Shown in pieces: positions 1 through 64,000 of a stretch of 64,000 bases of DNA (within the stretch, counting starts at the first letter, position 1; each line of letters begins with the position of its first letter). A program made the position numbers and the translations under genes. This DNA is from a virus, in the IMG/VR virus record IMGVR_UViG_3300033146_001994, positions 1 to 64,000 of that record; one strand, written 5' to 3'. The notes below the pieces were generated by a model. It saw only the letters and a list, made by a program, of their open reading frames with translations, had not been told where the DNA came from and did no database searches.

Positions 1-4
1 TATT

Positions 5-205
5 ATGAGAAAATTTAATTTAGAAGCGAAAATAACAATTAGTGTTCATACTGTTGTTGATGCAAATTCACTTGAAGAAGCAATTAAAATTGCAGAACAA
101 AGAGATGATATTTTCCACGCAACATATCAAAATGGCAATGAAGATGAACATTGGATTATTGATGATTTTGATGGTTTACCTATGGATATTCATTTAGAAG
201 AATAA
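5..205 (+). CDS. Small hypothetical protein (putative cassette gene 1)
   Basis: 66 aa ORF whose stop is followed directly by the left arm of repeat element A. Confidence 0.7.
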   Translation: MRKFNLEAKITISVHTVVDANSLEEAIKIAEQRDDIFHATYQNGNEDEHWIIDDFDGLPMDIHLEE

Positions 206-206
206 T

Positions 207-348
207 GCACCACAACGGTAAAGTGTATGGTGCGTTGCCATACAAAGAGATAATGTTCAATCTAATAAAATAAATTTGATATGAGTGATAAAATAAAAAA
301 TACAGGACAAAGTGGCAATGACACTATACACAGTGTTATACACAGTCC
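207..348 (+). repeat. attC-like inverted-repeat element A
   Basis: AAC(214-216)...GTGTATGGTGCGTTGCCA(223-240) pairs with TGGCAATGACACTATACAC(313-331)...GTT(335-337); AAC-to-GTT span 124 nt. Confidence 0.8.
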
Positions 349-486
349 TAATGAATTAGAGCCAGTTTTAGCAAAAATCGAACATATAAACGATTTGGGA
401 AAATCCGAATGGTATGAAGTAGTTTAAAAACATTTGAAGATGGTGAAAAAGTTGTAAAATGGAAATATTGTAAGGATTGTGTATAA
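281..486 (+). pseudogene. Frameshifted small gene (putative cassette gene 2)
   Basis: MSDKIKNTGQ...SEWYEVV* (281-427); another frame continues KTFEDGEKVVKWKYCKDCV* to TAA 484-486, which overlaps the TAAC of element B. Confidence 0.6.
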
Positions 487-618
487 CGATTTGAATATGA
501 AATGTAGGCAATTTGAAACACCTACTTTCAATTACCAACAGAACTTAAATAAAAGAGATAAATTAACTAATTAATAACTTGTTGCCTATATTTTATATTT
601 GTTGTTAGGCAACGTAAA
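474..618 (+). repeat. attC-like inverted-repeat element B
   Basis: AAC(485-487)...GAATATGAAATGTAGGCAA(493-511) pairs with TTGCCTATATTTTATATTT(582-600)...GTT(604-606); span 122 nt. Confidence 0.8.
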
Positions 619-628
619 TTAAAAGATA

Positions 629-817
629 ATGACAAGAAGTGAAGCATATTATCAGATGAAAACATTAGGAAATTTAGTAACTCATAAATCTTTTACGAAA
701 CACGAATTTTTAACTTGGGAACAAAATCAAATTAAAACAGAAGATGGGTATGACTTTTCGTCTCAATTTCATAATTTAAAGCAATTTGAAGATGGTTGGT
801 CGCTTTATGTTGCCTAA
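629..817 (+). CDS. Small hypothetical protein (putative cassette gene 3)
   Basis: 62 aa ORF; stop TAA lies inside GTTGCCTAAC (809-818), the reverse complement of GTTAGGCAAC (604-613) upstream of the gene. Confidence 0.75.
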   Translation: MTRSEAYYQMKTLGNLVTHKSFTKHEFLTWEQNQIKTEDGYDFSSQFHNLKQFEDGWSLYVA

Positions 818-935
818 CTAGATGCTAGAAAACATATTTATTCAAAATGATAAATATGTACAATATAACTTTATATATAGAAAAACTAAAGAAACAAAAC
901 AATATTAATAAATAAACTAATTAATTAAATTTATT

Positions 936-1460
936 ATGCAGATAAATATAGTAAATAATTCAAAACTTGAATTACCCAAGTATGCCCACAATGGGGATGC
1001 AGGAATAGATTTAAAAGCTGATTTTTCAAAAGAAACTTTAAAATCATTAAAATTTACAGGACAACTTAGTGTAAATAATAATACTGATATTACAATTAAT
1101 AATGGAGAAAATCCGATACAAAGCATAGTTTTATTCCCAAATACTAGAGTATTAGTACCTACAAATTTACATGTACAATTGCCTAAAAACACACAGTTAG
1201 AAATAAGGTCAAGGTCAGGATGGGCACTAAAAGAGGGAATTACATTACTAAACTCTCCTGGGACTATTGATTCTAATTATACAGGCAGTATTGGAGCAAT
1301 ACTTATAAACTTAAGTAATTCACCTGTAACAATTAGTCAAGGCGATAGAGTTGCACAGGCTGTACTAATGCCCTACATTCCTATAGAATGGAATGAAGTA
1401 TATAATCTAAATACTACTAATAGAGGAACATCAGGATTTGGTGATTCAGGTAAAAACTAA
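936..1460 (+). CDS. dut: dUTPase (trimeric)
   Basis: Motifs AGIDL, RSG, GTIDSNYTG, GDRVAQ, RGTSGFG. Confidence 0.95.
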   Translation: MQINIVNNSKLELPKYAHNGDAGIDLKADFSKETLKSLKFTGQLSVNNNTDITINNGENPIQSIVLFPNTRVLVPTNLHVQLPKNTQLEIRSRSGWALKEGITLLNSPGTIDSNYTGSIGAILINLSNSPVTISQGDRVAQAVLMPYIPIEWNEVYNLNTTNRGTSGFGDSGKN

Positions 1461-1474
1461 TAAATAATATAACT

Positions 1475-2164
1475 ATGAAATATATTGAGAATTTAACAGA
1501 ACAGGAAATTTTAAAGTTGACAAATACTGATATTGATAAAATGGTCAGGCTAAAGGTGGCAAAAAAAGGAATTAAGTTTCTTACTCTTCCAAAAGAGCCT
1601 GCGTACATCAAAACTACTCCACCTACAACAAAAGTATATTATTGCAATTTGTTAGGAAGAAAACTTTCCTTTACAGATAAACATGAATTAGACGATGTAA
1701 TAGATGTATTAAATTCCTGTAAAAGTAAATGTACTATTGATAGGGATTATAATTTGCCAGGAGATAATCCAGGATATTTAAAGAAGGAGCTTGAAAATGC
1801 AAATTGGAGTAGTGATACCCCTGATTCTATAAAGACAGAAATGGTATATACAAACAAAGAGTATAATATTTTCAGCAAAATTACAAGAGAAAATTCTAAA
1901 TTACAAAGTGTTTTTAAAAAAGCAATGCAGGAATATGAAGTATTTCAAAAAGAATTAGATAGTATAAAGGATGAAATATTGCAATATATAAAACCTGTTA
2001 TAGATAAGTATGCGTTGCTTGAAGAGTGTATTCACGTGTTTAAAAAAGAATATTTACCTTTAGCAGAAAATAATGAAGAAATTTCAATAGAATTTTTAGG
2101 TAAAGCATATAACTTATCAACAGAACAGAAAGATTATGTGCTAAAGAATTATAGAAAAGAATAA
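1475..2164 (+). CDS. Hypothetical phage protein
   Basis: 229 aa ORF, co-oriented with neighbours. Confidence 0.75.
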   Translation: MKYIENLTEQEILKLTNTDIDKMVRLKVAKKGIKFLTLPKEPAYIKTTPPTTKVYYCNLLGRKLSFTDKHELDDVIDVLNSCKSKCTIDRDYNLPGDNPGYLKKELENANWSSDTPDSIKTEMVYTNKEYNIFSKITRENSKLQSVFKKAMQEYEVFQKELDSIKDEILQYIKPVIDKYALLEECIHVFKKEYLPLAENNEEISIEFLGKAYNLSTEQKDYVLKNYRKE

Positions 2165-2210
2165 TTTTATGTATATTTATAAATTCTTTCATAATTGGTT
2201 TGTTTAGTTT

Positions 2211-2252
2211 ACAGCAAGGAGATATTTCAATAGATATTCTTCTTGCTGTTTT
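2211..2252 (+). terminator. Rho-independent terminator
   Basis: ACAGCAAGGAG...TTCTTCTTGCTGT stem followed by T run. Confidence 0.65.
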
Positions 2253-2268
2253 AATTTAAATTATAAAT

Positions 2269-2481
2269 ATGGAAAATAAAATAATCAATCAAAAAGCAAT
2301 ATTATATATAGGAATGTTATTCTACTTTATTGGAATAGTGTTACTTATAATAGAATGTGATGCTTTTTCAATAGGAATATCACTTCTAGGAGCATGTTTT
2401 ATTGGAATATCTCTAAGCAACTTAAATAATTTATATAAAGCCTATGAAACAGACAGGAACAATAAGAATAGTTTCCGATAA
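2269..2481 (+). CDS. Small membrane protein
   Basis: 70 aa with two hydrophobic segments. Confidence 0.65.
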   Translation: MENKIINQKAILYIGMLFYFIGIVLLIIECDAFSIGISLLGACFIGISLSNLNNLYKAYETDRNNKNSFR

Positions 2482-3668
2482 TCCAAAGTATTCTAAATTT
2501 ATACAATGGTCTAAAGAGGAAGCATTAGCATTCTTAAATACCTTAGATTCTATTGCACTAGATATTGAAACATCTGGACTAAATGCTCATAAAGATATAA
2601 TATATCTAGTGCAGTTAGGTAATGCAGATATTCAGGTAGTAATAGATGCACTTACTATTGACATAGTATTTTTTAAAAAATTACTAGAAACTAAGGAACT
2701 TGTTATACAAAATGCTCAATTTGGGTTACAATTCCTATTTAAAAAAGATATACAAGTTACTAAAATACATGATGCAATGCTTGTAGAAAGTGTGTTGTAT
2801 GGAGGATATAATAATAAGGCTGATTTAGCAAATATAACTACTTTATTAGATGCAAGTATAGCAAATAAGTACATAACTAGGAGATTTAGTTTAAATGCTC
2901 TAACAACTAAATACTGTAACATCACACTAGATAGAAATATTTACAGTATAATCACATCTATTGGAATAAACAATACAGTTATAGAATATGTAGCAGATAA
3001 CGTAAAATATATGCATGCTATAAAAGAGCAACAGCTTGCTGCTTATAAAAATCATCAAATTGTATACAAGGTAGATGGAAATTTAATTGACTTGGAAAAC
3101 AAAGTTGCTATTGTATTAGCTAAAATGCTTTTTAATGGAGTGCTTGTAGACAAAGAAAAATATAAAAACACTGTTATAGATGAAGTAAACACTGTTATTA
3201 TAGAGAGTATAAAAGAACTTGACAATAATATACTAAACGACAGTAGATTTAAAAAATGGCATGCTTATCAATTAGATTTATTTTCTACAATTAAATCCAC
3301 AGGCATAAATTGGAATAGTAACGTTGTGAAACTTGAAATTTTAAAAGAAATAGATGCTAATATTGAATCGACAGGTACACCCGTTCTAAGAAAACATGTA
3401 AAAGCTCATCCAATTATAGCAAATCTTGTATCATATAGTAAATCTAAAAAATTACAAAGCTCTTTTGGAGAAGCTTTGCTAGAGCATATAGATAGTAGTA
3501 CAGGTAGAATACATTCTAATATACAGCAGATATTGTCTACTGGAAGAATTTCTATGAGTAACCCAAATTTATTACAAATTCCTAGTAAAGGTAAACTGGG
3601 AAAGGTCATTAGAAGCTGTTTTATACCTAGAGATGGATACGATGTGGTAGGTGGCGATTATAGTAGCT
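2444..3668 (+). CDS. polA: DNA polymerase family A, exon 1 (3'-5' exonuclease domain to motif A)
   Basis: LDIETSG, TGRIHSNIQQ, STGRISMSNPNLLQIP, GGDYSS; frame breaks in the middle of motif A. Confidence 0.9.
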
Positions 3669-4219
3669 TAACTAATTAAATTGGCATGTTTATTTATGTA
3701 ATGTATACAACATTTTTTTTGTATATGTGTAAAAATGACATGGGTAAAGTAAATAAAAATGATGAAATGCTTGTAATAAAAGCATATAAAAGCAATTTTA
3801 GTTGTAATTCTATTGCAAAAGAATTCAAAATTAGTACTGAAACAATTGTCTGAATATTTAATAGATAATAACATTTTTTTTTACTAGTACATATACTTCT
3901 AATTTATACAGTATAAATATTCTTAGATATAAAGAAGTAACTAAACTGTACAATTTACTTTACAATAATGCATCTATTTTTCTTAAGCGAAAGAAAGATA
4001 GAATGAGGCTAGCTCCAGTGAAAATTGGAGTTAAAAATATACCTTAAATTCAGGGAAAGTTTGCATGCCAACCCTGAGCAAAATCTATACACCTTAATGG
4101 TAAATAGGATAATGAACTGTCCTTAGGAAAGTATATAGAGATGTGCAACGACTATAATAGGTATGCCCTAACATTAAGTTGAGGGTAAAGGGATAGTCTG
4201 GCTAGAAGAAAACTAGTTG
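3669..4219 (+). mobile_element. Group I intron in polA with degenerate homing endonuclease
   Basis: Core AAATTCAGGGAA(4046-4057), AACCCTGAGC(4070-4079), GCAACGACTAT(~4145-4155), GGATAGTC(~4191-4198); P3 ATACCT/AGGTAT; exon ends in U, intron ends in G; splicing gives DYSSFELAIIAE. Confidence 0.85.
3740..4047 (+). pseudogene. Remnant intron-encoded (LAGLIDADG-type) homing endonuclease
   Basis: N-terminal HTH-like MGKVNK...SIAKEFKISTETIV* and, in another frame, C-terminal LYNNASIFLKRKKD typical of phage LAGLIDADG proteins; middle missing. Confidence 0.6.
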
Positions 4220-4941
4220 TCGAATTGGCTATAATTGCAGAATTATCACAAGACCCGTTGTGGATAAATACATTAAACGATGGTAAAAATTTACACACTG
4301 TTCTATGTGCACAAACTTTTGATATTACAGAAGATGAGGTTAATCATATATTTCCTTATAATAAGGATTTAACTTATAGGGCAGTACAGAAAACGATTGA
4401 TTTTGGATTAGCATATGGTATGTCAAAATTTAAGTTATCAGATACTATAGGTATTTCTGAAAAAGATGCAGAGATACTTATAGAAAAATTCTTTAGTAAA
4501 GTACCTAAAGTAAAACAGTTTTTAACCGTTCTAGGAACATTAGGTAGCAAAAGGGGTTTTATAAAAGTACCTAATCCTTACGGAAGAGTTAGATTTTTCC
4601 CAAAGTTTAATGTAATTGAAAATGAACAGGTAGATTCAAGAACTAAAAATATATGGATGGGGGAAATAAGTAGAGCTTCCATGAATACACCTATACAGGG
4701 AATAAATGCAAACGCTATAAAATTAGCATTGGTAAATGTACAAGCTTATATAGATGAACATAACTACCCTGCTAGTATATTATTAAGTATATATGATGAA
4801 ATTCAAACTGAATGTAAAAAAGAATATTCACAGGAATGGAAAACAATACTTGAGGATATAATGCTAAAAAGTGCTAAAGTATTTATAAAATCTGTTCCAA
4901 TACAGGCAGATTGTGATATACATGATTGTTGGACTAAATAA
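4220..4941 (+). CDS. polA: DNA polymerase family A, exon 2 (motifs A-C)
   Basis: ELAIIAELSQD, RAVQKTIDFGLAYG, NTPIQG, SIYDEI. Confidence 0.9.
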
Positions 4942-4947
4942 AAACTT

Positions 4948-6192
4948 ATGAAAGATAGAGAAAGTATAAATAAAGAACTAAGAGCCATTTATAGAAAATA
5001 TAATTTGCTAAATGGTACTTTTGTTGTTGAAATGGGTACAGGAAAGACTAAACTAGGCATAGATTTAATAAAGGAATATGAGCCTGACACAGTACTTATA
5101 GTTAGTCCTAGTACTAATATTTCAGGAGATACAAAAGAGTTAAATGTGTGGGAAAAGGAGTTTATTAAATGGGGTAATTCTATCAGCAAGGTTACTTATA
5201 TGACTATTAATAAAGCTTATAAATTACAAAATAGTTATTATGATATGATTATTTTAGATGAAGTACATGCTATATTAACTCCTGAGTTTTCCAAAGTATT
5301 AAAAAATAATTCTTTTGGTAGGATTATAGGGCTGACAGGAACACCAGATATTGTAGATAAAAAAGATAAACGATACCTTTATAACACCTTTTGCCCAATC
5401 ATTGCGGTGTATAAAAATGCAGCTAAAGATAGTATTATAAATAAAACCAGAATATTTGTATTTAATTATCGATTAACTAATGATTTAAAAACACTTAGCG
5501 GCAATCCTAAAAATCCATTTAAACAAGGTGAATTGGATAAATATGAATATTTGAATAAAAACGTTCGCAAGCTAGAAAAGCAACTATATTCTAATGGATT
5601 TGAGTATTTTTGGAAAGATTCCATGCATATTTTAAAGGATAAAAAGGCTCCTGATAAGCTAAAAATCCTTGCAGGCTCCTATATTAAGAGTATTCAGAAT
5701 AGAAAAGAATTTTTATTAAGTTTAAAATTAACTGTGGAATATGCAAAAGTTATAGCAAAAGCGGTTCTTGATGATATAAATAACAAAGTTCTTGTATTTT
5801 CTGAAAGAGTTGATGCACTTAGTGAAATTACCTCAAATGCGATTTCATATAAAAATAGTGCACAGCAAAATTCTAAGCTGATTGAAGATTTTAACAGAGG
5901 TACAATACGAATATTAGGTGCTTCTAAAAAACTTACTTTAGGAGAAAACCTAATTGGAGCTAACTATGGTATAATTAGTAATATAGTAGGTTCCTCTGTA
6001 CAATTTGAACAGAAGAAAGGGAGATTGCATAGGCTGTCTGTAAATGAAACTGCTACTATGGTTATTCTTTGCGCAGAAAATACTCAACAAAAAGCATGGA
6101 CACAAAATGCTTTAAAGACAATGGATTCTAAAACAATTGTAACATATAATGACCTTAACCTTTTAATAAAAGATATATGGAAAAATCATTAA
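4948..6192 (+). CDS. Superfamily 2 helicase
   Basis: MGTGKT, ILDEVH, GLTGTP, QKKGRLHR motifs. Confidence 0.85.
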   Translation: MKDRESINKELRAIYRKYNLLNGTFVVEMGTGKTKLGIDLIKEYEPDTVLIVSPSTNISGDTKELNVWEKEFIKWGNSISKVTYMTINKAYKLQNSYYDMIILDEVHAILTPEFSKVLKNNSFGRIIGLTGTPDIVDKKDKRYLYNTFCPIIAVYKNAAKDSIINKTRIFVFNYRLTNDLKTLSGNPKNPFKQGELDKYEYLNKNVRKLEKQLYSNGFEYFWKDSMHILKDKKAPDKLKILAGSYIKSIQNRKEFLLSLKLTVEYAKVIAKAVLDDINNKVLVFSERVDALSEITSNAISYKNSAQQNSKLIEDFNRGTIRILGASKKLTLGENLIGANYGIISNIVGSSVQFEQKKGRLHRLSVNETATMVILCAENTQQKAWTQNALKTMDSKTIVTYNDLNLLIKDIWKNH

Positions 6193-6812
6193 ATCACCAT
6201 GTGGAAACCTATCTAAATAATATAGAAACCTTAGGGCATAATACTTTCTATATATATTTCTTATTATACTTATGCTATAAAAAAGAGTATAATACTTTAG
6301 ATAAAATTCTCAACATTACAGATACACACGATAAAGTGTTAAAGTATTTTATTGGTAAAAGGTTTCTCTATTCCAATACTGATACTAAGATTACTTTTAA
6401 ATCAGCATTAGCTCCTAAGATTATTAATATGTTTAAAACAGAGACTGTTATTAAAAAGGAAGTTTTAGCTTTACCTGAATATAATAGTACTAATATTAAA
6501 GACTGGATTAATGAATGGAGAAATTTATTTCCAAAAGGGGTTAACTCTAATGGATATAGATACAGAGGAGACAAACAGGGATGCTATGTCAAGATGAAAA
6601 AGTTTTTAAAAGAGCATCCTGATATACCTGTAACAGATATTTTTAAGGCTACTAAACATCATATTGACATGCTGTCTTTAAAAGGTTCAATTAGCTATTT
6701 AAAATTAGCACATTATTTTATTTATAAAGATAAAATATCGACACTAGCTTCTGAAATAGAAAATTTAGGTAACAGTACTGATTTAGATTATTCATTTATA
6801 ACTAGATTATGA
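6177..6812 (+). CDS. Hypothetical protein (replication-associated by position)
   Basis: 211 aa between the SF2 helicase and DnaB. Confidence 0.7.
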   Translation: MEKSLNHHVETYLNNIETLGHNTFYIYFLLYLCYKKEYNTLDKILNITDTHDKVLKYFIGKRFLYSNTDTKITFKSALAPKIINMFKTETVIKKEVLALPEYNSTNIKDWINEWRNLFPKGVNSNGYRYRGDKQGCYVKMKKFLKEHPDIPVTDIFKATKHHIDMLSLKGSISYLKLAHYFIYKDKISTLASEIENLGNSTDLDYSFITRL

Positions 6813-6979
6813 GAATATTTATATTTTTAATGTCTATTCTCATGTTAAGTATAGAGCTAATAGATTCTGTATTTATTGATATGCTGAATAAAATACTGAT
6901 AATTATATGCATTATTATTATAAATTTGGTTGTTTTAATTATTTACCCTGAAAATAAAAATATACATAATGATTTTTAA
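6809..6979 (+). CDS. Small membrane protein (not in ORF track)
   Basis: 56 aa MRIFIFLMSILMLSIELIDSVF...; ATGA overlap with the upstream stop; two hydrophobic stretches; fills the gap. Confidence 0.55.
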   Translation: MRIFIFLMSILMLSIELIDSVFIDMLNKILIIICIIIINLVVLIIYPENKNIHNDF

Positions 6980-7763
6980 TAGAGTTATAGAACAAATAAA
7001 GATTAATAAGCAAATAAAAGATTCAGGTGGATATAATGCAATTCCTTGGACAAGTTTGCCTAAATTTTCATCTGTACTACCTGGAGTAATGCAGAAAACT
7101 TACTATTTAGTTACTGCTAATAGTAAGGTAGGTAAAAGTCAAATATCTGACTTTATGTTTGTCTTAGAGCCTTATAAATTTGTAAATACTTTTAAAGATA
7201 GTGGAATTACACTAGATATTGATTATTTTATTCTTGAAATGAGTAAAGAAGAAAAAATATTACAATATATAGCACATTTCTTATATACGGATAAAAACAT
7301 TAGAATATCACCTAAGAAACTTTTATCCATGTTTAAGGAAAAAACGCTCTCAAATGAAATTTTCAACATAACAAAGTCAATGGAAATGGCTAATAAATTT
7401 GAAAATTTCGAATCAATCATTCACCTAGAAGATTCTATAAGCAATCCTTATGGAATTTATAAAAAATGTAAACAAGATGCAGAAAAAAATGGACAGTGGA
7501 TAGCTAAGAATGGTAATAAAGTCAGTTGGGATGACTTGAAAAAGAAAGATTCTGATGTGTATAAATATTTATCACATTATGAACCATACAATCCTAAAAG
7601 ATATAAAATTATAATTGTTGACCATACAAGTCTTTTATCTCCTGAGAAAAGCACAGGGGGTACTACATTTGCTTCAATGGATAATTGGAGTGCTGTTAGA
7701 GCATTAGATTTAAAGAAAAAATATGGATTTACTATTGTAGACGTACAACAGCAAAGTGCGGAT
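6969..7763 (+). CDS. dnaB: DnaB-like replicative helicase, exon 1
   Basis: Walker A ANSKVGKS, LEMS, IIIVDH, VDVQQQSAD. Confidence 0.85.
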
Positions 7764-8134
7764 ATTTAAAAAAAAATAATTGTTGTTGTAAAAATATCTT
7801 CAAATCATATTAAAATATATTGTTGTTTAATAGTGTAATAAATTCTTTTATGTGTGAAAACATGAAATATAAATTACACAATGTCCGCATTAAATTGGAT
7901 GAATTGCTGGAAAACTAAATAAAATATAGAGTTTATATTTTACATGTCAATCAGCAGCCAAGCAAAACTTAGGTTAAAAGAGTTTTGAAGGTTCAACGAC
8001 TAGGAGAATGAGCCTAACAATAATTTCTCCCAAGAGCGTCCGACACTATGAATTTTTTTATAGTGATGATATAGTCTAAACTTATAAGAAATTATAAGAA
8101 CTAAGTGGTAAACTCACTTAGGGTAATAAAATTG
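7764..8134 (+). mobile_element. Group I intron in DnaB-like helicase (ORF-less)
   Basis: IGS GTCCGCATT(7883-7891) pairs with exon AGTGCGGAT, giving U.G at the splice site; AATTGCTGGAA, AATCAGCAGCCAAG, GTTCAACGACTA, GATATAGTCT core; terminal G; in-frame join QQQSAD|SEKQQY. Confidence 0.9.
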
Positions 8135-8512
8135 AGTGAAAAACAACAATACAGTTTTAAAGGTAATTCAATTATAGAAAAGGTAAAACCATCACTAGAT
8201 GGACTTGGAGATAATAAAAAAACTCAACGAAATGTAGATATAGTTTTAGGATTATTCTCTCCTGCTAGATATAATATTACTAATTATCCAATAGGATATG
8301 GAGATTCAGCCTCGTCATATGCAATCAATAGGATGGGCGATGCTTATAGAGAGCTATCTATACTTGCCAACAGGTCAGGTGGAGGATTACACTCTGTAGA
8401 TTTATATTTTGATGGTGCAGTTAATTATTTTAAAGAATTACCTACAACATTAGGAGAACGAGATTATATAAATATTCAAAATAGAAAAATTAAACATGAA
8501 ATTACCTACTGA
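8135..8512 (+). CDS. dnaB: DnaB-like replicative helicase, exon 2
   Basis: KPSLDGLGDNK, VLGLFSP, ILANRSG, LYFDGAVNYFKELP. Confidence 0.85.
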   Translation, partial: SEKQQYSFKGNSIIEKVKPSLDGLGDNKKTQRNVDIVLGLFSPARYNITNYPIGYGDSASSYAINRMGDAYRELSILANRSGGGLHSVDLYFDGAVNYFKELPTTLGERDYINIQNRKIKHEITY

Positions 8513-9212
8513 ATTTATAGAGCCATTAACAATAAATCCTAGGATTTTAATATTATTTGGTAAGCCTAAATGTGGTAAAACCTCAGCATTGGCACAGTTA
8601 GAAGATAATCTATTAATTGATTTAGAAAAGGGTTCTGATTTTGTACGTGCATTAAAAGTAAATGTAAATAATTTAGAAGAATTAAAAGACTTGAAACAAA
8701 GCCTGCAAGAATCTAAACATAAATATAAATATATTACTTTTGATACTGCTACAAAATTAGAAGAAATAGTATTACCTTTAGCTCTTGCTAAATATAAAAC
8801 AACACCGCAAGGTAAAAATACTACTGTAAGAGATGTCAGGCATATAGCAAATGGATTAGGGTATCTCTTTTTAAGGGAGTCTTATAAAGAGGTAATTGAT
8901 GGATTTAGAGAATTTGCTGACTGTCTTATTCTTTTAGGGCATGTAAAAGATAAACAAATTACAAATAAGGACGGAGATTATACTGAACTTACATTGGATT
9001 TGTCAGGAAAATTAGCTAATATTATGACCGCTAATTCTGATGCTCTTGGATATGTGTATAGAAAAGATAATTTAACTTTAGTAGATTTTACTACTACTGG
9101 AACATTAGTAGCAGGCGCTAGAGTTGAACATTTAAGAGGTAAAACCATTACTTTAACAGAAAGTGATGAAAACGGAGTATTAACAACTCACTGGGATAGA
9201 ATTTTTAAATAA
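8496..9212 (+). CDS. AAA/P-loop ATPase (Sak4-like recombination protein)
   Basis: FGKPKCGKT, LLIDLEKGS, ITFDT, ILLGH. Confidence 0.8.
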   Translation: MKLPTEFIEPLTINPRILILFGKPKCGKTSALAQLEDNLLIDLEKGSDFVRALKVNVNNLEELKDLKQSLQESKHKYKYITFDTATKLEEIVLPLALAKYKTTPQGKNTTVRDVRHIANGLGYLFLRESYKEVIDGFREFADCLILLGHVKDKQITNKDGDYTELTLDLSGKLANIMTANSDALGYVYRKDNLTLVDFTTTGTLVAGARVEHLRGKTITLTESDENGVLTTHWDRIFK

Positions 9213-9244
9213 TAATTTTTATAAACAAATTAAATTAAGTAATC

Positions 9245-9547
9245 ATGGCAGAACATTTGAAAGTAAGTAAAGAAGAAATTGTAAATTTATTTGAACAAGG
9301 GTATTCAAAAAAAGAAGTTAAAGAAGAACTGTATCCAAACATTCCTGCAAATATGTGGAACTCTATTTGGGAACAAGTAGGATTAAAAGGTAAAGTAGCT
9401 CCTAAGTATACATTTGAAATAGTTGAAGATGTAAATGAGGTAGCAGAAACACTTACACCTGAACCAAACACCCTAGCAAATGGTGATGTTGAACAAGGGT
9501 CTAATAGTGAACCTCAAGATAAGGATGATATGCCTACATATCTATAG
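9245..9547 (+). CDS. Hypothetical protein
   Basis: 100 aa with acidic tail. Confidence 0.7.
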   Translation: MAEHLKVSKEEIVNLFEQGYSKKEVKEELYPNIPANMWNSIWEQVGLKGKVAPKYTFEIVEDVNEVAETLTPEPNTLANGDVEQGSNSEPQDKDDMPTYL

Positions 9548-9593
9548 ACTAAGAAAATAAAATTAATTTTAATAATTTAAAACAAATAAAACT

Positions 9594-10502
9594 ATGGCTT
9601 TAACAGCAAACAAAGCAGACGAGAAAACAACTAAAGAATTTCTGAACTATACAGGAGTAATTCCATTTGAAGTAGTTGCATTTAATCCTGACAGTATAAA
9701 ATTGAATGAATTAGGACTAAATTTTGATGCAAAAAGTCCAATTAGTGATGACACTTTTAATGCAGGGCATAAAAATTATAGTGCTACTTTTTGGTTAAGA
9801 AACGCTAAATTTGCATATAAAAACGGTGAAAATGTTGTAGAAGTAGAAGCAGGAGCTATTCTAACTTCTATATCATTTTATATTGGAGACTCTGTTGCTG
9901 AATCTAAAACAGGTAAAACATTATTTATTAATGGTTATGGTGATACTATATATGCTGAAAGCATAGAGTATATCAAAGACAATTACGAGTGGTTTGATTC
10001 TTTCAAATTAAGAGGTGCTCATAAAGGAGAATCTGATTTATATTTATTCTTACGTGCATATGCAAACCTTAAATATTCTAAAAACGAATCGGATGAGAAT
10101 TGTTTAGAAAATCCTAAACAACTTTTTGAGGATGATACTGAACTTGTAGAGTATATAAATGGTCTTATTAAAGAAACTCCTAAAAGAATTGTATTTTTAT
10201 TAACTGGATTTAAAAATACAGGTACTGATGACAATGGTAATGTTAAAATGCGTCAAGTTGTGTATAAAAAATTCTACCAAAAGAAATCACAGTTTAATTC
10301 AGCAGTTTCTAATTTTACTAGTTTTATTAATTGTACTAGAATTAAAAAGAATAAAGAAGATAAAATTGCTGAAAGAGAGCCTAAAATGGACTTCTATACT
10401 ATAGAGCCACAAGGATTTGACTATAGCACTATTTGTAGTAAATTAGAAAAAACAGAAGATGTTAATGATGATTTATATAGCGGTGCAGAAGATATGTTTT
10501 AA
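9594..10502 (+). CDS. ssb: Putative single-stranded DNA-binding protein
   Basis: YTG...VAFNP N-terminal motif, acidic C-terminus ending DMF, position between ATPase and primase as in crAss-like phages. Confidence 0.65.
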   Translation: MALTANKADEKTTKEFLNYTGVIPFEVVAFNPDSIKLNELGLNFDAKSPISDDTFNAGHKNYSATFWLRNAKFAYKNGENVVEVEAGAILTSISFYIGDSVAESKTGKTLFINGYGDTIYAESIEYIKDNYEWFDSFKLRGAHKGESDLYLFLRAYANLKYSKNESDENCLENPKQLFEDDTELVEYINGLIKETPKRIVFLLTGFKNTGTDDNGNVKMRQVVYKKFYQKKSQFNSAVSNFTSFINCTRIKKNKEDKIAEREPKMDFYTIEPQGFDYSTICSKLEKTEDVNDDLYSGAEDMF

Positions 10503-10526
10503 ATAGCAGTTTTTAATTATTAAATT

Positions 10527-10559
10527 CAGGGAATATATTAAGTTATATTCCCTGTTTTT
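10527..10559 (+). terminator. Rho-independent terminator
   Basis: CAGGGAATATA-loop-TATATTCCCTG followed by TTTTT. Confidence 0.8.
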
Positions 10560-10575
10560 ATTTAAAGTAATAAGT

Positions 10576-11595
10576 ATGGCATTATCTAAAAGAAATAGTA
10601 TTACAATTACTGAATTATATCAAATGATTCCTCCTGAAAGAATTTTTGAATTTTATTGCACACATTGGAAAGATGTTTCATATAAGCTAGACACATTATT
10701 TATAAGTGATACTAGAGGCGATGATAAAAGACCTAGTGCAATGATAAAAAAGTCAATAAGTAATAAGTTGTATTATATTGACTTTGGAGATGGTATTCCA
10801 CAAAGTGCTGTATATTTAGTAAGCTATCTATACTCTATTACTATTAAAGATGCTATTGATAAAATTCTTTTAGATATTCCAAACAATAATGAAAGTAATG
10901 TGTCTACTGGTATAAATATGACTAGAACATCCTCCATACACAGTCCTAGAAGTACAAATACTAGAATTAATATACAGCCTGTTAAATGGAATAAAAGTAA
11001 TTTTAATTACTGGAAACAGTACGGTTGGACAGTGGAGAATTTAGAGAAATGTAAAATTTATCAAGTTACAAAGATATGGGTAAATGGCAAAAGAATATTT
11101 TTTTATGATAAGGCATTTTGTATAACTTATTATACGCATAATAATATTATACGTCGTAAGATATATTTTCCTGAAAGAACTGATAATAGGTTTATATCAA
11201 ATGTGGATACTACAATTGTACAAGGTTGGGAAATTTTACCAAAACAAGGAGGAGATGTATTGATTATTACTAAAGCATTTAAAGATATAGGGTCATTCCT
11301 GAATATTGGAATTTATAGTTGTGCTACTAATAATGAAACATCTTTTTTCCCTGAAAATGTAATAATAAAACTTAAAAAAAGATGGAAACATATTATTGTA
11401 TGGTGGGATAATGATAGAACAGGTGTAGAAATGGGATTATATTTTGCATTAAAATATGATTTAAAATTTATCTGCAATGACTATAAATTACCTAAAGACC
11501 CATCTGATTTATTTAAAGCTTATGGTAAAGAAAAATTTAAAGAATTTGTAAATTTAAAACTAAATTTAAATGAAAATACTGGAAACAAAACATGA
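10576..11595 (+). CDS. dnaG: DNA primase (TOPRIM, crAss-type)
   Basis: RGDDKRPS, YIDFG, IITKAFKD, WDNDRTG, KDPSD. Confidence 0.85.
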   Translation: MALSKRNSITITELYQMIPPERIFEFYCTHWKDVSYKLDTLFISDTRGDDKRPSAMIKKSISNKLYYIDFGDGIPQSAVYLVSYLYSITIKDAIDKILLDIPNNNESNVSTGINMTRTSSIHSPRSTNTRINIQPVKWNKSNFNYWKQYGWTVENLEKCKIYQVTKIWVNGKRIFFYDKAFCITYYTHNNIIRRKIYFPERTDNRFISNVDTTIVQGWEILPKQGGDVLIITKAFKDIGSFLNIGIYSCATNNETSFFPENVIIKLKKRWKHIIVWWDNDRTGVEMGLYFALKYDLKFICNDYKLPKDPSDLFKAYGKEKFKEFVNLKLNLNENTGNKT

Positions 11596-13762
11596 AATAG
11601 ATGTTTTAAATGTAGAACAAGCACAAAGTAAAATAAATACAAATAAATTACAAAAAGCGTTTGAATTACTTAGTTCTATATATAAAAATCCTATTAAATC
11701 TGTCATACGTGAGTACACATCTAATGCTGTGGATGCAAATGTTGCAAACAATAGTACCAATCCTGTAGCTGTATTCTATACTAAAATTGTAGATGACTAT
11801 TATTTTAATGTACGAGACTATGGTACAGGAATGAGTAAACAGTTTATGCAGGATATTTATTTTAACTATCTTGAAACAACAAAAGAAGATTCAGATGATT
11901 TTATTGGAGGGTTTGGAATTGGAGCTAAAAGTATATTCTCATACAATGTAAATGGTGTTTTATTTGTAGAAACTATTTATAATGGAGTTAAATATGTATG
12001 GACTTATTATAAAGACGAAAATAATATTCCTAGCTATACTTTAATGTCAGAAATGCCTACTACAGAATTATCAGGCACGTTGGTAAGATTTAAAATTGAA
12101 TGTAATGACTATTCTGTATTTTTAAATACTTCTAACAACATTCTACGCTATATTGACAATATTATTTTATTAGATATAGATAAAACAAATCTGTTTGAAC
12201 ATAACGAAGTGACTGAGTTTAAATACTTTAAAACTACTTGTGATAATGATTCAAGTATTGTATTATTGCTGGGAAATATTGTATATGACGTTGACTATAA
12301 CGAGATTACAGTTAATTACAATGACAAGCATATCCAAATTGCTGTAAAATTTGGTATTGATGAGTTAACACCTAGTTATAATAGAGAAACTTTTTATTAT
12401 AATGCTTCAACTAGAAAATTCATTCAAAATAGAGTGAATGCCGCAATTAAGGAAGTATATAGCATCCAAAAAGCACAAGCAGTTATTGATATTCCAAATA
12501 TAGAACCCAACCAATTTACACACGGTATAACTTGTAAAGATAAAGTACTAGATATGCCAAATCCCATAGAACAAAATTATAAATCCTTAGTGGAAGCTGT
12601 TCCCTCATTTGTACCTACATCTAAGTTTTCTGTTTTAGTACGTTATAGAAGAGTATATACTAAAAATTATGGGTTTAAAGGAAATTATAATGGAGAGGAT
12701 AAAATCATTGTAGCAGACAGCAAGTCGTTAACACAGCGTAATAGAAAATTGTACTGTAATATAGAGTTTGCAGACAAAAACATAATATTACTAATCAAAA
12801 ACACTAATATAACACTTGATATCTATCGTCGTATATTAGGTTTATACAGAGTTCCTAAAAAAGATTGGAGGAAATTAATAATAGCCCATCAAAAGTTAGA
12901 ACAATTAGCTTTAAAAGACAGTATAGAATTTGAAACAATTAAAATAACTCCTGAATGGAAACTTGCACATAGTGAGCACTTTACAAAAAATTATACTAGT
13001 GGATTTAAGTATAAAAACTATGTGCCTGGAACAATTATAGATGTTACTACTGAATCAGAAACATCAGAATTGCAAGCATTAATTGATTTTAAAGGTATTA
13101 TAATATACGGCATGCATGATGATAAAGCTATTTTACTTGCAATAAAAAAAGTTTTAAAAAGATGGAATTACAAAAATAACATTAAAGTAATAAGTATGTC
13201 TAAAAAATATTATACACAATTAGAAAAACTAGATAATCCTAAGTTTTTGAATGTTTCTGAATTTAATGGTAAGTTTTATAAACTTTTGAGAAACATAGCA
13301 ACTGCTGAGTATTTGCATGCAACGTTAGATATTGAGAATGTATTTGAAGACAATAAAATCTTAAATATGTTTAATACATCAATTTCAAATGAAGTTTATT
13401 TATTAGAACAGTTTTTAGATAAATACCTTATAAACAGTTACTATACTACTAGAGTACCATTTAGGAAAATCTTATTAAATGCTTTTATTGAAAATAACGA
13501 TTTAAATGAGGAAATTTTAGAAAAATTTAAAAAAATAAAAAAGTATTATAAATTTTATAGTGAAGTAGTTGTATTGGCAAATAAACAGGCATACGATGTA
13601 GAGTTTTATATTGGAATTGCTGGGGCTTTAAAATATAAATTACATAAATTAATTAATAATAATAAAAAGAAAGGAGTTGCTACTGACAAAGACTTATTTA
13701 TAAATCCTATATGGTATACAAATAATAAAAAATTAATTCGTAAAAAATATAATCTAAATTAA
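11570..13762 (+). CDS. rIIA: rIIA-like protein (GHKL/HATPase N-terminus)
   Basis: IREYTSNAVDA, VRDYGTGMS, GGFGIGAKS; adjacent to an rIIB-like gene. Confidence 0.85.
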   Translation: MKILETKHEIDVLNVEQAQSKINTNKLQKAFELLSSIYKNPIKSVIREYTSNAVDANVANNSTNPVAVFYTKIVDDYYFNVRDYGTGMSKQFMQDIYFNYLETTKEDSDDFIGGFGIGAKSIFSYNVNGVLFVETIYNGVKYVWTYYKDENNIPSYTLMSEMPTTELSGTLVRFKIECNDYSVFLNTSNNILRYIDNIILLDIDKTNLFEHNEVTEFKYFKTTCDNDSSIVLLLGNIVYDVDYNEITVNYNDKHIQIAVKFGIDELTPSYNRETFYYNASTRKFIQNRVNAAIKEVYSIQKAQAVIDIPNIEPNQFTHGITCKDKVLDMPNPIEQNYKSLVEAVPSFVPTSKFSVLVRYRRVYTKNYGFKGNYNGEDKIIVADSKSLTQRNRKLYCNIEFADKNIILLIKNTNITLDIYRRILGLYRVPKKDWRKLIIAHQKLEQLALKDSIEFETIKITPEWKLAHSEHFTKNYTSGFKYKNYVPGTIIDVTTESETSELQALIDFKGIIIYGMHDDKAILLAIKKVLKRWNYKNNIKVISMSKKYYTQLEKLDNPKFLNVSEFNGKFYKLLRNIATAEYLHATLDIENVFEDNKILNMFNTSISNEVYLLEQFLDKYLINSYYTTRVPFRKILLNAFIENNDLNEEILEKFKKIKKYYKFYSEVVVLANKQAYDVEFYIGIAGALKYKLHKLINNNKKKGVATDKDLFINPIWYTNNKKLIRKKYNLN

Positions 13763-13763
13763 T

Positions 13764-15068
13764 ATGGAAAATAAATTTAAAAAAATAAAGGCATTATTTT
13801 TAGATAATAATATCATTATTTCTATTAATAATAACATAATCTCTCTAAAGAGTAATAACACTGAATGGGAAACATTTAAAAAAGAACTTGCAGAGTTTAA
13901 TGGTATTTTAGATTCAGATACAGACAGTTCTAGTATAGAACATAAGTTTAAATCTATCAAAGAGTTTATAATAGAAAAAAGTCAAACGGTAAATACTACA
14001 AAAGAGGGGTATTCTTTAAAGCATATTTTAAACTTATTACGAATTGAAAATTTAGAAACAGAGGAATATAAAACTCTTAAGATTGAATTTTTAGAAGCAT
14101 TAAAAAAATCAAACTATGACCATCTTTTTAAGGAGATAAATGAAAATGTGGTATTTTTATACACTACTACTATAATTCCACCTATCTTTATGAAAGCATT
14201 TATAGATGCAGAAAAGAATAATTTATATTCAAAAATATCACTTATCAACTTTTGGAAAAACCTATGTGCAAATCCTAATAAGCAGATAAGATATGATGCT
14301 TTTAAATGGATTTATACTTCTAAGTTTGCTATTACTAATTCAGGCAATCTTATTACATATAGAAATGTGGATAACGATAGGGAATACAATAAGAATATTC
14401 TTAAAATAACTGTACAAGTTTTTGAAAAGGTAATTCAACTTACTAGAAGACAAGAAGATATTTACAAGTACAATATCTATAAAAATGGGGATGAGATAAT
14501 TATAGCAAAAACCAGTGAATTTCCTATGATAGCTACTTTGCAGGAAGAGTATGACAATTTAATTTCTACAAACAACTGTTCTCTTATTCCTAGATTCCAT
14601 GCACAACATCAAGGTGCTTATGGACAGGATATAACATTAGGTATTCCCGTTACAATGCCTAGGGATAAATGCGATATGGATGCTAATTCTAGTTGTAGTA
14701 AAGGTCTACATCAAAAATCTTTGGAATATGGTTTAAATTTGGGAGACACAGTTTTAGTATGTTTAGTAAATCCATATGATATTGTAGCTATTCCTACTAA
14801 CGATTGTACTAAAATGCGTACATGTAGGTATTTACCATTTGGCATAGCAGAAAAGGATAAGGCAGGAAATATTATACCTTGGGAAGAGGGTACATATAAT
14901 TTTCCTAAGAATATTTTAAACAAATTAGAAGTTGCCATATCATTCGATAACTCTGACAGGTTTATAGACGAACTTAAAGAATACAATGTAATATCAAAAG
15001 ACCTAACTAAAGAATTTTTTAATATAAATGTAACACAAACACGTAAATATTATGATGACAGAAGTTGA
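13764..15068 (+). CDS. rIIB: rIIB-like protein
   Basis: FWKNLCANPN, CSKGLH, VNPYDIVAIP, KMRTCRY. Confidence 0.85.
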   Translation: MENKFKKIKALFLDNNIIISINNNIISLKSNNTEWETFKKELAEFNGILDSDTDSSSIEHKFKSIKEFIIEKSQTVNTTKEGYSLKHILNLLRIENLETEEYKTLKIEFLEALKKSNYDHLFKEINENVVFLYTTTIIPPIFMKAFIDAEKNNLYSKISLINFWKNLCANPNKQIRYDAFKWIYTSKFAITNSGNLITYRNVDNDREYNKNILKITVQVFEKVIQLTRRQEDIYKYNIYKNGDEIIIAKTSEFPMIATLQEEYDNLISTNNCSLIPRFHAQHQGAYGQDITLGIPVTMPRDKCDMDANSSCSKGLHQKSLEYGLNLGDTVLVCLVNPYDIVAIPTNDCTKMRTCRYLPFGIAEKDKAGNIIPWEEGTYNFPKNILNKLEVAISFDNSDRFIDELKEYNVISKDLTKEFFNINVTQTRKYYDDRS

Positions 15069-16023
15069 ATATAGAGCGTATGATGCTATAAATTATAGCA
15101 CCTTATCACAGTTAGATAAAGACCCTAAATATGTAAATTCGCCAAAAGAAGCAACACAGGCAATGCTTGAAGGGTCTGCATTAGATACTTTAATGTTTAA
15201 TGAACAGAATTTTTATAATCTTTTCTATGTAGCAGATGAAAGTATAAAAGTATCTGATGCTTTAAAGGCAGTTTTAGAAGAAATCAATGCTGTTTTGCCT
15301 AATAATAATTTAGATGATGAAGCTATAAGACCTAAAGTTATAAGTATAGCACATGCAAACAATTATTACAATGCAATTAAAAAAGAAGATACATTTTATA
15401 AAAAAATAGTAAATCCTGCTTCAATTGCATATGTTAAAGCATTACAAGAATCTGTAGGCAAAACTATTATATCATATGAATTATTTATATGGTTAAAAAC
15501 TGCAAAAGAAATGCTGTTAACAAATTCTTTTACAAAAAGTTATTTTAATTCTACCAATGCTGATATTAAAGTACAATTTCAAGTGCCTATTATATGGTAT
15601 AGTGATGAAAATGAATGTAAGTCTTTGCTAGATATTTTAATTGTCAATGATAAAGCTAAATGGGCAATTCCTGTAGATTTAAAAAAGTCAGGAGATACCA
15701 ATTTTATAGGTTCATTTTTCAAGTTTAAATATTTAATACAGGCTAGTATGTATTATGATGCTGTAAAATATAAGTATCCTGATTATACCGTACATACTCC
15801 TAGATATATTGCAGCATTTTTAACAGATGTTAATAGACCTAGAGTATATAACATAGATGAAAAACTTTTAGAAATTGGTAAAAATGGAGGTATACTTTCT
15901 AGTGGAAGAGAAATAAACGGATACAAACAACTTATACTAGACTTGAAATGGCACAGAGAAGCAGATTTATGGGAATATCCTAGGGAATATTATGAAAACT
16001 TACACTATAATATTAAAGCTTAA
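15052..16023 (+). CDS. PD-(D/E)XK exonuclease (RecE/Cas4-like fold)
   Basis: NYSTL, GSALD, CKSLLD, VDLKK, YLIQASMY. Confidence 0.75.
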   Translation: MMTEVEYRAYDAINYSTLSQLDKDPKYVNSPKEATQAMLEGSALDTLMFNEQNFYNLFYVADESIKVSDALKAVLEEINAVLPNNNLDDEAIRPKVISIAHANNYYNAIKKEDTFYKKIVNPASIAYVKALQESVGKTIISYELFIWLKTAKEMLLTNSFTKSYFNSTNADIKVQFQVPIIWYSDENECKSLLDILIVNDKAKWAIPVDLKKSGDTNFIGSFFKFKYLIQASMYYDAVKYKYPDYTVHTPRYIAAFLTDVNRPRVYNIDEKLLEIGKNGGILSSGREINGYKQLILDLKWHREADLWEYPREYYENLHYNIKA

Positions 16024-16025
16024 TT

Positions 16026-16766
16026 ATGTTTATAGAATGCATACAAAATAAGTATAGAGTACTGAATACTACAGTCGAATTTATAATAGAGACTGTAAAT
16101 AAACTAAGTATTATTAGTACTAGTCCTATAGAAATTACCGATTATTATATTAAAACAGGAGATATAATGATTAGACTAGGAGATGTTATAAAAGTAACAT
16201 TGCCGAATAAAGTCAGTACTACTTATACATGCAACTATATTTCAAAAGAAGATTTATTGTTTCCTAAGATATATCTAACAGAATATAAAGTCAATACGTC
16301 ACTGTTGTACATATTACCTACATTGGGAAAAGATGCAGAATATTTTAAGCCTGCTACTTTTATAAATACATGCTTAATAACTAAAAATGTTAGGTATTTA
16401 TACATTATAGCAAGAAAAACTGATACAATGAATTATATTGCATGGATAAATCTTCTTAAGTCACATAGTTTATTTATAAGTTCATTTAAAAATAAAAGTT
16501 TCATGTATCTAAAATTTCAAATTCCTGAAAAAAATATTGAAGATGTTAAACTTTTATTACAAGGTAAATTTTCAAAAATATCAAATTTGCTAAAACAACA
16601 AATCTTGCAATTTTTTGATTATAATATGGAAAATTCTTATATAGCACAAGTACTTTATAAATCACCTAAATTGAAAAAAATGATGGAACAAAAATTAGAT
16701 GTTAAAATACCTAAGGATATTGAATTGTACTCAAAACCTACATTACAATTAGAATTTTGGGATTAG
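16026..16766 (+). CDS. Hypothetical protein
   Basis: 246 aa; C-terminal GKFSKIS...ELYSKP. Confidence 0.7.
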   Translation: MFIECIQNKYRVLNTTVEFIIETVNKLSIISTSPIEITDYYIKTGDIMIRLGDVIKVTLPNKVSTTYTCNYISKEDLLFPKIYLTEYKVNTSLLYILPTLGKDAEYFKPATFINTCLITKNVRYLYIIARKTDTMNYIAWINLLKSHSLFISSFKNKSFMYLKFQIPEKNIEDVKLLLQGKFSKISNLLKQQILQFFDYNMENSYIAQVLYKSPKLKKMMEQKLDVKIPKDIELYSKPTLQLEFWD

Positions 16767-17480
16767 ATGAAAAATCTATTAGGAATAGAATGGTATGATA
16801 AACTTTATCCTTTTATTGAAAAAGGAGAATTATCTAAAATTGCAAGAGTTATTAATTATCAACGTAGTATAGGAAAACAAGTAATTCCTGAAAAAGGTTC
16901 TATTACAATGTTTAGAGCTTTTAAAGAAACTTCTTTTACTAATACTAAAGTAGTAATTCTTGGTCAAGACCCATATTATTCTTATGAAAATGGTATTCCA
17001 GTATTTGATGGATTGGCTTTTAGTAACTCTAATAGTTACAAAGCTAGTCCGTCATTACATAATATATTGGAAGAAATTGCATATGAATATTATTGTGGGT
17101 TAAATCTAAAGACAGATTATAACTTATCTCTATTTAGATGGGCACAGCAGGGAGTATTGCTTTTAAATACAGCGCATACTGTAATTAAAAACTCTCCTGG
17201 TGCACATTTACATATATGGAAACCTTTTACAGAAAAAGTAATTGAGGTACTAAATACAAAAAAAGATTTAGTATGGCTGTTGTGGGGAGCAAAAGCGATT
17301 GAATATGAAAAGTATATTACTAATACATCACACGCTATAATTTGCACTTCTCATCCATCACCTCTAGGTTATAAGAAAGAATTACAGAAAAAATATCCTC
17401 CATTTTATAGAAGTAATTGTTTTATTAATGCTAATGATGCATTATATTTGAGAAATATAAATAAAATAAATTGGCTATGA
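16767..17480 (+). CDS. ung: Uracil-DNA glycosylase family 1
   Basis: VILGQDPY, GLAFS, PSL, WAQQGVLLLN, LWG, SHPSP. Confidence 0.95.
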   Translation: MKNLLGIEWYDKLYPFIEKGELSKIARVINYQRSIGKQVIPEKGSITMFRAFKETSFTNTKVVILGQDPYYSYENGIPVFDGLAFSNSNSYKASPSLHNILEEIAYEYYCGLNLKTDYNLSLFRWAQQGVLLLNTAHTVIKNSPGAHLHIWKPFTEKVIEVLNTKKDLVWLLWGAKAIEYEKYITNTSHAIICTSHPSPLGYKKELQKKYPPFYRSNCFINANDALYLRNINKINWL

Positions 17481-18118
17481 TGTATAAAACAGTTGAGGGT
17501 ATAGAAGTTAAATCTGAAGAGGAATATTACTTCTCTTTGTACCTAGATGAATTAATTGTAAATGGGTTTGTAGAGAGTTATGGTTATGAAAATAATACCT
17601 TTAATTTAACTCCTAAAGTAAGTAGTACTTATAAGAACCTTTCTAAAACAAACAAAATAAGCATAAAAGAAGAGTTTTTATTACACCCATCTACATATAC
17701 ACCTGACTTTACAATTATTTGGACAGAAAAAGCTAAAAATATCTTTTATCTTGATAGAAATATACCTACTAGAAATAAAAAAATCATTCCTTTTAGGCTG
17801 GCTTCTAATGACAGATTAATTTCATATATTGAAATTAAAGCTGAAAACACATTTAGGTATAATGCTAGTGGAGATATTAGTTTTCAAGTCAAACAAAAGA
17901 TGGTATACGCTGTTGAAAAGATTTATATACAGAAGATTAAACCTTTTATTAATAAGAAAGATTCTAAGTGTTTATTTTGTAACACCTTTACTCCACAAGT
18001 GGTAGTAGACATGGAGATATATAAGAGGAACACAGCTTTTGCTTCTAAAGGGCAATCAAAACTAAAATATGTAAATACAAACTTAAACAAATTCTTAAAA
18101 AATTTTACAAATGAATAA
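17471..18118 (+). CDS. Putative PD-(D/E)XK endonuclease
   Basis: KSEEE, YTPDF...YIEIK motif; true start may be ATG 17477. Confidence 0.6.
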   Translation: MAMMYKTVEGIEVKSEEEYYFSLYLDELIVNGFVESYGYENNTFNLTPKVSSTYKNLSKTNKISIKEEFLLHPSTYTPDFTIIWTEKAKNIFYLDRNIPTRNKKIIPFRLASNDRLISYIEIKAENTFRYNASGDISFQVKQKMVYAVEKIYIQKIKPFINKKDSKCLFCNTFTPQVVVDMEIYKRNTAFASKGQSKLKYVNTNLNKFLKNFTNE

Positions 18119-18560
18119 ATTCATAAAAACAACACCTAATAAAATAGAGAAACTTAGAAGAAATCAAATATTTGTATTTGGCAGTAATACTTTTGGGAAC
18201 CATTCGGGGGGTGCTGCTATGAAAGCCCTTGAATTTGGTGCAATAATGGGTAATCCTGTAGGAATACAAGGTAATACCTATGCAATACCTACGGTTATTT
18301 TGGGGGGAAAGAGGATGAAACTAAGGCATATTAAAAGAGAGGTGAAAAAATTCATTAAATATGCCAAAGCTAATCCTAGAAAACAATTTCTAGTTACTGA
18401 GATAGGATGTGGTATAGCAGGATTTACTCCTTTAGATATTGCACCTATGTTTACAAAGGCTTTAAATATACCTAATATAATATTGCCTTATACCTTTATA
18501 AATACAATTCTTACTAAGCACAATAATCCTATAAAAGAATTCTTCTTTAAAAGATATTGA
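18111..18560 (+). CDS. A1S_2505-like (macro-fold-related) phage protein
   Basis: IFVFGSN..GNHSGGAA, YAIPT, FLVTEIGCGIAG. Confidence 0.75.
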   Translation: MNKFIKTTPNKIEKLRRNQIFVFGSNTFGNHSGGAAMKALEFGAIMGNPVGIQGNTYAIPTVILGGKRMKLRHIKREVKKFIKYAKANPRKQFLVTEIGCGIAGFTPLDIAPMFTKALNIPNIILPYTFINTILTKHNNPIKEFFFKRY

Positions 18561-18661
18561 AAATGAGAATGAAAAATAATTTCAAACAGAAATAGGCTAA
18601 ATGTGAAATTTTTAACTGAAATAGTAACTAGAAAAGTATAAACAAATAAACAAATTGCAAA

Positions 18662-19111
18662 ATGAAACAATATAAAAGCACATTGCCTGAAATTACATTG
18701 AAGAAAACTAAAACAGAATTTGCAAATGTGAAAATAGGGGGTGCTAAAGATGCTGAACAGTATATTAAACAGTTTTATCTCGATGATATAGAAGTATTTG
18801 AAAGCGTCTTTATACTTTTACTTAATAGAGCAAATAATACAATAGGGTATGCTAAAATTTCACAAGGTGGAATAACAGAATCAATAGTTGATGTGCAATT
18901 AATTACTAAACATGCTATTGAATCTTTAGCAAAAAGTGTTATTTTAGCACACAATCACCCTAGTGGAAGTTTAACACCTTCCGTAGCAGATAAAAAGATT
19001 ACAGTAAGGGTAAAAAAAGCACTGGAAATATTTAATATTAGCTTATTAGACCATTTAATTCTTACTGTAGATTCTTATTACAGTTTTGCAGATGCAAACA
19101 ATTTACAATAA
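18662..19111 (+). CDS. radC: RadC-like JAB/MPN domain protein
   Basis: ESVFILLLNRAN, ISQGG, ILAHNHPSG, PSVAD, LLDHLI. Confidence 0.9.
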   Translation: MKQYKSTLPEITLKKTKTEFANVKIGGAKDAEQYIKQFYLDDIEVFESVFILLLNRANNTIGYAKISQGGITESIVDVQLITKHAIESLAKSVILAHNHPSGSLTPSVADKKITVRVKKALEIFNISLLDHLILTVDSYYSFADANNLQ

Positions 19112-19135
19112 TAATTTTTAATTAAGTATAAACAT

Positions 19136-19612
19136 ATGAAACAACTGAAAGTAAAAAAAGAATTTAGAACTAACTATTTACATGAATTAAATTCTAAAAT
19201 AGCTAGAGAGTATGGAAATAGTTTGTTCCAAGCTAATGCTAAAAAGTTTATTACGTTTATAGAACGTGCTTATAGTATAGACAATGCTATTCCACAGAAA
19301 GTACTAACTGAAATTAGTAGAGTAACTAAACTTGGATTTTCTCCTGAACTTAAAAAGATATTTTTCATTGGGAATTCTATAGGAGGAAATTTAGAAATTA
19401 ACTGTTTCTTTGAAGTGTGTTGGGATAAACATAAAACAGCATTTCCACTGGAAAATGGGGAGTTTAAAATCCCAACTGCTGCTACATGGGAAAATGAGTT
19501 TTGCCATAGAAAAGCTACAAAAAAAGAAATGGAATATGCGAGAGATATTCTAAGTTTAATTAATTCAATTATTAATACAGGTGTAAATATTTATAAAAAA
19601 CTAGACAATTAA
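19136..19612 (+). CDS. Hypothetical protein
   Basis: 158 aa ORF. Confidence 0.65.
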   Translation: MKQLKVKKEFRTNYLHELNSKIAREYGNSLFQANAKKFITFIERAYSIDNAIPQKVLTEISRVTKLGFSPELKKIFFIGNSIGGNLEINCFFEVCWDKHKTAFPLENGEFKIPTAATWENEFCHRKATKKEMEYARDILSLINSIINTGVNIYKKLDN

Positions 19613-19617
19613 ATATT

Positions 19618-19647
19618 ATAGGAGTTGAAATATACTCCTATTTTTTT
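19618..19647 (+). terminator. Rho-independent terminator
   Basis: ATAGGAGT-loop-ACTCCTAT followed by T run. Confidence 0.8.
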
Positions 19648-19666
19648 CTAATATAAAATTTAAATA

Positions 19667-20194
19667 ATGAGTGACTGGATTAAAGTAATAAATGTAGCAA
19701 GAAATACTGTCAATAAAGAACCTTTAGGGAAAGAACCATCTTCTGCATGGAAAAGAAAGATTCTGCTAGCAGAGCATAGTCCTATACGTATAATTCGACT
19801 TGATTATACTTGGATTAATATTAAAAGTTGGATTAGTGTTCACTTTGTAAGGCACTGGCTAGGAATTACACATTTTGTTTCTACTCAAAGAGATGATAGA
19901 ACTGGTCTTGATAGAGATAGTAAACCACAAGATTCTCCTGTTAATCATTCATTTGAAGCAAATGCACAAGCAGTAATTAATATTAGTAGAAAACGACTAT
20001 GTTTTCAAGCGCACAAAGAAACAAGAGAAAAATGGATTGAATTCCTTGAAAATGCTGTGAGACCATCAGAACCTGAGTTACATAGTGTTTGTGTAAAAGA
20101 ATGTGTTTACAGAGGATTTTGTCCTGAGATGGTTAAATGTGGTTATTCTGAAACAAAAGAATTTGAACAAGAATTAATAAATTACAGGAAATAA
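19667..20194 (+). CDS. thyX: Flavin-dependent thymidylate synthase ThyX-like (short phage type)
   Basis: AEHSPIR, HFVRH, STQR, SRKRLC, CVYRGFCPE. Confidence 0.8.
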   Translation: MSDWIKVINVARNTVNKEPLGKEPSSAWKRKILLAEHSPIRIIRLDYTWINIKSWISVHFVRHWLGITHFVSTQRDDRTGLDRDSKPQDSPVNHSFEANAQAVINISRKRLCFQAHKETREKWIEFLENAVRPSEPELHSVCVKECVYRGFCPEMVKCGYSETKEFEQELINYRK

Positions 20195-20209
20195 AATTGA
20201 CATTTAAAA

Positions 20210-20452
20210 ATGTTCTTAGCTAAACTTTTAGATTTGGAATTAAATTCCGTGAAATTTGAAATAGTATTTGATGATGATGTAACTATAGCAGAGATTTTAG
20301 AAAATTTCTATAAATACTTAGGACTAACATCTATAGATAGAACTGCTTTAAAAATAGATTATATAACATATAAAGAAATGTATAATCTGTTTCCACAATT
20401 TAATTATATCAAAAGTAATACTAGATTTTGTGTGAATAAAAAGAAAGATTGA
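20210..20452 (+). CDS. Hypothetical protein
   Basis: 80 aa ORF. Confidence 0.55.
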   Translation: MFLAKLLDLELNSVKFEIVFDDDVTIAEILENFYKYLGLTSIDRTALKIDYITYKEMYNLFPQFNYIKSNTRFCVNKKKD

Positions 20453-20740
20453 AAAAAAGGAGAGGGGGGGGGAGTATAGTTAACCCCCTAATTCTTTTCT
20501 GTTTGCTGTTTTCTTTGTTTCTTATTGGGATTGTTAAAGGCTGGCTTTGTTTAAATACTGCTTGGTTAATTTGTTCTACTTATTATAATTGTTCAAAGTT
20601 ATTCAAATTTTCTGACAATATCAAATCTTTTGTAAAACTTATTTGCATTCCAGCTGCAATAGTTTTTATTTAATGACTTAAAGTTTTAAAATCTAATAAT
20701 TATTATTAAATTTACAGCAACAAAAAATAAAATATTTATT

Positions 20741-20974
20741 ATGCCAATATTTAGATGTGAAAATAAATCGTGTAGTAATTACAATAAGGATGTCAATTTA
20801 GAAGATACATTACATTGGGATACTGCACTAGAAGATTTTATTGTAGGCAGGTGCAAAGAATGTAAATCTGTTTTAAAACCTAAAGTGAAAAAGAATGTAA
20901 ATCTAAATTCTGTATTTACAATCAATAAGAGTGCTAGTAAACAACTAGATTCACACAAAAATACTATATACTAA
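20741..20974 (+). CDS. Small zinc-ribbon protein
   Basis: MPIFRCENKSC...CKEC cysteine pairs. Confidence 0.65.
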   Translation: MPIFRCENKSCSNYNKDVNLEDTLHWDTALEDFIVGRCKECKSVLKPKVKKNVNLNSVFTINKSASKQLDSHKNTIY

Positions 20975-21387
20975 TGGAACTAAACTTTACAACTACCAAA
21001 GAGAAGTATTATATTCAAATAATAACATTATTTAGAAGTATTCCTCCATTTAATACCTTAAGAACACAGGAAATATTAGTTTTAGCATGGTTGATGTATT
21101 ATCATAATAAAATAAAAACTAAAAGAAATCTTAATGAACTCGAAACTAATCTTATTCTATTTGATAATGAGTATAAGAATAAAATTATAGATAAACTTCT
21201 TAAAGACGATGAGGATGGAACTGCATATGAAAAAGCACTTGCAAGGTTTTCTAATATTTTAACTTCACTGCGTAAAAAAAAGTTTATACTTATAATAAAA
21301 AATAAAAATACATTGAATACAAAATTCATATTTAATCATACTAAAATCTCTAATATTAATTTTAAATTTAACATTGTAAATAAATAA
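20974..21387 (+). CDS. Hypothetical protein (possible winged-helix DNA binder)
   Basis: 137 aa; FSNILTSLRKK. Confidence 0.6.
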   Translation: MELNFTTTKEKYYIQIITLFRSIPPFNTLRTQEILVLAWLMYYHNKIKTKRNLNELETNLILFDNEYKNKIIDKLLKDDEDGTAYEKALARFSNILTSLRKKKFILIIKNKNTLNTKFIFNHTKISNINFKFNIVNK

Positions 21388-21389
21388 TT

Positions 21390-21692
21390 ATGACAGACAC
21401 AAAAAATTTGAACATGACAGAACCTGCAAAGGCTGTGACTGCTACAAAAGGCACAAAAAATTTGAACAAGAAAGCATCTGAAAAAACTGTAAAAACGAGA
21501 CCTACAAAAGATTCTACACAGGATGCTATTAAAAGCAGAGTTGCCTACTTACAACATCAAACAGATTTAATCAATATTGAAAATGATTATCTTGATGCTA
21601 AGGTTACTAATATGGAACTGACTATTAAGCATGTTAATCTTGCAACTAACTATGCCAGGGCATTAAAAATTCTACAAAAAGAAAATTCTTAA
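21390..21692 (+). CDS. Hypothetical protein
   Basis: 100 aa; basic N-terminus, coiled-coil-like C-terminus. Confidence 0.6.
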   Translation: MTDTKNLNMTEPAKAVTATKGTKNLNKKASEKTVKTRPTKDSTQDAIKSRVAYLQHQTDLINIENDYLDAKVTNMELTIKHVNLATNYARALKILQKENS

Positions 21693-21707
21693 AAACAACT
21701 AATTTAA

Positions 21708-21737
21708 TAGGTAGCGTAATTGCTACCTACTTTTTTT
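21708..21737 (+). terminator. Rho-independent terminator
   Basis: TAGGTAGCG-TAA-TTGCTACCTA followed by T7. Confidence 0.8.
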
Positions 21738-21745
21738 ATTTTAAT

Positions 21746-21994
21746 ATGTTATCATTCAATTATAAAACTGTAGCAAAAGATGTTTCTAGAGATACTGGAA
21801 TAGATAAAGATGAACTTGTAAAAATACAATTCGCTATATTTGGAAAAGTTAAAGAAGCATTAGATAGTACAGTAGTAGAGAAAAATATTAGAAAAAATGC
21901 TAGAATAAAAGGATTTGGCATTTTTGTAGCAAAAGAGGGTATTATAGACTTTTTTAATAAAGCAAATGTAACTAAAAGATATAATAGAAAATGA
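21746..21994 (+). CDS. HU/IHF-like DNA-binding protein
   Basis: ARIKGFGIF motif; position upstream of terminase as in crAss-like phages. Confidence 0.7.
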   Translation: MLSFNYKTVAKDVSRDTGIDKDELVKIQFAIFGKVKEALDSTVVEKNIRKNARIKGFGIFVAKEGIIDFFNKANVTKRYNRK

Positions 21995-22533
21995 ATTTAC
22001 TTGACTATGTAGATGACGATATAAAAATTTCACCTGAACTTTTAGTTTTACTGCCTTTTAAGAAATTATGGGAAAGTAATAAAAGTAAAAGTAAAGCTGC
22101 TAAAGAGATTGCATATATATACTTCATGGTAAATAAAACTAATGAACTAGGATTCTGGCAAGAAGCAGATGCAACTGTTAGGCATAAGGAAATAAAAACC
22201 TTTATTTTTGGTAAAGATAGTAAATGGACTGCTTCTAAAGAGGTAATTGAAGCTAAACATTTCTATAGGAATCAAATCACACCTTTTGCTACAGGGCTCT
22301 TAGAAGATGCTATTAAGGCTGCTAATAGCATTAGAGAATATCTACGTGATGTTGACTGGAATTTAAAAGATAAATCTGATAAATTCACTTACGATGTAAA
22401 TAAAGTCAAAGAGTTATTGTTAAAACTGCCTGATATAGATAAAGCTATTACAGAGTTAAGAAATAGAGTTAAACAGGAAGAAAGTAATGATGCAGATAAA
22501 CGTGGTAATAAAAAGATAGGAATGTATGAATAA
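21991..22533 (+). CDS. Conserved protein upstream of TerL (terminase small subunit candidate)
   Basis: PFKKLW..KSKSKAAKEIAYIYFM; overlaps the TerL start. Confidence 0.55.
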   Translation: MNLLDYVDDDIKISPELLVLLPFKKLWESNKSKSKAAKEIAYIYFMVNKTNELGFWQEADATVRHKEIKTFIFGKDSKWTASKEVIEAKHFYRNQITPFATGLLEDAIKAANSIREYLRDVDWNLKDKSDKFTYDVNKVKELLLKLPDIDKAITELRNRVKQEESNDADKRGNKKIGMYE

Positions 22534-25500
22534 CTTTAATTCTGTACAAACACAGATTACTACAGAGCTTTTAGAAGAACTTCCTAAAGATGTTGTAGAT
22601 TCTTTAAATGACCATCTTGAAAATATTGAATTCATACGTAATTTAATAAATCCTAATAGAAAATTTGCAAAAGATTTAGATAGAGATGAAGAGGGTAAAA
22701 TCTTAGTAAATATAACAAATCCTCACATACTAGAAGATACTGACTATTTTAGACCTCTTGCTATAGAATTTGAAATGAATGGCAAATACACTAGTATATT
22801 TCCTAATCCTGCAAGAACTTCTGAATATAGAAAGTTTTGGGATGAACAAAGAGATAGATGTATAAATGGTTATGTTAGAGAATCAGATGGAGAGTGGATT
22901 CCTGGAAGTTTTTACTTCTATTTAAACTTTTGTAGAATACCTGTTGCAGTTGCAAAAACTACTAAACAAAAACCATCTAAAAAAAATAAGAGAAGTAAAG
23001 CAGGCAAAACAGTTGAAGCTGATAGAGTATTAAAACATCCTGATTTTTGGGATGGGGATTATTTATATTATCATTATTTAGACCAAGCTAAAAAAGCAGG
23101 TAAACATGCTAATGTGTTAAAAACTAGAGGTAGAGGATTTTCTTTTAAAGGCGGTGAAATGTTAGCTGAGGGCTATTTCTTTTATGATAATAGTAATAAC
23201 TATGCTGTCGCAGCACATGAAAACTTCTTAACAAATGATGGGCTTTTAACTAAAGCTTGGGATATTATAGATGATATAAATATAAATACCCCTTTTACTA
23301 AAACAGCATTGCCTAAATCACCAATGAAAAGAGTAGCTTCTTATGTAGATGCTAATGGAAATATTAGAGGTACTAAATCTGCTGTTATTGGCATATCTTT
23401 AAAGAATGATATTGAAAAACATCGAGGAAAAAGAGGAAGGATAATGCTATTTGAAGAATCAGGTGTTTTTCCTAAATTAAACACAGCATGGGATATTGCT
23501 AGAAACTCCTTTGAACAGGATGACTTAGTATTTGGATTAATGATATCTTTTGGTTGTGTATGCAAAGGTACTAAAGTATATACTAATAAAGGTGAATATA
23601 TTAACATCGAAGATTTACAACAGCCTGATGGTATAGTAGGGTTTGGAGAAAATAATATTTCTAAAGAGCCTATAGTGTATATGCAGCCTCCAGCTAAAAA
23701 AGAATGTGTTAGAATAACTACTTCATATAGAACTTTGGAATGTAGTATAGACCATCCAATTTTAATAAGAACAACTGGAACACATAGAAAAGGATTTGAT
23801 AAAGTTGAAACATACTTTTCTAAAAAAACAAGTAAATTTATTACATGTAAAACTAAATCTAAAGTAACATACCATAAAAAAGTATGGAGAGATGCAGAAA
23901 AACTTAAAGAGGGTGATTATTTATTAACAGCGGATATTATTGATATATGGGGAACTGATAAATTATTTGATGCTAGACTTGTTGGGATGCTTATAGGGGA
24001 TGGTTCATATGGTATGAGAAAACATTATACTAGAATGGAATTTAAAACGCCTGTTTTTTCTAATTGTGATGACGAATTAAATAAATATGTCTATACTAAA
24101 TATGACGCTGTAACTGAAAGTTCATATATTACTAAATTAGGAAAACATTATAAAGAAACTAGGATTAGAAAATTAATTCCTATTTTAAAAGAAGTGGGAA
24201 TAGCAGGGCAATCTAAAACGCAAAAAAGACTGCCTAGTAATTATATGTACCTAACTAAAAAAGATTCACAAGAGTTACTAGCTGGTCTATTTGATACTGA
24301 TGGCAGTATAATGTTAGATGTAAACAATAGAGCTTCTATTACAATAAGCCAATGTAATATAGAAATTATAAAGCAAATAAAAACCTTGTTAGAAAAATTT
24401 GGTATAGTAGGGTTTATAACTACAGTAAAGCCGTCTTTAAAAGAGGGTAGAAAAGATAGAAACTTACACTACAGATTAATTATTACAACAAAACAAAGTA
24501 TAAGGAATTTTAAAAAATATATTCCTATAATAATTAAATATAAAATAGCAAAACTGGATAAAATTTTAAATTCTAAAGAGTTTTCGACAGATTGTAGAAA
24601 ATATGACATATTTAAAGGTATTAGGGAAGAAAGAGTAACTAAGGTAGAATATATAGGGAAAAAAGATATTTATAATCTAACAGCAGGAAACACACACACA
24701 TATTTAGCTAACAATATAATTACACATAATACGGGAGGAACTAAGGGCAATAGATTTGAAAGTGCTAAAGAGTTCATATACAACCCTGTAGGATATGGTA
24801 TACTGCCTTTGAAAAATGTATTTGATAAATCAACTGGTAGTGGAATGTGTAGCTTTTGGTCAGGTATTTATCTAAACACCGCAGGTGCATATGATAAAAA
24901 TGGTAATTCTGATGTAGTAAAAGCATTAATAAGGATTCTATATAAAAGGTGGGAAGAAGTACAAAGTGGAATTAAAGCAGATACTATCTTGCAAAGAAAA
25001 GCTGAGAATGCTATTACCCCACAAGAAGCAATATTAAGTACAAGTGAAAACATATTTCCTGTACAGGATTTAAAAGATAGATTAGCAGAAATTAAAACTA
25101 ACCTAGGTGCATTTATATCAAAGCATTATATAGGCTTGATGGGAGTAAAAGATGGAGAAGTGGTATTTAACCAAAAACCTGAATTAACCCCTATTAGGAA
25201 TTATCCTGTTGATATAGATTCAGATAGAACAGGTGCAATTGAAGTATTTAAAATGCCTGCAAAGGGAACTAAAGAACTGTCTATTGGAGAAAGGTATGTA
25301 ATAAGTGTCGACCCTGTAAGATATGATAAAGTGTTATATAGTGTCTCACTTGCTTCTATATTTGTATTTGATTTATGGCTAGATGAAATTGTGGCTGAAT
25401 ATACATGTAGACCTGAATCTATTGAAGATTTTAATACTCAACTATATAGATTAGCCATTTGGTACAATGCTGAAATTAACTATGAAAACGATATTACAGA

Positions 25501-25960
25501 TATATTTACATTTTTTAGAAATAAAAATGCACTTTATTATATAACAGATACTCCTGAAATGATTAAATCTTTAGAAATAGCTAAAGAGGGTAGAGGTAAT
25601 AGACAAAAAGGAACTCCATCAAGTGTTAAATTAAATAATCAAGCTAGACTTTGGTTAACCCAATGGTTAAAATCTCCTGTCAAAAGTGATACTGAGGATA
25701 ATGTAACATTGAATTTACACAAAGTACCTAGCATAGGATTATTAGAGGAATTAATTGCGTGGAATATTGATGGAAACTTCGATAGAATTTCTTCAATGGG
25801 AATACTTATGGTTAGTAGAAAAGATAAATTATTGTACTTAGAAAGTAATATGACACAGGAAGTGGCTGAATATGAAGAAGATGAATTTTTCAATGATGAC
25901 TTAAGTATTACTAACCAAAATGAGAAAAGTATGAAAAATTTTGATTTAAAATTTTTATAA
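22526..25960 (+). CDS. terL: Terminase large subunit (intein-containing)
   Basis: KTRGRGFSF Walker A-like, FEESG Walker B, FG|TGG, nuclease VDP, YEN, GNFDRIS. Confidence 0.95.
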   Translation: MNNFNSVQTQITTELLEELPKDVVDSLNDHLENIEFIRNLINPNRKFAKDLDRDEEGKILVNITNPHILEDTDYFRPLAIEFEMNGKYTSIFPNPARTSEYRKFWDEQRDRCINGYVRESDGEWIPGSFYFYLNFCRIPVAVAKTTKQKPSKKNKRSKAGKTVEADRVLKHPDFWDGDYLYYHYLDQAKKAGKHANVLKTRGRGFSFKGGEMLAEGYFFYDNSNNYAVAAHENFLTNDGLLTKAWDIIDDININTPFTKTALPKSPMKRVASYVDANGNIRGTKSAVIGISLKNDIEKHRGKRGRIMLFEESGVFPKLNTAWDIARNSFEQDDLVFGLMISFGCVCKGTKVYTNKGEYINIEDLQQPDGIVGFGENNISKEPIVYMQPPAKKECVRITTSYRTLECSIDHPILIRTTGTHRKGFDKVETYFSKKTSKFITCKTKSKVTYHKKVWRDAEKLKEGDYLLTADIIDIWGTDKLFDARLVGMLIGDGSYGMRKHYTRMEFKTPVFSNCDDELNKYVYTKYDAVTESSYITKLGKHYKETRIRKLIPILKEVGIAGQSKTQKRLPSNYMYLTKKDSQELLAGLFDTDGSIMLDVNNRASITISQCNIEIIKQIKTLLEKFGIVGFITTVKPSLKEGRKDRNLHYRLIITTKQSIRNFKKYIPIIIKYKIAKLDKILNSKEFSTDCRKYDIFKGIREERVTKVEYIGKKDIYNLTAGNTHTYLANNIITHNTGGTKGNRFESAKEFIYNPVGYGILPLKNVFDKSTGSGMCSFWSGIYLNTAGAYDKNGNSDVVKALIRILYKRWEEVQSGIKADTILQRKAENAITPQEAILSTSENIFPVQDLKDRLAEIKTNLGAFISKHYIGLMGVKDGEVVFNQKPELTPIRNYPVDIDSDRTGAIEVFKMPAKGTKELSIGERYVISVDPVRYDKVLYSVSLASIFVFDLWLDEIVAEYTCRPESIEDFNTQLYRLAIWYNAEINYENDITDIFTFFRNKNALYYITDTPEMIKSLEIAKEGRGNRQKGTPSSVKLNNQARLWLTQWLKSPVKSDTEDNVTLNLHKVPSIGLLEELIAWNIDGNFDRISSMGILMVSRKDKLLYLESNMTQEVAEYEEDEFFNDDLSITNQNEKSMKNFDLKFL
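23555..24730 (+). mobile_element. Intein (392 aa) with LAGLIDADG homing endonuclease
   Basis: Starts CVCKGT; block B SIDHPI; VGMLIGDG and LAGLFDTDG; ends NNIITHN followed by Thr; removal restores FGTGG. Confidence 0.95.
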
Positions 25961-25990
25961 TAATATTATTACCTTTACATAAAAAATAAT

Positions 25991-28339
25991 ATGATACAAT
26001 TTCCATATCAAAAAAGAGCAACATCACAGAAAACATTAAACTTTTGTATTGAATGTTTAGAAAGTGCTGAACAGATGCAATCTGAATTATCTATAGCAAA
26101 TGATAGTGCGGACTTGATAGATAATGAAAATATTCTAAAAGGTAAATTAGACCCTGTAAGGCTTGAAAAAATTGTAAATCCTATTGGAATGAAATCTTCT
26201 ACCTTTAGAGTACCTACCCAATCATATCCATTACTAAAAGATAAAGTTGACTTATTACAAGGAGAAGAATGGAAAAGAAAATTTGCTTTTTCAGCTAAGT
26301 TGTTAAATCCTGATGCTATTAAAGAAAAATATACTGTAAAAAATAAATTTATTAAAGATGGATTAATTAGATTAATTACAGATACAGAATTAGATGATGA
26401 TACTAAAAAGAAAAGAATAGAGAATTTACAAAACTCTATTATAAACTGGAAGTACATTAAAGAAATTAGAGCAAATAGAATTTTAGAGGCAGAATATGAC
26501 TTACAAGGGCTAAAATCTCTTTTTAACAAAGGATTTAAAGCCCTGAATACTACTAGAACAGAAATATACGCTATTGAGTTAGTAAATGGTAGAATACAAA
26601 CTAGAGCTGTCAATTGGAAGAATATCAAGGCTGCTAGATTAGGAAGTTCAGATAGAATTGATGATGCAGATATTATTATAGAAGAAACATATGAATCTCC
26701 TGGATGGATTATAGATAGATACTATGATAAATTAAAACCTAGTGAAATTACAAGAATTGATAAAGGACTTGTAGCACAATACGGTAATAGTAGAGATTTT
26801 TCATATCCAGCTACAGCAGGAGAAGTTACATTTAGTCGTAGTGACTTTGGAAAAACAGATATAACAACTACAAATAATATACAAAATAGCTTGATAGATA
26901 CAAATGCCGTAGGCAAATCAAGTATATTAGATTCCTTTGGTAACATTAGAGTTACCAGACTTGTGTGGAAATCACTTAGAAAAATAGGTATAATTAAATG
27001 GATTGAAAACGGTAAAAACCATGAACGTACTGTAGATGAAAATTATACAGCTAATAAAGACAAAGGAGAAGAAATAAATTGGTATTGGAAACCTGAATAT
27101 ATGCAGATAACTAGAATAGGGGATGATATATACCCTAGTGATTGGGGTATAAAAGCTATTCAATTTATGCAAAAAGATAATATTACTTCAGCAGGCAGTG
27201 GCTATGTGGGAAATGTTCTAGATGTATGTATTACAGATGTAATGAAGCCCTTTCAAGTATTATATGATATTATAATGGCTAGGACTAAGCATGCCTTTAT
27301 AGTTAGTAGAGGTAAAGTTCCTGTTTTAGATTTAGCTAGAAAACCTAAATCATGGGATGTGGCTAAATGGGATTATTACCTCAATACTATGAATACCCTC
27401 TATGAAAACTCTTTTAATGAGGGTGCAGTAGGTGTAGCAAAAGGTAAAATATCAGGTAATATGCAACAATCCACTAGGGTAATGGATTTAGAAAATGGCG
27501 CCTATGTACAACAACATCTTTACATGCTACAATATATTGAAAAGAAAATTGGCGATATTGTAGGTATATCTAAAGCTAGAGAGGGGCAATCATCCTCAAC
27601 TGAAACAGCTACAGGTGTACAGAATGCAGTAACACAGTCTTATCATATTACAGAGCCTTACTATGCTATACATGAAGCAATTAAAGATAGAGTATTAAAT
27701 AATATATTAGAGGGTGTTAAATACTGTATTAAAGTTAACCCTGAATTATATGAGAGTTATTTAGGGGATAATGATTTTATTTTAGATGAAATTGATTCTA
27801 CACAGTTTACAGAAACTTCTTATAACGTTGTAGTTACTTCTAGTGGGGAAGATTATGAGCTACTTAATCAATATAAACAGTTAGCACATGCAGCTATTCA
27901 AAACAATGCTATGAAATTATCCACTCTTGCTACTATATATTCATCTAAATCAATATTGGAGGTTAGAGAAAAATTGGAAAAAGCTGAACAAGATTTAGAA
28001 CAGAAAACAGCTCAACAAAACGAAGCTTCTGAAAAGATGAAAAATCAAATGATTCAATTAGAGTTAAAAGATAAACAAGATGATAGGGAATCTAAAGAAC
28101 ATATCAGTAATGAGAAAAATAAAATGCTTCTCCTTACAAAATTAATGGAGATTCAACGAGGAGAAAATGGAGATGAAATCTCAACAGAAGAAATGTTTCA
28201 TAAAATGGAACAGAACTATTCTGAATTTTCAGCGCTTATTGAGCAAAGAGAAATAGAAAATAAAAGGGCTGAAAAAGAACAAGCATTAAAAGAGGAACAG
28301 TTGAAACAGCATCAAAATGCTTCACAGCAACAGAAATAG
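25991..28339 (+). CDS. Portal protein
   Basis: Follows TerL; FPYQK, LLQGEE, GISKAREG; 782 aa. Confidence 0.85.
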   Translation: MIQFPYQKRATSQKTLNFCIECLESAEQMQSELSIANDSADLIDNENILKGKLDPVRLEKIVNPIGMKSSTFRVPTQSYPLLKDKVDLLQGEEWKRKFAFSAKLLNPDAIKEKYTVKNKFIKDGLIRLITDTELDDDTKKKRIENLQNSIINWKYIKEIRANRILEAEYDLQGLKSLFNKGFKALNTTRTEIYAIELVNGRIQTRAVNWKNIKAARLGSSDRIDDADIIIEETYESPGWIIDRYYDKLKPSEITRIDKGLVAQYGNSRDFSYPATAGEVTFSRSDFGKTDITTTNNIQNSLIDTNAVGKSSILDSFGNIRVTRLVWKSLRKIGIIKWIENGKNHERTVDENYTANKDKGEEINWYWKPEYMQITRIGDDIYPSDWGIKAIQFMQKDNITSAGSGYVGNVLDVCITDVMKPFQVLYDIIMARTKHAFIVSRGKVPVLDLARKPKSWDVAKWDYYLNTMNTLYENSFNEGAVGVAKGKISGNMQQSTRVMDLENGAYVQQHLYMLQYIEKKIGDIVGISKAREGQSSSTETATGVQNAVTQSYHITEPYYAIHEAIKDRVLNNILEGVKYCIKVNPELYESYLGDNDFILDEIDSTQFTETSYNVVVTSSGEDYELLNQYKQLAHAAIQNNAMKLSTLATIYSSKSILEVREKLEKAEQDLEQKTAQQNEASEKMKNQMIQLELKDKQDDRESKEHISNEKNKMLLLTKLMEIQRGENGDEISTEEMFHKMEQNYSEFSALIEQREIENKRAEKEQALKEEQLKQHQNASQQQK

Positions 28340-28413
28340 TGTTAATGTAATATGGTATAGATAGTTAAAACTTATCTGTCTCAATTTGATAGGAAAATAA
28401 ATTAATTGTATAA

Positions 28414-29619
28414 TTGTTAAAACAAAAACTTATGAACACAGAAGAATTGTTTGATGGCATTGGAGGTTTAGATTTAGAAGATGATTCTATAGAACTAAAT
28501 GCTGATGGTGTACCTGTAGATAATATTACGGCAAGTACGCAAATACCTGAAAGTGCAGAAACACCTACAGGAGATAACCAAGGCAAACCTGAGGATGATG
28601 AAGATGATGGACTTATTGACATTGAAGATTCATTGCTTAAAGACCTTAATGGCGCAGATTCTACAGAGGATAGTACAAATAAGTCTGTAAATACAGATGT
28701 AGATGCATATCTTAATTTTTTGGATAATCTAGTAGATTCTAAAGTTCTTAAAGAATATGATAAAGACGCTTTTCTAAAAGAAGTTGAGGGAGGTAAAAAT
28801 CCTACAGAACTTATAGTAGCCTTACAGAAAGAAGAATTAGAAGCTGCTAAAAAAGAGTATTTTGATGGACTATCTGATGAAGATAAGGAAGTGTATAAAG
28901 GGAAAACGTCGGGAGTGCAATTAGATGAACTTGGAAATGTTAATAATGCATTGGAGTATTATAAAGATATTACAGATGAATTTATAGAGGATGTGAAAAA
29001 TGAAGATACCCTTAAACAAATCATTTCAATTGATTTAAAAAATAGAGGATTCTCCGACGATGAAGTTGCGGAACAGCTTGATATATATGAAGAAAAAGAC
29101 TTAATTACAACTAAAGCTAAAAGTGCTAAAGAGAAAATAGTAAGTACTTTAGAAGCAACTAAAGTAAGTCTATTTGAAAAAGCAGAGGCTGCTAAACAGT
29201 CTGATTTAGAAAAAATCAGTTCTTATAAAAAAGAATTAAAATCTACAATTGAAACAATAGATACAATAATTCCAGGAATCAAAATTGATAGTAAAATGCA
29301 AGAACAACTCTATAAGGATTTTACTGAGCCTGTAGAGTATGGAAAAGACAAGTCTCCTATAGATGTTATATCCAAAGTTAGAAATATAAATCCTAAAATG
29401 TTTGATATTGCATTAAGATATTATAATAGAATAGGTTTATTTAATTTTGATGATAAAGGTAAATTTGCACCTGACTTTTCTGAAATTAATAAGAACTTAC
29501 AAACAAAAGAAGCTAGACGTATAAAAGCAATTATTAGTACTGATTCTTTTTCTAAGAAAGAAAATTCTAAAAATACTCAAATACCTAATAATACAGGATT
29601 ATTTGATGGAATAGATTAA
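28414..29619 (+). CDS. Acidic structural/scaffold-like protein (probable start ATG 28432)
   Basis: Very acidic N-terminus; lies between portal and MCP as in crAss-like phages. Confidence 0.7.
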   Translation: MLKQKLMNTEELFDGIGGLDLEDDSIELNADGVPVDNITASTQIPESAETPTGDNQGKPEDDEDDGLIDIEDSLLKDLNGADSTEDSTNKSVNTDVDAYLNFLDNLVDSKVLKEYDKDAFLKEVEGGKNPTELIVALQKEELEAAKKEYFDGLSDEDKEVYKGKTSGVQLDELGNVNNALEYYKDITDEFIEDVKNEDTLKQIISIDLKNRGFSDDEVAEQLDIYEEKDLITTKAKSAKEKIVSTLEATKVSLFEKAEAAKQSDLEKISSYKKELKSTIETIDTIIPGIKIDSKMQEQLYKDFTEPVEYGKDKSPIDVISKVRNINPKMFDIALRYYNRIGLFNFDDKGKFAPDFSEINKNLQTKEARRIKAIISTDSFSKKENSKNTQIPNNTGLFDGID

Positions 29620-29636
29620 ATCTTAATTATATAAAT

Positions 29637-31106
29637 ATGAAACTAAGACCTTTTCAAATTACAACACCTAGGGACATATCAGGGCTAGTTAAAACTGAAA
29701 ATTTAGCTTATAACTTTGGTATAGTGCCTCAAAAAGCATCTAAAGTTGCACTTAAATTGCGTAGTGCAAATGTTGGTGATGACTTAAATGCCTATTTATC
29801 AAAATTTCCTGTAAAGAAATTTGAAACACAAGATGACTTTACTTGGGATATTGAAGCTGATGGAGATAAAAACATTCCATTGACAAAATGTTCATTAACT
29901 CCTTTAGGAAGTCAGGTACTACCTACTGACAAAGTTGGTGAGGGAATAACTCCTTTTTATCTATTCTTTCCTGAAAATTGGTTTTTTGAAACCAATGTAA
30001 TAGTTGGAGAAGCTTTAGAAGATTATCAAATTAGAATTTTAGAACCTGGACAGGCTGTAGCAGGAGGGTTAACTAGATATAAGTGTGAACTTGTAACTGG
30101 AGATGTCAATTTATTTATTCCTTTTGAAGAAGTAATGGCAGGTAAAAGATTCTCTAAAGACTTTTCTTTAGTAGAACAAGAACTTTCTGTAGATGGAGGT
30201 GGATTACACCACAGTTTTCCATATACTATGAAAGGTGCTTTCAGTATGATTAGAATGAAAACTGTTGTTCCTGGCAGTATGGTTAATAAATCTCGCCCTG
30301 TACAATTCTTTTGGAAAGATTCTAAAACAGGTAAAACTATAAGTTCATGGTTAGACAAGCTAACATATGACTTTGATATGCAGTTTCTTAAAGAGATTAA
30401 TTATCTTACCCAATATGCACGCTCAAATGAAGCTCCTGATGGTACTTATAAAAACAGAGGTACTTCTGGGAATATTATTAAGCAAGGTGATGGAATTAAA
30501 GCTCAAACACGTAAGTCTAACTATAGTACTTATAATGAATTTGATGTTAAAATTCTAAGTGACCATGTTTTAGCAATGTCTGTTGGTAAATATAAAATGG
30601 GTGAACGTGATGTTCTTTTAAACAGCGGTGAGTGGGGTCATAAACAATTCCATGAATCTGTAGAGAATGTTCCTGGAGCTACATTTGTAGCATCAAGAGA
30701 TACCCATAGAATCTATACCAATAAAGATGGTAATATGGGTTGGAGAGGACAATTTACTGAGTATTATGGTGCTAATGGAGTTAAGCTTACTAGTATTCCT
30801 GATATGACTAAGGATGACCCTGTTAGAAATAAAAGAAACCATCCTACTGAACAAGGACTTATTGAATCAAGAAACTATGATATTTATAATATGGGTACTT
30901 CATCAGGTGAAAATAACATTCAGAAAGTTCAACTTGCTACTGGAGGAGAGATTAGAAAATTTAGAGAGGGCTTAAGGTCTCCATTTAGTAAAGGTGAGGG
31001 TAGAATGGAAGTAGAAACAGATGGATGGGAAGAACATAGAGCATACATTGGTGGTGCAATGGTATTAGACCCTGAAGGAACTGGAGCTTATAATATTAAT
31101 TTTTAA
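29637..31106 (+). CDS. Major capsid protein (crAss-type)
   Basis: 489 aa; YKCELVTGD, FSMIRM, IIKQGDGIKAQ, SGEWG; synteny. Confidence 0.9.
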   Translation: MKLRPFQITTPRDISGLVKTENLAYNFGIVPQKASKVALKLRSANVGDDLNAYLSKFPVKKFETQDDFTWDIEADGDKNIPLTKCSLTPLGSQVLPTDKVGEGITPFYLFFPENWFFETNVIVGEALEDYQIRILEPGQAVAGGLTRYKCELVTGDVNLFIPFEEVMAGKRFSKDFSLVEQELSVDGGGLHHSFPYTMKGAFSMIRMKTVVPGSMVNKSRPVQFFWKDSKTGKTISSWLDKLTYDFDMQFLKEINYLTQYARSNEAPDGTYKNRGTSGNIIKQGDGIKAQTRKSNYSTYNEFDVKILSDHVLAMSVGKYKMGERDVLLNSGEWGHKQFHESVENVPGATFVASRDTHRIYTNKDGNMGWRGQFTEYYGANGVKLTSIPDMTKDDPVRNKRNHPTEQGLIESRNYDIYNMGTSSGENNIQKVQLATGGEIRKFREGLRSPFSKGEGRMEVETDGWEEHRAYIGGAMVLDPEGTGAYNINF

Positions 31107-31120
31107 TAAATATTTGTACA

Positions 31121-32044
31121 ATGACACAAAAAGTAGATAGTAAATTTAATCCCTTAGAAAATAGAGTTATTCTAGTAAAGCCTGTGATTAGGGCTACTAG
31201 GATAACTCCTAAAGGTCACAGTGGTAACTGGCTTTTTGACAATACTAGTATAGAATTTTGTACTAAATTGGATATAAATTCAGGTAACATGGTAGAACCT
31301 TTAAGTGCAAAAGAACGTGAGTTTTTTGAAAATCCTGAAAATAGAAATATTCATGGACTTGACTTTAACCCTGGAGATTTATCTGCAAATAAATTAAAAG
31401 ATAATTTTTGGAAAACATTTAAAGTTAAAATTATAAAAAAAGCTAAAGGTGCAATTCCTGAGGAAGCTACTTTAATGACATTGGATTTAAGTAAGCCTTA
31501 TGACTTTTTTAAATATAAAATTTTACTTACAAATGATTGTGAAAAAGGGTCTGTTGCACTTGGAATGGAAAATAAATTTTCTAGGGCTAGTAATAGAATT
31601 GTATTAGTTGAAAAAGATAATGAGAATATCGATACTATTAAAAAACTTGATATTTTAGAAACTGTAAATAAGTTTTTCTACTCAATTAATAGTTCTGCTG
31701 ACAATTTAAGAAATTTCTTAAGAGCCTATAATTTTACTTATAGAGCACACGTAGAAACTCCTGAGGATGCAGGATTAGATTGGTATAAAATTGAAGTACA
31801 GAAACTGATTAATTCTAATTTATCTAATGTTTATAAGTTAATTGTAGATAAAAGTTCATATAAAGATAAAATCTTTATTATTACAGCATTGAAAAATAAT
31901 CTTATAAAAATAGGTAAGTATAAAAACTTTGAAACTCAAGATGGTGTTGACTTAGGTAGAAATTTAGAAGAAGTTATTGTAAATATAAACTCAGATGAAT
32001 TTCAAGACCTGCTAATGTTGATTAAAACTAAAATATCTAAATGA
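31121..32044 (+). CDS. Conserved protein downstream of MCP
   Basis: NFWK, LDLSKPYDF..YKIL; synteny. Confidence 0.7.
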   Translation: MTQKVDSKFNPLENRVILVKPVIRATRITPKGHSGNWLFDNTSIEFCTKLDINSGNMVEPLSAKEREFFENPENRNIHGLDFNPGDLSANKLKDNFWKTFKVKIIKKAKGAIPEEATLMTLDLSKPYDFFKYKILLTNDCEKGSVALGMENKFSRASNRIVLVEKDNENIDTIKKLDILETVNKFFYSINSSADNLRNFLRAYNFTYRAHVETPEDAGLDWYKIEVQKLINSNLSNVYKLIVDKSSYKDKIFIITALKNNLIKIGKYKNFETQDGVDLGRNLEEVIVNINSDEFQDLLMLIKTKISK

Positions 32045-32700
32045 TAAAAGCCGACTTTATAACATCTGTTAAAAATAGTCTTTATTTGATGGGGAGTAAT
32101 GCTTCCCCATCATTTAAAGATGAATACATCTGTCAATATTTGGATAAAGCATACCATTCAGTAATTAATAGTATTATTGAAAGTGCTGATTTAACCTATA
32201 TTACCAACCTAATTGAAAGTAAAAGATTAAATATTACAGATTATACAGGCAAACAGAAAAACTTTACATTTGATGTAGGCAAAATATTTGCTATAGTATC
32301 AGGCTATGTATATACTAAATATAATGGAGGTACTCCAATAAAAAGACCTATCGAGGTATATTCAAATATATTTATAGATACATTGCTGGATAATTCTAAT
32401 TACTTATATTTTTCATCACCTAAGTTTATTTTGAATAGTAGGGATAATAATATTTCTATTATAATTGATAGTTATAGTGAGTTTACAACATATTCTTGCA
32501 CAGGTACTGCAATTCCAATAAGTTTTAAATATATAAAAATGCCTACTAAGTTTATAGATATGCAAAATAATGACACTCCTTTAATATCTGAAATAAAGCA
32601 TTTAGAAATTGCAGATAAAGCAGCAGAATTGATTGCAAATATATTAAGTCCACAAATGGCTCAATTTGAAATACATAATAATGATATAATTCCTAGATAA
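32041..32700 (+). CDS. Putative tail/neck ring protein
   Basis: SNASPSF..EYI..YLDKA, YIKMP, HLEIADKA. Confidence 0.6.
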   Translation: MIKADFITSVKNSLYLMGSNASPSFKDEYICQYLDKAYHSVINSIIESADLTYITNLIESKRLNITDYTGKQKNFTFDVGKIFAIVSGYVYTKYNGGTPIKRPIEVYSNIFIDTLLDNSNYLYFSSPKFILNSRDNNISIIIDSYSEFTTYSCTGTAIPISFKYIKMPTKFIDMQNNDTPLISEIKHLEIADKAAELIANILSPQMAQFEIHNNDIIPR

Positions 32701-33413
32701 TGAAAGTATTACAGATATATAGATTGTTAGAATTAAAAATACCTAATTATTCTAAGTTAATACTTAAGGGATTGCATTCAGATACTGTTGAAGAAGCCTT
32801 AAATACGGCTGCATTTGATGTATTTTCAAAGTTCTTTGAAGTGTTTGAACAGAATCAATACACTAAGTTTGGTATCTCTAATTTAATAATACATAATAAG
32901 TTAATGGATGTTGTAGAAAATACTGAATTACATCCATATCAATATGGTAAAATCTATAATACAAACGATGTATATTTTTCAATGAGTGAATTTATTGATA
33001 TAGCAGGAAAGGTTGTAAATATTATACCGATAAAGCATGATTATTATTTGACAAATATTAATAATAATATGCGTAAACCTGATATTAATTATCATTTTTG
33101 GAGATTAGATATTGGTACAACTGATAACAATAATGTAAGTAGAGAAATAATACTTGATAAAGATTATTTAAATAACGATGTTAGATATTATATAACATAT
33201 ATTAAACTACCATCTAAAATAGATTTGTCAAATATTAATTCATTTATTGATATTAATGATGAAATCCTAGTTAAAAATGTTATACCTTTAGCTATAAAAT
33301 ATATTTTAGAAAAATTTGTTATGGAAGATGCTATTACAGAACATAGGCAACAGGTTCAACAACCTCAACAACCTCAACAACAGATACAGCCACAACAACA
33401 ACAACAACAATAA
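32700..33413 (+). CDS. Putative ring protein with Gln-rich tail
   Basis: IPIKHDYY..NINN..RKP, WRLD, YIKLP; Q/P-rich C-terminus. Confidence 0.6.
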   Translation: MKVLQIYRLLELKIPNYSKLILKGLHSDTVEEALNTAAFDVFSKFFEVFEQNQYTKFGISNLIIHNKLMDVVENTELHPYQYGKIYNTNDVYFSMSEFIDIAGKVVNIIPIKHDYYLTNINNNMRKPDINYHFWRLDIGTTDNNNVSREIILDKDYLNNDVRYYITYIKLPSKIDLSNINSFIDINDEILVKNVIPLAIKYILEKFVMEDAITEHRQQVQQPQQPQQQIQPQQQQQQ

Positions 33414-33453
33414 TGATATTAATAATTATTTTATGAACTTAATACTTTAAAAA

Positions 33454-34683
33454 ATGAAATCACAAAAAAACAGTGCCCAACTATTTGTAGTAGCTGATAC
33501 TGTAAATTCAGGTAATGTAGATGCCATAGCAGATGATAAGCTTGGATTTGAATGTGTATTAGATAGTACAGGTACTAAAACTCCTGGAGAAGTGTTTACA
33601 GTAATTCCTGTACACAGTGCCTTTAAGGTAATAGTACCCAGAGCTAATGGTATTTCAGAGGTGTCAGATGCAGTTTATACAGACGATATTACTGAAATTT
33701 CTATTAATGATGCAGATGCTGTTGCTGATGTGCAACAAGTAGACTATTTAGGATATAATCCTATTTTAGGTAGTGGAAATATTGAAGCATTAACAGATAA
33801 TATCTTTACTTTGAATATAAAGATTATTGGTGATACAATGGCTTCTTTTGCTGCACAGACTACAATTGATGCTAGTTTTAAATCAGGTGCATCAACAACG
33901 CCTTATGCTATAGCATTGGGATTAGTTGAGATAGGAACAGGTAACCTAAAATATACCCCTAATGACATTGTGCCTATTAGATTTGACATAGTAGCTAAAC
34001 ATGCAGGAGTAGCACTAGGTACTGGTGTAGGAACTCTGAGATTTACAAAAGGTAGTAAATACTTCTCTGCATCAGACATAGATAATGCTACAACCAATGC
34101 TGCATTAGCAGTAGGAGATTTTATTAGATTAGGTACAACACTTTCTGATGGAGTTTACAAAATTGTAGAATTAAATGCTACTACTAATATTGGTAAATTA
34201 GATAGAGTTGCTTCTATTTCAAAAACAGGCACACAAACTTCATTTAAAAGAATAACTGCTGCCACGGCTGCTTCTACTTCATTTGGAATAAAAATTATAG
34301 GACTAGCTACAATAAGCTCTCCTGGGTATATTGATACTTATATTACTAGATTTTTTACAAGTATTAATGGATTTGGCACAACTACTGTTTCAAGAGAAGC
34401 TGTAGTAGCATATAAGTCTGCTAAAACTCCTGAAGTAATTGCACAACTAGAGGCTGAATTAGCAGGTGCAAACGGAGTAATTTATAGGGCAACTCCGCAA
34501 TATAATGGAAATAGAGTTTCTTATGTTGTTAATGGAGTGACATATGACACTGTACATATTTCATTCAATAAAGACTATAAGAATAGTTTTGGAGAAACTT
34601 TAAAAATTCCTGCCGAGATAATTATAGCTATTAACTCAACTAAAACCGCAGGGTTAAAGACAATATTAGCATCTATTGACTAA
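33454..34683 (+). CDS. Putative auxiliary capsid/structural protein
   Basis: 409 aa, A/T/G/S-rich; followed by a terminator. Confidence 0.6.
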   Translation: MKSQKNSAQLFVVADTVNSGNVDAIADDKLGFECVLDSTGTKTPGEVFTVIPVHSAFKVIVPRANGISEVSDAVYTDDITEISINDADAVADVQQVDYLGYNPILGSGNIEALTDNIFTLNIKIIGDTMASFAAQTTIDASFKSGASTTPYAIALGLVEIGTGNLKYTPNDIVPIRFDIVAKHAGVALGTGVGTLRFTKGSKYFSASDIDNATTNAALAVGDFIRLGTTLSDGVYKIVELNATTNIGKLDRVASISKTGTQTSFKRITAATAASTSFGIKIIGLATISSPGYIDTYITRFFTSINGFGTTTVSREAVVAYKSAKTPEVIAQLEAELAGANGVIYRATPQYNGNRVSYVVNGVTYDTVHISFNKDYKNSFGETLKIPAEIIIAINSTKTAGLKTILASID

Positions 34684-34717
34684 GTCTTAAACTTTAATTT
34701 ATTATATGTTGAAATTA

Positions 34718-34749
34718 AAGGTCTTTTATTAATTTAAAAGACCTTTTTT
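34718..34749 (+). terminator. Rho-independent terminator
   Basis: AAAGGTCTTTTA-loop-TAAAAGACCTTT followed by T run. Confidence 0.75.
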
Positions 34750-34751
34750 AT

Positions 34752-34759
34752 TATATTTG
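34752..34759 (+). promoter_or_regulatory. Bacteroidota-type -7 promoter element TAnnTTTG
   Basis: TATATTTG just after the terminator and before the gene at 34777; similar TAAATTTG at 50076-50083. Confidence 0.5.
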
Positions 34760-34776
34760 CAATAAAACATAAAAAA

Positions 34777-35478
34777 ATGGTTAATAGCTTATCTTCATTT
34801 ATATATAGCAATCTTGACAGTTTACCTCCAATTATAAAATTAATGGTTTTTCCATTTCTATTTATACTATTTTTCATTTTAAAACTTATTAAAGCTAAAA
34901 AGAAAAATAAAGTCATATTCTCCCTAATAAAAAAGATTATAAATAGAATAGTAAGACAGAATTTGGAATATCATAATGTATTTATAAGTTTAAATATAAA
35001 TATAAGTAAAATATCAAATATAGATTTAAAAAACAAGAATAAAACTAAAGTGTTTAAAATATTATTAAACACGCAGTTAGCAGAAATAAAAAAACTTTTA
35101 ATTGAAATTATGGGATTTAAGAACATTAAAAGTTTAAATTCAGAAAATTTATATTTAAAAATATGTAAAGCAATGCTTGCGCATAACTCTGCTTTTAAAA
35201 CACAAGTTAATGTTAAAATACATGCTAAATATCCCGACATTGATTCAAAAAAGCTAACATATTTAATAGCAGGTAATGCAAATAAAGAACTTACAATGAG
35301 TATGAATACTTTACTATTGTATGTGGAAAAGCTTGCAAACAGTACTATATATGATGATAATTATGAAAGAATTACAGCCTTTTTTGATATGGTAGATACA
35401 ATAATAACTGCTTTAATGTTGGATGCTGAAAATAATTTCACTAATTTTAATGGAAATTTTGATTCTTTTTTTAAATAA
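34777..35478 (+). CDS. Membrane-anchored hypothetical protein
   Basis: N-terminal TM segment followed by a basic patch. Confidence 0.6.
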   Translation: MVNSLSSFIYSNLDSLPPIIKLMVFPFLFILFFILKLIKAKKKNKVIFSLIKKIINRIVRQNLEYHNVFISLNINISKISNIDLKNKNKTKVFKILLNTQLAEIKKLLIEIMGFKNIKSLNSENLYLKICKAMLAHNSAFKTQVNVKIHAKYPDIDSKKLTYLIAGNANKELTMSMNTLLLYVEKLANSTIYDDNYERITAFFDMVDTIITALMLDAENNFTNFNGNFDSFFK

Positions 35479-35483
35479 AAGTT

Positions 35484-35753
35484 ATGAATTTTACAACATA
35501 TATATATAATTACTATTATTTTCTTACAAAGAAATTAGATAGAATGGTGGTATCATTGCAAACAGGCAGTCTAAATAAAAAAGACTTACATGATTATATT
35601 ATACATTCTAAGATATTACAAAAACTTGAATTGTTTATACCTGAAACTTCAGAACCACAACAATTTGATGTTGATACCTACATAAATATTCAAACAGAAT
35701 TAAATAAATACTTAGATATAAATTTACATTACTATGAGTTTACTTACAGTTAA
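35484..35753 (+). CDS. Hypothetical protein
   Basis: 89 aa ORF in tail module. Confidence 0.55.
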   Translation: MNFTTYIYNYYYFLTKKLDRMVVSLQTGSLNKKDLHDYIIHSKILQKLELFIPETSEPQQFDVDTYINIQTELNKYLDINLHYYEFTYS

Positions 35754-36261
35754 TAATAATCAAGACTATTCAAAGTTTAAAGTTGGCTATAGTACAGATA
35801 TACTTGGAGAGGTTGCTACATTAGTAATAACAATAACTACTACAGAACAGGAATACAAAGACAATTCTCCAAAAATAGTAACTTCTGAAATTCCCTTAAC
35901 TAGTGCCTTGTCTACAATAGATAACCCTGATGAAATTGTTATACCTGTTGAAGAATTGCCTGAAATCATTGATGGATTGTACTGTTTTACTGTATACATA
36001 CGAGATGAAAATGATAGTATAATTGATACAATCACTGCGAAATACATGATTATGTATAATGCAGAAGTAACTATAGGATTAGATTCAGTAAATTTGGCAC
36101 AGAGTTTAGATATTGGCAATCCTAATTATTTGCAAAAAGCTTTAGAAACTCTTTATCAAGAGGAATTATTAGTTGGAATACAACGAGGTAATGCTGTAGG
36201 ACTTATTCCTGAAACATTGCGTATACTTGAATACATAAAATATATACTTAAAAATAATTAA
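35734..36261 (+). CDS. Hypothetical structural protein (tail hub-like)
   Basis: 175 aa; IIDGLY motif; precedes the fibre gene. Confidence 0.55.
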   Translation: MSLLTVNNNQDYSKFKVGYSTDILGEVATLVITITTTEQEYKDNSPKIVTSEIPLTSALSTIDNPDEIVIPVEELPEIIDGLYCFTVYIRDENDSIIDTITAKYMIMYNAEVTIGLDSVNLAQSLDIGNPNYLQKALETLYQEELLVGIQRGNAVGLIPETLRILEYIKYILKNN

Positions 36262-36263
36262 TC

Positions 36264-39200
36264 ATGGATAAGGTAAATGATGGCTTTAAAGTAGGGAAAG
36301 AAGATATATATAATCCATTGAAAGGAGATTCTAGTGAGATTTCAGGTGTGTATGTAGTTAATATTGTAAAAGAGGATACAGAGTTAGTAGTTACATTTAG
36401 TAATGGTACTACAACTCATTTTGCTATAGGAGAAACTGGATTTTTAAATGTTAAAAATGTTACATATAATGAACATGATAACAGATTAGCTATTGTATAT
36501 TCAGATGATACTGAAACTATACTTCAGTTAAAAACATCCATTACAGGCTTAGCTGTAAATAATAAAAAGCTTTCTATAACCTACAGTGATGGTTCAACTA
36601 ACACTTTAAATATAGATGATTTACTCTCCTTTTCAGGCGATAATGATAGTATAGTTATTTTAAGGGATAATGTGTTAACAATATCTTCTTCTAAATTATC
36701 AGATTTTGTAAATAAAGAAGATGATAACGACTTTAATGGAGATAATACTTTTAATGGTAATTCATACTTAAGTAATTTAAAGTTTTTAGCTGATGACCCA
36801 CTAAGTAGCCCAATTCTCCACATATCTGACCTTACAGCAAAAGGTGATTCAGATACATCTACACTAATGACAAAACATGCAATCTTAAAATTATTTGGCA
36901 GTTTTACAGGAGGAGGTATAAATATAACAGGCAATGCTAATAACATTCCTGTAATAAACACAGATGGCGATGGATTAGTTGATTCTTTAATCAGTAAAGA
37001 TAATTTATTTCTATTAAATACTAAAGCCGATAGAGTTGTCACAGATGGTAATATACTATTTGATAATATAGATATTCAGATTAAAGAAAGTCTATCTGGT
37101 CAATTAGGAGCGTTACCAAAAGGTAATTTCTCATTATCAAACGGGATAAAAGTTAAATATATTTTAGATAATATTTCAAATACTTCTTTTGATAAAGATA
37201 AATCTTTAGTTACTGCACAAGGAGTTGAAAATTCAATAGCACAAGCACAGTTAAATAGCGTAACATTTACAAAAAGTGTAATTAGTGCATTACCTGATTA
37301 TCCTACAGGTGAGCCTGCATCACCCTCTCAAGGAGATAGATACATAATTAATATTGATGCCAACGAAACTTCAACATTAACAGGACAGACAATACCTAAA
37401 AATTCAATAATTGAATGGGAGGGTACAGGAACTGGATGGATTATTACACCTCCTGTCAATGCCCTATCCACATTAAATAGAGCAACTGGTACTTTTTGGA
37501 GAGTTGTCCAAGATTCAAATAATAGATTAGTCTGGGAAGACCCAAATTCAGGAGGAATATCATCACATGATGATGCTACAGATGTTAGAGATTCTGATGG
37601 AGTATCTATGGCAACTCCATCACAAGCAAGACATCTTAATTCACAGGAAACTGATTTATTATTAAAAGGTGGAACAGTTTCTACTGAACATACTCATGCA
37701 CCTGCAACTGCAACAAGACCAGGAAGTGTACCTGCATTACCTTTAGACAGTTCTAAATTTCTTAACGGTGAGGGTGAATTTGTCTCTATGGCAGATATTA
37801 ATAATGTAACTGACTTACAAGTAGAATTTGATACAGATACAACTTCTCCATTTAAGAAAGTCTCCCCATTGTCAAATGGAGTATCAGGATTTACAGTAGG
37901 AAATGTAACGACATTAAACTGTTCATGGATAGCAGACGTTACAACACGTAATTGGGTAATTACAGATATAACTTTTCCAAAAGAAGAATATACTACAAAA
38001 ATAACAATAACAAACAGCTATGGTGAGTATTTTCAATACATAGTAAGTACTAAAAATCCAGCACTTGGGGCAATTTCGTCTGTAATACTTTTAAATAAAG
38101 GTGTTGATGGTAAAAATTGTTCAATCAATGTTCAAGTCAGTACTGATGGAAAAACACACTCAATAGAAAGCAATCCAGGAAACACACATAGGGCATTACA
38201 TGAAGCATATGGAGACCCTAGATTTTATTGCCATATTGAATTAATTGGATACTCAGGTTATTCACTTGGGGATAAGATAACTATAATTCCTAGAGCAGAT
38301 GTAGGAATAAACGACCACATAACTCCAAATGTTTCAAATATTTTAGATGGAGCAGTTGGAGAAGCCAATTACGGATTAAATATTGGAGAAGCTGGAACAG
38401 GAATATATAAAGAGAAAACTAATTCAGTCTTAACCTTTAAAAAACTAAACTCGATATCTGAACATTTAACAATTAATGATTCAGAGGATGGGGAAATAGA
38501 ATTTAACTTTGACCCTAAAACTGACTTTAGTAAAACTGACTTCATAACTGCTGTTCAAGATGGTAATGATAAATATAAATTTAAAGCCGTAAATTTTAAC
38601 AGACAATTAAGTCAGCATACAATTATCTATTTACATTTTCCTGACGAAATGGATGCTGATTTAGACAATGCTAACATTTTACTAAGTATTGATGAGGGAG
38701 AACACTATGTTCCTATTATGGATAGTGCAGGAGAAACAATTAAACTTGTTAACGCATTTAAAAGGGGTCTTAAAATAGCCTTAATGTATGAGGAGGATTC
38801 AGATACAGAAGCAGAGGGTTGGTATCCATTATTTTCAGATTTAGATTTTATCAGATTAGCAGGTGAGGGTTGGAACGGAGAAACTATCCTAGATAATTAC
38901 TCAAAAAATCAAGTTCAAGATGATACTATAACAAATATATTATCTGCATTAGCGTCAGGTGGAGAGATTGTTTCAGAAATAGTTGCTATTAATGGGGTTA
39001 TTACTGCTCCTGTAGAGAAGACTAAAATTGACTTTGAGGTTGATATTCCATCAAACAACACAAGCTATTTAGATGTAGATGCAAGTAATGATATTTTATT
39101 AGAAAGTGAAAATCCCGCAGGATATCAAATAATTGGAAATTTTACAGTAAAAGGAACTCAACTTGATTCATCTGTATCAAGTAAGGTAAGATTTAAGTTA

Positions 39201-39758
39201 TATAATGGAGATGACCCAATAGATACGTTCAATATCGTTGTTTTAAAAGGTGAAGTAAAAAGTGTTTCTAAAAGTTTCTTTCACACTGTAGCTGTAGGAA
39301 ATGCTCCTGAAACATTAACAGTTACAGCAGAGGTGCTTAGGCACAGTATTGAAATAGAAGAAGCAAGCCTACAAGCAATAACGAGATTTACTATTGGAGG
39401 AAGTAGTGTTGATGGCATTATCACACGTAACTATATTCATCCTGTTGTTGATACTGGTAATTTAGAATTAGATTTTGCAGGTAGAAATGAAGTGTACGCA
39501 ACTAAAGATGGTGGAGGTGCTATTGTTATCAATGAAGATGTTGAAATAGCTTACACTAATTATCCAAAGTTTGATACTGCTTATATAGTAATTGAAGTAC
39601 AGACTGAAACAAGAACAATTACATTTCCTGAAAATCATAAGTCTGGTGACTTTAGATGGGAGAATTTAGTTTTAACTTTAGATGTAGGATTTTATCAGTT
39701 AACAATAAGTAATAATGGTGCATATTACAGTGTATTATGCTCACAACCTGAATTATAA
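36264..39758 (+). CDS. Tail fibre-like protein
   Basis: 1164 aa mosaic; PSQGDRYI, NIGEAGTGIYKEK...FKKL fibre-like modules. Confidence 0.7.
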   Translation: MDKVNDGFKVGKEDIYNPLKGDSSEISGVYVVNIVKEDTELVVTFSNGTTTHFAIGETGFLNVKNVTYNEHDNRLAIVYSDDTETILQLKTSITGLAVNNKKLSITYSDGSTNTLNIDDLLSFSGDNDSIVILRDNVLTISSSKLSDFVNKEDDNDFNGDNTFNGNSYLSNLKFLADDPLSSPILHISDLTAKGDSDTSTLMTKHAILKLFGSFTGGGINITGNANNIPVINTDGDGLVDSLISKDNLFLLNTKADRVVTDGNILFDNIDIQIKESLSGQLGALPKGNFSLSNGIKVKYILDNISNTSFDKDKSLVTAQGVENSIAQAQLNSVTFTKSVISALPDYPTGEPASPSQGDRYIINIDANETSTLTGQTIPKNSIIEWEGTGTGWIITPPVNALSTLNRATGTFWRVVQDSNNRLVWEDPNSGGISSHDDATDVRDSDGVSMATPSQARHLNSQETDLLLKGGTVSTEHTHAPATATRPGSVPALPLDSSKFLNGEGEFVSMADINNVTDLQVEFDTDTTSPFKKVSPLSNGVSGFTVGNVTTLNCSWIADVTTRNWVITDITFPKEEYTTKITITNSYGEYFQYIVSTKNPALGAISSVILLNKGVDGKNCSINVQVSTDGKTHSIESNPGNTHRALHEAYGDPRFYCHIELIGYSGYSLGDKITIIPRADVGINDHITPNVSNILDGAVGEANYGLNIGEAGTGIYKEKTNSVLTFKKLNSISEHLTINDSEDGEIEFNFDPKTDFSKTDFITAVQDGNDKYKFKAVNFNRQLSQHTIIYLHFPDEMDADLDNANILLSIDEGEHYVPIMDSAGETIKLVNAFKRGLKIALMYEEDSDTEAEGWYPLFSDLDFIRLAGEGWNGETILDNYSKNQVQDDTITNILSALASGGEIVSEIVAINGVITAPVEKTKIDFEVDIPSNNTSYLDVDASNDILLESENPAGYQIIGNFTVKGTQLDSSVSSKVRFKLYNGDDPIDTFNIVVLKGEVKSVSKSFFHTVAVGNAPETLTVTAEVLRHSIEIEEASLQAITRFTIGGSSVDGIITRNYIHPVVDTGNLELDFAGRNEVYATKDGGGAIVINEDVEIAYTNYPKFDTAYIVIEVQTETRTITFPENHKSGDFRWENLVLTLDVGFYQLTISNNGAYYSVLCSQPEL

Positions 39759-42217
39759 TGAGTTTATTACAAATCAATGCAATGTTAATGGGGAATCAGT
39801 ATAGATACCCTGCAAATGCTCTGTATACAAAAGAACAAGTTGATACTCTTATTCTTACAAATAGTTATATACCTATTGCAAATAGTTCTGAATTAGTTAA
39901 CTTGGTACAGTCTGCTTCTCAAACTATGGGAAAAGGTACACCTTGGCAAGGTAATTATACAACTGGATTAGATAAGAAATATATAGTTGTTACTAATTTC
40001 ACTATTGCATCGAATATTACTAACACTCTTGATAATTTTGCAGGTATTTTTGATGGAAATCAATTAAAATTAACTTATAACTATGGCAATTTATTTGGTA
40101 CTCCCGATGCTTTAGCTAAGTACTATAATCTTAATGTGTATGGAAATGTTACATCAAATGGCTATTTAGGAGGGATTTGGTATACTTTTTCAGCATATGC
40201 TGAGAATTGTACATTTACAGGAAGCATATTAAATGGTCAAGGAAGTCTTGCAAGATTAGGAGGATTGGCAGTAACTACTTCATCTTCAACAATATTGAAA
40301 AACTGTTCAACCAATGTTAATATAACATCTACAATTAATGACAGCAATGGAGGTTTAGGAGGTTTAGTTGCTTTAGGAAATGGTGGCACATTTGAAAATT
40401 GTCACTCTAGTGGAATATACAATGGATTTTCAAATACAGGTGGATTAATTGGAAGTATAAGTTCAGGAGATTTAATTTTGAATAACTGTTCAAGTGATGC
40501 TGTTATAACAGGAACAATAAATACAGGTGGTTTAATTGGTTTTTTTAATCGTAATACAAATTCATTTTCAACTATTGGAATTAATGAGTTTACAGGAAGT
40601 GTAGACGGAGAAAGTAATTTAGGCGGGATAATTGGAGGATTTGAAGGAATTTCCGCAAATGATATTAATGTATCAAAATTACATTCAACAGGAAATATAA
40701 CTGGAACTGGAAATTATATTGGTGGGTTATTTGGAATGTCATTTTTATCTACAAAAGAAATTAATATAAGTGATTCTTATTGTAGTGGGGATGTACAAGG
40801 GAATGATTATGTAGGTGGTCTTGGTGGACGTATTGGAGTGACAACAATTAAAGATTGTTATTCCACTGGTGCGGTTAGTGGAAATACTAATGTGGGAGGG
40901 TTGATTGGGGGTAATATTTCAACAATTATTATTAATTCATATTGGGATACAGAAACAAGTGGACAAGCAACAAGTGATGGAGGAACAGGTAAAACAACAG
41001 CAGAGATGCAACAAGGGTCAATTCCTGACACAAACATCTATGTTGATTGGGATAGTTTAATTTGGGGTTCAGGTTCAACAAGTGAATATCCAATATTGAA
41101 AACTGTAACTGCAAGTAATAAGTATCTTGCAACAGAAATAGTTAATGATGAACTTGTAGACCAATATGGCAATATCAATATACCAATAGTATCAGGATTA
41201 GTTACTGATGGTACTGCAATATTAGACTTAGCAGGATTTGGTACAACTTATGACAAGTCTTATTATATAGGTAATTCAGAGGGTAAAGATGAGAATTGGG
41301 ATTATCCATTTATCTATTTTGATACTAACAACCCTACTCATTGGAAAATTGAAGAGCTTAATTATCGAATGATTGAAGAACAGTATATTGCAGGAGATGG
41401 GAATTTGAAAAAACTCTATGCAAAGTTATTATATAGCGGAGGAACATTACAAGGATTAGAAGAGTTGTATATGTATAATACTTCTGTTCAAGATGAAACT
41501 GCAATATTATCTGTAATTGGAACGTCTGGACAAACAATTAAATTCAATGGTATTAATCAATACGCTCATGTATTAGATAATGGAGCATTAGATATTGTTG
41601 AAGCTTCGTCAGTCTTTTACTACGGTGGATGGGTAAATATTCCTGAAAGTAGTAGTGGAAATCATACATGTATTGCTAAAACAGATGGCTCTGATGTAAT
41701 GACTGCAGGAAATTACTCTACCTATTTAGGTGGAGATGTTCTATATTCATTTACAATGCCTGCTAATCACTACTCACAGTGTAAATTTGGATATATTCCT
41801 ACAATATCAGGTTGGCATCATTTGGCAACAAAGATAGATATTACCAATGCTAAATTATGGGTATATTTAGATGGAGTTAAGGGTGAGGGTAATACTTTAG
41901 ACGGAGGATTTTCTAATATATCTAATATATACCCATTCATACTAGGAGGTTCAACTAATTCAGACGGAAGTGGAGCTATCAACTTTGCTGAAATTGAGAT
42001 GAAAGATATTAGAATATATCGCAAAGACGTTACAGCAAACTTAACTGATTGGATGAATGGAGATATACTTAACGATGAAATTGCAATGTGGAAATGTGAT
42101 GAATTGGTAAGTGGGGAACTGCCTGATAATGCAGGAGGATTTAATTTAACACTTGAAAATAACCCACAAATACAACAATATTATACAGGTGAGATATTAT
42201 GTGGAAAAGAAGTTTAA
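39758..42217 (+). CDS. Receptor-binding-like protein with GLUG repeats and LamG/ConA-like domain
   Basis: Repeated GGL(I/V)G, SYWDTETSGQ..S.GGTGKTTAEMQ; C-terminal FNG..QY, WHHLA, YLDG, DIRIY. Confidence 0.75.
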   Translation: MSLLQINAMLMGNQYRYPANALYTKEQVDTLILTNSYIPIANSSELVNLVQSASQTMGKGTPWQGNYTTGLDKKYIVVTNFTIASNITNTLDNFAGIFDGNQLKLTYNYGNLFGTPDALAKYYNLNVYGNVTSNGYLGGIWYTFSAYAENCTFTGSILNGQGSLARLGGLAVTTSSSTILKNCSTNVNITSTINDSNGGLGGLVALGNGGTFENCHSSGIYNGFSNTGGLIGSISSGDLILNNCSSDAVITGTINTGGLIGFFNRNTNSFSTIGINEFTGSVDGESNLGGIIGGFEGISANDINVSKLHSTGNITGTGNYIGGLFGMSFLSTKEINISDSYCSGDVQGNDYVGGLGGRIGVTTIKDCYSTGAVSGNTNVGGLIGGNISTIIINSYWDTETSGQATSDGGTGKTTAEMQQGSIPDTNIYVDWDSLIWGSGSTSEYPILKTVTASNKYLATEIVNDELVDQYGNINIPIVSGLVTDGTAILDLAGFGTTYDKSYYIGNSEGKDENWDYPFIYFDTNNPTHWKIEELNYRMIEEQYIAGDGNLKKLYAKLLYSGGTLQGLEELYMYNTSVQDETAILSVIGTSGQTIKFNGINQYAHVLDNGALDIVEASSVFYYGGWVNIPESSSGNHTCIAKTDGSDVMTAGNYSTYLGGDVLYSFTMPANHYSQCKFGYIPTISGWHHLATKIDITNAKLWVYLDGVKGEGNTLDGGFSNISNIYPFILGGSTNSDGSGAINFAEIEMKDIRIYRKDVTANLTDWMNGDILNDEIAMWKCDELVSGELPDNAGGFNLTLENNPQIQQYYTGEILCGKEV

Positions 42218-42229
42218 AAATAATTAATA

Positions 42230-42640
42230 ATGAGAAGTAAAAGCAAAATAATAACATTCAATTATTCAGAATTACCACAAAAAGCAATTAACATCTTGGC
42301 TAATAGTACGGATGAAGCGAATAAACATTATGATTTTGAATTGGATGGAAAAACAAATCAATGGAAGTTATACTTACACTATGATAATTCTTATAAAGAA
42401 TTTGCAAAAGATTTATTAATGTATGCTCAATATATAACTAACTTTCAAAATACAGTCAAAGGTTCAGACTATCTTGATATGTATATTAAGGTTGAAAATG
42501 AGCCTGTAACTAATGCTGACATAACCTCTATCAAAGGTCATTATAAAAATATTAAGTTTTCAGAGATAACAGCAGGAACATATGACTTTTCAAATCTATT
42601 AACTGAAAAAGACGTAAATAATCTATTATGGCAAAACTAA
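42230..42640 (+). CDS. Hypothetical protein
   Basis: 136 aa ORF. Confidence 0.6.
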   Translation: MRSKSKIITFNYSELPQKAINILANSTDEANKHYDFELDGKTNQWKLYLHYDNSYKEFAKDLLMYAQYITNFQNTVKGSDYLDMYIKVENEPVTNADITSIKGHYKNIKFSEITAGTYDFSNLLTEKDVNNLLWQN

Positions 42641-43215
42641 AGTATTTAATAATCCATTGTACAGATACTCCTCCTACAATGGAAGTATCAGAAGATGACA
42701 TTGACTTATGGCACAAAGGAGCTAAGTATGACCCTATAACAAAACTGTATAGGTTTATGGGACATAACTATACTAAAGATAAACTAGCTTATAAATATTT
42801 AAAATTGTCTAGTGGCAAGATAGTTAATGCACTTCAAACAAATGGAAGAGGCTGGTCTGTTCAAGGTTATGCTAAGATGTATAAAAGAGATGGCAGTACA
42901 TTTACTTGGGTAAAAGATGATGGCAACCAGTGGATTAAAGATAATGAAATAACAAACGGAGCTAGAGGTATAAACAAATACTCTAGTCATAAAGTATTAG
43001 TTGGAGGAAAAGATTGCAAATTTACAGATGCGTTCTTGAAAAATTATACCACAGCTCAATTTGTTCAATTAGAATCTGATATAAAAGAATATATTGCTAA
43101 ACATCCACAGATTAAGATAGGAGGGCATTATCAATTTTCAGCAAAACAATGTCCGGGATTTAATGTTAGAGATTATTTGAAAATTATAGGAACACCTTTA
43201 AAAAATATATTATGA
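42628..43215 (+). CDS. N-acetylmuramoyl-L-alanine amidase (endolysin)
   Basis: LIIHCT, GRGWS, GARG.N, GHYQ, KQCPGF. Confidence 0.9.
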   Translation: MAKLKYLIIHCTDTPPTMEVSEDDIDLWHKGAKYDPITKLYRFMGHNYTKDKLAYKYLKLSSGKIVNALQTNGRGWSVQGYAKMYKRDGSTFTWVKDDGNQWIKDNEITNGARGINKYSSHKVLVGGKDCKFTDAFLKNYTTAQFVQLESDIKEYIAKHPQIKIGGHYQFSAKQCPGFNVRDYLKIIGTPLKNIL

Positions 43216-43430
43216 AAAAATGGTTATATTTATTATTCAGCTCTCATTCAGTTGTGAGTTCTAAAAGAGTAAGTGGAATGATTTTACTTTTAAGTAGTAT
43301 TCTATTACTTTTTATAAATAGTGATTTTACAGACAATAAACTTTCTATTATTAAACTTGTAGTAGTTATTGGTGGTATATTAGTAAGTGGAGGTTCAATT
43401 GAAACAGTTTTAACCAAATTTAAAAAATAG
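43212..43430 (+). CDS. Putative holin
   Basis: 72 aa, SSKR followed by two TM segments; adjacent to amidase. Confidence 0.6.
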   Translation: MKKWLYLLFSSHSVVSSKRVSGMILLLSSILLLFINSDFTDNKLSIIKLVVVIGGILVSGGSIETVLTKFKK

Positions 43431-43435
43431 AAATT

Positions 43436-43681
43436 ATGGATGGCAAAAGATGGTCTAAAGAGGTAACTACAGACAAAGGTTCAAAAAGAATAAGTGTTGA
43501 ACAGGTAGAAAATGGGTTTATTATAACTAAATCAATAGACACCTATGGTGATTCCACCATACCTAGTAAATATGAAACTAAAAAGTACATCTCAAAAGAG
43601 AATCCAATTAAAAATTATAAAGGATTTGAGGAACTTAATGATGAGGTACATCCTACAAAACTATATGAGGGAATAGAATGA
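43436..43681 (+). CDS. Hypothetical protein
   Basis: VEQVENGFII...KYISKENP. Confidence 0.65.
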   Translation: MDGKRWSKEVTTDKGSKRISVEQVENGFIITKSIDTYGDSTIPSKYETKKYISKENPIKNYKGFEELNDEVHPTKLYEGIE

Positions 43682-44238
43682 ACTTGATAAAAGCACTAGT
43701 ACTTAGTATTGTTGTAGCAATAGTAACATTCTATATAGGGAAAACCTTTATATATCCACAACAATTACCTACAAAAGTAATTGCGTATGATACTATAACT
43801 AAGGATACAGGGAAGACAAAGTTTTATCCTGAATATATAGATACAACTATTTATTCTACTATACTTCTACATGATACAGTACATACTAAAATAGATACAT
43901 ATGCTATTCTAGTAGATTATTTTGCTAAGAAGTTTTATGTAGATACTACAATAGTAGACAGCCTGCTTACAGTAATAATAGAAGATTCTATTACTAAAAA
44001 TAGTATTGTATATAGGCACATTAAAACTAGGTATATAAATAAAACTACAACTATTTATCCTACCACACAATTAAAAGGTTTGTTTATAGGGGGAAACTTG
44101 TGGTTTAATACTATTGGATTAAATGCTAGTTATATTAATAATAATAATTGTTTTGATTTATCTTTTAATTTAAGTAATTTTAACAATAATATAATTTATT
44201 ATCCGACAATAGGATTTAAAAGAAAATTACAATGGTAA
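43678..44238 (+). CDS. Membrane-anchored protein (spanin-like candidate)
   Basis: N-terminal TM, DT-rich repeats, beta-rich C-terminus ending W; in lysis module. Confidence 0.5.
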   Translation: MNLIKALVLSIVVAIVTFYIGKTFIYPQQLPTKVIAYDTITKDTGKTKFYPEYIDTTIYSTILLHDTVHTKIDTYAILVDYFAKKFYVDTTIVDSLLTVIIEDSITKNSIVYRHIKTRYINKTTTIYPTTQLKGLFIGGNLWFNTIGLNASYINNNNCFDLSFNLSNFNNNIIYYPTIGFKRKLQW

Positions 44239-44915
44239 AAACATTAGATGTAATAGCATACTCAGTAATTGATACTATAAGACCTATATTAAAAACTACA
44301 GATTTTATAGATATTAGAGATGTTAAAAACTGGATAAAAAACTATAGGAATTTCTTTGCAAAACAGCAGGCTGATAAAAATAGCCCTTTCATTCCTGCAC
44401 AGTTTTTACAAATGGAAAAATTAAACATGGAAATTTTAGATAAAATTCCTAAATATCCAAACTTGACTATTACAAAATCAACAAATTTGCCAAATATTCT
44501 TACTGGTAAAAGTGGCAATTATCTTGTAGAAGCTATATCATATAATGACTCTATTATAGACAGTTTAGCACAAGTGGATAATATCAAAGCTCTAATTAGT
44601 TACGTCAATTCGGATAGATTTGATGATGATTGTACATACTGTGCTATTATTAATAAACAGTTAGTTATTGCAGGAAAACATAGTATATACAGTGATAGCC
44701 TGAAACAATTATATATAAATGCTATATTTGAAAACCCTGAGAATATTTCCATGTTCAATATTGATACAGAACAATATCCTGTATCTTCTAGTCTTATCAG
44801 CACTATTGAAACCTTTATATTAAAAGAAAAGTATGGTATTAACTTAGCTAATTATTCAGACAATACCAATGATGAGGTGCATAATCTAAATTCAGATACT
44901 GATGCTAAGAGGTAA
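44232..44915 (+). CDS. Putative tail ring protein
   Basis: AIFENP...YPVS motif; synteny. Confidence 0.6.
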   Translation: MVKTLDVIAYSVIDTIRPILKTTDFIDIRDVKNWIKNYRNFFAKQQADKNSPFIPAQFLQMEKLNMEILDKIPKYPNLTITKSTNLPNILTGKSGNYLVEAISYNDSIIDSLAQVDNIKALISYVNSDRFDDDCTYCAIINKQLVIAGKHSIYSDSLKQLYINAIFENPENISMFNIDTEQYPVSSSLISTIETFILKEKYGINLANYSDNTNDEVHNLNSDTDAKR

Positions 44916-45420
44916 AAGAAAATATATTTCAGATTATACAACTGCTGATATTTACAGGGATTATAGAAATATCTATAAAGGAACTCTTTCTAAAAAAGAG
45001 TTTTCACATTACTATAAAGTAATTATAGATTTTATTTTAGAAAAGGTTCTAAATGATTCAGAAGAATATATATTTCCATTCAGACTTGGAACATTTAGAA
45101 TCAAACGTACAAAGTATGTATTAAAAACTGACGAGAATAATAAAGTTATTACAAACGGTTTAAAGATAGATTTTAAATCTAGTTGGAACTTATGGCACAG
45201 ACAATATCCAAATCTTACAGATAAAGAGATTATTAATATAAAAGGAAAGAAAAATATATATTTTTTAAATGAACACTCAAATGGATATTATAATAAATTC
45301 TATTGGGATAAAAGGACTTGTGTAGGTAAGAATCAATCTGTATTTAAACTATATATTAATAGAGATAGAAAAAGAGATTTAGCTTTTTTAAGTAAACAAA
45401 ATAAGATTTATTATGAATAA
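44902..45420 (+). CDS. HU/IHF-like protein (crAss tail-region type)
   Basis: FPFRLGTFRI, IDF..S, NEHSNGY...W.K. Confidence 0.65.
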   Translation: MLRGKRKYISDYTTADIYRDYRNIYKGTLSKKEFSHYYKVIIDFILEKVLNDSEEYIFPFRLGTFRIKRTKYVLKTDENNKVITNGLKIDFKSSWNLWHRQYPNLTDKEIINIKGKKNIYFLNEHSNGYYNKFYWDKRTCVGKNQSVFKLYINRDRKRDLAFLSKQNKIYYE

Positions 45421-46117
45421 TGGTAGATATGTAGATAAGGATACTATAATTAAAAGAGTATCGCAATATTATGGACTAGATGCATCAGGTAAAGATATAA
45501 ATGATTTTATTTATGATGGGCTTAGAGGTGTTGGTAAAAGAGCAATGTTTGATTTAATCGCTACTACAGGAGAGAATGGTATGCCACAGCCTATAGATGT
45601 TTCTGAATATAGAGGTATATTACCTACTAACATTGAAGCTCCTTTATTTGCACTAGACTATGATACAAATGAACCTTTAAGATGTATAAATAGTGTATTC
45701 AATGAGACACATATGTTACATACTGCTGCATCTAAAACATACTCATTAAAAAGAAATTTTATATTCACTAGTGAAAAAACACAGAAAATAGTATTAGTAT
45801 ATTTAGGATTTCCTTTAAACTCTATTGGAGAGCCATTGATTCCTGATGATGAAAACTATCTAAAAGCTATTACAGCTTATGTAGCTATGAGCATTGCTAG
45901 ACCTCTAGTTATAAGAGGAAAATTAAACCACCAAATATTCTCTATGATTGAACAGGACTATTTTGCATATGCTAATAGTACTGATGTAATGGAGATGCCA
46001 AATGAGGATGAAATGGAGCAGTTGAAAAATAACTTATTAACACTATTACCTGATTATAATAAGTACTCACATAACTTTTCTGATTTAGGGTTACCTACTA
46101 ATATAAAATACACATAA
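45413..46117 (+). CDS. Putative tail tubular/ring protein
   Basis: G.PLIPDD..Y.KAI..Y motif; precedes the muzzle gene. Confidence 0.65.
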   Translation: MNNGRYVDKDTIIKRVSQYYGLDASGKDINDFIYDGLRGVGKRAMFDLIATTGENGMPQPIDVSEYRGILPTNIEAPLFALDYDTNEPLRCINSVFNETHMLHTAASKTYSLKRNFIFTSEKTQKIVLVYLGFPLNSIGEPLIPDDENYLKAITAYVAMSIARPLVIRGKLNHQIFSMIEQDYFAYANSTDVMEMPNEDEMEQLKNNLLTLLPDYNKYSHNFSDLGLPTNIKYT

Positions 46118-49100
46118 TGAATGCTAGAGGAACAAAACCACACAAGTTTAATTTTGAGGGAGGAATGAATAGAGATACTTCTTTTATGAAATATCCTAAA
46201 AATTCATACTTTGAGACTGAAAATTTTAAGCTATTTACTAATAAAGAGGGTTCTTTTTATGACCTTGAAAATGTAGATGGTACTTCAAAAGCATTATCAT
46301 TTACAAATGTGAAAATATTATATTTAGTAGAAGCAGTGGATTTTTTAATCCTGTTTTGTACTATAAAAAATCGACTAGTTATTCTTAGAGTAAATAAGTC
46401 TTTTATTTATAAAGGGCTAAAAACTGTTATACCTCCAATAGATGTAGAAGCTATAAATAAGTATGCTGGGAATACTATTAGTTTAATATATGTTGATACT
46501 ATGACTGCTGTAAGTAATACTATTTATTTTGCTAAGTATAACTATGAAAATGAAATTGTACAAAAAATATACTGGAAAGATGATAATGGATTTAGGGCTT
46601 TAAATGTTATAGAATCTGAATTTAATCATTTAGCAGGTAAAACATATGAAAGCACACTTACCTATACCTCTTTACTAACTACACAGGCTGAATTTACATC
46701 TTATACAACAGGCAATTTAAAGTCAGGTGCATATTTTTATACCTATCAGTTATTTGATGTAAATGGACTAGAATCAGCTTTTGCTCCATTGTCAGATGTT
46801 GTATATATTTCAGATAAGTACTCAAGTACGCAGTATAGTAAAATTTCAGGTGGAAAAGTTGGAGAAAAATCTTCACTGGGTGTTGTAGGGAAAATTTCTA
46901 ATATAGACACTTCTATATACAATAGAATACGTATTGTATCAGTATTTTATTCTGAAAAGACTAGTATTCCTATAATAAGTATTATTTCAGAACGTACAAT
47001 TTCTAGCAATATAACTTTTACAGATGTAGGTAATTCTCTTGGAAATTTATCATCAGAAGAATTGCTATTTAGAAATATTATATTAAATCCAAATACTATT
47101 GAAGATAAAGATGGCTTTCTATTTTTAGGTGCTGTTGATAAAAAGGATTATTTTGATGTAGATGACTATGTAAAAGAACACAATATTACAACTGGGGTTG
47201 TTACAGATTCAAATGGTAAATCCTTTTGGGAAAGCAGAATGTTTAGTTTTGGATTTGATGGTACTACTAGTTTTTCACAAACAGTTAAAAACCTAGACAA
47301 TACAGATTCTACTATAATACATTTCAATAACCTACCAACTCTTCCAAAAGAACATGATTGTATATATACTGGAATAGAAGATGTCAAAACTACTGAATGC
47401 TTTGCCTATAAACATGATGGTACAGGTATGAATCCTGTACTCTACGGATTAAATCCAAATGCTATAATAGCGGATGGCAGGGTATCTTATGGAGCATATG
47501 GAAAAAACATAGAATGTGAATTTTTAACTAGAACTGTGAATATAAACGGTACTATAGATAAAGCAGTATTTGATGATGAAATAGTAAGTCCTACATTCTC
47601 AAATGGAATGTTTAATGACTTTTCTAATCCTAATAATTGTAAGTATTTAGCAATAGATTATGATGAGGTCGATAGATACGGAATACAGTTTTTAGAAAAT
47701 TCTACAGGGAGGTTAAGTTATGTTAAATGGTGTATAGACTTAAGAAGTCCTAGTACATACAGTTTTGCAACCAACGGTGCAGAAACAACATCTATAATTC
47801 GCACTTGGGATGATAATGCTACTACTGATGCTTTAAAAGCACTTTATTTAAAATTCACAGTTAGGAATATACCTACGGGATTATCATGGAGAATAGTTAG
47901 AGTACCTAAAGAAGTAGAATCTGATTATAGCAATAAAAGCATTGGGTTGTTAAGTAATGCTTTAAAGTACTCTAACAATTATTATAATTGGATGTTACCT
48001 TACTCATTTGAAAGTGTGCAGCCTACTAATATACTAGATTATCCTTTAAATGTAGGTATTGTAGATTGGTCTAGGAAAATATTTACATTTATCTCTCCTG
48101 ATTTCTTATTAAATAAAGATTTACAGGTGCACTTAGATAAGAATACAAATGCTTTTTTCAGACCTGCTGGATATTTAGACTTTGTGAAAAGAGCAAGATT
48201 ACAACATGATTCAACATATTCTAATTTTGAATTTAATCTACTTAACTGGAAAATACAGTCATCGACTAAATTTTTATCTCCTGCAAATGCATGGTCTCCT
48301 TATTCTATAGATTTAATTAAACATCCCGAATACTCAGATACCTACATGGATGATATATTAGACATACCTACTGTTGAAACTGGGAAGTTTAATAATCTAG
48401 TGCTAGGCTCATTTGATGCTGTTGATACCTGTGTTTATGCAGGTGTAGGGGGTACTAAATTATTACTTCAAGATAATAGTACATATGGACATCAAATAAG
48501 CATATCTCCTACAGAAAGTACTACTGTAGGAATACTTAAAGAGGATAATTTTAATGTTAGATATGGAGGTGCATCCTATAATGATAGGGCATTTAATATC
48601 TATAATCCTGTATCTACGTTTACTACTGCGAGTACTTGTAATGTGTATGGAACACACTATTTTGGAGTATTTGAATATTTACAAGGGTCTATACAAAAAA
48701 ACGACACATTGGGAAATGAGCAGCCTAATGCAGTATGTACAACTGTTTGGTATCCTACTATAAGTAGAAGAAACCTTGCATATGTAAGTACAGCATTGAA
48801 CAGAAAAAAAGTAGATAAAACATCAATTGAAGCGATGTTAATTCAAGAAGCAAAAGGCGTTATTGATAAAGCAGGTACAACTATAACACAAGAGGAAGAC
48901 TACTATCAATATAATTCCGTATATGAACTTAGTAGAAATATGCTTGAGATTGCTTTACCTAAACCATTTGATGCTTATGCAGTTAAAAACAACATCAATA
49001 TTACATATTCTAATTACAAAATACAAGGAGAATATACAGACAGTTGGTTAAAATTTAATAATAAGACTATTAGCCTTGATAATAGGGGTAAAGATTTAAT

Positions 49101-50019
49101 CGCTTTAGTAAAATTTAAAGATAGAATTTATTATTTTCAAAAACAATCCTTTGGTACTTTATACATACATGAAAGACAAAATGTAACTTCTGCTGATTCT
49201 AAAAATATCACTCTAGGCAAAGGGGATGTTTTAGAGGGATATAGTCAACTAGGTGATTTAACTGGTATAGTAGATAAAAACCATGTTGTATGTACAAATG
49301 ATAATATTTATTGGATAGATGCCATTAATAAAGAATTTAGAACATTGGATAAATCAGGTTCAATTGATTTAGGAAATACTATTGGAATGGGTTCTTATTT
49401 TAAGAGTCTGACTTACAACAGTACTGCCCTATTTTTTGACGTGAATAATAAGGAAGTGCTTATTAAAATCAACCAAGGGTTTGTCAATTTCTATATAGTA
49501 TATAGTGAGGTATTTAAGAAAATAACAGGATTTATTAATACAGGAAATATACAATTTGTAAATTTAGATTCAAGGCTTTTTTCAATGGACTTGCATACTC
49601 AAACACCTGTATTATATGAGCATAATGTAGGAGAAAAATGTAATCTGTGTGGAATTGACTATAAACCATCCATTACTTTAATATCTAATCCTGGAGGTTC
49701 AATTATTACCTATTTAGAAGTAATTGAATTACTTATGGATACAAGTTATGATAGTGACCATGTAATAAATCCTGAAAGTTCAGAAATAATCGATTCTATC
49801 AGATTAACTAATTCTTATCAAGATGTTACATTAACACCGCAACAATTAGAGACTGCTATAAAAACTTTTAGAAAGCATAGAATAAACGAGCTTACTGAAA
49901 ATGGAGATAAATTATTAGACTATTATACTAAAATTAAAATAACTTTTAAGAATGATAGCAATTGGAGAATAATTTTACGTGACATTACAGTATATTTTAA
50001 GTTAGCACAACTAATATAA
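46117..50019 (+). CDS. Tail stabilization/muzzle protein
   Basis: 1300 aa; FEGGMNRD, GNLKSGAYFYTYQL, YSNYKIQGEYTDSWLKF, YWID. Confidence 0.75.
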   Translation: MNARGTKPHKFNFEGGMNRDTSFMKYPKNSYFETENFKLFTNKEGSFYDLENVDGTSKALSFTNVKILYLVEAVDFLILFCTIKNRLVILRVNKSFIYKGLKTVIPPIDVEAINKYAGNTISLIYVDTMTAVSNTIYFAKYNYENEIVQKIYWKDDNGFRALNVIESEFNHLAGKTYESTLTYTSLLTTQAEFTSYTTGNLKSGAYFYTYQLFDVNGLESAFAPLSDVVYISDKYSSTQYSKISGGKVGEKSSLGVVGKISNIDTSIYNRIRIVSVFYSEKTSIPIISIISERTISSNITFTDVGNSLGNLSSEELLFRNIILNPNTIEDKDGFLFLGAVDKKDYFDVDDYVKEHNITTGVVTDSNGKSFWESRMFSFGFDGTTSFSQTVKNLDNTDSTIIHFNNLPTLPKEHDCIYTGIEDVKTTECFAYKHDGTGMNPVLYGLNPNAIIADGRVSYGAYGKNIECEFLTRTVNINGTIDKAVFDDEIVSPTFSNGMFNDFSNPNNCKYLAIDYDEVDRYGIQFLENSTGRLSYVKWCIDLRSPSTYSFATNGAETTSIIRTWDDNATTDALKALYLKFTVRNIPTGLSWRIVRVPKEVESDYSNKSIGLLSNALKYSNNYYNWMLPYSFESVQPTNILDYPLNVGIVDWSRKIFTFISPDFLLNKDLQVHLDKNTNAFFRPAGYLDFVKRARLQHDSTYSNFEFNLLNWKIQSSTKFLSPANAWSPYSIDLIKHPEYSDTYMDDILDIPTVETGKFNNLVLGSFDAVDTCVYAGVGGTKLLLQDNSTYGHQISISPTESTTVGILKEDNFNVRYGGASYNDRAFNIYNPVSTFTTASTCNVYGTHYFGVFEYLQGSIQKNDTLGNEQPNAVCTTVWYPTISRRNLAYVSTALNRKKVDKTSIEAMLIQEAKGVIDKAGTTITQEEDYYQYNSVYELSRNMLEIALPKPFDAYAVKNNINITYSNYKIQGEYTDSWLKFNNKTISLDNRGKDLIALVKFKDRIYYFQKQSFGTLYIHERQNVTSADSKNITLGKGDVLEGYSQLGDLTGIVDKNHVVCTNDNIYWIDAINKEFRTLDKSGSIDLGNTIGMGSYFKSLTYNSTALFFDVNNKEVLIKINQGFVNFYIVYSEVFKKITGFINTGNIQFVNLDSRLFSMDLHTQTPVLYEHNVGEKCNLCGIDYKPSITLISNPGGSIITYLEVIELLMDTSYDSDHVINPESSEIIDSIRLTNSYQDVTLTPQQLETAIKTFRKHRINELTENGDKLLDYYTKIKITFKNDSNWRIILRDITVYFKLAQLI

Positions 50020-50088
50020 AATATTATTCTTTACCGTTAATATTATTTTATTATAAATAAACTAGGATTTTTATATAAATTTGTTTCT

Positions 50089-52722
50089 ATGAAAAATAAA
50101 AACAATCTTACTAGAGATGATGTTTTAATTAATGAGAGATTAAAAGCATATCAAAAAGATTTAATACCTCTGTACCTGAACAAGTTAACAGGCGAGGATA
50201 AGGATAAATTATCTAAAATATATTCAAATAAAACATTTAATAAAAAAGATAAACAGTTTATAGCATCAATTAAAAAATCAATTGCATTAACCCCTGATGA
50301 TATAAATAATTACTTTAAAACTAAAAATATTACAGATAAATCTTTTGATGATTTAAGCTCTACAGTAAAACGCCATAAAAATTATAATACTAAAAATAAA
50401 AACTTGAATGTAAACTTAGATTTTATTCAAGACAATTTGACAAAAACAACTGATATAGAACAGTATGGATTTGGTGGGTGGCTAAAAGAACATGCAGGGG
50501 GAGTTGTAGGAGGACTTACTGCCATAGGAGGAGCTGCCTTAACAATAGGGTCAATGGGTGCATTGGCTCCTGTAGGAGTTGGTCTTATGGCTAGTGGTGC
50601 AAGTGCAATTGCTTCTGATATAAATAAAAGTGAAGCTGCAAATACAGCAATAGATAACGCAGAAGCACAAAAAACTCAATTTGAAAATACTCAAAAAGCC
50701 AATTTTATCCAACAAAAAAATGCTGAATTACTAAGCGAGACTAATACTCCTCAATATGCAATGGGTGGAGGTATAGAATCTTCACAAATACCACAAGGAA
50801 CTTCACAACAAGGTCTTATTCCAAACAATAACTATACAGGACAAACACATGAGGGAGCTGATGGAGGTATTCCAATAGATGCTAATGGTAATCCTGTGGC
50901 AAAAACTAATAATCCTGTGCAAGGATTAGCAGAGGATGGAGAAGTAAGCTATGGAAAATTTATCTTTTCAGACAGACTAAACATTGGTAAATCGAATGTT
51001 TCTTTTGCAGACAAGGCTAAGAAAATTATGTCTAAATATAAAAGTAGATTAGGAAAAGATTTAGAAAAGTACGATAAGCCTGCTGTAGAATCTTTAGATA
51101 GAGAATTACAAGTGCTAAGTGATGAACAAGAAGCACTGAAACAAGCATTAAAAGGAGATGATGCACAACAAGGAATGTCTGGTGAAGAGCAAATCCAACA
51201 ACCTGAACAACAATTAGATGCTGATGGGCAACCTATACAAACACAGATAGAACAATCTCAACAAGAATTAACTCCTGAGCAGTTAAGTCAGTTACAGGCT
51301 ATTCAAGCACAAAGAACACCTCAACAAGAACAGTTACCTCAGGAAGTACCTGCGATGGCATTGGGTGGGGATATACCTCCTGAGAATGTTGTTACTGATG
51401 ATTCTGGTATAACTACTAATACAAATACAAATACTATAGGTACTAACCTTATTAACAATATTGTAAATAACAATGACCCTGCAAAAAGAAAACCTATTGA
51501 GGGATTAAACGCCCTAAATCCTGCTGATATTGTAGAAAATAAAGATGTACAAGATTATCTAAATAAAAATAAATCAGTACAGATACAATATGGCGGTAGT
51601 AATGACCCTAATGTTACAAACTATAGAGTAAAACCTTTAGGTGCAAGAGTTTCTAAAAATTCGATAGGATTTGGTAATGATAGAAGATATGTTTATAATA
51701 TATGGGATAAAGACAACAATGCAATAGAGACATTAACACCTGCAGAATATCAAAACAGACTAAAGTCACAAGAGTATTTAAAAACTCTAAGTAAATATAG
51801 TGTGAATAGAACTCCTGCGGAATCATCTGTATATCCAAATACAATACCAATTCAACAGCGTGTACAAAAGTTAAGTAATGAAGAGTATTTAGCGGCAAAG
51901 TCAAAAGCAATGCCTAGGTATTGGGGTGGTACAAATGACTTATATCAGGTAGATGGAATCAATGATGACCCTCCAAAAGGTTCCTTAGAATGGTCAAATA
52001 ATAATTCCTATTCTAATATTGATGACAGTGAATACTATAATACTGTGAATAATACTCAACATGGAATTGAATCAGATATAAAAACACCTGAATCTTTAAA
52101 TACTTTTAATGGAGGTTCAGTAACTCCTGCTTATATTGGAGCTGGTGCAGCAGTTTTAGGTAATGCAGCTGAAATGATTTCTGCTGATGCTTATGCTGAT
52201 AAATTAAAGGATTCATATACTCCTGCTAAAGCTTATACCTATACACCAAAAGAGATTAGTTTAGGTAAAACTAGAGAAAATGATATAGCTAGAAGTTTAC
52301 AAGCTAGAAGAGAAGCTCTTAGAACCGCAAGAAATTCAGGATTAAAAAATTATACTGATATAGCAATTAATGCTATTTTAGGAGGAAATAATGCATTATC
52401 TGATAGACTTATAAAAAGTGAAGAAGCAGAAGATAATGCCAATGTAACTAACGCCAATAAAGCAAATGCAGTCAATGTTGCATCTAATAATAGAGTTGGA
52501 ATGTTTAATACTAATTTATTGCAGACTTTACAAAATGCAGGTAATAGTACTAAGCATAATGCCACTAACAATTTTATTAATAGTATATCAACTGGTGCAC
52601 AGCATGTAGCAGGTGCTTATCAAGATAGAGAAAGGTTTGCAAATACGACACAGATTATGTCAGAACACTTTATTCCAATGATGGATGAGAATGGTAAACT
52701 TGTATATATACCAAAAAAGTAA
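50089..52722 (+). CDS. Putative ejected cargo protein
   Basis: TM-like Gly/Ala segment, THEG..GGI, E.GEV, FSDRL, repeated xxxGG motifs. Confidence 0.65.
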   Translation: MKNKNNLTRDDVLINERLKAYQKDLIPLYLNKLTGEDKDKLSKIYSNKTFNKKDKQFIASIKKSIALTPDDINNYFKTKNITDKSFDDLSSTVKRHKNYNTKNKNLNVNLDFIQDNLTKTTDIEQYGFGGWLKEHAGGVVGGLTAIGGAALTIGSMGALAPVGVGLMASGASAIASDINKSEAANTAIDNAEAQKTQFENTQKANFIQQKNAELLSETNTPQYAMGGGIESSQIPQGTSQQGLIPNNNYTGQTHEGADGGIPIDANGNPVAKTNNPVQGLAEDGEVSYGKFIFSDRLNIGKSNVSFADKAKKIMSKYKSRLGKDLEKYDKPAVESLDRELQVLSDEQEALKQALKGDDAQQGMSGEEQIQQPEQQLDADGQPIQTQIEQSQQELTPEQLSQLQAIQAQRTPQQEQLPQEVPAMALGGDIPPENVVTDDSGITTNTNTNTIGTNLINNIVNNNDPAKRKPIEGLNALNPADIVENKDVQDYLNKNKSVQIQYGGSNDPNVTNYRVKPLGARVSKNSIGFGNDRRYVYNIWDKDNNAIETLTPAEYQNRLKSQEYLKTLSKYSVNRTPAESSVYPNTIPIQQRVQKLSNEEYLAAKSKAMPRYWGGTNDLYQVDGINDDPPKGSLEWSNNNSYSNIDDSEYYNTVNNTQHGIESDIKTPESLNTFNGGSVTPAYIGAGAAVLGNAAEMISADAYADKLKDSYTPAKAYTYTPKEISLGKTRENDIARSLQARREALRTARNSGLKNYTDIAINAILGGNNALSDRLIKSEEAEDNANVTNANKANAVNVASNNRVGMFNTNLLQTLQNAGNSTKHNATNNFINSISTGAQHVAGAYQDRERFANTTQIMSEHFIPMMDENGKLVYIPKK

Positions 52723-52738
52723 TATTAAATTTTAAACC

Positions 52739-54838
52739 ATGCCTTATAATAATAGATATAATAATTCGTATTCACAACAACCCTTACCTATACAGCAATC
52801 TGCTGATAAAGGTGTGCCTATTATATTGGGGTACAAGCCATCAATTGACCCTAAAGTACTACAAAGCAGTCTTGCAAGAGCAGATGCTAAATGGAATAGC
52901 GCTAAAAATTTACCTGCTACACTAATTACAGAATTGAACAAACATAAAATGTATGCTGCTGATAGAGAGCGTGTGGCTGAAAGTATAAACAAAGGTACAG
53001 ACGATATTGTAGAATTAGTTAAAAATGAATATAATGGTGATTGGAGTAAAGCTTATGATGATATTAAAAACAAAGTGAATACTTTACAGTCAGGAATCAC
53101 ATTAGGTTCTAATAATTATGCAGAGTATAAACCTTATGAAATGATGTTGGCTAAAGAAAGAGCACAGGGTAATAAAATTTATGATGCTAGCGGTATAGGA
53201 GATATCAGAACTAAAGGAACCTTGAGTTTTGATAATAATAGATTAAATACTAGAAAAGATATAGGAACAGAATTTTCAATTTACAATGATTCTAAAATTT
53301 TAGATAATATACATAGAAACATATCAACACCTCTTTCTAATACAGTTTCTTCAATATTATTAAAAAAGTACAACAAAAACGATATTTTAGGAATGTTACA
53401 AAGCGGTACTATTAAAGGTAAAAGTGCCGATGAAGTACGTAGTTATTACAAAAGACTTGCAAATTCTAATCCACAAGTAATTATAGACCAAATGATGTCC
53501 ACAGATGGTTGGAATGCTAAGATGAATAATGAATTGGGAGCTGGTTGGGAAACTGATGCCACTAGAATTGCAAGAGCACAAGACCTATTTGTAAACAATA
53601 TTGCATCACAGGTAACAAAACAAGTACAGCTTAATTATAGTAGAGACCCTAGTTTTACAAAAACTGTACCGCCATCTTCATCACAGCATGGATTATATGG
53701 AGATTCTACAACTGTAATAGCTAATACAGATGTAGCCCATTTTACTCCTGATGCTAAAAAAGATATAGATATATCTAAAGTTAGTAGTAAAACAGCAACA
53801 AGTCCAAGTGCAACGCCCTTACAAAAATATGCATTTCAACATAAGAAATTTGTTTATAGTGCTGCTAGAAAGAAAAGACAGGATGTAATAGATAAATTAG
53901 GTATTAAAGATGAAATAAAAGCACAACTTAACACATACTTAAAATTAGCGGATAAAGGCATACTGCACTCCACTGCAAATATTTCAAATTTTAGTACTGC
54001 TTCCACTCCTGACCCAATATCTAATAATAATATAGATGGTAAATTAAGTGAAGCAGATATACAAATGCTCAAGAATGTAGGAATTAAAACTGTAGGGGAT
54101 TTTGACAACTTGTATAATCTACATAAGAAAGTAGGAACTGCATTAGGATACCGTATGATACCTCCAACCATCAATGATTTAGCCAATGATGAATTTCAAA
54201 ACATGGATTTGCCTGTATCACATATCTCAATAACAAATATAAGTGGCAATGATGCAAAGACAAATATGTTTAGGTATTTACCTACTCTAAGTGAAATTAT
54301 TAATAAAGAACGACCAGTTAATATGGCAAATGCTACTGAAACTACTGCATGGGGGGATGATGGAGCTATAATTACTCTTAACGCTCACAAGGATGCTAAT
54401 TCATTTAAAGATTATATAATACCTATTAGAAGCTTGACAGAGGATGCTGCTAAAACACTATCTGCAAAATCAAAAAACCCTATGTATTGGATAGATAATA
54501 AGTATGGAGCAAAATTAACAAAAATAAAAACTACTTCTACAGGCAATACCCCTGATGAATTATATAATAATGCAATGCCCGCAGAAGAATTATTAGGGTT
54601 TAGCAATGTTAAAGGTAAAGTAATATATGATGCTAGTAGAAAGGAATATGCAATACTTATAAAAGATGCTGAAAATAAAATTAGTAAGATTCCTTCATTA
54701 TCAAGGTTACAAGTTATAGATACTTTATTAAGTCTAAACAAAGTTGATAATGCTAGTGCAAAAATAAACCTAAATATAATTAAAGAATTTCAATCTAACT
54801 CTTCTGAAATAAAAGAGCGTAAAAAAGATGTATACTAA
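52739..54838 (+). CDS. Putative cargo protein
   Basis: 699 aa between the cargo gene and the giant ORF. Confidence 0.6.
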   Translation: MPYNNRYNNSYSQQPLPIQQSADKGVPIILGYKPSIDPKVLQSSLARADAKWNSAKNLPATLITELNKHKMYAADRERVAESINKGTDDIVELVKNEYNGDWSKAYDDIKNKVNTLQSGITLGSNNYAEYKPYEMMLAKERAQGNKIYDASGIGDIRTKGTLSFDNNRLNTRKDIGTEFSIYNDSKILDNIHRNISTPLSNTVSSILLKKYNKNDILGMLQSGTIKGKSADEVRSYYKRLANSNPQVIIDQMMSTDGWNAKMNNELGAGWETDATRIARAQDLFVNNIASQVTKQVQLNYSRDPSFTKTVPPSSSQHGLYGDSTTVIANTDVAHFTPDAKKDIDISKVSSKTATSPSATPLQKYAFQHKKFVYSAARKKRQDVIDKLGIKDEIKAQLNTYLKLADKGILHSTANISNFSTASTPDPISNNNIDGKLSEADIQMLKNVGIKTVGDFDNLYNLHKKVGTALGYRMIPPTINDLANDEFQNMDLPVSHISITNISGNDAKTNMFRYLPTLSEIINKERPVNMANATETTAWGDDGAIITLNAHKDANSFKDYIIPIRSLTEDAAKTLSAKSKNPMYWIDNKYGAKLTKIKTTSTGNTPDELYNNAMPAEELLGFSNVKGKVIYDASRKEYAILIKDAENKISKIPSLSRLQVIDTLLSLNKVDNASAKINLNIIKEFQSNSSEIKERKKDVY

Positions 54839-54853
54839 TAAAACACAAAAAAG

Positions 54854-57800
54854 ATGCTAAATCCTGAAATAAATAAAACAAATATTGAAAGTACTGAAAT
54901 TGATGGTAATAAAGTGACACCTATTATAAATAAAAATATAAAAGGTACATCTACATCTACAAGAATTAATACTGCTTTAGATGATATTCCAGTAGTTGAT
55001 ATGGAAACAATTAGTTCTAATTTGAAAAAAGCAGAGCTTACAAAAAATAAAGAGGATGAAATACCTCCTGAACAACAGGTTACTAATGCTCTAAGTGAGA
55101 TGGAGGAAATAGATATAAACAGTATACCTAAGTATAAAACTAATATAGACAGTAGATTTAAAGATACATTTGATACTAAAGAATTTAAAATAGGTTCAGA
55201 TGTATATGAGCTAATAGATGACTATGCTGACTATACTGACCAAGAAAATGGAGATTTTAGTTATTCTCAAATATTGAATAAGTATGGTAGTTTCTACGAA
55301 GCTGATGCACAAACACAGGGAGGATTTACTAAAGTAATGAAAGGTATTCCTAGAATTTTAACACGTGCTACACATGATGTTGTTGATATGGGATTACACA
55401 CAGCAGGATTTGCTAGATGGATATTTAAAGATGGATTAGATAAAAATAAATTTGTAGATGTAGTAGATAACTCATATACAAGAGCAGCAGATAATTTCTT
55501 TAAAGAATTAGATAATGCTGCATTAACTAAAATTTATAATAGGGCTGAATATAATACAGCTAATTTTGGAAGTTCTTTAATGTCAGCAGAATTTTGGGGT
55601 GAAGATGCTGCATCAGGAATAGGTTCATTCTTATCTTTCCTAGTTCCTGGAGCTGCTTTAAAAGTACTTAACATATCAAAAGGATTAGAACTATTAGGTA
55701 TGGGAGCTAAACTTGCAGGTAAAATGGAAGTTGGTATAGGTGCAGGTATTAATACTGTAATGGAATCTAGTGCAGAAGCAGCAGGGGTAGTTAATGATTT
55801 GAAAGCACAAGGTATTACAGATAGAAATGTTTTAAGTGTACAAGGATTAAAGTCATTTGCAGATAACGTACTTATCACAGCTGCTCCAAATATGATAATG
55901 CAAGGATTAATGTTTGGTAAAAGTTCGCCTAATAAATTTAAAACTGCAAACGGGTTATGGAAAAATCCTAAACAGATTATATCTGAAATGTCTGTAGGAA
56001 ATACTTTAAAAACAATTGGAGAACCTTTAATTTCAGAGGGTGCAGAAGAAATATTTCAATATGGCTCAGAACAAAATCGTTCAAATAAAGAAGATTTTGA
56101 AGAAAACTATTTTACTGGGATGTTAAATAGTATAAAGCGTACAGCAGTTGGACTAGGTGAAACTGAAGGACAAAAATCCCTATTTTTAGGTTCTTTACTA
56201 GGTGCTCTTGGAGGAGTACGTGGAGCTGTTAGAGATAAAAAAGCACGACTTAGTACTGCTGAGGGTTTAAGAAAGTCACTTACAGAAATTAATAATTCTT
56301 TTATTGGATTAGAAAATCTTTATAAAACTAAAGTAGAGTATGATGATGCTGGTAATCCTACAATAAAACTAGACTTAAAAGATGGATTGATTGTAGAGAA
56401 AGACCCTGAGAAAATATATAAAGAGTTACAACGTATTGGAGGATTATATGCAAGGTCTGTTGTAATAGAGGCATTACACATTAAAAATGCAGGTGAAGTA
56501 GATGCATCTGCCAAAATAGAGGAATTGCCTTTATCAATAGAACAAAAAGATTATATTAATTCTCTTTCTGAAAAAGCTGCAAAAGAAGCATATAGTGATG
56601 AAATGAATAATTCTATTTTAGAATGGATTATTCCACATTTAGCAGTTGAGGGAGGAGCAGAAGTAGCTAATAATAAATTAGATGAAGTTTTAAACAGTAG
56701 TAGTATTGTAGGAAAATATCTAAAAGAATCTAAATTAACAGACTTTTTTAAAGAGCAGATAAACTCACTGCAAGAAGAATATATAGATTTAGAAACACAT
56801 CCTGAGAAATTAAAAGTAACTGCTAAAACAGACAAGCATATAAAATATAAAAATGCTTTTATAGAGAGATTGAAGATAATGAAATTATCTGCACTTTTTA
56901 ATACTAATTTACTTGATGCTAAAATTAAAGATAAAGAAGCTGAAATTGAAAAGCTATTAAAAGCTTCTGAAGATTTAAGCAAATCTGCTGAATTTGCATA
57001 TGCTAAAAAGAGAGGCACTAGACGTAAAAAGTCAAATAATACGGCAAGAAATAGAGAATTAAAAGCTCAAATACAGCAAAAAAAAGAAGAGTTTAAAAAT
57101 CTAACAGATAATAATTTACAGGATAATAAAGACATACAGAAAGAAATTCAAGAACTAGAAAAAGAACAAAAGAAAGTTCAAGAACAAGAAACTCAAGAAC
57201 AGTTAGAGCAAGAAAAAACACAGAGTAAGGTACATCCTGAATATGCACTTGAGCATAAACGTCTTGCAAGTGAATTAAAAGCTCTATATGAAGAAAAAGA
57301 ATATTTTCAAAAACAATCAGCAGGATTAACAAATAAAAATTCTAGACAAGACTTGTTTGATAACTTTGTAGGAATTAAATATAAAAATAAATATAAACAG
57401 GCTAAGTATGAAGCTGAACAGAATTTAAAAAAAGAAAAACAGACTGCTGAAAGATATTCCATAATCACAGCAAATCAATATAATTCTAAACTAAGAAAAT
57501 TACAATTAGACCTTAATTCTGTCAATGTAAATAAGATAAGTGAGACATTAGATAAATATACTAAGGATATAAATGAAGATACTAAATTATCAGATGAGCA
57601 TAAAAAGACTTTATTAGACACAATCTCAAAATTTAAGAGTGTTTTGGATGAAGTCAATTCTACTAGAAATGTACAGGTAGAAGCTTTAAATATGATGTTA
57701 AATAACAACGTAGAGGGCTTACAACAATTATTAACAGATATATCAAACGATAAAAATTTATCTACAAAAGAATACACAATACTGAATATTTATGTAAATA

Positions 57801-60800
57801 AATTATTAGATGATTTAATGATATATGGTGCTGTAAGAGTTGCAGCTAAATCAATAGCAAGAAGTACAATAGATAAAAACGGTAAAAAAGTAACAGTTAT
57901 TACAGATGTAATAAATAATGATTTTGAAGAAGCTAATGAGAAAAATAAAAAGAAAATAGATTCTTACAATGCTACTGGCATTTTAGAAAAGGAGCCTACT
58001 AAAAAGTCTACTAAAGAGCCTACTAAGAAATCTGTCAGAAATGTTACTAAAGATACTGCTAAAAATGTTCTACTTGCAATTTTACAGCATGGTACAGAAC
58101 GTGAAAAAGTACTAGCTAAAAATCTTCTTAATGTATTAGATTTTAGTGCAATTAAATTTGAATATAGTAATGAATTGAATGCTCCTGGGAAGCATAATAA
58201 AGGAACAATAACAATAAATACTAAACTAAGTATTAATGCTACTACATTACATGAATATTTACATGCACTTCTTTATCAAAAAGACTCAACTGAGTATTTT
58301 AATACTATAAAGGCTATTTTTGAATCTACTCTTAAATCATTTGAAGAAAATGCTGATGAAGCTTCAAAAGAGATGTATAAAAGAATGACAGAAGCTTTTA
58401 ATAAAAACCATAATCTAAAAGACTTCCTTGACAGCTTAACTGATGAGGAAGTAGTACTTGCTGAGAAACTATATGGATTATTAAACGAAAGTGAATTTCA
58501 TTCTACTATTACAACTGATGAGGATTTTCAAAGATATTTAGATAGCTTAGGAATTAAAGTAGATGGTATTTCTGTAGTAAAAAGAACTTTAAAAACATTC
58601 TTTAAAGAAATTTTAAAAATATTTAACAGCTTTACAGGCAAGATTTTAAAAAAAGATGACCCTCTTTATCAAAGCTTAGTTGCATTAGCAAACTTGCAGA
58701 CAGTAGAAGATGTTTCTACCGTTGAAAATGAAAGTACTGAAAATGAAAGTACTAAAAATGCTACTGACGATATTACTGTAACAGAAGAACTTATTAAGAA
58801 TGAACCTATTAGTCCTGAAAATCCTATTGAGCCTAAAAATCCTATTGAACCTATTGAACCTAATGATAATAATTTTCCTGATGCACCAAATCCTATACCT
58901 GATTTAGAAGTATCTCAAGTAGATAATATAGAAAATGAAAATGAAAATACTAATGAACCTGATTTTAAACAGGATGATGTAGTAATTTATAAAGGAGAGG
59001 TTTATACTGTTGTAAGACTTACTAAAGCACGAGTTGTTATTGCAGATGTTAATAATAATACTAAAGCTGTACATCCAAAATCACTTACATTAGAATCTTC
59101 CAATACTGTTATAGACGAATTTGAAGATACTCAAAAAACTGTAAAAATAAATACAGAGAATGAGATAAAAGCAGAACAATATTCCGTCAAAGAAGTTGAA
59201 TCTATTGATAATGAAACTACCACAAATGAAGAATTCCAAACAAAGGCTAATGCTGTAGCGCATAAAACTATTGAGGATGTTGGCAATGCAGATGGTACAC
59301 ATAGCTCTAAAGAAGTAACTAATACAGGACGTAATCTAATTGATGCTCACTTACAAAAAGGAGATAAAGTTACACTTGTCGCTGTTGATGATGATAGTAT
59401 TGAAATGTATACTTTTGATGAAGCGGGTAATAGAAAAACTACTACTTGGGGAGAATTTAAAAAAACAGCCTCAAGTCAAGAAGATATTATAGATTACCAA
59501 CCTATAGGAATTTACTCCAATGGTAAATTAATTGGATATATACATACTTCTGATTGGGTTTTTAATAATGCAGAAACATTTGAAAATGGTGTAAAAGAGT
59601 CTGAAAAGTTACATAATATTAGAAAAGATATTTTAGTTAAAGAGGGGAATATAGAGGTAAAAGTAGAAAGTGTTACAGGTGGAGTACTGTCAATTGCAGA
59701 AGTAGCTAAAAATGGAATTTTTTATCCTGAGAAAGATACATTGGAAAATAGAATATCTGAGGATACTCCTATTATAATAATGCATGCTAATGGTTCCATT
59801 TCATCTACACATAATATAAATACTACTGAACTTCTTGAAAATAATACTAATCTTATTTATGGTCATCCATACATTGTAATTAAAGACTTAAACGGTTCAT
59901 TACGTGCTGTTGCAATTAGGCATAATACATTAGATAATTTACTTGCTTTAAATCCTACACATACCATTAAAGCACTAGTTGCAGCTGCAATATTCTCAAC
60001 TACAAAGGGCAATTTAGATTCAATAGAATTTGAACCTTTTAAAAATCTTGTAGCGAAAGGTATTGAATATGCTAAACAACTAAATATTGATATTACACCT
60101 GACAATGTAGCTAAATATTCTCTAACAGGTGAAAATGGGTCTACCTTATCTTTAGTAAATTATATCTCACAATTTCTTTATCAACAATCAGACGGGGAAT
60201 TTGAAAACGCTGTACAAGAACAATCAACTAAAAAGAATGGTAAACCTGCTTTTAAATTTAAGGTAGTTACCGTAAATAATATAAATACCTTACAGTTCAA
60301 TTTCATATCTGAATTTCTTACAGCTAATGGAGATGATGGAGTGAGATTTATAAATCTAATGAACTCTAAAGCAAACGTAATTTCAAACCAACGGAAAATA
60401 TTAAATATATTAAATGGGTCATTTACAGATGCACTAAGTGCACAAAGAACTAATCTTAATGCAGAAGCACTTAGAAACAATAGAACTATTAAGGTAGTAA
60501 ATGAATCCAATGGAGAAATAGAAACACTTGATTATAATACTTATGCTAGGAAAGCTACAACTACTATATTGGAAGCTTCTAAGGATAATGATGATAATTT
60601 ATATCATTTCATTCAACCTACAGTTAGATTGGATTTAAGTTCTATTAAGGATAATTCTAAGCGTACACAGCTTACAGAAGAGGAAATATCATCAATTACA
60701 CCTTCTGCTACCAACAACAATGTGGTAGAAGCTGATACAGGTGAGGGGCTTGATGATGAATTTGCATTTACACATAGAGACTTAAAGGAATTAAAAGAAT

Positions 60801-63800
60801 CAACTGAAAATTTACTAGTACATGGTACTACACTTAAGTTGCAAACTAGAATTTTAAATGTCCTGAATACAGAAGTATATAATTATATATTGAAAGAGGG
60901 CAATATTTCTAATGGGTATAAGCTTAGTGGAGCTAAAATAGAAGCTTTTTTAGATTCTAAGATAGAAGAATTAAAACATAATGTAGAATTAACTAAAACT
61001 GAGCCTAATAAAAAAGCTAATAGGATAGGGAGATATTCTAAAACACAGTATAAAAGCTTAGATAAAATATTAAATTCCTCTGATACTATCAAATATAATA
61101 TAAAAAGAGCCTTAAATACTACTTTAGGTATTACACACAGTGAGGAACTTGAAGATTTAATTAATGATTCAAGAGGTAAACAACAAAATTGGGATATGGA
61201 TTCTTTTCAAATTAATCCTAATATTGGAATATCAGCAGAAGTAAAAATCTTTTTAAGTACCCTCACTACTGGGAAATTCTTAGGGTTTAATATGTCAAGA
61301 AGTATGAATGATTCATTTAAAATACTTAGGAATGTATTAAAAGATTTACCTCCAAACAAAAAGGTAATGTTAAATGAACTAGCTAAATTTACAAAGGCTT
61401 ATCCTGAGTTTAAAATACTAATTGAAAAATTAAATGATGCTTCTAATCAACAAATTTCAAATAAATTTGTATCTCAAATGTGCGGACATGTTGCTAGTGG
61501 AGTATTTATATTTGAAAATACTGCGTATAGTAAGGATTCAAAGAAAACAGAAACTGTTGTAACAGTAGAAAAATCAGACGCAAATGATATAACAAAAGTA
61601 ATCTTAAATAAGTGGGCAAAAAACTTATTTGATTCTAAGTATGTAAAATTAGAAAATGGAGAACATTACTTTACAGATAAAAAAGGAATAATAAAAGAAC
61701 TTGAAAGTATAAAAGTTGTAAATATAGCAACACTTAAACCCGTACTAGATGCTTTAGGTATAAAACTATCTGATGAACTTTACAATGAAATTGAAACAGG
61801 TAAGTATTTTTATAAAGGTAAAAAAGTTACACTTACTGTAGTACGTAATTTAGTAAAACTTACACTAACTTCTAGTAAAGATACTGCAAGTACTGCTGCA
61901 AGGAATGTCAGTCTAGAGACCTCAAATATATTTGGTCAGACTTTCCTAAAAGCTTTAGCAAAAGAGGATTCTAAATATAATGCTACTGAGACAGCAAATG
62001 CTCACATGGAGGGTACTAAAAAAGTATATTCTTATGGATTAAATTATAGGCTAAAACAATTAGAAGCAAAACTGTTAGGCAAATTTGATAATTTCAGTTC
62101 TTATGCAAAGGGCACATTTACTTCTATATTTTCAAGAAATTCCGCATGGCTAAAGAATGCTTACTATATAGATAAGGATGGTAATATCAAGCCTAGAGAA
62201 AATAGCTCATTTTTAGCTAACTTTGCTATTGGAACAGTTTCTTTACAAGCACATAAGAAAGCAAAAGCAAAAAACAAAGACAATGCAGATTTTAGAGCTA
62301 TTGAAAGAAAAGAAAAAGAGATAACTGCATTAGGATTTATGCATGCTAGTAGAACAGATAATTCAGGAAATAATGATAGAATTATTTCTTTGTTGTACTT
62401 AACACCATCTAATAAAAAGAAATCACCAATTGTCACTGTACCTGCATTTAAAGCTAATTTTAAACCTTTCAGTGCAGAAAACGATAACTATGAGTATACA
62501 GAAGAAACTATACAGAGAATGTTTGAACAACTGGTTGCTCCTGAACTTGATAGAATACGTTCTTTTGAACAACTGGAAGCTGTAAATAAATTAGACATAG
62601 CTACTAATTATAAGAATGGCTATAAGGCTTTTTACACAATACCTGCTTTAAACGCTTTATACATTAATGAAGATGGAAGTTTAAGAGCTGATTATAATTC
62701 AGATAATGTGAGAAGAAGAGCTAAAAAGTTAATGTTGAGTACATTAAGCAAATTAACTTCCGAAACAACAGACTATTGGGTAAAAGAGGGAATTGGTGTA
62801 ACTACTGACAGATTTAATAGCCCACATATAAATAGTAAATTTCTAAGCAGTGAGCATGTTACTTTAGATAAAAGGACACCTAGAAAATTATTAGTCTCAA
62901 TCGCATTAGATTTTAACTTACAATATTTAATAGGCAATGCCAATATGGCAATGACCCTTGCTGGAGATATTGCATCCTTTTATAAAGGAAAAGTTCCAAT
63001 TCAAAACCTTTCTGCTGAGGATAAAAATGCAGCTATACAGGTAGCATTTGAAAATTTAGGTAAGCGTCTAGCTAAAGATATTGCTCCTGGAACAGAATAT
63101 ACAGATAATACAGAAGATGGCTCAGAATCAAATATAACATATGCTGTAGCGGCTGATTTAAGATTAGATTCTAATGCCTTAGAAGAAATAAAAAAAGTAT
63201 CTAATGAAAATAACTTTAAAGGAATAACTGCAACAGATGCACAAGAATTTGTAACATTTACACATAGATTAAGTTTACTTGCTAGGGATGGTAGTATATC
63301 AGAAATACTGGCTGATAAAATTATAAATATTGTAAAAAGTGAAATAAAAAAAGGAAATCACTTTTACATGGATAATGTTAGAGCAATTTTGTCACCTAAA
63401 GAACTTAAAGAGTTCAATACAATAATATTTAAACCTACTAAATTGGAGTATACTGGAAATACTTTTAATAAAGTGGATGCAGATACAAATATTAAACAAG
63501 AACTATATGTTAAATCTTCTGATATTGTATTACAACAGGAAGAGCTTTATGGAAAACAATTAGATAAGGTTAGAATTGCAATGGAAAAAGCAGAGGTTGA
63601 CAGACTGCCTTTTAGTACTGCTGCAAAAATTTCAGGACAGTCAAATGAGAAACATGTAAAGCTGTTTAATGAAACTGGTGATGTATTAGATGTTGAAACT
63701 ATTACAGAAAATTTAAATAATGGAAAATTTGTAGTTTCACTTAGAGGACTAAAAGAACAGCAAAAATTACCCTCTCACGGAGAAAACTCACACATAAATA

Positions 63801-64000
63801 CAGTGACACAAACTTCTAAAAACTGGCTTACTGATGTTATTTCTTTAGATGACTTTGTAGATTTATCGGGGAATACTAAAACAGGAGATGAGTTACTTGC
63901 TGATTATAATGCAGAATTACAAAAAATCTATGACGCTTCGTTTGAAAATTTAAAGACATTTTTAGGGGTAAAGATAGATGGTAAAGGACGTTTGGATTTA
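54854..64000 (+). CDS. Giant virion RNA polymerase-like polyprotein (3' truncated, >=3049 aa)
   Basis: ATG 54854; same frame open at every segment I translated through 64000 and no other + ORF in the track; HEYLH zincin motif (58250-58264); ENLGKRL...APG and TDAQEF near 63050-63250. Confidence 0.8.
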   Translation, partial: MLNPEINKTNIESTEIDGNKVTPIINKNIKGTSTSTRINTALDDIPVVDMETISSNLKKAELTKNKEDEIPPEQQVTNALSEMEEIDINSIPKYKTNIDSRFKDTFDTKEFKIGSDVYELIDDYADYTDQENGDFSYSQILNKYGSFYEADAQTQGGFTKVMKGIPRILTRATHDVVDMGLHTAGFARWIFKDGLDKNKFVDVVDNSYTRAADNFFKELDNAALTKIYNRAEYNTANFGSSLMSAEFWGEDAASGIGSFLSFLVPGAALKVLNISKGLELLGMGAKLAGKMEVGIGAGINTVMESSAEAAGVVNDLKAQGITDRNVLSVQGLKSFADNVLITAAPNMIMQGLMFGKSSPNKFKTANGLWKNPKQIISEMSVGNTLKTIGEPLISEGAEEIFQYGSEQNRSNKEDFEENYFTGMLNSIKRTAVGLGETEGQKSLFLGSLLGALGGVRGAVRDKKARLSTAEGLRKSLTEINNSFIGLENLYKTKVEYDDAGNPTIKLDLKDGLIVEKDPEKIYKELQRIGGLYARSVVIEALHIKNAGEVDASAKIEELPLSIEQKDYINSLSEKAAKEAYSDEMNNSILEWIIPHLAVEGGAEVANNKLDEVLNSSSIVGKYLKESKLTDFFKEQINSLQEEYIDLETHPEKLKVTAKTDKHIKYKNAFIERLKIMKLSALFNTNLLDAKIKDKEAEIEKLLKASEDLSKSAEFAYAKKRGTRRKKSNNTARNRELKAQIQQKKEEFKNLTDNNLQDNKDIQKEIQELEKEQKKVQEQETQEQLEQEKTQSKVHPEYALEHKRLASELKALYEEKEYFQKQSAGLTNKNSRQDLFDNFVGIKYKNKYKQAKYEAEQNLKKEKQTAERYSIITANQYNSKLRKLQLDLNSVNVNKISETLDKYTKDINEDTKLSDEHKKTLLDTISKFKSVLDEVNSTRNVQVEALNMMLNNNVEGLQQLLTDISNDKNLSTKEYTILNIYVNKLLDDLMIYGAVRVAAKSIARSTIDKNGKKVTVITDVINNDFEEANEKNKKKIDSYNATGILEKEPTKKSTKEPTKKSVRNVTKDTAKNVLLAILQHGTEREKVLAKNLLNVLDFSAIKFEYSNELNAPGKHNKGTITINTKLSINATTLHEYLHALLYQKDSTEYFNTIKAIFESTLKSFEENADEASKEMYKRMTEAFNKNHNLKDFLDSLTDEEVVLAEKLYGLLNESEFHSTITTDEDFQRYLDSLGIKVDGISVVKRTLKTFFKEILKIFNSFTGKILKKDDPLYQSLVALANLQTVEDVSTVENESTENESTKNATDDITVTEELIKNEPISPENPIEPKNPIEPIEPNDNNFPDAPNPIPDLEVSQVDNIENENENTNEPDFKQDDVVIYKGEVYTVVRLTKARVVIADVNNNTKAVHPKSLTLESSNTVIDEFEDTQKTVKINTENEIKAEQYSVKEVESIDNETTTNEEFQTKANAVAHKTIEDVGNADGTHSSKEVTNTGRNLIDAHLQKGDKVTLVAVDDDSIEMYTFDEAGNRKTTTWGEFKKTASSQEDIIDYQPIGIYSNGKLIGYIHTSDWVFNNAETFENGVKESEKLHNIRKDILVKEGNIEVKVESVTGGVLSIAEVAKNGIFYPEKDTLENRISEDTPIIIMHANGSISSTHNINTTELLENNTNLIYGHPYIVIKDLNGSLRAVAIRHNTLDNLLALNPTHTIKALVAAAIFSTTKGNLDSIEFEPFKNLVAKGIEYAKQLNIDITPDNVAKYSLTGENGSTLSLVNYISQFLYQQSDGEFENAVQEQSTKKNGKPAFKFKVVTVNNINTLQFNFISEFLTANGDDGVRFINLMNSKANVISNQRKILNILNGSFTDALSAQRTNLNAEALRNNRTIKVVNESNGEIETLDYNTYARKATTTILEASKDNDDNLYHFIQPTVRLDLSSIKDNSKRTQLTEEEISSITPSATNNNVVEADTGEGLDDEFAFTHRDLKELKESTENLLVHGTTLKLQTRILNVLNTEVYNYILKEGNISNGYKLSGAKIEAFLDSKIEELKHNVELTKTEPNKKANRIGRYSKTQYKSLDKILNSSDTIKYNIKRALNTTLGITHSEELEDLINDSRGKQQNWDMDSFQINPNIGISAEVKIFLSTLTTGKFLGFNMSRSMNDSFKILRNVLKDLPPNKKVMLNELAKFTKAYPEFKILIEKLNDASNQQISNKFVSQMCGHVASGVFIFENTAYSKDSKKTETVVTVEKSDANDITKVILNKWAKNLFDSKYVKLENGEHYFTDKKGIIKELESIKVVNIATLKPVLDALGIKLSDELYNEIETGKYFYKGKKVTLTVVRNLVKLTLTSSKDTASTAARNVSLETSNIFGQTFLKALAKEDSKYNATETANAHMEGTKKVYSYGLNYRLKQLEAKLLGKFDNFSSYAKGTFTSIFSRNSAWLKNAYYIDKDGNIKPRENSSFLANFAIGTVSLQAHKKAKAKNKDNADFRAIERKEKEITALGFMHASRTDNSGNNDRIISLLYLTPSNKKKSPIVTVPAFKANFKPFSAENDNYEYTEETIQRMFEQLVAPELDRIRSFEQLEAVNKLDIATNYKNGYKAFYTIPALNALYINEDGSLRADYNSDNVRRRAKKLMLSTLSKLTSETTDYWVKEGIGVTTDRFNSPHINSKFLSSEHVTLDKRTPRKLLVSIALDFNLQYLIGNANMAMTLAGDIASFYKGKVPIQNLSAEDKNAAIQVAFENLGKRLAKDIAPGTEYTDNTEDGSESNITYAVAADLRLDSNALEEIKKVSNENNFKGITATDAQEFVTFTHRLSLLARDGSISEILADKIINIVKSEIKKGNHFYMDNVRAILSPKELKEFNTIIFKPTKLEYTGNTFNKVDADTNIKQELYVKSSDIVLQQEELYGKQLDKVRIAMEKAEVDRLPFSTAAKISGQSNEKHVKLFNETGDVLDVETITENLNNGKFVVSLRGLKEQQKLPSHGENSHINTVTQTSKNWLTDVISLDDFVDLSGNTKTGDELLADYNAELQKIYDASFENLKTFLGVKIDGKGRLDL

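Follow-up and report, generated by a model that had tools for sequence, protein, structure and literature searches.

The beginning of the virus record IMGVR_UViG_3300033146_001994 raises the question of whether a phage can carry its small genes in the manner of integron cassettes and, if so, which enzyme would move them. The integron is the textbook example of a device by which bacteria capture genes rapidly; reports from phages are limited, to our knowledge, to a few short clusters of predicted attC sites. The record is a circular assembly of 87,547 bp, of which the first 64,000 nucleotides form the stretch of DNA considered here (hereafter the window), and since it is circular, the sequence upstream of the window is found at the end of the record. 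A preliminary description had proposed an integron-like array in a crAss-like phage. The source is a marine crAss-like phage, and this assignment is borne out by its major capsid protein, which shares 34-36% identity, across 95-98% of its length, with those of the Crassvirales cr111_1, cr85_1 and IAS virus; the PHROG families matched by its terminase, portal and capsid also support membership in the Crassvirales. No close relative was found by DNA comparison in a phage genome collection, nor in IMG/VR with ORF 1475-2164, a strict element pattern or ORF3 (629-817) as the query. Temperate phages of the LoVEphage type were considered as relatives and rejected, as they match ORF 1475-2164 at only 30-33% and their locus carries no such array.

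Positions 1-860 of the window probably represent the downstream end of an integron-like cassette array of about 7.1 kb, in which a hairpin of the coding strand together with the cassette ends would form a single-stranded core site for a tyrosine recombinase, with exchange within AAC. The array occupies 81,208-87,484 of the genome and 1-818 of the window, which amounts to about 8% of the genome. Its features in and next to the window are the following.

5-205, + strand: cassette gene 1, 66 aa, of no family; start of its unit at genome 87462, before the window
genome 87462-87474: left end of unit 1, GTTGTGGTGCGTT, pairing with window 204-216
204-216, + strand: right end of unit 1, AATGCACCACAAC, pairing with genome 87462-87474 through 12 Watson-Crick pairs and a G.T at position 11
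214-337, + strand: hairpin element A, AAC to GTT, 124 nt; arms 223-240 and 313-331
281-427, + strand: ORF of 48 aa that crosses the GTT junction after a start within the loop of element A; stop at 425-427
335-487, + strand: unit 2, apparently a decayed cassette; ends 335-349 and 473-487
485-606, + strand: hairpin element B, AAC to GTT, 122 nt; arms 494-511 and 582-599
604-818, + strand: unit 3, ends 604-618 and 804-818, containing ORF 629-817
816-859, + strand: end of the array; last AAC at 816-818, followed by no hairpin element

The coordinates and spans first given for the two elements (AAC 214-216 to GTT 335-337 in A; AAC 485-487 to GTT 604-606 in B) are right. An inner stem of 18-19 bp and a loop of about 70 nt were also ascribed to both. 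In element B, an 18-bp stem consists of 16 Watson-Crick and two G.T pairs around a loop of 70 nt; element A has 10 contiguous pairs (223-232 with 322-331), which lengthen to about 19 with one bulge in the single-stranded DNA fold. Compensatory changes distinguish element B from the copy at genome 84433-84554, and element A resembles an element of the phage isolate Freya_10 (L042, 10064-10213). Past position 619 of the window no match to the element model (R1, see below) was found, and a 10-bp hairpin made of A+T only, at 832-859, lies ahead of a putative dUTPase-like gene (936-1460), named from a reading of its translation.

The starts of the units are complementary to their own ends, as had been claimed (335-349 with 473-487 and 604-618 with 804-818; 15 nt, 93%). 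The stop codon was also said to sit in TAAC both times. ORF 629-817 (62 aa, phrog_3474) has its stop inside CCTAAC, and in cassette gene 1 the TAA is at 203-205; ORF 281-427, in contrast, stops at 425-427, 58 nt ahead of the AAC of unit 2, and the TAA at 484-486, within TATAAC, closes another frame of 22 codons, so that the rule holds cleanly only for ORF 629-817. In-frame read-through of the TAA at 425-427 was considered and is ruled out by the translation. The 3' part of unit 2 is paralogous to unit 3 (84% alike over 25 nt), and the middle unit looks, by this resemblance, like a decayed paralogue of unit 3. A further ORF starts inside a hairpin at 84082; ORFs with such starts, together with the broken unit 2, look like decay. 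The cassette logic of the proposed single-gene units stands; the middle gene is broken.

The expectation that the array continues upstream was correct, with further units found at the genome end, and the GTTGTGGTGC-like motif predicted before ORF 5-205 is present at genome 87462-87474, 11-23 nt ahead of the window. Nine units of the array have private 13-nt ends of the form GTT-N6-CGTT / AATG-N6'-AAC that pair at 12 or more of the 13 positions, and two further units show weaker end pairing; of the 11 own units listed, 10 have a G.T at position 11. GTT-anchored 13-mers with a reverse complement 40-1500 nt downstream (at most one mismatch) number 11 genome-wide, whereas shuffles average 4.0 and never exceed 8, and eight of the 11 flank ORFs within the array; the pairing is thus beyond chance. 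On other contigs, 18 of the 27 units between neighbouring matches pair at 11 or more of 13 end positions, compared with 2.7 on average, and never more than 9, for shuffled partners, and position 11 is G.T in 16 of these 18.

The hairpins themselves form a family. Thirteen elements were identified in the genome with model R1 (E <= ~1), all on the + strand and all within the array; the four kept out of training score 50.5, 35.1, 21.7 and 16.2 bits, while the 101 bits of element A are those of a training copy. Among nine own elements, which span 122-124 nt, 83% of cells pair, against 33-52% when the alignment is slid, 11 of 18 inner pairs covary, and the AAC/GTT pairs are intact in 7-9 of the nine copies. 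Outside the training set, R1 matched 44 copies (42 distinct) on other contigs. In the distinct copies the corresponding values are 94.2% against 31-55%, with covariation at 16 of 18 inner pairs; the A-U pairs of AAC/GTT are kept in 40/40 (twice) and the C-G pair in 38/40, and G.U (G.T) recurs at three near-fixed places (41/41, 34/41 and 36/40). The same family is present in many phages and genomes of Bacteroidota; a pattern scan of genomes returned 66 loci, which does not exceed a rough estimate of chance, and only the 26 loci with an R1 match were used. No cassette of the phage's own array recurs in the relatives' loci L038 and L039. Folding energies of single-stranded DNA, relative to shuffles, give z of -2.1 for A and -2.5 for B, with six of nine elements not significant, and are too weak alone to carry the argument. 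Architecture, covariation and confinement to the array are plain observations, and the integron-cassette logic of the preliminary description is real.

Covariation of this kind could also reflect structure at the level of RNA, the hairpins and the pairing of 5' and 3' ends acting in mRNA processing, stability or translation, with rearrangements at AAC as a side effect. Under strand-symmetric scoring, the coding-strand mismatches are nearly all G.T (10 against one A.C in the own stems, and again 10 against one in the own unit ends), and invariant G.U positions are typical of structured RNA. G.T also stabilises hairpins of single-stranded DNA, however, and becomes an A.C mismatch on the other strand, so that it could mark the strand. 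No Rfam family matches the elements at E <= 1, the U-tract signature of terminators is absent, and a role in RNA leaves unexplained both the precise AAC-bounded indels of phage Freya and the arrays that end beside a recombinase, which are described below. An RNA-level explanation is therefore regarded as very improbable.

The position of the crossover is indicated by cultured relatives. Ten near-identical isolates of the Polaribacter phage Freya differ by blocks of cassettes, and all six configurations break exactly at AAC, beside an Xer-like tyrosine recombinase; five of the six use a site 47 nt ahead of the integrase start codon. Freya and Danklef have in common a block of 1169 bp (99.6%) bounded by AAC at both ends. 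In these cultured relatives, which have an Xer-like recombinase beside the array, whole cassettes are gained, lost and replaced exactly at AAC. Gain and loss at the site boundary had been anticipated, but with GTT as the breakpoint; the crossover, which had been placed on the + strand between the G and the TT, maps in Freya to the AAC instead, which on the coding strand lies 5' of the hairpin, and the hairpin would thus travel with the gene downstream of it.

Homologous genes lacking the boundaries had been named as evidence that would speak against cassettes, and the homologues of ORF1 fall on both sides. That in L140, a high-GC contig, has no such boundaries, whereas that in L139 (53% amino acid identity) is followed by a hairpin of a type sited 3 kb away in the source phage, with the break at the cassette boundary to within about 25 nt. 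Variants of the source phage itself were sought among contigs of sequencing runs against genome 80,001-87,547, a stretch outside which the window's own units lie. The DNA runs listed as containing the phage have small shares (0.15 or less), and no RNA run is among those listed. Among the matches listed, one contig of run X1 joins AAC 84433-84435 to 82571, and two contig variants of run X2 break at places that are not near a boundary (a 251-nt gap at 85,570-85,820 and a 145-nt gap at 82,101-82,245). A backward joint from 83,757 to 80,963 in the run contigs was set aside, being most likely due to a repeated motif.

Modular swapping of small genes between stem-loops is also a property of the PeSL regulatory cassettes of T4-type phages (Arbiol 2010, PMC2839356), reportedly also described by Comeau (2014, PMC4122927), in which modules of promoter and terminator are shuffled by homologous recombination. 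The setting is the same: stem-loops recur between the small accessory genes of a hyperplastic region, and genes are exchanged as modules. A recombinase is absent from most array-bearing phages. Circular intermediates would likewise be common ground, mini-circles of PeSLs being documented (PMC2839356). PeSLs consist of sigma-70 promoters and terminators, and neither signal is enriched here: there are 37 sigma-70-like promoter matches where shuffles give 46 +/- 6.8, in a scan that did not include Bacteroidota promoter types, and two terminator-like sites where shuffles give 1.9. The Bacteroidota -7 motif lies ahead of two of 12 own GTTs and one of 44 others; a promoter in the right arm, suggested by its occurrence in element B and in the element before ORF1, was rejected on this count. 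The terminal loops, 2 to 75 nt in length, contain no strongly conserved word. The Freya junctions share only the 3-nt AAC, which is too short for homologous exchange, and the private, covarying ends of each cassette would be left unexplained. A PeSL-like origin is thus considered quite unlikely.

The absence of an integrase, noted for the window, extends to the whole phage genome, in which no frame matches the tyrosine recombinase family PF00589; nor does any frame match the Y1 transposase family PF01797 at E <= 1, and the genome thus lacks the transposase expected of IS200/IS605 or REP/RAYT systems. Among the R1-positive viral records, one of eight tested carries a tyrosine recombinase, and one of four of those at least 90% complete. 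The arrays of L038, L039 and Freya stop at an AAC that is followed immediately by an Xer-like recombinase on the same strand, and all three enzymes, when aligned, keep the usual catalytic residues. The enzyme beside the relatives' arrays has 271 aa and scores 82.8 bits on the integron-integrase model TIGR02249, against a cut-off of 265, which is reached by none of the three phage recombinases. From its sequence, then, the partner enzyme of the relatives is best described as a compact Xer-like recombinase and not an integron integrase. A profile built from the three recombinases gave poor patterns and only two loci, at 24% identity, and was not used.

These results bear directly on the possibility that the elements are genuine attC sites of classical integrons, that is, a true CALIN serviced by a host IntI and exchanging cassettes with integrons of the host chromosome. 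The AAC and GTT boxes, the length of 122-124 nt (classical attC sites measure about 57-141 nt) and the complementarity of cassette ends all fit attC. As in integrons, single-gene cassettes lie between imperfect hairpins in which only AAC and GTT are invariant and the terminal loop differs in length, the relatives' array terminates at a fixed site that adjoins an Xer/IntI-branch tyrosine recombinase, and DNA methyltransferases are among the relatives' cargo. Along the folded strand the order is that of the bottom strand of a classical integron: crossover AAC, hairpin, GTT, cassette, attI-like site and recombinase in sense. Clusters of attC sites in virulent phages have been published (Qi 2023, PMC9892861); that study reports a predicted CALIN with two methyltransferase genes in the Polaribacter phage P12002L and recombination by IntI1 at one of its two sites. 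In P12002L, eight R1 matches fall between genes and on the same strand as these; several of the matches adjoin methyltransferase genes.

The differences from classical integrons are, however, several. The integron-integrase cut-off is missed in all five Bacteroidota genomes carrying elements, and most arrays, including that of the source phage, have no recombinase. In classical attC sites, extrahelical bases of the L box mark the bottom strand, whereas the best stems here are without bulged bases and have three near-invariant G.T wobbles at set positions instead; the cassette-end stem is 13 bp, against 7 bp for the classical R box, and the genes lie on the folded strand, so that their orientation relative to the crossover is flipped. 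Of the features of integrons, closure by AAC and GTT and complementarity of start and end are present, bulged bases and IntI are absent, and the crossover of Freya does not lie between G and TT. A CALIN is defined by at least two attC sites with no integrase nearby; the phage has 13 elements and no recombinase, and its array would be a CALIN if attC models recognised the elements. A classical attC identity is accordingly judged unlikely.

A precedent for the enzyme is provided by CTX-phi-type phages, whose folded single-stranded DNA is recombined by the host Xer, and by the gene modules with Xer sites on plasmids. In both, as proposed here, an enzyme of the Xer family acts on a hairpin that mimics a core site of two arms whose central region is imperfect, and an element without an enzyme of its own can be served by that of the host. 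Unlike the present array, these systems either insert an entire genome or transfer modules from one dif-like site to another, and we know of no tandem cassette array with private ends in either.

Each cassette of the array consists of one small accessory gene whose first 13 nt pair with its last 13 nt, and between one cassette and the next lies an imperfect hairpin of about 122-124 nt with AAC and GTT as its closing triplets. In the mechanism favoured here, the hairpin and cassette ends of the single-stranded + (coding) strand, the presumed substrate, would form a core site of two arms on which a tyrosine recombinase could act in the way that IntI acts on attC; strands would be exchanged within the AAC on the hairpin's 5' side, and cassettes would be excised, inserted and swapped as whole units. 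The AAC junctions would be the work of this recombinase and not of another process. The recombinase-less array of the source phage may depend on an enzyme supplied in trans, either from the host or from a co-infecting phage, or may be a decaying relic.

More broadly, it is conceivable, with somewhat less than an even chance, that one integron analogue, not run by IntI, is common to Bacteroidota and their phages and is characterised by an Xer-like enzyme of about 270 aa, coding-strand hairpins with three fixed G.T wobbles, exchange within AAC, recombinase-less arrays served in trans and a common pool of cassettes across unrelated phages. The literature searched contained no description of a non-IntI recombinase, fixed wobbles or flipped gene orientation, and PMC8776804 makes no mention of an integron, a variable region or genome variants. 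If the proposal is true, crAss-like, Freya-like and P12002L-like siphoviruses would draw on one pool of accessory and anti-defence cassettes.

The logic of the integron recurs as long arrays in several unrelated families of marine Bacteroidota phages and in Bacteroidota genomes, with a different enzyme partner and the gene orientation flipped. The mechanism is directly testable, as cultures exist of both Freya and its host and the 10 Freya isolates already differ by whole cassettes. For the crAss-like phages it poses the question of whether a strictly lytic phage without a recombinase is able to borrow one, and for phages with "hyperplastic" regions it would explain in concrete terms how small genes with accessory and anti-defence roles turn over so fast.

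The record is 87,547 bp long and its terminal 63 bases are identical at both ends; the assembly is therefore circular, so that the sequence upstream of position 1 of the window (the first 64 kb) is the record's end. The array had been expected to continue upstream, and further units were found at the record's end by a scan for paired unit ends and by R1, a covariance model of the hairpin element trained on this phage's own copies. The GTTGTGGTGC-like motif foretold before the ORF at 5-205 is present as GTTGTGGTGCGTT (genome 87462-87474), which but for one G.T is the exact reverse complement of window 204-216. The array forms a single 7.1-kb stretch (genome 81,208-87,484 and window 1-818), with its downstream limit at AAC 816-818, beyond which the R1 scan gives no hairpin. 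The crAss-like assignment of the phage holds on sequence matches of its capsid module, and its habitat, as judged from small shares in sequencing runs, is marine and not gut. The hairpin spans and the pairing of the unit ends agree with the preliminary description, as listed below.

Elements and units of the array within the window
5-205: ORF1, in unit 1
214-337, + strand: element A, from AAC 214-216 to GTT 335-337, 124 nt
335-487: unit 2, ends pairing as 335-349 with 473-487
485-606, + strand: element B, from AAC 485-487 to GTT 604-606, 122 nt
604-818: unit 3, with ORF 629-817, ends pairing as 604-618 with 804-818

Several other features of the genome were observed. A DNA polymerase I-like gene (window 2444-4941) is seemingly split into ORFs 2444-3679 and 4225-4941, and the gap of ~550 nt between them, which contains a small ORF (3686-3853), could represent an inserted element or intervening sequence. 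The large terminase (window 22526-25960, 1144 aa) has its terminase-family match confined to residues 734-1125 and a weak helicase-family match at residues 481-685. A 316-aa protein outside the window (genome 76,273-77,223) carries ~13 tandem 23-residue repeats (..DGSKEWYINGKLHRDNDKPA..), which may be MORN-like.

The elements share a common plan of AAC, 5-6 loosely paired bases (often GGTGTG), a 10-18-bp stem, an A-rich loop, the right arm, T-rich bases and GTT, and seven copies in this phage are 122-124 nt long. In element B, 494-511 pair with 582-599 to form an 18-bp stem (16 Watson-Crick and 2 G.T pairs) that encloses a 70-nt loop; element A has 10 contiguous pairs, or ~19 when extended with a bulge. 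When nine of the phage's own elements were aligned, 83% of the cells were found to pair, compared with 33-52% with the partner slid, and changes on both sides were seen at 11 of the 18 inner pairs. Over the complete genome, R1 gives 13 elements with E up to about 1; every one lies on the + strand within the array, and four are outside the training set (50.5, 35.1, 21.7 and 16.2 bits). The energies of folding as single-stranded DNA are modest: Z is -2.0 to -2.5 for three of the nine elements (A, B and the 84,433 copy), the other six are not significant, and the - strand folds worse than the + strand. Internal mismatches under strand-symmetric scoring are 10 G.T to 1 A.C in the stems and likewise 10 to 1 in the unit ends.

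Four copies of the core TAGGCAA / TTGCCTA are present (window 505-511, 581-587, 606-612 and 809-815), at the tip of the element B stem and at both ends of unit 3, so that the right arm of element B could instead pair with the start of unit 3 (7-bp stem, 18-nt loop); with TAGGCG as its core, the element at genome 84,433 has a like arrangement. In element A, the right arm recurs as a direct repeat where the unit starts (TATACACAGT at 325-334 and 337-346).

Promoter/terminator modules such as the PeSLs of T4-type phages (PMC2839356) would also place hairpins between small genes. This reading is not supported, as sigma-70-like and terminator-like sites are not enriched, the Bacteroidota -7 motif stands before 2 of the 12 GTTs of this phage and before 1 of 44 elsewhere, and the loop length varies from 2 to 75 nt.

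The whole genome and shuffles of it were scanned for GTT-anchored 13-mers with a reverse complement 40-1500 nt downstream, allowing at most one mismatch. The genome has 11 such pairs (shuffles: mean 4.0, maximum 8), eight of which flank ORFs within the array. Among the eleven units tabulated, nine have ends with at least 12 of 13 positions paired, and at position 11 a left G lies opposite a right T in ten. The claim that the stop codon sits in the TAAC stands cleanly only for ORF 629-817: in the middle unit the TAA within TATAAC closes another, 22-codon frame, whereas ORF 281-427, which starts inside the element A loop, stops at 425-427. The DNA of the 22-codon frame is similar to that of unit 3 at its 3' end, and unit 2 is thus probably a decayed cassette. 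The start GTTGTGGTGCGTT is identical in unrelated cassette genes, at genome 83,400 and 87,462 in this phage and at position 1758 of another array-bearing contig (L038), so that site types are reused across cargo. A non-coding stretch (genome 86,834-86,938) upstream of ORF 86,961 is 74% identical to 3355-3462 of L039, an unrelated phage contig; it begins with the unit-start type GTGTTGTGTGTCTG, also present in contig 3300020171_000037.

This last IMG/VR contig was reached through a KilA-N protein encoded in the array, and by its lambda-type terminase it represents a different kind of phage. It has at least 10 R1 matches on a single strand and tiled units with private GTT.../...AAC ends and the position-11 G.T, as in this phage; among its cargo are cassettes for a C5 DNA methyltransferase and for RtcB. 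A search pattern derived from three phages retrieved 18 IMG/VR contigs, of which 11 are R1-positive with 39 matches in total (13 in one contig). In 44 R1 matches (42 distinct) not in the training set, 94.2% of the cells pair, compared with 31-55% when slid, and 16 of 18 inner pairs covary; this alignment was fitted to R1 and hence favours pairing, but the slid controls and the covariation stand out nonetheless. AAC and GTT are nearly invariant among these copies and three G.U pairs are fixed (41/41, 34/41 and 36/40). Paired ends (at least 11 of 13) were found in 18 of 27 units between adjacent R1 matches in other contigs (shuffled partners: mean 2.7, maximum 9), and position 11 is G.T in 16 of these 18. 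In one genome per prokaryote species the pattern gave 66 loci, about the chance level; R1 confirms 26, of which 24 are labelled Bacteroidota (Flavobacteriales, Cytophagales, Marinilabiliales and Bacteroidales), and several sit on contigs hundreds of kilobases long.

In agreement with the preliminary description, no tyrosine recombinase was found in any frame of this phage, nor a Y1 transposase in any frame searched; a tyrosine recombinase is present in one of eight R1-positive viral records tested and in one of the four that are at least 90% complete. In contigs 3300020171_000037 and 3300033388_004194 and in the Polaribacter phage Freya, the array ends at AAC just upstream of a ~270-aa recombinase gene on the same strand. 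The enzyme has a SAM-like N-terminal domain and conserved catalytic residues. Among curated models, an archaeal XerA/integron-integrase model matches it best, at a score under the cut-off of that model; against the integron-integrase model it scores 82.8 bits (cut-off 265). Classical attC sites served by a host integron integrase (IntI) are possible. Phage attC clusters are already published, in a study that gives 17 predicted clusters and recombination by IntI1 of five of six sites tested, one of the five from Polaribacter phage P12002L (Qi et al. 2023, PMC9892861). P12002L has 8 R1 matches, intergenic and on the gene strand, with methyltransferase genes next to several of them; these matches may correspond to the published sites. 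The integron-integrase model has no match over its cut-off in five element-bearing Bacteroidota genomes, one of which has a Xer-like gene 1.4 kb from an element.

The recombinase adjoining the array of contig 3300020171_000037 has 27-30% relatives in cultured Polaribacter phages. Ten isolates of Freya from one host, otherwise 99-100% identical, differ in the block upstream of the "integrase", as follows.

Cassette changes in Freya isolates, relative to Freya_10
Freya_1: lacks 4.94 kb (12 genes)
Freya_2-4: lack 4.1 kb
Freya_5: lacks 3.2 kb
Freya_6/7: a different ~440-nt cassette replaces 3.2 kb
Freya_8: lacks 0.9 kb
Freya_9: lacks one 307-nt cassette

Each junction was read, and both breakpoints lie at an AAC boundary in all six configurations, with the parental sites having little in common beyond these three letters. 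The site AAC/ACCCC... (slash, boundary), 47 nt upstream of the integrase start codon, is used in five of the six. Every deleted block has a hairpin at its start and ...AAC at its end, which indicates that the hairpin moves with its downstream gene and that the exchange takes place inside AAC, 5' of the hairpin as read on the coding strand. A two-gene block of 1169 bp (99.6% identity) is common to Freya and its sister species Danklef, bounded by AAC/GTT at its start and ...CCAAC/ at its end, with unlike DNA on both sides. The integrase of Danklef_1 is reduced to a 132-nt annotated remnant (5849-5980) whose homology to that of Freya begins ~350 nt into the gene; a close relative of Freya has thus lost the enzyme and kept the cassettes. 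The paper describing Freya, in its accessible part, gives only a size range and one integrase for these phages, and the terms 'integron', 'variable region' and 'genome variants' are absent from its main text (PMC8776804). Neither the literature searched nor the accessible part of PMC8776804 describes the long arrays, the 13-bp private ends, the fixed wobbles, the flipped gene orientation, the Xer-like partner or the Freya cassette polymorphism.

The evidence of movement for the phage under study is thinner than for Freya. A homologue of ORF1 on a metagenome contig (53% identical) is followed by the hairpin type that this phage has 3 kb away, with the break lying at the cassette boundary to within ~25 nt; a second homologue, on a high-GC contig, is without such boundaries. 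Contigs from marine-sediment and vent runs match the array only in part, 84-97% continuing into unlike sequence, and one joins AAC 84,433-84,435 to 82,571; in run X2, two variants have breaks that lie at no cassette boundary.

A purely RNA-level role of the hairpins would agree with the G.U bias but leaves the AAC-bounded indels and the recombinase unexplained, and the hairpins match no Rfam family. The bias towards G.T is consistent with folding of the coding strand; on the opposite strand these pairs become A.C mismatches, which could equally serve as strand marks, so that any assignment of the active strand is tentative. The coding strand shows first the crossover in AAC, then the hairpin, GTT and cassette, and at the end an attI-like site with the recombinase behind it in sense orientation. 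The classical integron has this same order along its bottom (recombined) strand. The sole difference is that the cassette genes of these arrays lie on the very strand along which this order is read.
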